NCBI RefSeq assembly: GCF_006345805.1
Contig: NC_043000.1
Coordinates: 37,386,001 to 37,450,000 of the forward strand
Length of the DNA stretch: 64,000 nt
From: Octopus sinensis
Lineage: Eukaryota
Direction of reading: 5' to 3'
A program made the position numbers and the translations under genes. This document shows positions 1 to 64,000 of this stretch, piece by piece. Position 1 is the stretch's first letter; every line of letters starts with the position of its first letter. The notes beneath the pieces were generated by a model. That model had not been told where the DNA came from. It ran no database searches and worked only from the letters and a program-made list of their open reading frames with translations.

Positions 1-1097
1 AATTATCTGAATTCTTGTTAAGGATAAGTCCTCATAATCAAAAGATCTTTGCCCCAACACATTAAATTTATGGACATATGTTTGATTTCTTGACACTGGC
101 TATCTATAAGTTTCTCTAAGCAATAAGCTTCAAACAGCTGCAGTGAAACTGTATCAGTAACGAAATCAAAATATCATAACACAAATTTTGAAACCTTCCA
201 AAATAAAAGGTGACAAAAGTCTATCTTTTATTTTATCTTTCTTTCCAAATAACTGAAAGGTTTCTTCCACAATATAATTGATAAAAAGAAATTCAGAAAA
301 AGTTATTATTAATAAACACACATGACTAAATTTCAATTGCTTTATATTTTATCACTATAGAAGTAACCTAATATTATTTTGTTTCCTTGATTGTAGCACC
401 AGTATTTTTATGAATACTATTATTTCAGTGATTATCTCCATACACATACACACACACACTCACACTCACACTAGAAACTCCACTGCATCGAATTTGACGT
501 TTTCTTCAGCATACCTCTGTACAGTGAGTATCAAAGTCACCATGTAGACTTTTGATATCATTATGGACTTTTATAGTTTTTAATACCTTAGGATCATGAG
601 TATAGGCATGGAGAATAATTGTACTGACACTGAAAATGAAATCATTACTCTGCAGTACACTATTCCGGATAAATGACTATTTAGAGATGGCACCGAATGT
701 GTGTGTGTGTGTGTTCTTGATAATCTACAATTTGTATATCTAATGACATTTGTACATAAACTCATAGAATTCTGTCAAAACTTTTCTCAAAAGCACACTC
801 CTGTAATAATTCAGAAACAGAACAGAAATGAATGATAGAAAAGGGGATTAGAGTTTTATCCTTTACATAAGCAACTTCCTCACTTCCATCAGAATGAATG
901 TAAACAAGGCCAGTATGATTCTTGTGATATCATGTGTTTCAAGACTAGCTGACTGATGCAGTCCTGTGTGGTACTGTGTCATATAGCTGGTTATTAGTTA
1001 ACTAGCTTAGGTCATTTCTGTTCTCAATAAATTTAATAGTAACTGATCATTGAGGATTATTTACCTCTGGCTTTTGTTCTTTTGTTGATGTATGTAC

Positions 1098-2300
1098 ATC
1101 ATCATCAGCAGCAGCATCATTTAATGTCCATTGTTCATGCTGGCATGGGTTGGACAGTTTGACCAGGGCTTAATAGTTTGAGGAGCTTCACCAGACTGCA
1201 GTCTGATTTAGCATGGTTTCTATGGCTTGATGCCCTTCCTAATGTCAACCTCTCCAAGATTGTAACAGGTTCTTCTACATACTACCAGCATGGGTGCCTG
1301 TCGCATGGCATCAGTATCTGCCATGGCTACGATTTCACTTGGCTTGGCTTGATGGGTTTCCTTCTCAAGTACAGCATATTTCCAAAGGTCTTGGTCATTT
1401 GTTATTGCCTCTGAGAGGCCCAACACTCAAAAAGTGAATTTTATGTGCCACCGGTATAGGTGCCAGTTATGCGACACTGGCATCAGCTATATTGCCTCTG
1501 TAAGGCCCTACACTCGGAAGGTGCTTTTTACATGCCATCAGCATGGGTGCCAGTTAAATGAGATCAATATTAGCCATGACTATGATTTCACTTGGCTTGA
1601 CAGGTCTTCTCAAGCACAGAATATCACCAAAGGTCTCGGTCACTACTCATTGCCTCTGTGAAGCCCAACATTCAAATTTCATGCTTCACTACCTTCTCCC
1701 ATGTCTTCATGGGTCTACCTCTACTACAGGTTCCCTCCACAGTTAGAAATTGGCATTTCTTTATGCATAGACATCACCTGACCATACCAGTGCAGTCATA
1801 TTTCTTGCACACCACATCTGATGACTCTTATGCCCAACTTTTCTCTCAAGACACCTACATTCTGTCATATATGCACACTGACACTGCACATCCAGCGAAG
1901 TATGCTAGCTTCATTTCTTTCAAGCCTACACAAGTGTGGCCACAGCCCATGTTTCACTGCATGTAGTACAGCTGTTTACACACATGCATCATACAGTCTG
2001 TCTTTCACTCTGAGGGAGAGGCCCTTCGTTTTTTTGCTCAGCTTGATGGGTCTTTTTCTCAAGTACGACATACTGCCAAATGTCTTGCTCATTGCCTCCA
2101 CGAGGCCCAACACTGAAAAGAATTCAGCTACTTTGCCTCTGTCAGGCCCAACACTCAGAAGGTGCTTTTTTACATGCCACCAGCCCAGGTGCCAGTTACA
2201 TGACACCAGCATATGACTACAATTTCACTTGGCTTGATGGGTCTTCTCAAGCACAGCATATTGAAAAAAGTCTTGGTCACTAGTCATTACTTCAAGTTGG
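1098..2300 (-). mobile_element. 5'-truncated RTE-clade LINE: C-terminal ORF remnant plus repeat-containing 3' UTR and (GAT)n tail
   Basis: Minus strand ~2027-1680 reads KGLSLRVKDRLYDACV...LERNEASILRWMCSVSVH...LREKLGIRVIRC, collinear with the RTE ORF at 17760-18050. Tail motif gcccttccta and catcatcat at ~1100. Confidence 0.8.
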
Positions 2301-2521
2301 CCAAAAGTCACCTAACAGTAAATCAAACCCATTTAATTCCAAGATTTATTTATGTTTAACAACTGAATGAATTTAATAAAAGCATCTAAATATGAAACAT
2401 CATGAAAAATGTTTAAACTGAAGTCCTTCTTGAGTGACACATTTTCCCATTCCAGTCAACATAGAATTACAGATAGTATTTATGGAATTTTTATTTACTG
2501 TTGAGTGATTTGGGGCCAATC

Positions 2522-2526
<5 letters not shown>

Positions 2527-2572
<46 letters not shown>
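2527..2572. repeat. (TA)n microsatellite
   Basis: Uninterrupted TA dinucleotide run. Confidence 0.95.
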
Positions 2573-2574
<2 letters not shown>

Positions 2575-4632
2575 ACTGGAAAATGAGCAAACATGTTATT
2601 CTATAAACCAGTTATGAGGAAGTTTTACATTTAAGCGCATTTTACAAGCCATTGCATAAACATATCAGAAACAAAATGTTATCTGGTAAAAAAATGACAA
2701 CCCCAACCCGTTAACAGATTTTTAATCATATCCAGATGTCACTAATATTTTTCAACTAAATAAACTAAGAGGTGATGGCTCTTTATCTTAAAGTTTCAAT
2801 AATTAAAATCTAGTCTAGACACACAGGAAGAGATGCAGCTTCTCTCAACCTATAAATTCCCCGGAGGAAAATATGAGCCTTTTGACTGTCCATCATTAGT
2901 CTGGTTAATTCCTGAGTAATTACAGTTGTCATATTTCATATTTAGAGTTTAAATGAAATTATGTTCATAATGCATTCTTCTAATAATTTGGTATCATATA
3001 GTTAGGATTACACTGTCTAGTTTTTAACCACTTCTCAACCTAATTGTTTCGAGAGGAATGAGATGAACCAAGCTGCTTGTTGCCTGATATAGAAATGGGA
3101 CAGCTATGAGGTGAAATTGCCATCATTATCACCATTTGTGTCAACAAAGTATAAACTGAATTGCCATACAATACAACATTTCCATTCAGGAACATCTCAA
3201 TAGTGAAACTGTCTATTTAGAAAACTAGCTTAACTACTTCCACCTAGTTTCCCCAAATCCTTGTCTACATCTCAAGTTTTCTCTAATTTCTCTACAGCAT
3301 AACCTCTTCAAATGGTCTACCATTTATTTGCATTACATGCTCAACTAGTGTAGTCATGGAAGTGTATAAAATATAAGCTGTAAGTGATGGATATGACAAG
3401 GAGTGGTGAGGTGGCATGGTACTATTATTTTAACATTGTTTTGTTGCTGGATGGAGTGTGGTGTGGGAAGATTATATTTTACATCATTTCATAGATATCT
3501 GAAAAATTGTCAAAAAAGATAACATTTCAAAGGTAAAAGTAAAATCAAAAAGACAATAACAAAAACATAATAATAATTCAATAACAAACTTCAGAAGCTG
3601 AAATTAATCAATCAAAGGAGATAAGATAGTTTCAAGGAGATCAATAACAAAATCTATCTTCTACCTTGAAAGATATCTAACTTGACTGGTTTCCATTTCG
3701 GGAAAGAAGCATGAATTCTTAGATTAACTTGCCTTGTTCAATATCTCACTTAAGTGCCATCAATTTATTTTGTTTTGCTGGTTTTCACTGTTCGAGCAAC
3801 ACAGCAACAACAACAACAACACAGATAGTACCCTTTCTCATCAATGTATTTCTCCAAAATGTTATCAAACAGAGCTAAATCAATAGCAAATGGAATAGAT
3901 AAAACCACAACAAAAGAAAATAATAATAAATTACAGTTATGCATTGCAGCTGCCATATGCTCTTCACAGTTTGTTGCATTGGTTTACCCTTTCTTTATAA
4001 ATACAATTCTGCAATTTAAAGAAAAATACTTACTTTTGTGCTTATTGTTTTGCAAGGGCATCAAAATCCATTTCATAACAAACACACTAAATGAAACATC
4101 ATAATAAAAAGAAACCAAGACAGTTTCTATGGTATTTTTAAATTTTCTTTTTCCTACTTTTTACTATTGGTTGTTCTCTACTTTTGAAATCTTTACCTAG
4201 CTGATACTATGACCTTTAGTGAATCAATTCCTTGTAGTGTGTGACACATTATCACATTTGAATAGTCATATCTTATCCAATTTCTAGACTTAAGATACAG
4301 TCATCTAACTTGTCAGAAGATATCTGAGACTATAAAATCACATTTTACCACACATTTCTATTGCCACTTGTTAACTGAGGTGGTGTTGCCAAAATTCTCT
4401 TTGTCCTACACAAGTGATTGGTATTAGATTCTTTATTATTATTATTATTATTATTATCATTATTATTTAAAGATAAGTTGTAAGAATGTTGTGAGAATGA
4501 CAGACCTCCACAATAATGTATGGTAAGAATGTTAATTTTGTGATTAACAAAATATATCTGAAAATTTGAAAATTTCCCTTCTGAGCAGAATGGCTTTTAC
4601 AGTGGACACCCTTCTGAGAGTCAACCACTTCA

Positions 4633-4843
4633 CCCTTTTGACACCAACCTGCCTGAAACCACCCTGGTTCTATGATATAAACTACCCATTTTAAAATGAT
4701 CTTAATTAAAATATTCCATCAAAATTTCGTTTTAATTTATGTTAATCTGTTAATAATGACCAAGTTATCTTAATAAATTCTGTATTATTTTCAAACTTAA
4801 TCAAAACAAAGTGTATTTTAAAAGAAATATGATAACGAAAGGG
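4633..4843. mobile_element. piggyBac-type MITE (~211 bp)
   Basis: Ends CCCTTTTGACACC...GATAACGAAAGGG, flanked by TTCA (4629-4632) and TTAA (4844-4847). Both termini match the element at 40372-41458. Confidence 0.8.
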
Positions 4844-7800
4844 TTAATCATGATCTGAACAGATTGAACAATCAAGAGTTCCAACATAGTGCTTCTTAAT
4901 TATACAAACATTATGCCTGTATATTATATTTATAAAGTGGATTGTTACTATAGCTCTCATCTGTTATATGCAAGCTTTCATTATTATCAAGAAAATGCTA
5001 TTGTTCTATCTCCTCTTATGCCTCTCTTTCTTTGAACTTGATAGCGCAATACTACTCCAACCTAAACCCATCCTACTGTTACCCTTTATTAAGTTTCACT
5101 TCTTAGATGCCACATTTAACTCTATACCTTATCTTTCAATCCTTGAAAGGCATTCTTCTGGACCCCTGTTTTACCCACTGTCAGCCAACTTGCAGTATTT
5201 TAAATTAAATACTCATTATATTAACCCCCATACAATCACTTTTATTCTTTAGCCAAGAAGAACGTTACAAAATCAAGATGCTACTGTTTTTATGTTTTCA
5301 AAGTAATAAATTAATAAAAACACTAACCATCTCTTTGGCCTCTATATTAACTGCCTGGTATATTATATTTGCTCACTTTCTTCAATTTTACAAATGCAAC
5401 CTGTATAAGATGCTCTTTTGCTTCAAACATATATCAGTTTACCTTGATCTCTATCTCTCTTTCTATAAATATAATAACAGTGGATTTACACTTCTTAACA
5501 AGTGCTTCACTCATTTAATTTGATTTTGTCTTTCTAAGATATTAAGGATATTAATGTCAAAAATGTTTAATAACCATATTCATTCTAACATAAAAATAAA
5601 ACAGTTAGTTGTTAGCATAAAGATGATTTCATGGATGGCAGAGGAAGCAAGCATGAACAACTAAGAATTTACTCATTCACCGAGTCATTATTCAATTATA
5701 ATGTGATTTTGATGAATTCACCTAACATCTAAAGCAACATTCTGGTTTAACCATATCATATTTATTGGCAATCTCAGTATGTTTACTAAACTATCAACAC
5801 TTGATGAGAAAGCATCTCTTCACTGAAATTAAAAGGAATTGATAAAAAAAAAATATCAAGTTAATAGCATGAAAAAACACATGCATTTTGAATGCTTATT
5901 GATTACGTAAGTTTTCAAATTTAAACATTTTCAGAAATTCTTGGAACAGTTTCATTATATCAACATGTTTTATATAGAGCTGACAATTCTATCATAATGT
6001 AGATGTGATAACTGTATTGCAAGTCGATTGATTGCAACTAGCAGAATAATGGATTTAGTTCTAGAATAGAATATATTTGTGTCAGGGTTCAAACACGAAA
6101 GACACAATCTGCTGCAGTTAATATTTAAATATGCAAATCCATTTTTTTTATCTCTTCAACATTGATCATTCACTTCTGAAGCAAGAAATTTACTGGATTT
6201 CCATGAACATTACAAAAGAACATGTAATGTGGCTGTAATATTATACTAGTTGCACAAAATTAAAACTGGTGACTTTATCTTACTAGTCCACTTCTTAACC
6301 ATACAAATACTGTCATAGTCAGACACCTTAGTCACATATCTACATTACTGCAATATTTCACCACACATCCAAATTACTGCAAGAATCCACCACCACTGTA
6401 ATCACACACCCACATCATTGTAATTATCAAATAGAATAGGAGAAAGCCAATAAAATAAAAGAGAAAAATGAAATAACCATCTAAATGGGTGTTGTGCACC
6501 ATATTTTCTTGGCAATGCTGAAATATTGATGAAAATCCTCTTCCATTTAAAATAATTTTCTTTGATCTAATCAAATTGAATAAAAACTAAAAGTAGAATG
6601 AAACAAGCCTGGCAGGATATCTGATGATGGGTTATGGAACAAAAGATAACTGTTTGCAAAACAAAGTATACAAAGTACATAACTTTTGTTTGATATGTGA
6701 ATGGAACACACACACAGAATTTGGCTCAGTATCTGTTCCATTCATTGGATGAACCAGTATTTGCACCTGCAGTCATAGCTATCAATGCAGTCATAACTAT
6801 CAATTATGCAAGTTTTACTTTGGTACTGCACTTTAGAAGGCGTGTGCTTACAAACCTTTACATACACACATATCAATATCTATAACCATACACACACACA
6901 CACATACACACACACGTGCACACATACACACAGCAATGCATAAATACATGTTTTCCTCTCACACACAGGTGAACAACTGCTAAAATAAATAGATACAGAG
7001 AAAAATACACATATACACTAACAGACAATATTATAAAAAAACAGAGAGAGAAATTTCCATAAGATGTGTTATGTAAAACTGCAATTAATCAGTGAGTTCC
7101 CAACCTTTTATTCTACTTGCTACTAGAAAAAATACTTAATTAATTTGAGATGCCAGCAATCTCTTCAACTGCTTTCTTGCCACCTAATCCTCTATGATTT
7201 ATGTAGTGCTTTGAGTAGAGTGTACATAATGTTGGCAACATACCACACACATATACACACAGCAACACCTCTCTAGGTGCATTGGCAACAGACAAAGACA
7301 TAGTGAATGTCTGGACTGGCACCAAATGTTTTGCAGAGAACTGATAGATAAACAAAGTAATGAAATAGAATAGAAAATTAGATGTAGTATAAAAGTTTTT
7401 GTTTTTTTTGTATTTCTTTTTCTTTCACTGCTCATTTGCTTATTCTTTTTATGTAAACGAGTATTTCATCTCCCGGTACCCCTTCCTAAATATAAAAGTT
7501 TGAAGAAAACTTTCATTGAATTTTAAAATAGTTTCTTTTATTTACCTTTCTATATAAAGATATTTTTGGAATCCGTTTCTAGACATAATCCTTTCTGATT
7601 AATGGACAGTATTTTTTTTTTGTCTGTAATTTCTCCCCAGACATCATGACTTTTTTTGAAGAGATAAAATCTAATAAAAGTATAAGAAAAAATGTTAACT
7701 TATTTCAATCACTATATTCAGTAACATCTAATTTTATAAAGAAAACTGCATAATAAGTGTAGTGGGTAGGCTATGTCACTTGTAATCATCAGTTTAAGTT

Positions 7801-10800
7801 TTAGCTTCTCACACTACAGTGCAGATGTGTATTTCCTAAGGTTATAGTGCGAATTTTATCTTCAATGTACCATGACAGATTCTTTTATCCAATGTGTCAT
7901 CTTAATTATTTCAGTGTTGTTCATATAAATTAAATATGTGGCTTTCTTAATCACTTATTCTTAAATTCTTTTGAGATGGGCAATTATCATAAACTAGCCA
8001 CCCAAGAATATGCTTCCAGCTTTTAATAAGTACTTAGTGACGAGTCCCTAGTGCTTTATCATTAATAAATTACCTTACTTTTTCACTGGCTTAATTTTTC
8101 TGGATAGATTTCATTATCTTACACTTAATCTCAGATTATATATGCAATTAACATTTATTAAAAAATTTCAGTCAATATGAGTAATTAACTATTCTGTCAA
8201 AGAAAGTCTACAGGTTGCTGTAAACCTTGGTGCAGTCAACCAAGATTGGTTGCTATCATAGAGAAACCAGACATACCTGAGGATTAAGTAGAAAGCTGAC
8301 AATACAATTCTAAAATTATTTGACTTCTGCATTAAACATCAACTAACCAGCTACAACATGGGTGTAGAAGACATGCCTTCATATTTAACTCACATATTGA
8401 ACATATTACCTCTCTGAACATTGACACAATAAAGTTCTGACATCTAGTAGCTGATTGAGTAGAATCCCACAAGATTATCCATCAACAACTTTGGCTATCT
8501 TGTTGAATTCAATACCTCCATGACACATGAACATGCTTATAAATGAAGAAAAAAAAATGCAGTGCAGCACCCATGACTTTTGGAAATAGTTTTCCATGCT
8601 CAGAATTGTCAAAGTATGGAATAAATTATCCCAGTCAGTTGTTACCTGTCAGGACAGTGTATCCTTCAAAAATTCCATACTTTTTGAAATTGGCCAACAC
8701 TACACCTGATGTACCCTATCCTCTTTATGATTATCATTTGTGGTTTATTCTGTGTACTCTGTACATACTTCTAACCATCATTGCTTTTTTTTATTATTGC
8801 TTTCTCTCCTCTCTTCTAAAGTTTTCCAATGAGATGGAGTGCAATTTATTATATATAGTGCAAATGAGCAAACGAGTACATTAAGCTCATTTTTATATTA
8901 TTATGGTCTAACAAAATGCCAGCACTATACATTCATCCATATTTCTTAAGAGTTTCTATTTTGTTTTCAATGCTTTTACAAATTGTTCCTCTGCTTAAGG
9001 ATTCATATCTTTCATACAAATACAACACTGAAATATGAATTACAACCAACCACCTGAAAAGCACTACCAGAAATTAGCATACGGAACAATTGGCTAGCAA
9101 AAGAAATAATGTTTTTCATTAGTTCATAGTTTAACACATTCAACTGACATCTGCTGCATTATATAACTTTTTAACAGTACATCCTGTTATTAATGAGTTG
9201 TTTCCAAGTACATCTGCCAACCATGTTCAAAATAATTGCTACATTATAACATCAATTGCTAGAGTAAATGTGTGGAATTCCTCCAAGATATGAAGATAGG
9301 CTCTACCTGTTTAAAGTCATATTTGAAATTGCCAGTTGTATCGACCCTTAAAATAATGATCCTCTTTCTTAAACTTTTGCTCAAAGCCACAATTTTGTAG
9401 AGAAAGATTATGTGATTGAATCAAACCTCAGTATGCTACTGGTACAAATTATATTGACACATGGAAGGGAATAAAAACTAAGTTCAAGCTTGGCAAGATT
9501 TTAACTCGGGGCATAAAGCTACATAATGTTACAGGGCACTCTGATATATAAATAGCACTCTGATATTTTTTATACGTCTGTTAGAACTCCAAAGTGAATA
9601 ACAATGATAACAAATACCTTATGGAAACAGCAACCTATAAAATAAAAGATATAGAGGATAAGTCACTGTACTAAAAATAAAGGGTGGTTCCAATCAGATT
9701 CTTTTCATTAATAATTACTTTTTGAACATAATTCACTTGAGTTCTAAAAATGATTTGACATTTCTTTCTGTTTAGTAACAGAGATCCCTAAACCATTAAG
9801 TTTGTCATAGTTACTTATTGTAGATTTGATACATTCTCCAAAACAGCAGGCTGGCAGATGGATAAATAATAGTGTATAAGTCTTTTACAGCCCAAAGATT
9901 TAGGCCTATGCTGCCTAAGCAGTTCTGTGATTTCAAGTCATTCAGGAAACTACACAATCAGGCATAGATCTATTTTTATGAACCATATGGTTATTTTCAG
10001 TAAAGCTATTTTTCGTCTTCTGGCAACAGTAAGTTTTATGGTGAATACAGATAAGATCAAAATGATATCTATACTCACCAGTAACTACTACATAAAACTA
10101 CAAAAAACAATAAGACAATGATAATAACTGAATAGTAGTGGTATGTCATCTCTTTCCTTCATTTCTCTTTCAGTATCACTTTCTGTCCCTTCTCTTTTTA
10201 ACAGCCAATCTTTCTCCTTTCTTAGGGAAACTAAGTATGACATAACCTTTTATGTTCCATGTTATTTTTTTTTTATTTGTAATACAGTTCAGATCAATCA
10301 TAAAATGTCAGTTCATCTTTACTTTTCATTCACTACAATCCCCTGCTGATCGTTTCCTTCTTTTCCACACTGCTTCTCTTTTTTTTTTCCAACCAATCCT
10401 TTATTTGCTTTCACATACAATCACATATAGGATGTCTATAAATGAAATGGAGTGGTTACTACTTTATAAGAATTGCATATTAGATTTAGATTAGTCAGGG
10501 AGGTTGTTAAATTCCTGGAGCTTCTGATATTGGTGTTTTCTGGTATCATGTAGCATTGCTTAAACCAGTTTTTTGCCTGCCGTTTATGTATCATAGACCT
10601 GTACTGCAAGTAATCACAACTATCACCAAATTCTGAACTGCTCATAACCTCAATTCAGACAGTGTGGTTGTTAGGGACGAAAAACTGGCAATGAAATATA
10701 TGAAATTTTATTAGTCTCATTTTAGAAAGAACTTCCTGTCTAAAGACTTCTATATGGATATCTGTTTTCCTTTGTCTTTTTGCAATTTATTGAATGAGTT

Positions 10801-11750
10801 CTTTCAGATAATGTTTCTCCAATTTTTGAACATCATGCCAAGTAATACCTCATTAACTATTATTTATTAATAACTAAATTAGAGGAAGAGAATTTAAATT
10901 TAGAGAAAATAGAATATTTTAGTATTATCTATACACACCAGTGCGAAATTCATATAAGGATTTATTGAACTGTGCAGGAACAGAGTAATCACATATTTGA
11001 TCAGTGTATCAGTTTTCATTAGAGATGTGTGCTTTACAAAACCTTTGAACTTAGAAGCAAAAACCTGTTTTAGGTTATAACTAAAGAAATATTTGTCAAA
11101 CCGAGTAATGAGACTGCAAAGCATGTGCTTCAACAGAGCAATGCTACCTACATTACATCAAGGGAAGAAAATCAAGGCATATTTTGGAAGGTTTTTTTTT
11201 TTGGATGTTAATATTACAACTTCCAAGTTACATAAACTACCAGATCCAAATCCAGCTCTGAGATAGGAAATCAATGCTCAGGGATTAATATCTTGTAAAT
11301 ATATACGAAGATGCTTATGTGCAATCAACTTACCTGTATTCAACATACCTGGGTAGATGAAAGTGACATGATAACAGGTAAATAACCACAATCACCAAAG
11401 TACATCAATTGTCATTATATCCTATGAGCATATTTCATCTAAACACATGCAATTATTATGTTTAAATGATTTTTATACAGGATTGACTGCCTTTTGTCAT
11501 CTCTTGTTTCTAAGAGGATTGAGAGATTTATATAGGATAAGCACTACAAGAATTTAAAAGTTAAGGTGTAAAATACAATATCTGTGGCCAATCAATGCAA
11601 CTTCTGAATCAGTTGATTAAAAGGCATCATTATCACCATCTCTGCTAATCTCAAAATTGCCACTACCACCATCACCACACTATTATAGTTGTTGATGCTG
11701 TTGCCCCCTTCATCTATGCTCTATGGTGAATAAAATAAATTATTGCTATT

Positions 11751-11753
11751 ATA

Positions 11754-11817
<64 letters not shown>
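11751..11817. repeat. Compound (ATT)n(AGT)n microsatellite abutting a LINE 3' end
   Basis: Read directly from the sequence. Confidence 0.95.
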
Positions 11818-12975
11818 TGTGATGAAAACTCACAGCTTATTTTGCTGGGTATGATGGAAAGTGTCAGCTGTCCACAGCCAGCAAACTAAGGTGACACTTG
11901 TTTACTGGTCATGCTTCAAGAACCCTGCAAAGAATTCTTGAAGTTCCAAGCAATACTGATTTTTGTAGGAGTTCTACCTTCACACTTGCACCAATCTTTT
12001 TGAGCCATGTTGGTAGCTGAGTGCTGATACTTCCAAGTACCCTAGTTACTACTAGTATTATGTCTACTCTTTTCATTGACCACAACCTTCATATTTCCCA
12101 CTTCAAATCATTATAGCTGTTTATTTTTTCTTCTTTCATATTGATCCTGTTGTCACCGGGGCACACTATGTTGATTATCATGCATGTTCTTTCATTTTTA
12201 TTCATCACAACAATGCCCGGTTTCCGATGTCTGGTCAGGGGATTGCACTGAACCATTGCATCCTACAGGATTTTGCAATTCACATTCTCAGTGACTCCTT
12301 CTGGAGGTTTCTCATACCACGTCTTTGCTCTTTGTAGGATGTGATTTCCATAGAGCTCCCAATGAATCATCCTTGTGGCATTGTCATGGCATCTTTTGTA
12401 TTTGCATTGTGCCAATTTCAGGCATTCGTTAAGGATATGCCATACCATTTCACTCCTCGTTACCACACATTCTGCAATTGTTGCTGTTAGTAGTGTTGTC
12501 TATACTGCACTTGACATAGTTGGTCTTTAATGCTTGTTCTTGAGCTGTGCATATGAGTGCTTCTGTCTCTATCTTCAAGTAACTCCTCCTCATCCATGGC
12601 CACCAGTCCTCTGTATCTGCCTTGGCATTTACATCTCTTGCAAACTGACCATACATTTTCTTTTCCTTCCATGTTTTCTCTATTTTTGTGTTCATTTCTT
12701 CTTTAAATGTTTCTTTCATTACACAATTTTCAGTTTTGATATTGTCGGCCTTCTTCATATGCTCTACATTTTTTATATATCACCCTAAGCAGTTTTCCTC
12801 TGCTTTGATACAGTCCTGGCAACTGATCAAACCTCTTCCACCCTTTCTCCTGGACAAGTACAACCTATCGGTGTCACTCTTAAGGTGGGAGGTTCTGTGT
12901 ATTGTCAACATTTTTCTGGTCTTGATATCCATTTTCATCACTTCCCTCTTTTGTCATTTTAAAATTCCCGCTTCA
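11818..12975 (-). mobile_element. R4/Dong-clade non-LTR retrotransposon fragment (RT C-terminus, CCHC finger, restriction-like endonuclease, 3' end)
   Basis: ORFs 12450-12758 (LKIETEALICTAQEQALKTN...CRMC) and 12263-12466 (HILNEC...HDN...IHWEL...ENVNCKIL), followed by an RKPGIVV...IINIVCPGD-type RLE region. The 3' end abuts the microsatellite. Confidence 0.85.
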
Positions 12976-13103
12976 TACTGAAGTAGTGCTATCACCCATG
13001 TATTAACTGCTTGGATTTTATTTCATCCAGTCAATTTTGAGTGCAACATCAACCTAAGTCTTTGGAAATAATCCATCCCCAACCTTAGTCTTCAGTATTA
13101 TTA

Positions 13104-13400
13104 TCTTGAAAACTCTCAGCATATTTTACTGAGTATGATGAAAAGTGTCAGCTGCCAGAAGACTATGGTGACACGTGTTTACTGATCGTGTTTCAAGAAC
13201 CCTACAGAGAACTCTTGCAGTTTCAAGCAATGAGGATTTTTAAAGGTGTTCTATCTTTACATTTGTACCAATCTTTTTTGAGCTATGTTGGTAGTTGAGT
13301 GCCGCTATTTCTAAGTGTGCCAATCACTGTTGGTATCATGTCCACTTCGTTGCTCACAACCTGCATATTTCACAGTTAGCTGTATTTTGCCGATCTTTAC
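13104..13400 (-). mobile_element. Second, more diverged 3'-end copy of the same R4/Dong family
   Basis: gaaaactctcagcatattttactgagtatgatgaaaagtgtcagctg...gtttactgatcgtgtttcaagaaccctac aligns with 11822-12060. Confidence 0.8.
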
Positions 13401-13606
13401 ATTCTGAGTGCAAATTCTACCAATGTCACAATTACATTTCATCCTTTTGGGGGCCAATGAAATCAGTACTAGTTGCAAAATGGGGTTGATAAAATCAACG
13501 TACCCAGTTCCCTCAAATTCCAGGCCTTGTGCCTATAGTAGAAAGGATTATTATTTTTATTCTCATTACCATTATTATTATTATAATGTTTATCATCATC
13601 ATTATT

Positions 13607-13889
13607 ATTATTTCTATTCCGTGCCAGCTAACCAGTCTCGTGCGGTGGCATGTAAAAGACACCATTTGAGAATGGTCATTTCCAGTACTGCCTGACTGGC
13701 CCTCGTGCCGGTGGCATGTAAAAAGTACCCACTACACTCTCAGAGTGATTAGCATTAGGAAGGGCATCCAGCTGTAGAAACTTTGCCAGATTGGATTGGA
13801 GCCTGGTGCAGCCTTCTGGCTAGCTAGCCCTTAGTCAAACTGTCCAACCCATGCCAGCATGGAAAGCAGATGTTAAATGACGATGATGA
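13607..13889 (+). mobile_element. RTE 3'-tail repeat copy
   Basis: ttaggaagggcatccagctgtagaaac...ccaacccatgccagcatggaaagcagatgttaaatgacgatgatg; same sequence as the 3' UTR of the LINE at 18540-18779. Confidence 0.9.
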
Positions 13890-15132
13890 CAAAGATGATC
13901 ATCATTATTAGGGCAGCGAATTTGAATAACTGTTAGAGCACTGGACAAAATAATTTTTGTATTTCTTCTGACTCATTACATTCTGAATTCCTTATCTTTT
14001 CATATTAAATACCTGTACCAATACAATTATTTCTTCTGCATAAATCTACTGATAACTCTGAAACTCAATTTCTTTTGCGACTCACATTGTACATTTGACA
14101 ATTACATTTAATTTGCTACAAGCCAATCACTGTAGGTTCCTGACACTTTTACTGCTAATATTTCATCAACACATGGCATCGTGCTTCTGATACTGAACAC
14201 ACCTCACGTTCATTTCTTTCTTACAGAGATATCATCTTTGCCATTAACAATTCTAACAATTCTAAAAACTTCTTTCCATTCAATTAGTAGCCATTATGCT
14301 GCCATCAACATATAATAAATATATCATTGACAAGTATAAGGTTTAAAATAATTTATGTCTAATAATAAAACTGTAGGTCTTAAGTTATGATAATAATAAC
14401 AACAACAACAAATACAAGTATACTGCAACATAGTTATTCTTATGAAGAAGTGGTAGAGTTTTGATGTCATCAGTCTAACATAAAAGTATGAGAAAATGAC
14501 CAAAGGCAAAATAATGAACCTTTACAGCAAATTCCTAATTAAAATTAGTGCATTAAAGCCAGCATAGCTCAGTGAAATTGCAGTGCTTTAACATAACTTA
14601 GAAGCATTTGAAAGTTTACATTCCTAGGTTCAAACTCTACTATGAATAATTCATTTACATTTTATTAGTTATGGATAATAAATAGCATTGATGTGGAAGC
14701 AATGTTCATCCATCAGTAAATCTATTGTGTGTGATTCAAATCTATTTCTATTGTAACTTACATCACTCTTTCAAAACTATTCATCTTTAGAACTTCTCTG
14801 TTGAACTCTTTCTAGCTATGAACTGTATCAACTATTTACGAATCCTGCCTCTTTAAATATATAATGTATTAGATACTCATCACATGTTTATTGTAAACCA
14901 AAGAAAAACAAATAATTGTGTGTCTACTGTTGCACTTTGATTTGCAACTGTTCAAGAGAAATATCAACTGCAGGAGTCAACAACATATCTTCTATGTGAT
15001 CATTCATTCTGATGCTAGAAATAGCTGCCAAATCTCCAGGAAATCTCACCTTACTATCTGAAAACACAAAAATAGATGTATTGTGCAATGCAGTCCTAAG
15101 TATTTTTTTATTGAAAAATATATTCGTTTGTT

Positions 15133-15327
15133 GTGTCGGTGGCACATAAAATCACCCACTACACTCTCGGAGTGGTTGGCGTTAGGAAGGGCATCCAGCT
15201 GTAGAAACACTACCAGATCTGACTGGCCTGGTGCAGCCTTCAGGCTCCCCAGACCCCAGTTGAACTGTCCAACCCATGCTAGCATGGAAAGCGGACGTTA
15301 AACGATGATGATGATGATGATGATGAT
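15133..15327 (+). mobile_element. RTE 3'-tail repeat copy
   Basis: Near-consensus tail with CpGs retained, ending ggacgttaaacgatgatgatg. Confidence 0.9.
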
Positions 15328-15699
15328 ATTAGGATAATCACTGCTGGAATGTATTTTACAGCATGTATCCTTAAACAGGGCTGACTTGGAGCTTGACATT
15401 CACAAAATTAACAATGTAACATCTATGAAATACAAATAAAAAAAAAGATAACCCTGAACTACTTCAGCATACAAAAGCATATCCATAATATTTCATATTC
15501 TGAACAAAACATAGCGATAACTTAACTCCTTTTCTTTGTATCCTTCTAAGAGGATCTACTATTCAAATCATGAGATCAAAATAAGAGAATAAACTGAGGA
15601 AATCCTGCTCATGTAACTGACTGGTGAAGCATACATAACTGTGACTGAGAGTAATAAAGAAACATATTCATTTGTTTGTTTGTTTGTTTGTGCATCTGG

Positions 15700-16240
15700 T
15701 TAGAAAGAAGAAGCAGTGATAACAGCCTCTTTAAACCTTCTGATAGTTATAAAACTGATGCTGTTAATTCTGTTTAAATTGTTGCATTCAGTATCTGCAG
15801 AAAAATATGAGCAGGGAAGGAATTCTATAGCTAACATCATTCTGGGAAGAAATGACCGGGCATAGTGTTGCGTGTAGGGTTTGCAGATGTGGTGGAAACA
15901 ATAAGTAATAAGAGGAGGTGACATGAAACTAGCCAGCTCCAAAAAGCAGAGGCCAATGTAGTAGTGATAGGAGATAGTTGTGGGTCAATATAGTAATGAC
16001 AGGAGGTAGTACATTTCTGTTCCAGAAGTTGGAGTGCATTTATGAGTGACTTCATTACAATCAGCTGAGTAACCCTTCTCTGTAGGTGTTCTAAGATGGA
16101 TTCCTGTATGTTTAGCATCATCTCATATGTGAGAGTAATATGCCATGGGTGGGTCTCAACTAAACTCAGAAGAGGGTTAGTAGTTATGAGAGGATTGCAG
16201 AGGCTCTGAAGAAGCAAGCCAGTCATTGTTAAGTTGAGTA
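15700..16240 (-). mobile_element. Degenerate CR1/L2-type LINE, RT C-terminal fragment
   Basis: LEHLQRRVTQLI...LQLLEQKC..SCHYY and HYARSFLPR resemble the LE.VQRRA.RLI...L..RR and SF..R...WN.LP region of CR1/L2 elements. Confidence 0.6.
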
Positions 16241-16284
16241 CGTGTAGTCACCAGGGGAGATCATAAATGATAATGAGGTTTAAC

Positions 16285-16459
16285 ATTATTTCTATTCAGT
16301 GCCAGCTAACCAGTCTCGTGCCGGTGGCATGTAAAAGACACCATTTGAGAATGGTCGTTTCCAGTACTGCCTGACTGGCCCTCGTGCCGGTAGCATGTAA
16401 AAAGTACCCACTACCTACACTCTCAGAGTGATTAGCATTAGGAAGGGCATCCAGCTGTA
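16285..16459 (+). repeat. Local duplicate of 13607-13776 (truncated RTE tail with its flank junction)
   Basis: About 5 differences over ~170 bp, with shared private variants and the shared flank attatttctattc. Confidence 0.8.
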
Positions 16460-16557
16460 AAATGGTTCTAGATTCTAATGAAATATATGACTAGCGAAAC
16501 ATATTTAACTATTACTGAGAGCTGTAAAGAGACTTAAACTTTTGGAGATTGCTTTCC

Positions 16558-18779
16558 TTGAGAATGTATGGGAGAGAGTCTGCCGAATGTCGACCCAACA
16601 GAGGGACCAGCTATCCGAATTGATAGTATCTTGGTAGATAAAGCAATTAAGAGTATGAAGACAGGGAAAGCCCCTGGCCCATCAGGAGATGCTCAAAATA
16701 TCTGGCAGTGTCGGCTATAGCCTAGTCACCCATATAGTTAACCAGGTGACACACGAAGGAGTCATGCCCAATGACTGGTGCAGCAGCACCATAGTCAACT
16801 GCTACAAAGGTAAAGGTGATGCTTTAGATACAAATAATTGCAGAGGTATCAAGTTGTTGGATCAGATAATGAAGGTCATGGAGAGGGTCACAGCCCAACT
16901 AATTAGAGAGAGAGTCAGTTTAGATGAGATGCAGTTTGGGTTCATGCCAGGGAAAAGCACCACTCATGTTATATTTCTGGTAAGACAGCTGCAGGAGAAA
17001 TACCTAACCAAAGATAAACCTCTGTACCTGGCTTTCATTGACATGAAGAAAGCCTTTGACAGGGTCCCCCGATCCCTTATCTGGTGGTCAATGAGGAAAC
17101 TAGGGATAGATGAATGGTTAGTGAGAGGTGTGCAAGCTATGTACAGGGACGCTGTCAGTAAGGTGAGGGTTGGCAACGAGTACAGTGAAGAATTCCGAGT
17201 AGAGGTAGGTCCAGTCCTTAGCCCACCTCTTATTTATCATAGTCCTCCAGGCAATAACAGAGGAATTCAAGACTGGAAGCCCCTGGGAGCTCCTCTGTGC
17301 TGATGACCTTGGTCTCATTGCTGAGTCACTATCAGAACTAGAGGAGAAGTTTCAGGTGTGGAAACAAGGATTAAAATTGAAGGGCCTTAGAGTCAACCTA
17401 GCTAAAACCAAAACTGTAATAAGTAGGAAGGTAGATAAACCACAAACCCCTTCAGGTAGATGGCTCTGCTCGATCTGTAGAAAAAGCGTAGGTAGAAACT
17501 CTATAAGATGTACCCAGTGAAAGCTATGGACACATAAGAGGTGCAGCAATATCAAAGGAAGGCTAACTGGGAAGATAGTTTTTGTATGTGGCAGATGCTT
17601 AGGAGCAATAAACACTGAAAATGTGCAGAGAACAACTACCACATTCCAGGGAGAAAAACTAGAAGTAGTTGATAGCTTCCGTTAACTAGGTGCACTGAAA
17701 ATGTAGCTGCTAGAATAAGAATAGCCTGGGCAAAGTTCAGAGAACTCTTACCTCTGCCGGTGACAAAAGGCCTCTTGCTCAGAGTAAAAGGTAGACTGTA
17801 TGACACATGTGTATGAATAGCCATGCTACATGGCAGTGAAACATGGGCCATGACTGCTGAGGACATACATAAGCTTGCAAGGAATGAAGCCAGTATGCTC
17901 CGCTAGATGTGTAATGTCAGTGTGCATACTCGACAGAGTGTAAGTACCTTCAGAGAAAAGTTGGACCTAAGAAGTATTAGATGTGTTGTGCAAGAGAGAC
18001 AACTGTGCTGGTATGGTCATGTGGCAAGAATGGATGAGGATAGCTGTGCCACACCCAAGCAGTTGAGGGAACCTGTGGAAGAAGTAGACCCAGGAAGACC
18101 TGGGATGAAATGGTGAAGCATGACCTTCGAAACTTAGGCCTCACTGAAGCAATGACTAGTGGCTGAGACTTGGAATTATGCTGTGCTTGAGAAGACCCAG
18201 CAAGCCAAGTAGACCGTTAACCTGTGGCCTATGCCAGCGGTGTAACCAGCCCACTTATGCATACCTTCCCTTCATTGGACACTAAATTCTGCTTGCAAAG
18301 ACCTGTTGAGGCAAGTGAAATCGAAATTGAAATCAAATTCGATGACTGGCATCTGTGCCAGTGGAGCGCTAAGAGCACTATCCAAGTGTGATCATTTCCA
18401 GAACAGCTAACTGGCTTCCATGCTGGTGGCACATAAAAAACACCACTTGAGCATGATCGTTATCAGCGTTGCCTTACTGGCACTTTTGCCAGTGGCACTT
18501 GAAAAATATTCAAGTGAGGTCGTTGCCAGTGCCGCGTAAAAAACACCATTTGAGCATGGCTGTTGCCAGTACCGCCTGACTGGCCCTCATGCCGGTGGCA
18601 CGTAAAAGCACCCACTACACTCTCAGAGTGGTTGGCATTAGGAAGGGCATCCAGCTGTAGAAACTCTGCCAGATCAGATTGGAGCCTGGTGCAGCCATCT
18701 GGTTCACCAGTCCACAGTCAAATTGTCCAACCCATACCAGCATAGAAAGCGGACGTTAAACAATTATGATGATGATGAT
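16558..18779 (+). mobile_element. 5'-truncated RTE-clade LINE: reverse transcriptase pseudogene, 3' UTR and (GAT)n tail
   Basis: KTGKAPGPSG, YKGKGDALDTNNCRGIKLL, QFGFMPGKSTT, FIDMKKAFDRVP, ADDL, LHGSETW, LCWYGHVARM, with frameshifts and stops. The 3' UTR ends ggacgttaaacaattatgatgatg. Confidence 0.95.
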
Positions 18780-19889
18780 ATTTGGAAATAAATTGTCTTT
18801 CTCATTAAGCTCTTGCTGGAGAAACTATTTCTCTCCACTTGTTTACTTTCATGATTACCATCAGTGTGACAATATAAAAGGAAACGGCATTACAAAATTA
18901 ACAATCATGGTATTTTTTCAGTGAAATAGAAGCTGTGTCATTGAGACCTTTTCTATAAATATCTATGATTACTAGGTGTGCTAGGAACAGTAACCAAATA
19001 TTCCTCAAATCAAACCTTAATATCTTAAGAAAAACACATTGGATAGTATAGTCTTTAGAAAATGGGATAATAATAGCTGGGATGTTATTCTGAATGTTGA
19101 CAATGATATATTGTATAGACTCCTCAAGATATTTTACAGGTCAAGTGTAAAGAAAAGTTACAAGAAATCTGGAGGCGCAATCAGGGAATGACAAGCTGTA
19201 CGGCAAAGACAGCATAAACAGAAAGAGAAGAACTGTTCTGCATATGCTTGTTGAAAGCCTACATTTTGTCTACCTGTACTTTTATGTTTACAGTGGCTGC
19301 ATAATAAGGCAACAATGAAGTTGTTCTCTAGACCTATATTCTTTTAATTAGGCATGTTTGTTAAGCAGTGTCTTTGTACCTGATGGCTATAAGAAAACAA
19401 GTAATATGATGGATGAGGTCAGATATTTTCCATTCAAATATAGCCTTTATTGTCTTCTTCCAATGTCATTTAAAATGGAGAAGTTGTGACAGCCATTAAA
19501 TGTTGTGAAAGTTAGCTGCAAGGAGAAAGCACTTGCTTTTGTAATGATGGCAAAGAATCCAGATTTTTTTTTTTTTTGTATAACTACTATCTTTTCAGGA
19601 TATTCTATTTTTTATCATATTATTTAGTAGGTGGCAAAATCAGCTGAGCAGCAGATAAAACACCTTGTGGTGTTTAGTTATATTCTAAATAATTTTACCT
19701 TACAGGGTTGATGAAATAAGTGCCAGTCAAGTTAATCCAATTAATTGTCTCTTCCTGACAAAATTTGTAGCCTTGTGTCAATATTAAAATTATATTGCAA
19801 CTTTACTTTTAATTTTTTCACTCAAAATAGTGGCTTTTTCTTATGTGATTGTAAGGTCCCTTGGTCAAGCCATGTAGCAAATAATGATA

Positions 19890-20403
19890 TCTATATATAT
19901 AAAACTGTAGTTGTCTGAGTGTCTGTCCCCTTCGATTTAGATTCTTAACTACTCCCACATTTTGTGGTGCAGTTTAACCAAATTCGGGTATCTTATAGTC
20001 GTGATTCATATCGAGCCCGTCTGGGTATTAGCGCGCGTCTATGATGAGTCTACGATTTTAAAAATAATTTAACATTATTTTTTTATTCCATTTTAATGCA
20101 TAATTTTTCATGTGTCGATGGCGGCGGAGTTGGCATCCACGCTCACATCTGCACCTGTTTGCTTCTCCCCCTTCTTCCCTCCCTCGTGAAGCTGTGGGGA
20201 AGGGAGTGTAAGGAAATCAACGTCGTAAAGCATTGTCAAGGAGACCAGCATTCTTTTAGAACAACGACTTCATGGCTTGAAAACACCAAAACAGAAATGG
20301 CTAAGAAAGCTCGAATTGGCATCTATAAGGGAAGTAACTCTCTAAAAATGCTTATATAGTTATTTCCCTTACAAACCCGAGCAACGCCGGGCGATACTGC
20401 TAG
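19890..20403 (+). mobile_element. Non-autonomous Helitron, copy 1 (complete)
   Basis: Inserted A|T. 5' TCTATATATATAAAA; 3' hairpin CCCGAGCAACGCCGGG then CTAG (20400-20403); no TSD. Confidence 0.9.
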
Positions 20404-20407
20404 TATA

Positions 20408-20896
20408 TCTATATATATAAAAGTGAAGTTGTGTGATTCCTAACTACTCCCACATTTTGTGGTGCAGTTTAACCAAATTCGGGTATCTTATAGTCGTGAT
20501 TCATATCGAGCCCGTCTGGGTATTAGCGCGCGTCTACGATGAGTCTACGATTTAAAAAATAATTTAACATCATTTTTTTCCATTTCTTCCAATTTTTTCG
20601 TGTGTCGATCGCGGCGGAGTTGGCGTCCATGCTCACACCTGCACCTGTGTTGCTTCTCCCCCTTCTTCCCTCCCTCGTGAAGCTGTGGGGAAGGTAGGGT
20701 AGGGAAATCAACGTCGTAAAGCATTGTCAAGGAGACCAGTGTTCTTTTAGAACAACGACTTCATGGCTTGAAGTCGCCAAAACAGAAATCGCTAAAAAAG
20801 CTGAAACAGATCCACAAAAACGGCAAAAACCACCACACAGGTCAGGTTTCCTCTGCAAACAATTTGCACAACCGAATGTTTTAGTTGTTGCACAAA
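20408..20896 (+). mobile_element. Non-autonomous Helitron, copy 2 (3' end missing)
   Basis: 5' TCTATATATATAAAAG. The body aligns with copy 1 up to ~20800, then diverges and is cut off by copy 3. Confidence 0.8.
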
Positions 20897-21347
20897 TCTT
20901 TATATATAAAAGTGAAGTTGTGTGTCTGTCTCCTACGATTTAGATTCCTAACTACTAACTATCTTATAGTCGTGATTCATATCGAGCCCTTCTGGGTATT
21001 AGCGCGCGTCTACAATGAGTCTACGATTTAAAAAAAAATTACCATCATTTTTTCCATTTTAATGCATTTTTTCGCTATTATATAAGGGAAGTAACTCTCT
21101 AAAAATGTCTACGAGTCAACGATTTAAAAAAAAAATTACCATCATTTTTTATTCCATTTTAATGCATTTTTTCGCTATTATATAAGGGAAGTAACTCTCT
21201 AAAAATGTCTACGAGTCAACGATTTAAAAAAAAAATTACCATCATTTTTTATTCCATTTTTAATGCATTTTTTTGCTATAACTCTCTAAAAATGCTTATA
21301 TAGTTATTTCCCTTACAAACCCGAGCAACGCCGGGCGATACTGCTAG
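20897..21347 (+). mobile_element. Non-autonomous Helitron, copy 3, with an internal ~96-100-bp tandem repeat
   Basis: 5' TCTTTATATATAAAAG. 3' hairpin and CTAG (21344-21347) identical to copy 1. Repeat units start at 21017, 21113 and 21213. Confidence 0.9.
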
Positions 21348-22454
21348 TTATTAATATAGTAACAAAGTTGGCACAATTCATAGAAATTGGTTAAAATGGA
21401 AAATACACACACATAGAGAGAATATATTTTATTGTCATTGAGAAGTATATTCCCATATTCCTTAGCATTTTTCTTGCTAAAAATAAAGTTTGCCTTCAAC
21501 ACCTCTTATGGTTTTAAAATTGTTCTAGATAAAGTTTGAAAAATTTTAAGCTTAACATTATTGACTACATAATAGCTATTATGTAAAGCTGATTGGAGGT
21601 TGAGATTAAGGACCAAGTATCAAAACACAGGTTTCCCAAGTTTTACTTTGAATCAAGTTTTCCTCAACAACACTCTGTTTTCCTTTTTAACATTTCATTT
21701 GCTTACATAAGTACTCACACACACAACCATGGTGAGGGATCACTATAGCCCTATGCTTTTATTCTCATTTGAATTCCCATGAATTCAAATTTTCTAACAT
21801 TCCTCAGAAAGACTCGAGCATCACATATATCTGCAATGATTCATGTAAAAGTCTGAGGCATTATGTCTACATGAATAAATAATCTATGTAAGTACGTACA
21901 ATAATTATGTAAGATGGATTCTCTTGTAAGTACTGACATTTCTGTCTTTTATTCTCTTTTTCTTTTCATCTCCAGTAAAAGTACTTTTGAGCCAACAAAG
22001 CTGCTGATACCTCTGTAACAGCACGGCTCCTGTCCACCAAAAAAAATATTTAGTCACTAAAGCTGTTGAATTATGAGAGTAAAGAAATTGTTAATGGTGA
22101 CATACTGAAACAAATTAAGGAGGTCAGTATAGTAATTACAATGAGGAACAAAAAGGGTTCAAATCTTAATTTATCACAAATTTCCAAAAATTTAGTGCAA
22201 AACATTCACTTGCTAATCTACTCTCTGATAAGGATATCCGGCATTATCCTGTTTATTGAGATGCATACACTGCTTAAAACTTTTACCTTTTTGTTTTATG
22301 TGTATCTATTTCTAACTACAATTTAGTTTCATTTATATATTCTCCACTCAGATTCTTTATTTTCATAAATACATACATTCATTCATTCATTCAATATTAT
22401 TCATATCCGTTACAGTATTTAAAACTTTGAGTATGTATATGAAATAGTAATAAA

Positions 22455-22515
22455 CTTTTCTTTTTGTTGCAGGTAAGTATTATGCTCTGAGTTCTGAAGA
22501 AATTTGAAGGTAAAA
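22455..22515 (+). promoter_or_regulatory. Candidate recursive splice site (3'ss directly joined to a 5'ss) with a downstream cryptic donor
   Basis: cttttctttttgttgCAG|GTAAGT (AG 22471-22472), then AAG|GTAAAA at 22509/22510. Same strand as Shal. Confidence 0.55.
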
Positions 22516-22764
22516 AAGCATAAGAAAGAAATGGAAATATGGAAAATGAAGTGGTATTTTGTACAGAGAATCTTGGTAGATTAAGTAAGCTGTTTCCAGT
22601 TTCTATTAATGACCAGCCAATGTGGGGGGGAAAAAAAGAGGAATTATATTCCAGCCCACTTTGAAATTGCTTATGAAGAATGGTTTATTATGATAAGATC
22701 TTTGTTTTACTTAATTTGGTGATAAAATTTTATTTTTCATGAAAATCTTTTAACATTTCCAGTC

Positions 22765-23035
22765 AGCATCAGCATCATCGTTTAATGTCCATTTTCCTTG
22801 CTGGTATGGGGTGGACAGTTTGACAGGAGGTGGCAAGGCCAGGCAGTGCACCAGGTTTCATTGTCTGTTTTGGTATGATTTCTACAGCTTGATGCCCTTG
22901 TTAATGCCAACCACTTTAAAAAGTGTACTAGGTGCTTTTTTTATGTGTCACCAGCACTAGTGCTTTTTACATAGCACCAGCATAAGTGCTGTTTATGTGG
23001 CACTGATTCCACTGCTTTTTATGTGGCACCACATA
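22765..23035 (-). mobile_element. RTE 3'-tail repeat copy with tandem ~25-bp modules
   Basis: catcatcgtttaatgtccattttccttgctggtatggg...gatgcccttgttaatgccaaccac, then repeated ttttatgtggcacc units. Confidence 0.8.
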
Positions 23036-23539
23036 TTTTGTACATGTGACAGTGTAATTCTTAAGAGATCACTTATGACAGAAGTGATTTCCAGAGTACC
23101 AGCAGTCAGTGAGGAGAGTATTGGCTACAAAAAGCCATGAATGACTCAGAGGTGAAATTTTTGGAAATACAGTGTTCAAAACTTAACTGAATACTTCTAC
23201 AACAAAGCTCTGACAAAATGATGTCTCTTTTTGTAGTAATTGCCAAATAGAGATGTGATGAATCTTCCTCCCATTAATTGCAGATATATGCATGTAATCT
23301 GTCAGTAGCAACATTCAACCTCAGAAGATTATGTGGAACAAAATCTGTGGTTGAAAAACCCTTTGTGAAATAAGTAGTGTTTACCAAAATGCATGCAAAT
23401 AAAAGATGTGCATGTTCTATTCTTCTGGGGATTATGCTTTCCCTTGTGGAAACAGATCATTCTTTAATTGAATACGTTCTGAATAACACTTTTCATCTTC
23501 AAATATTTGTACCTGAAGTAATAGCTTTCAAGTTATAAA

Positions 23540-23728
23540 TATTGGTTTCAAAATTAGATTAAGTTGATTACATCAATCCCAGTATTCAACTGGTATTTAA
23601 TTTATTGACCTCAAAAGGACGAAAGGCAAAGTCAAACTTAGTAGAATTTGAACTCAGAATATAAGGACAGATGAAATGCTGCTAAGCATCTTGCCTAGTG
23701 TGCTAACGATTCTGCCAGCTCACCACCT
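23540..23728 (-). mobile_element. tRNA-derived SINE (family B)
   Basis: Minus strand has an A-box-like gagctggcagaatcgttagc and a B-box-like gagttcaaattc, followed by actttgcctttcgtccttt. Confidence 0.8.
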
Positions 23729-24230
23729 GTCCCAGATATTAATGTTAATAGCAAGTACCTTTAATGCCACACAGATTACAAGTTATATTTGTTATAAGAT
23801 TTACAACCACAGATGACCTTTCATAAAAACTATATGTAAATAAATTCAAGCATGGTCATGTGATTCAGAATTTTGCCTTGCAACACCATCTTTCAGGGTT
23901 TCATAACATAGTGCAGCACCAAGTATAATCTACCATAGGCTCGGATCAACTCAAATCTTGAGTAAAATTTTGAAGGCAAAATCTGTGTTGAAGCCCATCA
24001 AATAGACTGATATAGATCTTAGGAGAGAGATCTAATCCTGCATTCTGCGTAAAATCACCATCAGGCCAAGGTTGACTTTTAGCGAATCCCCTGTATACCA
24101 AATATTCATAAAACGTTTCACATGGCTTCCTCTCTTTACTCCAACATATTCAGACACCCAGCAAAAAAATTATGGCATTACCTTGCCTTCACCCACATGC
24201 ACACACACATACAACAACGCTGACGCCAAA

Positions 24231-24425
24231 TGCCACCACCACCACCACTGCCACCACCATTTAAAGTCTGTCTTCCAAGAGGGTTGGATGGTTTAACAGC
24301 AACTGGTAAGCCTAGGAACTGCACCAACTCCCACTGTCTGCTTTGGCATAGTTTTTGCAGTTGGATGTCTTTCCCAATGCCAATTACTTTACAGAGTGGA
24401 ATGGGTGCATTTTATATGGAAGCTG
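24231..24425 (-). mobile_element. Degenerate RTE 3'-tail repeat copy
   Basis: catttaaagtctgtcttcc...gggttggatggtttaac...gttggatgtctttcccaatgccaattac. Confidence 0.65.
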
Positions 24426-25629
24426 TAATGGTGACAGGAGAGTGGTGATGAAGGAGGGAGTTTGTGTTAGGTTAGAGTATGAATAGAGGGACAGAAACAG
24501 GTGTCTTGTTGTAGAGGAGATACATTGTTATCCCAGTTGGAGAGAGAGAGAGAGAGAGAGAGCGATGACAGAGCAGAGTTGGGTGGCAGGATAGGGTGGG
24601 GGAGAGAAAAGCATAGTGCGGGAAGAATATGTATGTACATGAATACATATATATATATTGTCAGTGGTAATCATAAACATTCTTGTTTAGTTGACAGGTC
24701 ATTGATACAGTTAATGATAGATTTATTTGTATAATAAATCATGTCCTCAGTAATCTAAAAGTCTGTGATTGCTTACGTTTATATGTGAAACCTCTATTGT
24801 AGTGCAGACTTCTGCGATTATAATTCTGAAATGGCGTAATTACAAGATGGATCTCTCCCATAGTAATTATGAATGAATAAGTTGAGGTGATGAATCACCA
24901 ATAATAAATGCATTCATTAAATAATCATAATCAGGTACAATGATCAGCAGAAAGGTTGTTTTCTGTCACATGATTAACATTATTCCATACCCAAAAGACT
25001 CAACTCCTCTTATAGGCATACTCCACTGAGCTAAATATCTTGAGAAATACTACCTGAAGCTCAGGTTTTTAATTGTAGACTAGCAACCCAATGCATTATG
25101 GAATGCAGAGTTGGAGATATTTAAGCTCTTTAGTATGTTCAAACCACAGTACTTCTGGCAAGACTGAAGCATTACTAAAAGTAAGTTATCTAACAAATTA
25201 ACGTAAACATTTACTGGGAAAAAGGTGTGAAAAGAAAATTGTTATGTCTAGATATCAGTGTAATTCTCATCATTAATAATCAACCATATAACTGATATAT
25301 TACAATGGTACAGCCTCTAAGTAATCGCCAAATATATGTCCAATTACACCTGACCATCTACAAAAAAGGTAGACAAATTAGATAATGTATCTTAGATGAC
25401 CTCAAATGCAATTATCATTATCATGGATGGGATGCCTTTTGTTATAGAACTGCTTAATCAAGACGAACATAATATTAAATGAAACCATCCCATCTAACTC
25501 ATGTCCAAACAAGCAAAAATGCATAAAAGAAAGATGATCCCAATCACAGTGGATATCAGAATAAGTATTCCGTTTGTCAATACAACAAAGATGATGATGA
25601 TAATAATCCTTTCTGCCTGAAATTTTGAC

Positions 25630-26715
25630 TGGGGTACTCAACTGGTACCTATTCTATTGACCCAGAAAGAATGAAAGGCAAAGCTGACCTTGGAAAAATT
25701 TGAACTCAGATATTAAAGACCAATGAAATGCTGCTAAATATTTTGCTTAGCAGGCTAACAATTCTGTTAGCTTGCCACTTTAATGATATTAATAATAATA
25801 ATGGTTTCAGATTTTGGTACAAGGCCAGCAATTTTGAGGGAGGAGGTAAGTGAGTTACATCAACCCTTGTGCTCAACTGGTACTTATGCTACTGATCCCA
25901 AAAGGATGAAAGGCAAAGTCATCCCTGAGAGAATTTGAACTCAGAATGTTAAGACAGATGAAATGCCACTAAGCATTTTGCCTGGCATGCTAATGCTTCT
26001 GCCAGCTTACCACCTTAATCATAGTAATAATCCTTTCTACTAAAAGCACAAGGCCTGAAATTTGGTGGGAGGGAACTAATCAATTACACTGACCCCCAGT
26101 GTTTCACTCGTACTTAATTTATTAACCCCAAAAGGAGGAAAGTGGAAGTTGATAAATTAAGCAATAATAATAGTGAGGATTTTAAGATTGATACTTGGGT
26201 GTTAAGTATTATGGAAAGAGATCTTGTGAGACCTTTGACAGCAGATTGCTATCCTTTATTACAGAATTAATCAGAGCAAGAAAATCAAGAGCTCTGAGAA
26301 GTAAAATGGAAATAATAATAATCATTTCAAATTTTGGCACAAGGCTAGCAAATTTAGTGGGTGGGGTTAGTCAATTACATCGATCCGAGTTCTTGGCTGC
26401 TACCTTATTTTATTGACACTGCAGGAATGTAAGGTAAAATTGACCTTAGTGGGATATGAACTCAGAATGTAAAGAAATTAAACAAATACCACAAAGCATT
26501 TTTTTCAATGGTCTAACGATTCTGCTAGCCTAGATAATGATAATGATGATGATGATGATTTCTTACATCAATGAATTTCTCAAGAAACACAAAGCCAAAA
26601 TCTTAGGTGAAAAAGAAATCAATTAAATTGAGAACAGCATTTGATGGACAGCCATTTCATTGACGCTAAAAGGATGAAAGGCAAAGTTGCTAGTGACAAG
26701 ATTTGAACTCAGTTT
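25630..26715 (-). mobile_element. Cluster of about five tandem tRNA-SINE (family B) copies, all on the minus strand
   Basis: Recurrent (g)aaaggatgaaaggcaaagt...aatttgaactcag motif at ~25670, 25905, 26145 (partial), 26435 and 26670, separated by short AAT/GAT runs. Confidence 0.8.
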
Positions 26716-26829
26716 GCAGAGTAATGCAATCAATCATCATAATTCATTAAAACTGTCACTTGTACAGAGTCACAGATTTGTAAAGAGGGGGAATGTAAAC
26801 AACATAATGATTATCCTTTTTATTATTGT

Positions 26830-27955
26830 TATTATCACTGTTACTCTTAGGGTGGAAGGCACCTGTTATATCCAACTATATTTCTATTCTGAGCTCGAAT
26901 TGATTTTGCTCTTCATACCTCCAGGTTCCACAAAACTAGAACCAGATGTATACCTTAGTTGACTCAATCAATTGAATTCTTCTGATAAATTTATGGCCTA
27001 ATACAAGAACAAAAATCATTATCATCATTAGCAGCAGTAGCAATATCAACATCATCATCATTATACTAATTATTCTAAAAATATATCCATTAGACATAAA
27101 TCTTAATTTAGCTTTTGAATTTTATTTTAGATTTTGAAACATGCCTTGAGTACTAATTTGATTCGAGCTACATACCTAAGACAAGCTTAGTGTAGTTAAA
27201 TTCAAATATTTTAATTTCATTGCAAATTTCAGTGTTTAGCTTTAAATCAAATTTGAATATTTGATGCAATTGTATTAACAATTGCAATTTTTATTGATTT
27301 TATAAAAATTAATTTGAGAATAAATTGAAATGAGAATTTAACATGCATTAAAATCAGTAATAATTTCTATAATATTCATTGGAGAGCTTTCTCTACAGCC
27401 AAATGAATGTGTAAGTTCTGTTATAAATGTTATTGGTATAATTTGCATTTCATTTAACAAGAAAACTTATTTTGCAAGACTATATGTATGAATGGTTGAG
27501 TGTACTATGAGTGTGGTGAATAACTGAATCACTGCTACACCATTTAAAACAGTGGTATTTAGTAGTGTCTTTCTATGTTCAGATGTTAAATCCCAACAGG
27601 ATCAGTTTTACTTTCCATCGTACTAGGGATGATAAAATACATATAGGTCAAACATTATGTTAGACTTAATTGACTATATTCTTCCTAAAATCCAGTAATG
27701 TTGTACCTATGTTTGCAAATCATTATTATTAAGATTGATTGGCAGAATACAGGGATAGAAAAATAATACATTGCCGTATTTATTTATGTCCCCCTGTGTT
27801 CCAAGTTCAAATCCTGATGAGGCTGACTTTGTCATTATTCCTTCTAGACTTGACATAATAAGTGCCAGAGAATTACTGAAGTCACTGAATCTGACTAGCT
27901 TACTCTGCTAAATTTGTGGCCTTGTGCCAATGTGAAGAGAAATTCTTATAATTAT
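26830..27955 (+). mobile_element. Three degenerate family B SINE copies on the plus strand (~26830-27015, 27570-27725, 27790-27955)
   Basis: B-box-like ctgagctcgaatt, gttaaatccc and gttcaaatcc, each followed by the family B body and an attattatt tail. Confidence 0.55.
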
Positions 27956-28019
27956 CATTACTATTATTGTACATGGTGTAAATGAATGTTTTACATTTGG
28001 AATCAGTGTTTTTGGTATT

Positions 28020-29130
28020 GGGTTACAACCAGTTTTCTTAGATATCAAGGAGATTTCTCAATTAATGCAACTCTGGTAGTTACACCAATCTCAATAACTG
28101 TTAAGTCTGTTGGTGACAGTACCAAGGACACCTAGAACAACTGGGATTACTTTTGTAGAAAGTATTTTTTTAGTCAAATCCTGGTATTTTTGTATTTTCT
28201 TCTGTTCTTTGACCACTACATTCATGCCCACAGATGTAGCTGTATCTATGATGATGCATTCCTTTTTCCCTTGTCCAGAATTGTAAAATCTGGTCAGCTG
28301 GCATGAATTTTGCAATCATCTGCCTGCGCATTAAAATCCATAAAACCTTATACTGGTTATTCTCTATTACACTTTTTGGTTGATGTTCATAACATTTTCT
28401 TCCTACTTCAAATCCCCTGTGCAGTAATATGTCCCAGGTAGTGCCTTGGTCACACAGTCCATGTCTGCATCTATGTTCTCATCATCATTATCGTTTAACA
28501 TCTGTTCTCCATGCTAGCATGGGTTGGACTGTTCGACTGGGGATCTGGGAAGCCAGAAGGCTGCACCAGGCTCTGGTCTTATCTGGCAATGTTTCTACAG
28601 CTGGATGCCCTTCCTAACGCCAACCACTCCATGAGTGTAGTGGGTGCTTTTTACATGCCACCTGCACTGGAGCCAGGCGAGGCTGGCATTGGCCACGGTC
28701 GGATTGGTGCATTTTACGTGCCACCGACACGGAAGCCAGTCAAGGCGGCGCTGGCATCGGCCACGATTCGGATAGTGCTTTTAACGTATCTCCAGTCCAG
28801 GGGTCCTGGCATCTGCCGGGTGCCAGTCATAGGATTGGTTCAATTTCGATTCCGATTTCGATTTCACTTGCCCCAACAGGTCTTCGCAAGCAAAGGGGGG
28901 TTGACATAGGTGCCTGTCGTCGGATGAGGTTCGATATATGGGTAAAAGGATTACAGGAACTTATTATGTACATAATAGATTTCTCTTTCTCATTACATAC
29001 TCTGCACTTGGCACTTTTTTGTGGATTTGACCATAATAACTGGTTTTGAGCAGCCATTGTGAGTCCTTTCATTTCTTTCTTAAGGTCTCCATTCTTCAAC
29101 CATAACCAAAACTTCTCAACTGCTAAGTCC
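28020..29130 (-). mobile_element. R4/Dong-clade LINE fragment interrupted by an RTE-tail insertion
   Basis: NGDLKKEMKGLTMAAQNQ...KCRVC...YIISSC (29099-28940) resumes after the insert as EHRCRH...YEHQPKSVIENNQYKVLW (28479-28340), then IIIDTA...KVIPVVLGVLGTV. Confidence 0.8.
28480..28938 (-). mobile_element. RTE 3'-tail repeat nested inside the Dong fragment
   Basis: Near-consensus tail with many CpGs. It splits the Dong reading frame between the zinc finger and the RHD motif. Confidence 0.85.
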
Positions 29131-29337
29131 TACATTTGTCTGAGATGCTGACTGTGTCACTCTTTTCACCAGATGTTTCTTTCTTGCTCCTGTTTTCTTC
29201 TTTTCCTGTATTCTATTACTGTCTCCACAACTTCTTTCATTTTTCCTCTCCTCTCACAGCCAAAATCAGTCTTTCTGAATTGCTTCATTGTTATTGTTGT
29301 TGTTGTTATTATTATTATTATTATCATTATTATTATT

Positions 29338-29920
29338 GAGTGAGAAAGCAGTGCATGCCATCAATGTGACAGTAAGATAAAATATACAAAGCCCAATATG
29401 CCCATCATGAGTATTGGGCTGATGTGATCCATTAAATTCCATCATGTATCTTATAAGGATACACTAGGCATATGCATCACAACCATATGTGTGCGACATG
29501 GTGATCTCATATCAAGATAAACAACACATGACCTTACAGGTGGGGGCTCAGTTAGAATTTTCTTCAGGTCGAGTAGCACATCCCGGTCAAGAGGTCCTTG
29601 AATAAGGATTTTTTAAGGATGTTGAACGAACCACCCATGTTTCCAAAGGTGAATTATCCAAACCTCTAAGAATTCCTTTCAATACACAGCTATGATGCTC
29701 CCTCACTACTTCTGCTCGTGATCAGAGATGCACATATCATCAGCCACTAAGAGACATGCTCAACTGGTGAAGGTCAAATATCTGACAAGCAAATCTGTGG
29801 TATTGAGCAGAATATTTGCTGTAGCCCATCTTTTATACCAAGACAAAACAATGTACATGATAACACAATCAGTTAAGATCAGAAGCCATGAGAGCCACTG
29901 CCCGGTACTGCATTAGGGCA
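29338..29920. mobile_element. ~580-bp non-coding interspersed element flanked by (ATT)n on both sides, copy 1
   Basis: Collinear with 60918-61454 along most of its length; no coding similarity recognised. Confidence 0.85.
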
Positions 29921-29979
29921 TTTATTATTATTATCATTATCATTACTATTATTATTATTATTATAATTATTATTATTTG

Positions 29980-30278
29980 TGAGGATGCATGATCTAGTAG
30001 TTAAGGTGTTGCACTCAAGATTGTAACATCATGGTTTCAATTCCTAGACCGGGTGGTGCATTGTGTTCTTGAGCAAAGCACTTCATCTCACATTGCTCTA
30101 CAATCCCTTTGACACCTGACATGTGGTACACTATGCACCAGTTCAGGAAATGTCAATTTGATGGAGAATGTGAGCTAATGTGTAACATGAACATTTGATC
30201 ACTATAAACAAATTATTTGTGCAGGTCGTTTGGCAAAAGCTAAACACACATACATCATCTTTGACAGGAGAGCCCATC
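29980..30278 (+). mobile_element. tRNA-headed SINE with a CORE-like central domain
   Basis: A-box-like tgatctagtagttaagg, B-box-like ggtttcaattcc, then gtgttcttgagcaaagcacttcatctcacattgct. Confidence 0.65.
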
Positions 30279-30283
30279 ATAAC

Positions 30284-30315
<32 letters not shown>

Positions 30316-30316
<1 letters not shown>

Positions 30317-30490
30317 ACAGTCTTATTTTTTCACATGCTTTCACTGCACTACTGAGTGCAGCTCTGTGTGCTTTTCGGTATGTGCTGTATTGAAAGTGTT
30401 TTACACAGGATGTGTGCGGTGCCTAGTAGTGTTATTTTCTGTATCTTATATATACTTGTTAGTCCTGGTGTTTTTGTTATGCATTTGTTT
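30316..30490 (-). mobile_element. Extreme 3' end of an R4/Dong-type LINE
   Basis: Minus strand PGLTSIYKIQKITLLGTAHILCKTLSIQ*, then a short UTR abutting (AAT)n. Matches 61510-61700. Confidence 0.8.
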
Positions 30491-31374
30491 GAAACCATTA
30501 TTATTATTACAAGAGAGTAGCATAATCAGTACAATGATGAAAAAATGACCAGCAATATTCAGTGATGTCCCTTTCTTTTTTAAAAACCTTCTAAGGTAGA
30601 CTTAGTTTCTCATCCTTTTGAGGTTTATAAGATAAGTACCAGTAAAGTGTTTGTGACAAAACTAATGATACAGCTTCCATCAAAATTTGTGGCCATCTGC
30701 TATTGTTTTACTGGTTTCTGTCCCTGATTTATGGCTATGCTTGTGCACCAACTTCAAGGAATTTAATGGATCACATCAACCCAATACTCTGATACATAGT
30801 TTATCAATGATTAAAAAAAATTAAATTGCTAAGTTTAAGGTATTACATAAAAAGAGTATATTTGGCATACCAGTGAAAAAAATTACACACATAACATGTA
30901 TCTGCATAGATTCCATTTACCAAATTCTACTCCCAACTTGCCTATATTAGAAATCATTGTCATTGTTGTCATGATGATGATGATGATGATGTTCTTCACC
31001 TCCAATACCATCTCTAACTTGTTCTTGTCCAACTTTATATTTACTCTTACTATAAAATAGTTTGCATTATATTTCTTTCTTTAATTTTCAACAATTTTCC
31101 ATCTTGTATTTCATCTTAACATAGTCGAACTATTCCACAAATTCAGATATTTGTGTAAATTGCTGAAGAAGGTATTTTAGATCATTTCCTATCACCAAAT
31201 ATTTGATTTCTGAAAGAAGATTGGACTGATCTTTCAGCTAGATATTGAAAGAAGTTGAAGTTAGACATGAATATAGCATCAGTCAATACAGCACTTTAAC
31301 ATCACATCTTCAACAACTTATAACTTTGTTATGAAGAAACCATTTGTTATTCAAAACAGTTATTACAGACATGA

Positions 31375-31620
<246 letters not shown>

Positions 31621-33418
31621 AATTCTTTCAGAAACATGAAATGAAGTAAATGGTTAAATACAAAATAAATGTTTGAATACTGATAATCAATGCTATCTAT
31701 CAATAAGTGATTAAGTAGATATATTGAGTTTCCAGGAGAAGGAAAAAGTGAGTGCTGTGATATTTATACATTTTCCAGAATAAAGAACTTAAATATTCAT
31801 AACTGGCAACTGAAACAGGGTCATACAATCAACCTTCTAGAAGCTAAATTTCTTCTGTATGGCATTCATCTGAGTGTCAGACTGCTGATCCTATAACCAC
31901 TGTTCTTTAATTCTTGTGAATGGTTAGATCTCAACACAACACAATTGTTTTAAATCTTTTGTTTTCAACCCTACTGCACATAAGAAGAACACAAGATGTT
32001 TACTAACTTCTAGAGGGCCACTGTTAAGTTAGTATCCTGTTTATATTAGATAATGAAAAAAAGACTAACTTCTTGAATTAAATATCATACATCATACATA
32101 TCATATTTTTATCAACACTTGTACAAACAAATATAATTGTCCATTTTTCACAATGAAGTCATTCTTGTGTGATTCAAGCAAAATCCCAGGGCATACAAAA
32201 TCAGTCTAATGCGAATTTTGTGCAGAATTTAAATGCCAACTCTCCTAACTTCATATAGCTGTGTAGTAGTAAATCTTGGCAAGTTTCTTTTTCATAGTTT
32301 CTGTTGACCAATTCCTTATAACTAGAATTTATGCTGAAGTCCATTATTGAAACCTTAAACATTTAGAAATACCAAAAACAACATAACTTATATGTACAGA
32401 TATTAAAATATATATCTGCCTGAGAACCCTTTCATTGAGATATTAAAGTTTCATATGTTATATACACAATCATCAATGAAGAAAGAAGTTGATTACTGGT
32501 ACACATTTAATTCAGTGATTTTTCTGAAAGAAATATAAAAGTAAAAATAAAAGCAATATATGCATACTCATAGCATCCTAATGAAGCAGAACATGCTTAA
32601 TGTTAATTTACATTTAGTCTCCTACAGGATATGGTGAGCATACACATTACACTTATTTTGGTCATTCTACTTGTTTTGTTGCATTATCTCTCATGAACGA
32701 TCTCACATAATACTGTACTGATCTAAATTTGATCAGTGTTGCTATAATGCATGACTTCCACCAATGGGGACTGGAGGATTGTGCCTTTACAAAGTGGTAT
32801 CAAAATATCCTGGACTAGTTCTGAGGCATGCCAACAGATGGCAACACAGAGTTGCATGTGCAGTGAGAGCTAGTTTTGAGGAAGATGTGTCCATGACTGG
32901 TGAAACGTATACCATTTATGTTCTGCTTAAACTGTTGTTGGTTGATATTTGTAGGGTCATGTACAATGAGGGAGTTTCAGGACAAAAGAGTATGTATAGT
33001 AGTTAGGTCTGGGGAGGACATAATTTGGATGATGAGAAGAGGAGAAGCTACTGAGTTAGGAGAGCTTGTGACAAAAATCACAAGCAGCTCCAAAGAGCAA
33101 GGCCTTTTGTTGTAATGGTAGAAACGACATAGGAGACTGTAGAGCTTAGAGTGTGTTTGTGAGCCAACCAGTTTAATGGCTTTCTCCACAGGCAGTCTAG
33201 GATGTCTGTGTGTAGTACCATTACCCTCCTAGATGTCAAACTCCACTGTGGATCTTTACTAGAGCTTTAGGGAAGGTTAGTAGTTGAAAGGTTCTGAAGA
33301 ATTTTCAGGCTATGAAGAGAAAAGTTAGTGTTTGATATATTAAGGATGTGCATTTGTTGAAAGAAATGCTCAATTATAATATTTAAGTCTAGCATTTGAA
33401 GCTATTGTAATGTAGTTA

Positions 33419-33719
33419 CTCATTGCCAATTATTGTAGTATCGCCACTATTTATGACAATATTTGTTTACACTATAACTGTGTAGTAACAATAAAATATA
33501 GAACAAAGCAAGGTAACAACAACATAACAATCCAACAAACTCTCCATGAACTATACACAAACCAACAAGCGATATTCCACAAACTACCAAAACGACACCT
33601 TATGACTTCCTGCGATTAACACCTACTCTCTCTTTCTCTCTGTCACTCAGACCACTACTATTTATAGTCGTTTGGTTAAGTCCATTCTCTCAGGGGGTGT
33701 TGTGACTCTCACCACAACA
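33419..33719 (-). mobile_element. LTR (33434-33719) with an adjacent primer-binding-site-like motif; probable Gypsy 5' LTR
   Basis: TGT...ACA ends and a minus-strand TATAAATA (33666-33659). TGGCAATGAG lies 5 nt past the LTR end and reads as a CpG-decayed TGGCGACGAG PBS. No TSD found. Confidence 0.55.
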
Positions 33720-34114
33720 GAAGTTAATTATTTGAATTTAACTGAAGCTGTTTAATTCAACTTGAAGCTATACAACTGAAATAAGGGTGCTAGTAGTGTG
33801 TTGCTTGTGTTTAAGGAGAATGAGGTGTGATAATGCTTTCTTGATATGTGAAGTGACAGATTTTTCTTTTTTTCCTGTTGATGGAAAAAGATTGGCACAG
33901 CTCCACTGCAGGATATTTTTAAGATCTTTGTTTCTGAAGTCAGTACAGATTTGTTATGAAGTGTGTAGGTTGCATGTGGATTACACTTGGCTGTGGAAGG
34001 TGAGAGAAGAACGAAAGCTGCTATTTTCTGTGTAGGAGTGGGTGTTGTTAGAGGTGACAGCAAGTATCGCAAAAAGTACCTTACATTTGAAAAATAGCTC
34101 TCTGGTATGCCTCA

Positions 34115-36100
34115 AAACCCAATGAATTATCAAATATCTTTTTGACAAGATTAAGAGCTTTAGACACTTATTGTGACTTTGACAAGTGTAGTACAGAATT
34201 TTCAGTAGTTGATCAATTTATTTAGAAAACAGACAAAACAATCTATGGCCGTCAGCGCTAATAAATTAAGTTACTCAAAACTCCACAAGCACTTGAATTG
34301 GCATCTGATCACGTGTAGATGCTTGAAAAATGTGTAAAGGAATATGAAGAACAATGGAAGTTGGTGGAAATCAATCTGGCAAAGTAGATATATAAAAATT
34401 AAGTTTTCTTGTTTGCGACTCAACAATATAGCTTTTGAAATCTTTCATGATCAGCAAAACAAAAAGAATGTAATAAGTGCTACAAGAGTGAATATCTTGC
34501 ATTGAGTTGCATATAATTAAAAAGAAAAAGTAGAAGAAAAATATTTCACATCAATTTACCAGCAAGTGAAATATCAACGCGATACAGTTAAGAACAATTT
34601 TATGAATCTTGCTTGATATCATGACAATAGTGATAGCATACATTTATTGATTATAGAAGGATATCATTGATACAAATGTTTTCAAACTTACAAGAAACTA
34701 TCCATCACCACAAAATGCATCGTTGTTTTGAATAAAAGAAAATATTCACAGCTCAAATGCTTTAATGAATCTTTTGATATGTCTAGGGTTTAAAAAAGTA
34801 TGAGTGGTAATCTGTGAAACTACAGGCATTAGATTTCAATAACAAGATAACATTCCCTACTTTTCAAGATTTCTTCTAGTTGCAATTGCAAAGACAACTA
34901 GCAAAATTCACTTATATGTTAACATACAACAAGCAAACAAAGCAACTGCTTTCAGATTTTATTGACTAAGTCCAACGAATTTGCTGGAATCATTACTCTT
35001 ATCAATCATTTGGCAAATCAAATAACATCTAATGAACTCTTGTAAGCACTGTTTAGATACTGTAAATTGCAAACTCAACATCATCATCAGTGTTTTCTAC
35101 TTTTCGTTGTAGGCATGGATTAGATGTTTCTCTGAAGCATTTCTTTTTTTATGGTAATATGCCCTTCCTATTGTTAATCTTTTGAAATGTCTCTAAAGGC
35201 ATGCAAGAACATGCTGTTAGAATGAAAGCAGACCATAACTTACAATATAATTTAATTGCATAGCTGTTTATGCATCAAGTTATTAAGTTAGAAGTAAAAT
35301 TTTATAATGAAGTAACCCTTGTTGGTGCAGGTCACCATTACTTTCAAGTTCTTAGGATTGCATTTAATATAATGGGAAGGTTAAATTTGAAAGTCTTTAT
35401 TATTTACACAGGGGATGTTTAAGTATAAAGGAAGAAAGATAATTATTAAAGATGAATAATTTTTTATAATTTTGTGGCTACAAATACAGCAATAAATAAA
35501 AAAAAAATAATTGATATCTGCAGCTCATGTCTATCAATGCAATCATAAAAGCCTTTAGAATTCATTAACAAAACATACAAAAAGACAAGAATATTGATTT
35601 ATAAAGACCCCTTTCAAGAAATTAGTCTTTGGCCTCATTTACCAATGAAGTATTGACCAACAATTTATATACTGAAAGGATTTAGCATGAGTCAAAATTA
35701 TAAGTTGTCTTGATTTTCTATTTTCTATAAACATAGAAGTCCCAGCATTGCTATAAACATAGAAGCAAAATAGTTAATGAGTTTTGTAGTTAATGTTATG
35801 TTCAATATAGAAAATAAAATTAGTGTCATACTAAGACAAACGCTGAGATATGAAGATTTTAGAAAACTTTTAAAATGATTTCAAACTTCTCCGTCTTTAA
35901 TGGGAATATATCTCCATATGCTTACAAATGTATCAAGATACAAATTGAGTACCATTGAACAATATAGAAAAGACTGAGAATGATATCAACAGCGTTGAGG
36001 TAATAAAAAAAAAATGACTTATAATAAATGAAGAAGCGAAAAACTACAAACTTATGCTGTTATCAAGGAGTAATGATGAAAGGATGTCTATCAGAAGAAC
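34115..36100 (+). mobile_element. Highly degenerate Gypsy gag-pol remnant
   Basis: FLTRLRALDTYCDF...VDQFI (gag), CNKCYKSEYLALSC (CX2CX4HX4C remnant, 34469-34510), ILLDI (protease-like), TKTNAEI*RF*KTFK (integrase ERFN.TLK-like, 35830-35874). Confidence 0.6.
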
Positions 36101-37339
36101 ACCTAAAGAAGTACAATCTCAAACAATTAATTTCAAATAGAACATTGCTTTAAAAACTCACCTCTGTTTCTTAATGTCAGTAAATGATAACAGTATATGT
36201 CAATCCCAGTATATGACATGCTAAGAAATTTGAGGTCTCTATAGCATTAAAACACATAATGTTCTCCTTTCTGCTAGCATAGTACAAGTATTTTCCATTG
36301 CTCAAAGTATGCAACTTCATGATTATTCAAAGTAGACAGTCTTACAATACTAAATTCATGACAAATGAGATTCATAACTGAGAGACAAAATATAGCTCAG
36401 CTTGCAAGATAGCCATTCATAGAATCAGGAAAATTTAGAGTAGCCATGTATATAACTGCAGGCCTTGTTTGAACAAAACTGATCGGGTCAGCTGAATGGC
36501 AGCAATGATAATAGATGACATTAAACCTTGATTCCCATATTTCACTTTATTTCATTTTTTCTTGCTAGAGATAACTTCATTCATAAAAATATTTGAAAAC
36601 AAACTATTGTTACAATCAAGCAACAGAATCATTAGAGCAGTGTGTCCTTTTTTTATTTAATTTAGTAGGGTGTAATTTGAGTAAGATTTGGCAATAGTTT
36701 CTGGTAGGTTGACTATATAGAGGTTCCTTCTTTACTTCATTTTCAGCTCAGGTTTCTTTTATGGTATGGAATCACTATTCAATTTCATTAAAAGTTTTTT
36801 ATGTTAGTAAAGCATGATTAATTCTCCAACTTTACACTCACTACTAAAATGTCCAATTTACATTTATTCAAAAAATAATAGTTTATTCAAAGAATAATGG
36901 TTTAAAGATATATAGATTTAACAGTGGGGTAGATAGATATGTTATCAGTTGACACAATTTCATTTCACTAAAGTTATTTTGGGTTTGTGCAAGGCCGGGG
37001 TACCAGTGATTCCCTCTTCTAGTGAGACAAGTAAAAGAGACATAGCTAAGGTTTTCATTACTTTGGAGATGGCATATCACAGAATATCACATTTTGTGGT
37101 CTTTTGATTAATAAGAAAAGTAGGTGTTGATGAATGGCTTCTAAGAGCCATGCAAGTCTTGTACAGAGGTGTTGTCAGCTAAGTAAGTCAGTAACAAATG
37201 TAGCAAGATGAGTGGTCTATTGGAACTTTTGTATAGTGATAACTTAATTCTCGTTGAAATTTCAAACATAGAAGCAAAAATTAGAATGGAGAGATTTTAG
37301 TATAAATTGAACAAACGCAAACATTTTTAGCAGGGAAGA

Positions 37340-37680
37340 AACAGGAATCTACTGACATCTTGAATGTGGTCATACTTGAAATAGAGAAAAGAAGTGGGTA
37401 AGAATTCTATATGATGTACCAAAGTAAAATGTGTACACAAGAGAAGCAGTAGGATCACAGGCTCTGATAGAGAATGAGGATTTTGTCTGCAACAGATACA
37501 CAGGAGTGCATAGCAGCAAGACCCAATAAAATACAAATATACTCAGAGGGCTCCCTAACAGTTTCTAGTACCTAGGTGATCTAATTTGTAGTGGATGAGA
37601 GTGTTTTGAAAAAACGAGAGCAAGAACAGTGTTAGAAAAGTTCAGGGAGCTATTACACATCTGTAAGCAACAAAGAGGAC
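37340..37680 (+). mobile_element. Degenerate RTE LINE ORF fragment
   Basis: gtgggtaagaattctatatgatgtacc and aaagttcagggagctattac align with 17490-17520 and 17732-17750. Confidence 0.6.
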
Positions 37681-40371
37681 TATGCTTTGTTTGGACATTC
37701 CATTTTTGGCAGTTTCTGACGCCAACTTCCTGCATGCTAAATCTCATGAAAGAGATCATAAAGGGCTGCAACAAGTAACGAGATGTGTTGGAAAAAAACC
37801 ATCCAACTTATAAATGCATGGAAATATGAACATCTAATTATGAAATTGAAATAACTATAATCATTTCAGAATCACTGATTTACATTCAAATAATATGTAT
37901 ATATTATAAAGGTATTTATACTGATTTTGAAACAGAATAAGTACAAAAAAGTGTTTACATACACATCATTCCCTCTTCAACTCTCTGTGTCTAAGACCTC
38001 ATCATTTAACATCAGTTTTCCATGCTGGCATAGGTTGGATGGCTTGACAGAAGCAGCAAAGTCAGGGCCCACACCAGGTTTTATAGTCTACCTTGGCTTG
38101 GCCTCCACAGCAGGACACCCTTCAAATGATGAAAGGAAGAGTAACAAGTGTTATATTTTCTGGATCAGTTGGAGAAAAGGAAATGCCCATGATCTTTCCA
38201 CCACTACCAAGACTAATGGGAAGTAATATTATCCTCAGACCAGAGACCTGGCCTAAATTCTTGCAATGGAATGGACTCTACTAAAGGTGTCCAAGGGCTG
38301 GGTAGTGATGATAAACTGGGCAATGGGTTAAGTTTTTCATCCAGAAATGGGATGACCCACAAGGATGGAGGTATATGTAGTCAGTTCAAGAGAGCAGAGA
38401 TCATTGTAGTAAGGAGAAGAAACACAACATTTGTGAGGTAGTAATTATTTGTTTGTTTGTGAATTAAGGCAATTAGTTGAATGAATTTTTGGATATAGTC
38501 TAGAATATTTCTGTGAGTACTAATTATACAAGTAGTTCTCCATTGTGGAACTTTGCAGAGGGTCAGCAATTATTTGTATTTCTATTATCATGTTATGCTT
38601 ATCAATAAACATCTTTTCACCTCACTTGCATCTAAATTTGCCTATATAAAAGAACTAAAAATCACAACTTTTATTTTCCCTTCTATAAATATCAAACCTG
38701 AAGTCTTTTTTGCAAAGAAAACCTTATTTCCAGAGGAAACCCTAAACCAAAAGGGACCTCTTCTGAATGAAGAACAGAATAGCTGAAAAGAATATCTACA
38801 CAAACCTGACACCACTATCATTGCTGAATTTGTAAAATTTGTAAAAGTTTACATTTTTAGCTTTATAGCAGGATGATATTGTGTTTAGTGGAGCAGTTTT
38901 TATTAAAAATAGATATTATACCACACACACATTACAGATGGTTGCATAGTAGCAGAGATACATAATAGACAGAAGATCATTAGCGAAATATATAGTCTTT
39001 ATAGTTATTTACACACAGAAAAAACCCGACTCACTCTTTCTCTCTTCAAGTGGTATGCTTAAGAGATTAGAAGGCAGACTAATATAAAGAGTATTAAAAT
39101 AATGCCAAATCAACCACAATGCTATTAAAATGAAATTTAAACAGATGAAAGACACATGTAAAATTCCTCCAAACTGGCATCAAAGAAGGTACTGAGACAC
39201 TGGTAAGCCAGAGTAAATTTAAAATAACATTATAATCAGATTGAAATAAACATGAGAAAGACAAACTGTTAAGCAGAAAAACTTTTCTAGAATGAAAAAA
39301 CAAATCAGATACAAAACCAATGATGCTAATGAGAGCAATGAATATTACATTAGAAGATTTTTTTCTGCACTATTAACCTCTTCTTTTGTATTTATTTTTG
39401 GGTTTCAATTAGGTGATTCTCTTATCAAGTCCAAGTATCATAAAAACATTTGGTCATCATCTACTTTGAGAAAACTAAGTTAGAAAAACATTTATCATAG
39501 GTTGGCAGAAAGAAAATGAACAAATGAATAATGTATAAGCTTCTAGCTTCATAGATCTTAGATTTAATATAGCTACTGAGGTTTTATATCTCTTGGAAGA
39601 AAAAAAAATCCATATGACCCACTGCACTGATATACAGCCAGAAGAGGTACCATTTCATTTGGTATATTGCTCAGGATACTCTGAATTTGTTGTCCTGTAT
39701 TAAGAAAGGTTGTTTCCCATCTACGTAACACTGTAAAATAATCCTTTCTATTACAAGCACAAGTCTTGATTTTTGAGGGAAGGAATAAGCCAATTACATC
39801 TTATTTCATTGACTCTCAAAGGATGAAAAAGCAAAGTTTGCTTTGACAGAATTTGAACTCAGAACGTAATAACATTGTAAAATAATGAGCAAAGAAAACA
39901 GTTTATATCTGCTCAATTAATCTGCTAGAAATAACAGCCACATCTCCGTGAACTAAGACACTAAAATATTAAAAAAAAAAAGGAGACATCAGTTAATGTA
40001 TTTTGAGATATATTATACCTGGAATAATAAAAAGAAAAATGATGGAATAATCACAACTGGATTACCTTTGATCATAAGTTCATGAGATCAGAACCAAGTT
40101 TGGGTTACATCAGCAACTCTTAAGTAAGACCTAAACATTAACACTTATTAAGTAGTTGCTTCTTCAGCACATAAAACATTAACAAAGATTATATCCACAG
40201 ATATGTCTGTATCTATTTTACTAAATATCTTTATTAGCAAAACATTCACACACACAATACAAATTTAAGACCTATGTACAAGCTATGGTCAAACAGATAA
40301 GTTAGTGGCACATGAATATCATAAATATCTGGCGCATAGTATGTGTGGGAAAATGTGAGAAGGTTACTTAA

Positions 40372-41458
40372 CCCTTTCGTTACTATATTTCTGACCAAAA
40401 TACACCCCTTATGTGTTTCAATTAATTTCTAACATAATCATAAATTTAGTCTGGTTTCATTAAACAACTATAACTTTTTTATTTATCAATATATTAATCT
40501 GATTTTTGGAAGATAATTTAATGAAATATTCTCAACCAATTCTATACTATAATTTTTGTCACAAAGTGACTCTAATTGCAGGTAGATACAGGTAAATTCA
40601 ACAAAATATAAAATTATTAAAATTTTGTTCAAACATCGCTATAGAAAATGGGTTATTAGCTAATATTCAATTGGGTATACAACAAAATTTTACGACAGAA
40701 TTTGTTATTCTGGGTAACTTTCTGATACCCATGATAATATTTATGGCAAAATAGTCTTAATTTCATTTAAGGTTGTGGGAAACCACTAACTATCCTTTCT
40801 TTCGCTTTGTTTACATTTAGCGTAACGGTTCGTTTCTGCCGTAATGATTTCAAATAGGCTCATTCAAAAAAGTAAAAAGAAATAGTCTAAGGCTTTACTC
40901 TCCTGGGAAAGTCTGTGGCTTGGTCCAGTTTCTTCAGAAAAATCACCGAAAGAAACAGTTTTTAAATTTTCACTCCATTCAGGTGCCAATTCATTTTCTT
41001 TATCGCTGTCGGAGCTCTCGGATTCACTGTTTTCACTTTCGGAAAATGAAACATCAGATTCATTATCAAATATCACATGCTTTTTTTTTTTCAGTCATAG
41101 AGTTAGATTTATGAAGGTCTTCAGTAGAAAATCCTTCAAATTCTGACTCGCTGCTTGATATAATGAAATTCGTATCCATTTTTTGTCAGAATTACAAATT
41201 TTGAAAACACAATAGAAACAAATTTCGGAAAAAAATCTCCCAAAATTCACAGAAATAAAATTACACTTCGATTGTTGTACAAAACTGTAGTTGAACTGTT
41301 TACGAAGTATAATACATGTTTTCACGAATGTACTAAAGAGATTTGCTCTGATATTCTCATTTAAATATGAATAGGTAAATACGGGCGGGTTTGGGCAGTT
41401 TGGTCACATTAATCAAAATTTTTTTCGGGCGGCTTTGGGCAGTTTGGTAACGAAAGGG
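40372..41458 (-). mobile_element. Non-autonomous piggyBac derivative (1087 bp) retaining the transposase N-terminus
   Basis: Perfect 12-bp TIR CCCTTTCGTTAC/GTAACGAAAGGG with TTAA TSDs (40368-40371, 41459-41462). ORF 41076-40864 is acidic and carries FSEETGP...ALDYFFLLF. Subterminal gggcgg(g/c)tttgggcagtttggt repeats. Confidence 0.92.
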
Positions 41459-41484
41459 TTAAATTTAGTTCTTAACATTTAGAT

Positions 41485-42045
41485 CAGCGGTTCCCAAAAT
41501 TTTTGGGCCACTCCCCACCCCTCATGGCCACATAATACCCTCAGCGCACCCCACTCGTTTTATGTATAAATAAATATTTTACTAATTTATGTATACTATG
41601 AATCATTTGATATTTAATATACCGCCTTACTGGCACCTGTGCTGGTGGCATGTGTAAAAAGATTCGAGCAATGTTGTTGCCAGTACCGCCTGACTGGCCC
41701 CCGTGCCGGTGGCATGTAAAAGTTAGGAAGGGCATCCAGCTGTAGAAACTCTGCCAAATCAAGATTGGAGCCTGGTGCAGCCATCTGGTTTGCCAGCCCT
41801 CAGTCAAAATCGTCCAACCCATGCTAGCATGGAAAGCAGACGTTAAACGATGATGATGATGATGATGATATATAATTTGTATACAATACTATAATAATAT
41901 TATGATAAATTCATAGCGTTCCCCAATCCACAGCCTTCCTCCCAACACCTTTTTCTCAACTGCCCCCTTAGGCACCAGCGCTCACCTGGACCGTCTCAAC
42001 GCTCTACCGGGGCGGGGGCAGTAGCGTCTACTTTGAGAACCTATG
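41485..42045. mobile_element. hAT (Charlie-like) non-autonomous element containing a nested RTE tail
   Basis: TIR CAGCGGTTCCCAAA / TTTGAGAACCTATG (11/14) and a perfect 8-bp TSD ATTTAGAT (41477-41484, 42046-42053). Confidence 0.85.
41625..41870 (+). mobile_element. RTE 3'-tail repeat nested in the hAT element
   Basis: Consensus tail ending gacgttaaacgatgatgatg. Confidence 0.85.
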
Positions 42046-42485
42046 ATTTAGATAAACTATATTTAGCTGTTGCTGTTTAGCCCTAGGTCATTGTTTTGCC
42101 TTCATCGCTCTTTCCAGCTGCAACTTTCTCAGCTTTAGTCTTTGTTCAGATGTACATACTGCTTCGAGGATTACAAGTTCAATAACTTTCTTTTTACGAT
42201 AGAGTGTAATATGAGGGAGATTTGGCAGCTATTTCTAGCATTGGGTTTTATAACTGCATTGGGGCTTGCTTCCCCTTCTTGATCTTGGGTGTATACTTAG
42301 TAATATTAGTTGGAGCAGTTTGTGTCTCCACAATAAACATGCACATCACCATCATTTTGCATCTGCTGTCCATACATGTACATACATTATGGCTGCAAAT
42401 GTGTTTGAGTATTGCTATTGTCTGCTTGAAAGACCCACACATGTGAAGGCTACGACCAGCCATTTTTGTGATAGGTCTTACTTAT

Positions 42486-43148
42486 TTTAGCATTATGTCG
42501 TGCTTGAGAAGAAGACCCATCAAGCCAAGCAAAATCGCACTCGTAACAGATACTGGTGTCACAGACATGGCACTCATGCCAGTGGCATGTAAAAGGACCC
42601 ATTACATTCTTGGAGTGGTTAGCGTTAGGTAGGGCATCCAGCTGTAGAAACTATGTCAAATCAGATTGGTATCTGCAGCAATCTTCCAGCTTGCCAACCC
42701 CAGTCAAACTGTCCAACACATGCCAGCATGGTCAGTGGACATTAAATGATGATGATGATGATGATATATAAAATAAAAAAGCGTGAAAAAACTACACTCT
42801 TTTTTCACTCTTTTTTATATTTTATACATCCAACCACGTGCTTTCACACACCAACTCTGTCACCTATATATATCATCATCATCATCATTTAATGTCCACT
42901 GACTATGCTGGCATGTGTTGGACAGTTTGACTGGGGCTGGCAAGCTGGAAGGTTGCAGCAGATACCAATCTGATATGATATGGTTTCTACAGCTGGATGC
43001 CCTTCCTAACGCTAACCACTCTGAGAATGTAATAGGTCCTTTTACGTGCCACTGGCATGAGTGCCATTTGTGTGACACCAGTATCTGTTACGAGTGCAAT
43101 TTTGCTTGGCTTGATGGGTCTTCTTCTCAAGCACGACATAATGTTAAA
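42486..43148. repeat. Long inverted repeat: arms 42486-42770 and 42865-43148, built from an RTE 3' end
   Basis: Manual alignment gives 16 substitutions and one GAT indel over ~284 bp. The right element continues to ~43390. Confidence 0.92.
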
Positions 43149-43719
43149 GGTCTTGGTTATTGCTTCCATGAGGCCCAATGCTTGAAAGGTGCTTTTTTAT
43201 GTGCCACTAGTATGGGTGCCAGCTACGTGACACCAGCATCAGCCACAACTAAGATTTGACTTGACTTGACAAGTTTTCTCAAGCACAGCATATCACCAAA
43301 GGTCTCAGTCACTAGTTATTGCCTCTGTGAGGCCCATAGTTTGAAGATCACGCTTCACCGCCTTGTCTTTCTGGGTATATCTCTACCACAATTAGTATTC
43401 CTGGGTATATCTCTACCAAAAGTCACCCCCACACACAAGTAAAAAATTACATGTATCACACATAATGTATATGCACTGTCTTGAAATCAATACATCAATA
43501 TGAGATATTATATCAGAACAAATACTGATGTAAAAGGCCTATCAACAGTGTAGATACATTGAATATGATTTGTAAATGTGTATTTTAATTTAATACTGCC
43601 TCAACAGCATATACTGGATACGCATATACACACATTATGGATGTGAGTGTGATATATATACTGGGCCTCACTGAGAAAATGACAAGAGACCAGAAGTAAC
43701 AATTTGTTGATCTTGATAA

Positions 43720-44020
43720 GATACATTAAGCTAAGTAAAATCACTGTCTTCCACACATACAGGCTTGTCCTTTCAGGCACTGGCACCACATAAAAAGTAG
43801 CCATGCTGGTACTGCACAAATGCACCTGTGCAGGTTGCACCGTAAAAGGCACCCAGCACACTCAGTTAAGTGAGTGGCATTAGGAAGGGCATCCAACTAT
43901 AGAGACCATGCCACAACAGGCAATTGGAGTCTGGACAGCTCTTTTGCTGGTAAGCTCCATGTTAAATTGTCCAACTCATGCCAGCATGGAAAACAGGTGT
44001 TAAACAATGATGATGATGAT
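43720..44020 (+). mobile_element. Degenerate RTE 3'-tail repeat copy
   Basis: gtggcattaggaagggcatccaactatagag...ccaactcatgccagcatggaaaacaggtgttaaacaatgatgatg. Confidence 0.75.
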
Positions 44021-44283
44021 AAACATATATTTATATACATACACACACACACATATGTATACATCCATATATAATACATAGGTTTCTTAAGAGCTTTATG
44101 ATAAGAATGTACACCATGTATTGTTTATGAGAATTCTACATAGTTCACACTATAGAACAATGTTTCTGATTGATCTAAATGTTATAAGAGGAAGTGCAAA
44201 AGTACCCTCCTCTTCACATGTGTATGTACATATATATATATATATACTTATATGCATACACATGTGAAGAGGAGAGAGAGTGA

Positions 44284-44322
<39 letters not shown>

Positions 44323-44891
44323 CACATATATATATATAAATACACACACACACACACACACAGAGAAAGTAATGTACTATTTTGGGGTGTGTCAGAGGCT
44401 ATATTTATTCTTGATATACTTTTTAATGCTCAGTGTGTATGAGTTTACAATTAGCTTAGGTATATATTTCACACAACTGGTTTGTGTGTATTGACTATAT
44501 TTAGTCTTCACACTACAAGTGTGTGAGTGTATAATAAGTTCATGTGTACATTTAGTACTTCTATTTTATGTATTTTTTATCAACATATTTCATCTAAGCA
44601 CTCTAAGTATGTGTACATTTAGTTCGAGTGTATACTTAGTAATACTAGTTGGTGGAGATTAGATATATATATGTTTAGTTTTGCTACAACAAGCATACAC
44701 TTTATTTCCTCAACATGTTTATATATATATATATCAAAGAATATATTGAAATATGTCACAAACATATTTTAACTAACTAAAAGTTTGCTTATGTCTAAAC
44801 ACTGCTTGGTGCTGATACTGCTGAATATATATATATAAATAATTATTTCTAAATTTCTGAGTGAGAAACATTTAGTAACAGTACTCTAGAG

Positions 44892-45136
44892 TAAAGATTA
44901 TTTGCCAACATAATATAGCAGTCCTGGTTCAGATGAATGTTACTGTTACATAGCCCCAGGAAACATCATCTCCAGCTGGCTAAAGCTGAGTGAGGACACT
45001 AAACTCCCTTGTTTGAAAATATAAGAAAGCAGGTAGTGTGTCAATAGCCAACTGGAAATGATGTGTCTTGGGGCTAAATAACAGTAACATTCGTCCGAAA
45101 TAGGACTGCAACATTATGTTGGAAAATAATCTTTTA
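44892..45136. mobile_element. Fold-back MITE with ~90-bp terminal inverted repeats
   Basis: taaagattatttgccaacataat...ccagctggcta (44892-44982) is the inverted counterpart of tagccaactgg...attatgttggaaaataatctttta (45046-45136), about 80% identical by eye. Confidence 0.8.
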
Positions 45137-45321
45137 TTCTCTCTCTCTCTCTCTCGCTATATATATATATATATAGTAAAGCCAGTTGCTACATCAAAGT
45201 GGCTGTTAAATATTACTACCAGTTTAACCCCAGGCAGATTCTCTGCCCGTGGGTAATTGGTACGACACTGCACCCTTTATATACAATATACTGTTAGCAA
45301 GGGGAGCAAATGCTTACCACC

Positions 45322-45405
45322 CTCTAGCAGGTATCCGGATTGTGAGACTGACTCAGTTTCAAGCTATTTGGCTCATCCTCAGTCATGAGCACCTGTATGC
45401 CAGAG
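45322..45405 (-). ncRNA. Type I hammerhead ribozyme motif, partly decayed
   Basis: Minus strand: CUCUGGCAUACAG GUGC UCAUGA CUGAGGA U GAGC CAAAUA GCUU GAAA CUG AGU CAG UC^ UCACAA UCCGGAUACC UGCUAGAG. Both core boxes, stems I-III and a GUC cleavage triplet (45348-45346) are in the correct order. Confidence 0.85.
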
Positions 45406-46189
45406 TGAAAGCCAGAGTCTACTAATGCTTTTAATATATTGTAAACAAAGTGACCATCTGTCACAGATTTGCAACAAGCAAAATAGCTAATTGTAAAATC
45501 TCACGAAGAGACGAGAGTAGTAAATATTTATATATATAATGTTTACTACTGGCATAATAGACAGTGGTCTGATTTCATGATCATAGTATTTACTTCAGCA
45601 TCCCAATTTAGACCCTCTTTGGAGGATTTTAGTTTAGAATCACAGTTTTACAACCCCATTATAAGGAATTATATTTTATTTCAATTTCTTATCTGTGGTT
45701 AGGTTTTTCTTATGCTAGTCAGTGAAGTGATAAATATTGTCTTCTATTACTTGAGGGTGCTTCTACACAGCCATTTAACATGCCAGAAATATCAGTAAAT
45801 ATCCTTCAAATTACACCCTACCATCCTAAAAAAGAAAAAAACAAATTAAATAATGTCATGGTAGACACAGTGTGACTTCAAAAGTTTTAGTCCACAGTTC
45901 TGCTTGATTAAGGTTGAGCTGAGGTTAAACAAAACCAACATCCCCATTCAAACATTCACTTTTCCAATATTGCATGTGTCAGATGGAATTTGACAAGGCA
46001 GGTTTCATATGGCTGAATTCCCTTCCTGTTGCCAACCCTCATCTGTTTCCAAGTAAGGTCATATTTCCCCACGGCTGAATTGGTTTCCATAAGGACACCA
46101 CTTGCATGATGGTGATATCTATTTGTACCAGTCACACTATGTCACAAAAAGGAGATGCAAGCACACACATATATACATGCACATATATA

Positions 46190-46343
46190 ACTGTTTTCTT
46201 TTAGTTTCTTGATCAAATTTACTCACAAGGCTTTAGTTGTCTCAAGACTGTATTAGAAGGCACATCCCCAGGGTGCCATGCGGAAGTACTGAACTCAAGA
46301 CCACATGCTTGAGGAATGAACTTACCAACCACACAGCCATGCC
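46190..46343 (-). mobile_element. tRNA-derived SINE (family C), head and body
   Basis: Minus strand begins ggcatggctgtgtggttggtaag and has a B-box-like gagttcagtac. Related copies at ~57400-57545, 59160-59285 and 60310-60445 (all -). Confidence 0.7.
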
Positions 46344-46359
46344 CACACCTATCAATATT

Positions 46360-46542
46360 CTTTTCTACTCCAGGCACAAGGCCCAAAATTTTGCGGGGAG
46401 GGTGCCAGTTGATTAGATCGACCCCGAAAGGATGAAAGGCAAAGTCGACCTCAGTAGAATTTGAACTCAGAACTTAAAGACAGACGAAATACTGCTAGGT
46501 ATTTCGCCCGGCATGCTAATGTTTCTGCCAGCTTGCTGCCTT
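46360..46542 (-). mobile_element. Family B tRNA-SINE with a 16-bp target-site duplication and an internal deletion
   Basis: TSD CACACCTATCAATATT at 46344-46359 and 46543-46558. CpGs retained. The middle is collapsed at tcgacccc relative to the longer copies. Confidence 0.9.
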
Positions 46543-46584
46543 CACACCTATCAATATTAACAATAGATATGCTTAGTGAAGTAT

Positions 46585-46800
46585 GATTCGTGGAGGTGGC
46601 TGAATCAATAAAAGCTTTAATCAATTCTAAATCTTAGCTAGTTTACTTTTCCCTCTTTCTCCCAGGTTCGAATCCTGCAGCAATTGACATAGGCTTTCAA
46701 TCTTCTATTGAGAATATGTAAGTGGCAGTATTAAAGAGAGGTTGATATAATTGAATATAACCCCATCTCTCTCTCTCTCTCTCTCCAACAAAACATCGAC
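46585..46800 (+). mobile_element. Diverged family B tRNA-SINE
   Basis: A-box-like gtggctgaatcaat, B-box ggttcgaatcc, tail gaccttgtgcattgttggcaagaag. Confidence 0.6.
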
Positions 46801-48435
46801 CTTGTGCATTGTTGGCAAGAAGAAATTTCTATTTAAATATCAACACCTTGCAACTGTGTATGTTTAGTTCAGTACATAAGTGTTGTGATAATATAGCTAT
46901 GCCACTCATACTTAGGTATATTATTTGATAAACTGCTATATTTAATTTGTCACAAGCAGTATATAACTTATTTAGTATTTCTATTCTATTTCATTCATAT
47001 CACTTACTTTCTCATTTGTTTAATTCAACTGTCAGTAGATTATGTTAGCTATTCAGTACTTCTAGCGCATCTATATTTTGCATGCTGCTGCTGCTACTAC
47101 ATCTACTACTGCTAGTAATTCATTTGTTTTGTTCAATACTACTAATTTTCATATATATATATATATACACACACATTTATTTACTGATTTTTTCCCCCTT
47201 TGTTTTAGTCTTGTTTGTTTGTTTGTGTCTTCTCTATGAACAATTCTTGTTGGTAGCATAGCAACACAAACAGATGCATATTGTTTTCCTACTGGCTTAC
47301 ACAATGTAAATCGCTGCTGGTGACTTCATTTCTTCTATCCTTTTGCCAGGCTGAAGTTAGAATCATGAAAGAGCTTGTATAATCCAGTCAAAATCTTCGC
47401 CGCTCAATCAGCCAATGACATGCCCTCCTTTCACTCTAATCTGCTTTCAATAATTTGTGTATTAAGATTACATCTCTATTTAGCTACTTTATCCTTAAAT
47501 TCTAGGCCAAAACTAGATCAGATACACACATATAGATAGATTACATATAAATAGACAACGTTAATGAATGACACTTTATACACAGGTGTAGTAATTTGTG
47601 TGTGCTTATGCATGTGTATGTATGAGTGTGTATGCATACAAATAGACAAACAGACTAATGTATGAGTTCATACATTGTTAATTAATGAATTCTTATGACT
47701 GTTAGTACTGAGAACATGTATTTGGCATCTACACACAAATATGAGCGCGCGCACACACACACACACACACATACCTAGAGAGACAGACAGATGTGCATAT
47801 TTTGTGGGGTTTTGTGTTTATGTTTGGTTCTGTAAGCTTTTATTTTCCCTCATTATATATTCTTTCACTGCCTCACACCACAATTTGAGACTAAGCAAGT
47901 TTAATATTTTAAATAAAATTGAATATTTTTCTTTAAATTGAAGCACCATTAATAGTTAAAACTAATCAAGCAAGGAGTGTAACAGCAAATCAATACTTAA
48001 TAATATATTCAGTTAATTAAATTATATAGTTTTCTAATGCATACCTATTGATATTTTCATCTATCTACTTTTATAAATCCCACAAGAGAGGTAAACATGA
48101 TTGGTTATTTTGAACATGATGTTTTATGAAAGAATAGAATTGTGGTAGTCATTTTTGAGGGGAGGGCAATTAATGAGACATGTATTAAAACTGGGTCCTG
48201 ATTTTGATTTGTAGAAGAAATAATCTGAAATAATTAAGTTATTTCAGATAATGTGGTGGAGTAGCAGAGACATTCATTCTCTCACAGTCTGAGTTCAAAT
48301 CTTGCCGGAATGAACATTCCTTTTTATCCTGATAAAATAACTACTCAGTATATATTGGGACTGATTCATTCAACTAAACCTCACCCGGCCAATTTTGTAG
48401 ATTTGGACCTCACATGAAAATATTATTAATGACAT

Positions 48436-48848
48436 AAATGTGGCTGTGTAATTAAGAAGTTTACCTTGCTGCAACATGCTTTGGTTTGGGATTCAGTCCC
48501 ATGGTAAAGTACTTTCTACTGTAGCCTGGAGCTGAAAAACAACCTTGTGAGGGAAATTTAGTTGATAAAGACCATGCAGAAGCCTATTACATAATGTGTG
48601 TGTGTGTGTGTTTATCTGCATGTTCTTTGGCACTGACATCACTTGGATAGCAGCAATGTATATTTAAGTGCAACATAAACAATGACTTGCAGCTCAGTTG
48701 TTCAAAGAACAAACACTCGCGAAATAAAGTAGCTTACTTGGGAACAAGGGCTGGTGCCAAGAAGGGAATCCAAATGTAGAACACTGCCCCAAGAAGTCTT
48801 GTCCGACCCAGATATAAAAAGAAAAATGATATTGACAACGATGATGAC
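48436..48848 (+). mobile_element. Long family C SINE ending in an RTE-like tail
   Basis: tRNA-like head gtggctgtgtaatt...gggattcagtccc, body and (TG)n, then aagaagggaatccaaatgtagaa...ccgaccca...acgatgatgac, which resembles the RTE tail. Confidence 0.6.
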
Positions 48849-49386
48849 TAAATGAAGTTGGCAGGGAGTCAGCTTACCAATAAAGGTATTCATCTTTCAT
48901 ACTTCATCACCGTCGCCTTTAGTATTTTGCTGTGAACCTAGTAAAGATATTTTAAATCTTATGGTTCAGTTCACTTAATAGTGAATAAGAAACAAACATA
49001 TGGCAAACATATGTTTGCATAAATTAAAGGTTATTATTGTCAATAATATCATTTTGTTGTGATCTATGAATGTAATGCTTTCACTATGGAATGAAATCAA
49101 AGATATAATCTATGATATACATAGGATATAGTTTGTGAAAGAAATTTCTTCTTAAACTATGCAGATAATCTATTATAGATACACTATTTATATTATTTGT
49201 AAGTCAGTTGATTTATACATATTTTAAACTGATTATAATCTATATTATAGATGTATTTATTTGTTTTTAGAATCCATAGTTTTGAGGCAGCTATTGAATT
49301 TCTGTTCAAGTCCAACTATAAGCACCCTTCTCATATGGAAATGGGATGTAGAGTGCATCAAGACTTGTTAAGGCATTGCCAGTGCA

Positions 49387-49432
<46 letters not shown>

Positions 49433-50811
49433 ATGCTTTCAATTTCATTCTATTATTAACATTATCTTTTTTTGAAGTCAAATAAAAATAAGAGATAACA
49501 TGTCTCATGTTAAAAGAGGACAAGTGGTATAACAAAGAATATAATTTTCAAAGATCTTTTATAAAACTTGCACCTTTACTGCTATCTTTGAAGACACAAC
49601 ACCAGCTAAATGATCAAGCATTTTGAGGAAAATACAATTTCACAAGAAATTACGTATTTCATCATCATCATCATCATCGTTTAGTGTCCGTTTTCCATGC
49701 TAGCATGGGTTGGACAACTTTATCTACTTTCATAAGTAGATAATGTTTTCTATAATGTCTTCAATATATTTCCAACAATTTTACAATATTCAAAATATTT
49801 TTGATAGATAAATCCAACTTGATTCAGAAGATTGTCTTTATGTATCAATAGTGTTTAGCATTTGATAATTATAATTATGTAAACTGGAAAACTATTCTAT
49901 AAACTAGATTCCACACAATTAAAAGACACTAAGCATGTAAAGAGCATAGCACAGATTAAACTACTATTGTATGACTGCTAATATTTGCTTCAGCTTTACA
50001 TTGGTACCAGAGAGAAGCCACCTCATACTGAGTAAATAATGTCTTCAGATTTCAACAGTATTAGCTAAAATAGTAAAGTATGTCTTAGATAATTTAGTCA
50101 CGTCTTTCAATATTCTGAAGTTAAATCTAGTATGGGTTAACTTTGCCTTTCACTCGTTCAGGATTGATAAACTGTGCTTTGTACCAAAATTGTTGTATAG
50201 TAAAGTATAAGATTAGCTGTCAGTTTGAAATTATAACATCATTTGAATAGTATTTGAGAAAGGCACATAACACAGCTTACCTGCAACTAGCTGGTTGATA
50301 TTATTACTGGACTAATTAGTTATGTCTAAATTTTTCAAAACTGCATTCAACCCATGCCAGCATGAAAAGTGGATGTAAAATGGATAGTGATGAACATCTA
50401 TTATAATTTTAAGCAAGGAGCTTATGCTTTAGCCTTTAATTATCAGTTTACTGAGACATTGGCTTGGTATTTGTATTAAAATAAATCAGGGTCTAAGGAA
50501 ATTAATGTTAGTCCATATAAAAAAATTTAATGCATAAAATTCACAAATATGAATAATTCTAAATGCCATTGTGAACACATGAATTCTTATAAATCAGTGC
50601 AGAGTCAATCTTTAGATAAAAATAAAAAAAGAAAAAAATGAATTGTTTTCTGTTATTCATGTTGCAGAGAAATAGATTGGGGCAGAAGTCATTTGTCTTA
50701 GGTACAGAAGATATAAAATAGCTGGCTGTAGAGCATAACAGAATATAAGCACATGGGCTGTGATTTCATATCTGCTGCTCTGCCCACTATGCTATTCCTT
50801 TTGATGTTTAA

Positions 50812-52633
50812 CCCTTTAATCTGTCAAATGTGATGCTTATTCACATTATTTTGAATTATTCAGGTTCAAGAGAGGTGTCCACAATATTTGCTTGTAACTT
50901 TGTTAATTTTTTACATACAGATTTGGAATTTTGTCAGTGGGTGCTTATATACCAGTGGGTTATAGTTATGTAATTTTAGCTGATTTTGCTGATTAAATTT
51001 GACTTTTACAGGCAGGTAAATTTAATTAACAGGTGTAAAAGCAATAACATTATGGATAAACACTAAAATTGACATTCTTAATGCTTCTTACTTGTTTGAT
51101 TTGTTACTAAAATTATCCCAGATGTCAACCCTCAACAATTTTGCCAATTTTCAAGATGAGGTACATTAATTTGAATTAGTTAAAATTCAGGTATAATCAG
51201 TACAAGATTTGATTATTTCTCTATATTTCATTGAAAATAAAGTACAAAAATCTTTTACTAGACAATATACCATTGACTATGTACTCTTATACAATTTAAT
51301 GAATACATTTATATAATAGAATGCATCTAATAAAAAGAGCTCATTAGCAGGTGATGCAACTGTGAATACAGGTGTATAACATACTGAAAATTAATATGTA
51401 TTTCTCACTTTCACATATTTGTAATAAAATGAAACGAATATATGATAGTATAACTAACAAACAACAAAATATAGTTATGCCATATTTCTATCATGAAACT
51501 GTCCAAAGCACCCTTTACACAAGGGCACTTTGCAAAATGAAGACATATATGAGGTCTTGACCTGATATCCTTCTACAGTTTTTCTTTTTTGCAGCAACCA
51601 GTCTGCAAACTTTTTTCTTCCATTTATTTTTTCCACTTCATGGAAGACAATATTTTCTCTGTTGACATCCACCTCAGTTAATTTTGCTTTTCTCCTAGTT
51701 CTGTGCTTTCTGGAAGAAAAGCCCTATGTAACTGAGATGCAATGTCAGCCCAAAATTTCAAATGGTCATGGTTCTTTGGTGGCTGAGGTACTGTGTGGCT
51801 TTTTACATAAACAATATATGAATTAACTATACTTAGACATAATTCAGGAGATATATAGATCACCATACCTTATATCAGGATTCCAACAACTCCACAGTTG
51901 AGGAAGCTGCTTGAGGTCAAACATAATGTTTAGAGTAAAAAGAAGTTTGCATTTACGCAGTATCAGTTGGCTGCCATAGTGGATCAGGTCTCCCACAGAT
52001 AGAAATTATGTGTTGAGCATATTTGTCTCCTCCATGACAGTTTCAAAAAACTTTTCGGTAAGAATAAAAATAAATAGTCCAATGGTTGAACATCAGGAGG
52101 TAGATCATATTGTGGACCAGTCTTTTCTGTGAAATCGGGAATTCCAGTTGATGTAGTAAACTTCAACCATGTTGCCGTAATGTTTTCAATATCATTTTCA
52201 TCACTTTCATTTCTATTACTTTCATTATCAAAATATTCCTTGTCCAGCAAAGATTCATAAATGTCAATATGATTTGTCTGAAGACAAAATCACTGTTGCT
52301 TGTGTTTGTATTTTGTACATCATCAAAAGTAAAACCATTGAAGTCAGAATTGCAACTTGCTGATGGCATATTGTTAAAAACTAAAATATATACTTCTCTT
52401 CAAACATTGAAAAAAAAACCAAGAAGTCTCAAAACTTTCACCATATTTTTACTTGAATAATGGTGGGAAAGGCTTTATCTTATATTATCTCAAAGCTACA
52501 AGAATTCAGTAATGTGATTTGTTTATTTTTTAGCGATTTTGTAGGGGAATCAGATATGGCTGGATTTGGCCAGTTCAAACAAATACAGGAGAATAATTTT
52601 TGGCCAGTTTTGGCTGGTCTAAACACTAAAGAG
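50812..52633 (-). mobile_element. Internally deleted piggyBac element with N- and C-terminal transposase remnants
   Basis: TTAA|CCCTTTA...TAAAGAG|TTAA ends. Minus ORFs: PDFTEKTGP...PLDYLFLF (N-terminus), IVNSYIVY (DDE C-terminus), KTSYMSSFCKVPLCKGCFGQFH (cysteine-rich domain). Confidence 0.8.
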
Positions 52634-53011
52634 TTAAATGATTTGAGAAATCACACAACGAAAGCACAAAACTAAAAAAAATAACATCTTTTCATGCTCA
52701 GAAATCATGGAAAAAACAACCCAGTTGTTAGCTGTTAGAACTTTGCATCATTCAAAATTCTATGCTTCCCAAAATTTGCCAACACTACTTCTGATGTGTC
52801 TAAGTGCCATTTCCTCTTTATAACTCTTTGATTGTTCACTTTTCTGCCGTTTTGCATTTTATTTTGAGTACACAGCTTGTATTTTTGGTTATCATTGCTG
52901 TCTTGCTGTACTTGAGTTATTGCTGCCTGTGCCCACTTTTACCCTTTTTCCAACAAGTAATGGCACCTGAACAATGTAAACAATAAGCACATTATCATTA
53001 TTATTATAACA

Positions 53012-53230
53012 TGGTGAGCTGGCAGAATCATTAGCACACTTGGCAAAATGCTGCTAAGCATTTTATTCATCCTAATGTTCTGAGTTCAAATTCCACCACC
53101 GATGTCAACTTTGCCTTTCGTGCTTTCAGAGTTGATGAAATAAGTTCCTGTTATGTACTGGGATTGATATAATCTATTAGCCCCCTTCCACAAAATTTCA
53201 GGCTTTGTGCCTATAGTAGAAAGGATTATT
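53012..53230 (+). mobile_element. Full-length family B tRNA-SINE, 360 nt upstream of the Shal exon
   Basis: gagctggcagaatcattagc, ctgagttcaaattcc, actttgcctttc, and tail gctttgtgcctatagtagaaaggattatt. Confidence 0.85.
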
Positions 53231-53590
53231 TTTATCTTACCTTTTTTAATGAATTCTAATGCACCTGAGCACTGTTTACAATAAGCTTATTATATTCTAT
53301 GTTACTAACACTTCATTAGGTCTCAAGACAGGAAAATTCCATATGTTTCAGTTCAACTAATTTTGAGACATAGACTAAAGATTCTCTGGGAATGATATAT
53401 GTACAAGAGATAACTGTTCTTTACAAAAAGATTGCCTTTTCATAAAATACTGCTACATCCAGAGTTAAGCACAAACTATATTTCCTTATATTTCAGAAAT
53501 AATTAAATAATTTCGTTGACTTTGTCATAGTTACATTTTGTAACTTTAGTTTCACTTGATTTACTCTATCATTATATACTTATTTTGTAG

Positions 53591-53753
53591 ATATGGTGAT
53601 ATGGTACCAAACACAATAACTGGTAAAATAGTTGGTGGTGTGTGTTCCCTGAGTGGTGTATTGGTTATTGCATTACCAGTGCCTGTAATTGTTTCAAACT
53701 TTAGTCGTATTTATCATCAGAACCAAAGAGCAGACAAACGCAAGGCACAAAAG
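53591..53753 (+). CDS. Shal: Internal coding exon of a Shal/Kv4 (KCND-family) voltage-gated K+ channel alpha subunit: pore loop, S6 and proximal C-terminus
   Basis: Translates as (G)[54 protein letters not shown], a diagnostic Kv4 sequence. Acceptor ...tatacttattttgtAG at 53589-53590; donor AAG|GTAAAT at 53754. Length 163 nt, starts in phase 2 inside the first Gly of GYG, ends in phase 0. Confidence 0.97.
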
Positions 53754-54261
53754 GTAAATTCATACTTAGCCATTTTTTTTTTTTCTTCTTTTTTCAGATA
53801 TCATTTCTTATTATTGATACTGTTTCTGAAAGCAAAGTTATTTGATGCTAAATCTAACCAATTATTGAAAGATAATTGTTAGATAAGGCCAACAGATATT
53901 TTCTTTATAAGGTTTTCTTTTTGTAGTTGATTTGTAACTGATTGACACTTATGGCTACTGAAATTATAAAAATTACTGCAAGAACTCAGCTTCTGACAAT
54001 AAAGCTAACCTTTCTATTTACTGAATGCCAGAACAAATGAGTTAGGATTGCTATTAAAAGCATAGCTCCTAAATCACGCTATGATGTAATCATGCAAATA
54101 ACAGTTCAACAGACATCAAACACAGTACAATTTACAGACGTGTCGATCAAGGATGGATATATCTGTTTGTATAATTCATTCATTCATCCACACACAAACA
54201 CTCAATGTGTGCGTGTTTGTGCACGTGTGTATTACGTATGAGTGCACATACACACACACAC

Positions 54262-54480
54262 AGATCATCATCATCATCATCAATGACATTATTTTAGGCC
54301 CACTCTCAAAGTTAGTTGGATGGTTTGACAAGATCTAATGTGTCAGATGACCACACCACGTTCCAATGTCTCAATTTCAGCAGGTTTTCTATGGCTGTAT
54401 ACCCTCCCTAATGCCAACCACTTTACAGAGTGTATTGGGTGCATTTTTGTGGCATCAGTAGTGATACCTTGCAACAAGTA
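54262..54480 (-). mobile_element. Degenerate RTE 3'-tail repeat copy
   Basis: (CAT)n...ggttttctatggctgtataccctccctaatgccaaccactttacagagtg. Confidence 0.65.
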
Positions 54481-55267
54481 AGACTAAAGAACCATGACAT
54501 TGACAGAAAAAATGATAGAGAGCCTGATGTTTTAAGTGAATTGATGAAAGGTACAGATTTATATATTGAGTCTTCCCATAAATAATGCGTTTCTTTTATG
54601 CTTTGTTTATTTTTTAAAATCAAAATAAACAACGATATTATAAAGGGTTCCCCTTTTGATTGATCTATTAATGTTAAATAACTTCAAATTTCTGTCAGAA
54701 ATATTTGGAAGGTTCTCTCTATCAATCTATTTATATTATTAGCAGGGATAACAAATAATTTTAAATTACTATCAGAGATATCATGAAAGAGGTGCACAAT
54801 GCACACATGCAATCTCAGTTCAATGAAACTTCCTATATGCTCAATCATTCCCATAGTTTTATAATTGCACATCCAAAGGACTACACTAAACTTCAACTTC
54901 AAATGTTGCTAATACTCAACATTCAATGCCTAAACATCATTGTAAATGCTAAATCAATTTCTAGCATTATCATCATTTACAAAATGTACCTATAACTTCC
55001 AAAAGCATCAAAGTAGTCCAGAGTCTTGAATTCATATTGTTAGCTTCCCAACTATTATACTAAAATTCAAGTCTAATCTAGATATTCTACTTAAGTCATT
55101 CTTCCACACTTAGCCTTCTCATTATCCACCGAAAGACAAAATGTGTGGACCTCTGGAAGTTATATTTTAGGTTAATAAATGGAAAACAAATATTTTTTTC
55201 TTAGACAAATCTTTTTCAAGTAGTATTTCCATTTTTGTTCTATGTTCATTTTTTTTTTCTTGTGGAA

Positions 55268-55690
55268 TCATCATCATCATCGTTTAACATCCGCTTTCCA
55301 TGGGTTGGACGATTTGACTGAGGTCTGGCGAACCAGATGGCTGCACCAGACTCCAATCTGATCTGGCAGAGTTTCTACAGCTGGATGCCCTTCCTAATGC
55401 TAACCACTCCAAGAGTGTAGTGGGTGCTTTTACGTGCCACTGGTACGAGGGCCAGTCAGGTGGTACTGGCAACGGTCACACTCAAATGGTGCTTTTTATG
55501 TGCCACCTGCACAGGAGCTAGTCCAGCAGCACTGGCAGCAACCTTGTTCGAATGTTTTTTTTTTCATGTGCCACCAGCACAAGTGCTAGTAGGACAATGC
55601 ATGTAATGATCACACTCGAATGGTGTTTTTAACGTGCCATTGGCATGGAGGCCAGCTTGTTGCTCTGGCAACGATCTCACTCGTATGGTA
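55268..55690 (-). mobile_element. RTE 3'-tail/UTR repeat copy
   Basis: catcatcatcgtttaacatccgctttcc...gctggatgcccttcctaatgctaaccac plus four gtgccacc modules. Confidence 0.9.
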
Positions 55691-57798
55691 TGGTTAATCT
55701 TATAGCTGAATGCCTTGAAGTAGGGCTTGTTTTTAATACTGAGTCAAGCAAACAGAAATAAACAGTGTCAGGTACTTTGTACAGAGGTACAACACAATGA
55801 GAGAACTAGAATCTGAACTTATGACAGGGTAGTGTCTCTATAAACCCCAAACTGTATTGTACCAAAGCTCAGTTGAAACTGGCCTTGTTTCTCTAAGAGA
55901 ATGTTTGTTTTCTAACATTTATAAGCATCTTCAAACGTATTTTCATATGTGAGAACATTTATCGATACATAAGTATGAGTAAATGTATATTGTGTATGTG
56001 TGACTTTTCCTTTTTTTATTCTATTTCATTGGGTTTTTTTTCTTCTTTTTTTTATCTTTACTGATTGAAACATTTCTTCCATCTCTGACATTATGCCATA
56101 TCTTCTGCAAAATATTCAAATATCAAAACTATTATTTCACAGGAAAAAAAAAATGAAAAACTTCAATTGTAGACTAATCTTTATGATATATTGAAAACAA
56201 GAGAGAGAGAGAGAAGAAAGAGGGGAAAGAATAAATGATGTGAGAGAAAATATACCGTTTGGACTTCATTACTGGAAAAGTAGTATAGATTGGAATAAAG
56301 AAATTGTCTACTTACTTACCGGAAACCAGTTGGGAGATTAAGGGCAATAAATACTTTATTATACTGACATTAGAAACTGAATGCTTCCAGATAATATATA
56401 CATATATATATATATATACATATATAATAGTCTCCAAAACATTATATATGACAAAACACCACTACATAGACCTAGTTGCAATAGATCTTAACTAGATGTA
56501 AAAGATATAAGTATTGATCTTCAGTTTCAGATGAAACTGTTTCAATCCTTTGTGAGAACTAGAAAAATTGTATATACAGATATTATTTTCCCCGTGCATG
56601 TAGTACAGCTACTTTAGTTGTTTGTTATTCTCTTCATTGTAATCAATACAGAGTATTTACAACAAAATTACAAGAAAATACCTTCAGCCTAAACCTTTTT
56701 GTTTTAAATATTTTATGCCCCGATTTCTTTTAAATACTACCAGAATATTTAATAACCATGACCCAAACAATAACAGCTTTTAAAGATAAGCTTTTGCACT
56801 ACAAAAATATGCAACAGATTATGAAAGGATGTCAAGATTTGAAAAGATATGCGTTCTACAAGGCAAAGCAATATGTCATCAGAAACAACAGTATCTTCTT
56901 AACATCCATTCTTCCATGCTTACATGGGTCTGTTCATGTAGATTTTCTGTGGGGAGATGCTCTTCCTGTTACCAACCCTCACTGTTTCCAAGTAATGTAG
57001 TATTTTCTCTAATCCTTCAAACAGTAAACAGCCTGGTAGCTGGACATGTTTTTATGTAGGATTGCAAACAAATAACATCATTTGTGAATGGTGGCTTAGT
57101 CACCAATTAGCATGCATACGTCAAAACAGGGGAAAGAAACAAATAAATATACATGTATGCATACACACACACACACACACACATTTTAATGTACACTTTC
57201 CATGGAGTGAAACAAGGCAGATTTTCTAATGCTAGATGCCCTTTCACACATTGTTGTCAATTCACACATTTCCAAGCAAAGAAATATTTCCAAATGGTCA
57301 AACATGTTTATGCAAAATATTGAAAGTGAATAACACTGCTTCTATGACAGTGACACTCACAGCTATTGCATGTTGCCAACACACACACACACACACACAC
57401 ACAATGGGCTTCTTATAGTTTTCGTTTACCATATCCATTAACAAGGCTTTAATCAGCCTAGGGCTCTAGTAGAAGAAACTCACTGAAAGTGTTAAACAGT
57501 GAGACTCAACCTGAAACAATATACTTGAGAATCAAACTTCTCAACCATATATGTGCATACATGTGTGTGTGTGTGCATGTGTGTACACGTATATACACAC
57601 ACACAGAGACAAACAATGAGTTTGTTACAGTTTCTGTCAACTAATTTCATTCACAAGGCACTGATCAACACTTTGCAGCCATAGCAAACTGAGCAGAAAG
57701 ATCAAGTATCACAAGGTACTTTTGTCTGAAAGCACCTGTTTACCAATTACCTTGCTGATATATAAATTTTTTACTGACATACATTGATGAAGGATATA

Positions 57799-58255
57799 CA
57801 GGTTGTCGTGGACTTACGACCACAATTGGTTCTGACTGACTGGTCGCAAGTCAGCCTATAGGCATACATAGCTTTGTTTTATATTTTGATTTTTTACATT
57901 CTTAAGGAACATTCTCAGGTAAAAGTCACACAAAACATTCTGTATTATACTATTATACTGGTGTTAGTCAAAAATTTTGGAGTCTCAAACAGTTGTCTTG
58001 TAAACAAATATGAGGTCACCTCGAAGTCTCCATGACAAGATACTCATTCAACACTCCGGAATCACAGTGGTGATTGATAACCAAACCTAGGGGAAGTGTT
58101 TGTTAGCTGACATCATCTGTAGATGGGTTAATTTCTAAGAAATTAAACCCATTAGATTTCAACTGGACTATTTATTACTGCTGCCAGGAGCTGGTGAGTC
58201 AATCATCATAAAGTCAATCAGTTGTAAGTCAGATAGGTCATAAGTCGATGACTTG
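57799..58255. mobile_element. Tigger/pogo-like MITE
   Basis: TA|CAGGTTGTCGTGGACTTACGACC ... GGTCATAAGTCGATGACTTG|TA, with internal gtc(g/a)(c/t)aagtc repeats. Confidence 0.7.
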
Positions 58256-58257
58256 TA

Positions 58258-58745
58258 CATGGTGTTCAGACTAAATTTGATAGTTGGCACAAAAAGAAAA
58301 GAAAACACAATATCCCATCCAAAAATAAATATATTCTAAAGAAACCAATAAATATCAACTAGCTCATGGCTAGGAGATAATAGTTAACTCAATGTAGCCT
58401 CCCTCAGTTACCACCGCAGCCACAAGATGGCTCCAGAACCTGATGCATGCATTCCTCACTGTGTCTCTCGGAAGATCTTTGAATACTTCCTTGATCTCAG
58501 CCACCAGCTTGGACTTGGTGTTGCAGGCAGAGCACTTGATGCCTTTCTCAACTTCACTCCTCACATAGTAATCCATGCCATTACAATTGAGAGAATTAGC
58601 AGGTAAGCAACTGAGGCCGAAGAAGCTGTAGAAATTCTCCAGCAACCACTTCTGACTCTTTCTGGAGGTATGGCAAAGAGCTGAATCCTGCTATCACACA
58701 TATGGCCTTCCAAAAGCAACTCTCTGAAAACAAGAATTGACTACA
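58258..58745 (-). mobile_element. maT (DD37D) Tc1/mariner transposase pseudogene, 3' part with one TIR
   Basis: Minus strand GRPYV**QD-(37 aa)-DYYV...ACIRF..HL.AVV..GGYIE. TIR-like catggtgttcag starts at 58258 and shares the TA at 58256-58257 with the Tigger-like MITE. Confidence 0.8.
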
Positions 58746-60917
58746 ATCTCCAGCAGCTTTATAGAGCCATCTAAACTGAACTTAATACCCTGTTCAAAGA
58801 TGTGGAGATCAATCAATGCATGCAGACATGGTCTGAATGCCTGATGTGTCACTACCCGTTGGTCATGGCTTTGTAGACTCTGTTGCTGATGTCCATGTCA
58901 TGTCTTACAGCATTTATAGTGTTCAGTGAATTGCAATCATGATGTCAACATTTTCATAACTGCTTTGAATCATCATGATACAGGTAACTCTTTTCCAGTA
59001 TTCCAGTCCCCCATGTCAGCTAACATTTCTCAACAACATTTTATCTTTATGCTCTCCAACACTGTTGACTATTCAGCAATACCTCAAGCTGTTACTGTAA
59101 AAAGGGAGACATAAGAATCATCAACATCAGCCCAAACACCCTCTACAGCTACATATAATTATGTATGACAAGCTTCCAAACAGTTTATGTTACCATAAGG
59201 CATTGGTCAACCTGGGGCAATGGTAGCAGATACTTGAGGTGACACACAATTTGATTAAACTTTTAAATACACAGCCATACCTGTGTCCATATCATCACAT
59301 TTTTACTCATTTCCAAACTCCTTCCACATACCCACATTGGTTGCATGGGTTTCACAGCATCTTTTTATCAGTCATGCTTCTTTTTTTCACATTGTTTTTA
59401 TCACTTTCCAAAAACCAACCACTCTGCAACATGGATTGTGTGAATTTTGTCATGCCACTGGCACTGGAGAGGTTTTCTGCAACATAACTATAAAAAATTT
59501 CCTCTACTTTGTGGGTGTGGGTGTGGGTGCACGTGCATGTGCACTTGATGAAATGTAGTTTTTTGGCATGATAAAGAGAATCTATCTTATATCTGGAGGA
59601 ATTGATTGAAATTAGTGCCTTTTAAATTCATTGCCAATGTACAGATGAGTAGGCTAAGCACTACAATTGATTTTTGATAATTCTGAGTTCAAATTCTGCT
59701 AAATTTAATTTATCTATCAATTCCTATGAATGTCAATAAAATGACTAACATGCTTTAATAAAAGATAAAATGAGAACAAACAAGGCCATATGGCAAGTGG
59801 CAGGTGTAGATTAGTTCACATCTTTAATTAAAAACTACTTTTCTATTTTTAATTAGACATAACCGACTCACATACATTTTCCTTATTTAAATAAAAAAAT
59901 AAGATCAGGCGTTAATAGTGTTGCAAGCACAAAAACATTATAGAAGTGTAAATGCTGCTAATGATTGGGAAAATGGCAACTACACTCAATAACAATGAAT
60001 TCATTCATTTCAGCAATGTAGAACAAAACATATCTACACACACACACATACACACAATGTAAAACATACCTATACTCACACACGCACGTACATGCATACA
60101 CACATGGATGACTCTGTCATTTGACAATGAAGATTCAGGTGTTTGATCAAATGAATTACTTGGTCTTTGAAATAACATAAGTAGCTGAGTATTCTAGTGA
60201 CAGGTATCATTAATGTAATTCTCAGGTGAAAGCAATGTAACAGGGAGTAACAAAATCGTACCATTTGAATTACAAGTACAATCTATTCAACAGTCTTCAA
60301 TATAATTTCTGTCAACCCACTTTCATTGAGAAAGTATAGATTGACCCAAGGCTATAAAAATGACACTTGTCTAAGATATCACACTGTGGGATTGAGCCTA
60401 GGACTGCATGGTTGTGAAGCAAATTTCTTTATCATTTGGTCATAAAGTACACACACACACATGCACATGCACAGTGTTTCTTGAAGCTAAAGATCTTCAG
60501 GATCTGTTATTCAGACAGTAGGGAACTTTTGGAACAATACAATTCCTCATAAATGATTACAAACCATTGTAATGGTACACTGAGCAACAGTGGATTTGAT
60601 AGTTTGAAAAAAAAAGACATTATCTATGTGTGTGTATGTACCTCCTGCTCTTCACAGAATGTGAAAGCTGTAAATGAGCATCACCGTCATACAAGGGAAG
60701 TCAAACACTTCCAATCTTCCATGCAAATATGTTCAGCTTTGGAAAAAATATCACCTTGCTTGGAGACAGGTGAAGGTTAGCAAATATAGGGCTTCTGGCT
60801 TTAGAATATTGACCTCAACAAGTACTACCTGACCCATACAAATACAGAAAAGTAGGGTCTAAGACGAAGATGATGATGATGGTAATGATTATTATTGTCA
60901 TCATTATTATTATTATT

Positions 60918-61454
60918 GAGTGAGGTAGCAGCACTTGCCATCAAAGTGACACTGGAGTAAAATATATGAAGCCCAATATACCCATCATGACTGTTAAGGA
61001 TATACCAGGCACATGCATCACAACCATATGTACATGATATGGTGATCTCCGATCACGATAAAAGGTACATGACCTTGCAGGTGGGACCCAGCTAGAATTT
61101 TCTTCAAGTCAAGTAGCCCATCTAACTCAAAAGGTACCTGAATAAGGTTTGTTTAAGGATGTTAAATGAAACACCCACGTTTCCAGAGGTGAATTATCCA
61201 AACCCCCAAAGAATTCCTCTCAACACAAGGCTATGATGCTCCCCCACTATTTCTGCTCATGGTCAGAGATGCACAAATCATCAGTCACCACAGGACTTGC
61301 TCAAGTGGTTAAGGCCAAACAACTGACAAGCAAATCTGTGGCATTGAGCAGAATATTTGCTGTAGCTCATCTTTTATACCAAGACAAAACAATGTACATA
61401 ACACTTCCAATCAGTTAAGATCAAAACCCATAAGAGCTGATGCTTGGTACTGCA
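60918..61454. mobile_element. ~540-bp non-coding element flanked by (ATT)n, copy 2
   Basis: Collinear with 29338-29920, in the same orientation. Confidence 0.85.
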
Positions 61455-61509
61455 TTATTATTACTATTATTATTATTATTATTATTATTATTATCATCAT
61501 CATTATTAT

Positions 61510-62360
61510 TCAGTAGTCTTATTTTTATCTCATTCTTTCACTGCACTACCAGGTACAGCTCTGTGTGCTGTGGTTTGATCTGATGCTATTATTTTTACTG
61601 TATTGAAAGTGTTTTACACAGGATGTGTGCGGTGCCTAGTAGTGCTATTTTCTGTACCTTATATATACTTGTTAGCCCTGGTGCTTTTGTTAAGTATTCG
61701 TTTGATTTTTTTTTTATCATACCTAATGCACCTACTATAACAGCAGTTGTTTCTGTTTTTAGGCTCCTCATTTGAGTTACTCCTATTTCCAGTTCTTTCG
61801 CTTATGAAAGTTTCTCCGTTTCTTTTAGAGAAACATTGTCATCTGTTGGTATTGATACATCAATTAGAAAGCATTTTTTTCTCTTAGTGGTATCTGACAA
61901 CTATATCCAGCCTATTAGCCTTGATTTCTCCATCTGTGTGTTTTGGCATATCCCAGAGTATGGTTGCTTTCTCATTTTCTGTGACCTTTTCTGGTGAGTG
62001 CCTATACCATCTTTTGCTGTTGTTATTCCATAGTGCTGACATATCTTCCAGTGTATATAAGTCCCAACTCTGTCATGTCTGTGAACATATTCTTTCTTAG
62101 CCAGGAATGGGTAGCCAGAGACAATATAATTTATTGTTTCTTCTCCATCACCACATATTCTACATATTTCTTTTCATTATGTGTTTTTGGTGATTTTTAG
62201 TGGGAAGGTTTTCATCTTGTGCTGCAATTAAAAATCCTTCAGTTTCTGCTTTGAGTCCTGAGTTTCTCAGCCACTGTTGAGATTTTGCTTTGTCTATTTC
62301 TTTTCTGTTTAGTTTAACCCAGTATTTGCCATGTAGGGGCTTTTCTTGCCAAAATTAGTA
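61510..62360 (-). mobile_element. 5'-truncated R4/Dong-type LINE
   Basis: EKPLHGKYW...KSQQWLRNSGLKAETEGFLIAAQD through to a C-terminal VQKIALLGTAHILCKTLSIQ-type end; the 3' end abuts (AAT)n. Confidence 0.85.
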
Positions 62361-62384
62361 TTATTTTATGTTTGACTTTTACTT

Positions 62385-63300
62385 TGCATTTGTACAAGCT
62401 GGCTCCAAGTCTCACCCAGAGACCTCAACAGACAACAAGTTAGAAGTGCATGTTGGTGTTATACCTAGGGAGCCATATATTTGGTTTTGTACATAGTGCT
62501 GTTCTAGAGAATGTTTAAGAAACCATAAGAAAATTAGTCACACAGTATCCAATATTGTGATGTTGTAAATTGAAGATATTGTGTGTATCAGGGGTTTGTA
62601 CTACCAGTCAAGTCACAAAGACCTCAGACAGATAGTAGTTTACACAGTATGCATGCAGTTCCAAGTGAAACTGATTTTTGCAATACATCAAGACTCTAAA
62701 GTATCCAAATGTTTTTTCAGGTTGGGTGGTATTGAACCCGATGTTCCAGTGACAACAGAAACAGCATTTATGTTTGACTCTCACAGCTGTCACATCTTGG
62801 CAATCTTAATTCTCAGGTTTCCATATTTGTTAACCTTTTCTTTTTTCTTTCATGATAATATGTTGATCTCCTAGCACTTCCACATTGATTATTAGGCACT
62901 ATATCCAGCCTTCGGTACTCTAACACCATGTCTGTCAGGAAGGATTTTTGCCTTCCCATTTTCATCCATTACTTTTTGTAGTGTATATTGGTACCTAGCA
63001 CCTGTTACTTCATATCCATAGTAGTGAGTGAGGGTTTGGGGATAAAATTGAAGTGGATCTAATCAAGTCTCTTGTTTCTGATAGATCTTTTGTTGGAATG
63101 TACTTCAAGATTCCATCAACCTTTTGGGTCACGCATTTCACACTGTCACAATTGAAGTATCTCAAATTACTGGCTTGGTCTCTGCTCTTGTAATAATTAT
63201 TTTCTCAAGTTTTATCAGTAGGTCTCTCAGTTCTTCAGTCATATCAGGGTCCTCCACATTATATTGATTCTTTCCCATTCCTCCCCAAAACTCTCTCTCC
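62385..63300 (-). mobile_element. Second, different R4/Dong-type LINE fragment in tandem
   Basis: DQHIIMKKKEKVNKYGNLRIKIAKM...VSVVTGTSGSIPPNLKKHLDTL...IAKISFTWNCMHTV, a separate RLE C-terminal region. Confidence 0.65.
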
Positions 63301-63895
63301 TCTACTACATCATCACCTTGCCTATTTATTCACTGATCTTCACCTATATCATCCTCCTTGAGGTTATCACCACTATGGAGGCTTTTTCTGATTTTCTGAA
63401 TTTTGGTTTCATTAAGAAAGCTTCTATTCCAAATCATTCTTATCTGATTAATATTATTATTATTATTTTAACTGTGTATAACTTGTAGTAAAAATGATAA
63501 TATTTTCACTACAAGTTATAGCTTGTAGTGAAAGCATCTATAATCGTGGGAATGAAAGAAGAGGTGTGGTGCAAAGAAAGTTCACTCCCATAACGAATAG
63601 GTTTTACATTACTGGAGCTTTACTAAATGTATAAACTCATTTGTTCATTAATTAAAACAAGTAGAAGAATAAAAGAAACTAAACATAATAAATCAATTGA
63701 TTAAGTTATGCACATTAATGAAGAGATGAATAGAATAAAAAGAATTATAAATGTAAAGAAAGAAACTAACAAATTATAAATGAATTGCTGTATGAATAAA
63801 GATATAATTAAAAAGTCAATTAATAAGTAAATAGAGCATGTATCAATGTGTGTATGGAAATATGTGACGAAAACAAGTTCAGACATATACACATG

Positions 63896-64000
63896 ATAGG
63901 AGGAGAGAGGGGAGAAGAGAGAAAGGGGAGGGATAGAAGGGAGAGAGAGAGGAGGAAGAGAGAAATGGGAGGGATAAAGAGTGAGAGAGGAGGAAGAGAG
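63896..64000. repeat. Purine-rich (GA/GGA) low-complexity repeat running off the window end
   Basis: gagagaggggagaagagagaaaggggagggatag-like units. Confidence 0.9.

Follow-up and report, generated by a model that had tools for sequence, protein, structure and literature searches.

The window, by which we mean the whole 64,000-nt stretch of Octopus sinensis DNA analyzed here, contains a splice acceptor fused directly to a consensus splice donor, on the sense strand of a giant intron in the Shal/Kv4 channel gene. All of the sequence-level hallmarks of a ratchet point are present at this junction, from the form of the fused motif to the short stop-containing unit that follows it. We tentatively favor the view that it is a recursive splice site serving stepwise removal of the Shal intron, although we put this at slightly under an even chance; the main rival is a motif assembled by chance. 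Ratchet points as described to date combine an acceptor fused to a donor, a host intron of great length, an ultraconserved motif, and RNA intermediates (PMC8605326; 10.1101/006163; PMC6110457). They are accompanied by a cryptic RS-exon of ~50 nt whose downstream donor is weaker than the one recreated by the first splicing step, leading to donor competition (PMC8605326). The content of these RS-exons is poorly conserved and is either out of frame or interrupted by stops (PMC8605326; 10.1101/006163; PMC6110457).

The initial annotation had described a pyrimidine tract and AG joined to a perfect donor, a second donor 37 nt later, and a GAAGAA motif between the two, all on the strand of the gene. 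Slices of the window confirmed each of these elements to the base. The pyrimidine tract CTTTTCTTTTTGTTGC (22455-22470, + strand) has pyrimidines at 13 of its 16 positions and runs into the candidate acceptor AG at 22471-22472; together they form CTTTTCTTTTTGTTGCAG (22455-22472), which abuts the donor GTAAGTAT at 22473-22480. The resulting candidate ratchet point, CTTTTCTTTTTGTTGCAG/GTAAGTAT (22455-22480, with a slash marking each splice junction here and below), fits the acceptor-donor fusion pyrimidine tract-NCAG/GTRAGT and has the form (Y)n-TT-G-CAG/GTAAGTAT. Acceptor positions -6 and -5 are TT and position -3 is C; TT occupies positions -5 and -6 in 196 of 197 (99.5%) fly ratchet points (10.1101/006163). 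A putative branch point, GTAAT (22447-22451, +), places its A at 22450, 22 nt 5’ of the AG. This pentamer is possibly branch-point-like, agreeing with yUnAy at four of five positions, and the stretch from its A to the acceptor is free of AG. The donor GTAAGTAT can pair with the 5’ end of U1 over eight intronic positions (to +8). The 37-nt unit between the donors, a candidate cryptic RS-exon, is GTAAGTATTATGCTCTGAGTTCTGAAGAAATTTGAAG (22473-22509, +) and has stops in all three frames. The second donor, AAG/GTAAAA, has its junction at 22509/22510 and occupies 22510-22515 (+), where GTAAAAAAGCA begins. The purine-rich hexamer GAAGAA lies at 22496-22501 (+); it occurs in ~1.9% of 37-nt stretches, and we gave it no weight because it was chosen post hoc among many enhancer-like hexamers.

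We scored the splice sites with a generic position weight matrix (PWM) rather than an octopus-trained one. By this measure the two donors flanking the 37-nt unit differ widely. Once joined to exon 1 (...CTAGG), the first would read AGG/GTAAGTAT and score 6.5 bits, compared with 6.6 bits for AGG/GTGAGT, the natural exon-1 donor of O. vulgaris (locus L001). AAG/GTAAAA scores 2.1 bits, compared with 3.7 bits for AAG/GTAAAT, the real donor of the S6 exon, and is the best donor within 250 nt 3’ of the site. The unit is a short candidate exon (37 nt) whose own donor is weaker than the recreated one (2.1 versus 6.5 bits), and because the recreated donor is so much stronger, skipping of the 37 nt is predicted.

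The host gene and the position of the site within it agreed with what had been claimed: exon matches and tblastn place the junction on the sense strand of a giant phase-2 intron of Shal/Kv4, inside the transcription unit, between exon 1 and the S6 exon. The only Shal/Kv4 exon in the window, at 53591-53753 (+), runs from the last part of the selectivity filter through S6 into the beginning of the C-terminus. Entry is in phase 2 (ttattttgtag/A TAT GGT GAT ATG...), and exit is through the donor AAG/GTAAAT (CAA AAG/gtaaat). Its 54 residues, ending ...RADKRKAQK, are 100% identical to the Shal models of O. bimaculoides (X2, P0012) and O. sinensis (P0009) and match the Pfam family Ion_trans; among PDB structures they match Kv4.2 and Kv4.3 best, better than Kv1, Kv2 or Kv3. 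The host gene is thus a Shal/Kv4 (KCND) channel. A tblastn search with residues 1-369 of O. bimaculoides Shal found no exon-1 coding sequence in the window. Exon 1 therefore lies outside it, and 1-53590 (+), which ends in the acceptor letters above, is a portion of the giant intron between exon 1 and the S6 exon.

Exon 1 is a single exon of 369 codons that ends ...ACA CTA GG, and the phase-2 intron splits the selectivity filter as TLG/YGD. The intron begins GTGAGTAAC in O. vulgaris (L001) and in another Octopus (L002-L006), and GTAAGTAAA in Argonauta hians (L007). The O. vulgaris locus, comprising exon 1 with 10 kb flanks, has no overlap with the window; its 10 kb of intron therefore adds to ours, and the intron exceeds 63.6 kb. 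In Argonauta hians the orthologous intron measures 151,132 nt and lies on one strand of one contig (BAAFZT010000053.1: 549211-700342; L007 and L008). The O. bimaculoides Shal gene (X1, P0196) spans 434 kb, while the O. sinensis model P0009 covers 116.5 kb from 52269 to the gene end. From these two figures we infer an Octopus intron of roughly 0.3 Mb, an estimate that mixes two species and ignores possible 5’-UTR exons. The candidate thus has the sense orientation within a very long intron (>63.6 kb here and 151 kb in Argonauta), and it sits 31.1 kb 5’ of the S6 acceptor, in approximately the last tenth of the intron.

Existing annotations treat this gene in several ways. The O. sinensis model P0009 (‘KCND1’, 397 aa) does not include exon 1 and opens instead with a 35-residue exon, MICLKTK...ADGIL, that matches 52269-52373 (+) with no mismatch and would end in a very weak donor, TT/GTTAAA. 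The exact match narrows the origin of the window from coleoids in general to O. sinensis or a very close relative. This opening exon probably reflects annotation patching where the giant intron divides the gene. The O. vulgaris and Argonauta annotations list the Shal halves as separate genes. The S6 exon is also covered by a match to the Rfam family RF00485 (K_chan_RES, potassium-channel RNA editing signal) at 53587-53699 (+), with 80.4 bits against a gathering threshold of 51. The match starts 4 nt inside the intron, and several of its pairs are non-canonical. It seems to reflect homology of the coding sequence (GYGDM...PVPVIVSNF) and not an editing hairpin.

The initial annotation had further proposed that retention of the 37-nt exon would stop translation at the selectivity filter through the phase-2 join GG/G TAA. 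The stop is real and would cut the protein at TLG in the filter. It is also automatic, and adds no evidence for the site, since any GTAAGT or GTGAGT entered in phase 2 gives TAA or TGA. Shal’s own exon-1 donor yields an equal stop, GG/GTGA in Octopus and GG/GTAA in Argonauta, and a transcript retaining the intron would specify the very TLG-stop product that including the 37 nt would give. The stop that the exon-1 ORF forms with its own donor can be read at 11100-11115 of L001, 2245-2260 of L002 and 11100-11115 of L007. Numerous 369-residue ‘proteins’ of molluscan and other origin are exon-1 ORFs stopping in their own donor in this way, which explains why the protein collection lists ‘Shal’ proteins of 369 residues by the dozen and from many phyla. 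They mark a phase-2 intron in the selectivity filter, and the exon 1-S6 intron is ancient.

The surroundings of the site are repeat-free, as claimed, in that 22300-22760 has no second copy inside the window. The nearest repeat is a SINE-like element of ~190 nt, a copy of which (22763-22963) starts 290 nt 3’ of the candidate site. This element has at least ten other copies in both orientations, 72-77% identical (for example at 42874-43064, 18590-18778, 15138-15320 and 28480-28668). We considered three other identities for the site. Membership in a repeat family was set aside on the lack of another copy in the 64-kb window; a low-copy family would be detectable only on a wider scale. Coding sequence on either strand was rejected, with no Pfam match and no homologues: the ORF at 22066-22326 has no exact record and no homologue, and the 95-codon frame running across the site at 22400-22684 (-) has no match among 1.84 billion representatives. 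A structured RNA was rejected likewise, with no Rfam match nearby. Elsewhere in the window we noted a tandem repeat at 21017-21279 (period 100 nt, 2.7 copies, 95% matches), and transposon debris comprising a reverse-transcriptase fragment at 16689-17303 (+) (Pfam RVT_1, E = 7e-13) and two related antisense ORFs at 40864-41076 (-) and 51984-52250 (-) (32% identity, E = 1e-10). Both antisense ORFs have an acidic stretch followed by ...ETGP...LDYFF and no Pfam match; this arrangement may resemble the N-termini of piggyBac-type transposases.

The claim that this is the only such junction in the window was also borne out: of four AGGTRAGT sites on both strands, it alone follows a pyrimidine tract (pyrimidines at 13 of 16 positions, versus 5-7 of 16 at the other three). 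The site is the top-scoring juxtaposed 3’ and 5’ splice site on either window strand by the generic PWM. The 8-mer AGGTAAGT occurs three times in the window against 2.4 expected and is not enriched, and 3% of window 16-mers have at least 13 pyrimidines in 16. We estimated the chance of the combination from simulations that preserve either trinucleotide (order 2) or pentanucleotide (order 4) statistics. A pyrimidine tract followed by AGGTAAGT arose at 0.017 sites per 64-kb strand and in 1.6% of strands in the order-2 Markov simulation, and a PWM score at least as high as that observed had P = 0.026 (order 2) or 0.042 (order 4) per 64-kb strand. A donor at least as good as AAG/GTAAAA lies within 25-100 nt 3’ of 15% of random positions; multiplying a 3-4% chance for the site by this 15% gives a joint chance of ~0.5% per window strand. 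Across 118 kb of octopod Shal intron, which is little sequence for such a count, sites with both halves good number one on the sense strand versus none on the antisense strand. The antisense strand and the remaining 54 kb of octopod Shal intron sequence yielded no such site, and no second candidate appeared in the 53.6 kb of intron within the window. In an octopus genome that we take to be 2-3 Gb, these moderate chance figures still allow hundreds to thousands of equally good sites.

Comparison of the Octopus intron with the 10 kb at either end of the Argonauta intron gave no alignment outside the S6 exon and repeats; the S6 exon itself is 96% identical between the two, whereas the adjoining intron is unalignable. 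The ratchet-like motif is absent from both 10-kb Argonauta intron ends (L007 and L008), and a 26-mer across the junction has no exact match in metagenome contigs. A search for transcripts joining exon 1 to the 37-nt unit returned only the unspliced contigs L002-L006, in which exon 1 runs into GTGAGTAAC. No protein model in the collection requires the 37-nt exon.

The architecture of the site, its strand and its intron context can be read directly from the window; the steps of RNA processing that follow are predictions. After the polymerase had advanced ~22.5 kb into the window, exon definition would pick out the 37-nt unit at 22473-22509, with U2AF and U2 on the pyrimidine tract and AG and U1 on AAG/GTAAAA. 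Exon 1 (...ACA CTA GG) would then be spliced to 22473 and the bulk of the upstream intron would leave as a lariat. The predicted junction between exon 1 and the site reads ...ACACTAGG joined to GTAAGTATTATGC or, in its other read-out, ...ATGACGACACTAGG joined to GTAAGTATTATGCTC. This junction would recreate the strong donor AGG/GTAAGTAT, which would outcompete GTAAAA and be joined to the S6 acceptor at 53590; the final 31.1 kb would thereby be removed, and the 37 nt would never enter the mRNA. Use of the weaker donor instead would give a GG/G TAA mRNA, either a target of nonsense-mediated decay (NMD) or the template for a channel cut at TLG.

In large introns of fly, mosquito, bee, beetle and sea urchin this motif is 4-22 times commoner on the sense than on the antisense strand; in vertebrate large introns the ratio is 0.9-1.5, and no mollusc was included in that survey (PMC2773006). 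Such enrichment in insects and a deuterostome suggests that the mechanism of recursive splicing is ancestral. The antisense background in vertebrates, ~0.1 motif per 100 kb (PMC2773006), is close to our simulated rate. Among fly introns >40 kb, 63-70% contain a recursive site, and these sites tend to divide introns evenly (PMC6110457). Several features of the octopus site count against the recursive reading: its RS-exon is short (37 versus ~50 nt typical), the donor of that exon has no G at +5, and the site lies ~31 kb from the 3’ end of a ~0.3-Mb intron rather than splitting it evenly as in flies. Octopus also looks vertebrate-like in the size of its introns and in repeat load, which would weigh in the same direction.

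A chance juxtaposition, in an AT-rich intron of hundreds of kb that is rich in pyrimidine runs, would leave a site that is ignored or used rarely as splicing noise. We regard this as a serious contender, though short of an even chance: AGGTAAGT is about as frequent as chance predicts, 2-4% of 64-kb strands should contain the full motif, a comparable downstream donor follows 15% of random positions, vertebrate large introns are near their antisense background (PMC2773006), and the site is single in 53.6 kb and far from the intron midpoint. Against it stand the joint figure of ~0.5% per window strand for motif plus downstream donor, the empty antisense strand and other 54 kb of octopod Shal intron, and the fit of all of the secondary hallmarks (TT at -5/-6, C at -3, the AG-free stretch after GTAAT, U1 pairing to +8 and the weaker second donor). 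The relative weight that we give to recursive splicing and to chance follows from uncertainty over whether octopus resembles the invertebrates tested or the vertebrates.

Two other explanations assign the unit or its donor a different role. A regulated poison or truncation cassette exon would be included through GTAAAA, with NMD lowering Shal or with production of a T1-S5 fragment that has no S6, and the GTAAGT with which it opens would be incidental. The unit does have an acceptor, a donor and the purine-rich GAAGAA, its inclusion gives the TLG-stop, and in the vertebrate model RS-exons are binary switches whose inclusion brings premature stops (PMC5126111). We nevertheless consider this improbable: we saw neither a transcript nor a protein model carrying this exon, all of the 369-aa ‘TLG-stop’ proteins examined are exon-1 ORFs stopping in their own donor in unspliced DNA, and the far stronger recreated donor predicts skipping. 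Lower still do we rate a U1 snRNP docking site, either protecting a long pre-mRNA by telescripting or acting as a decoy, for which the acceptor would be irrelevant. U1 telescripting operates in long genes, GTAAGTAT is complementary to the U1 5’ end at eight intronic positions, and an AATAAA at 22449-22454 lies ~20 nt 5’ of the candidate donor. Within the window, however, the sense and antisense strands carry 14 and 10 copies of GTAAGT and 88 and 79 copies of AATAAA, respectively; such near-equal counts indicate no sense-strand bias or special pairing, and docking leaves a strong acceptor fused to the donor unexplained.

If the site is used as a ratchet point, recursive splicing would extend to the molluscs, a lineage in which it has not been described: the literature searched contains no report of it in cephalopods or molluscs. 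It would also support a bilaterian-ancestral mechanism kept where introns grew very large, and would provide a concrete site to examine in a gene governing neuronal excitability. Introns >100 kb abound in cephalopod genomes. A broader proposal is that cephalopods, as a first case in Lophotrochozoa, splice giant neuronal introns recursively and that donor choice at this site is regulated, such that neurons switch Shal off or make a T1-to-pore-helix fragment ending in TLG, a possible dominant-negative brake on the A-type current that co-assembles through T1; we consider this a long shot. A single motif alone leaves current knowledge unchanged, and its value is as a precise target for checking.

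The initial annotation had likened the site to Drosophila ratchet points and vertebrate RS-sites with their short cryptic exons, and the 37-nt unit and motif do match this published architecture. The closest likeness is to the Drosophila ratchet points of Ubx, kuz and Bx (Hatton 1998, Burnette 2005, Duff 2015, Joseph 2018/2021, Pai 2018). The octopus site shares their form (Y)n-TT-N-CAG/GTAAGT, their sense orientation in a neuronal gene with a very long host intron, and a short candidate cryptic exon on the 3’ side that contains stops and has the weaker donor. Fly recursive segments range from 2.6 to 63.6 kb, and the longest fly recursive intron is 133 kb (10.1101/006163); the last octopus segment, at 31.1 kb, falls within the fly range, whereas the whole intron is several times longer than the fly maximum. 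Unlike in Drosophila, the host is a cephalopod mollusc and the RS-exon is 37 nt rather than ~50 nt; the fly sites are defined by ultraconservation and RNA intermediates, and the octopus site by its motif. Fly Shal itself is not among the recursive genes of Pai et al. (S2 cells), and the literature searched contains no paper tying recursive splicing to KCND2.

Vertebrate RS-sites (CADM1/2, ROBO2, NTM and others; Sibley 2015, Blazquez 2018) and poison exons offer further parallels. Like the octopus site, vertebrate RS-sites have the junction YAG/GTRAGT, reside in introns >100 kb of brain-expressed genes and, as predicted for the octopus site, rely on RS-exon definition followed by donor competition, with inclusion bringing a premature stop (PMC5126111). 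They were identified by junction reads and saw-tooth coverage, whereas the octopus site comes from sequence, and the motif is so little enriched in vertebrates that alone it predicts poorly there. The 37-nt unit also resembles poison (NMD) cassette exons in being short, out of frame and stop-containing, with its own acceptor and donor. A poison exon, however, need not start with a consensus donor, as the octopus unit does.
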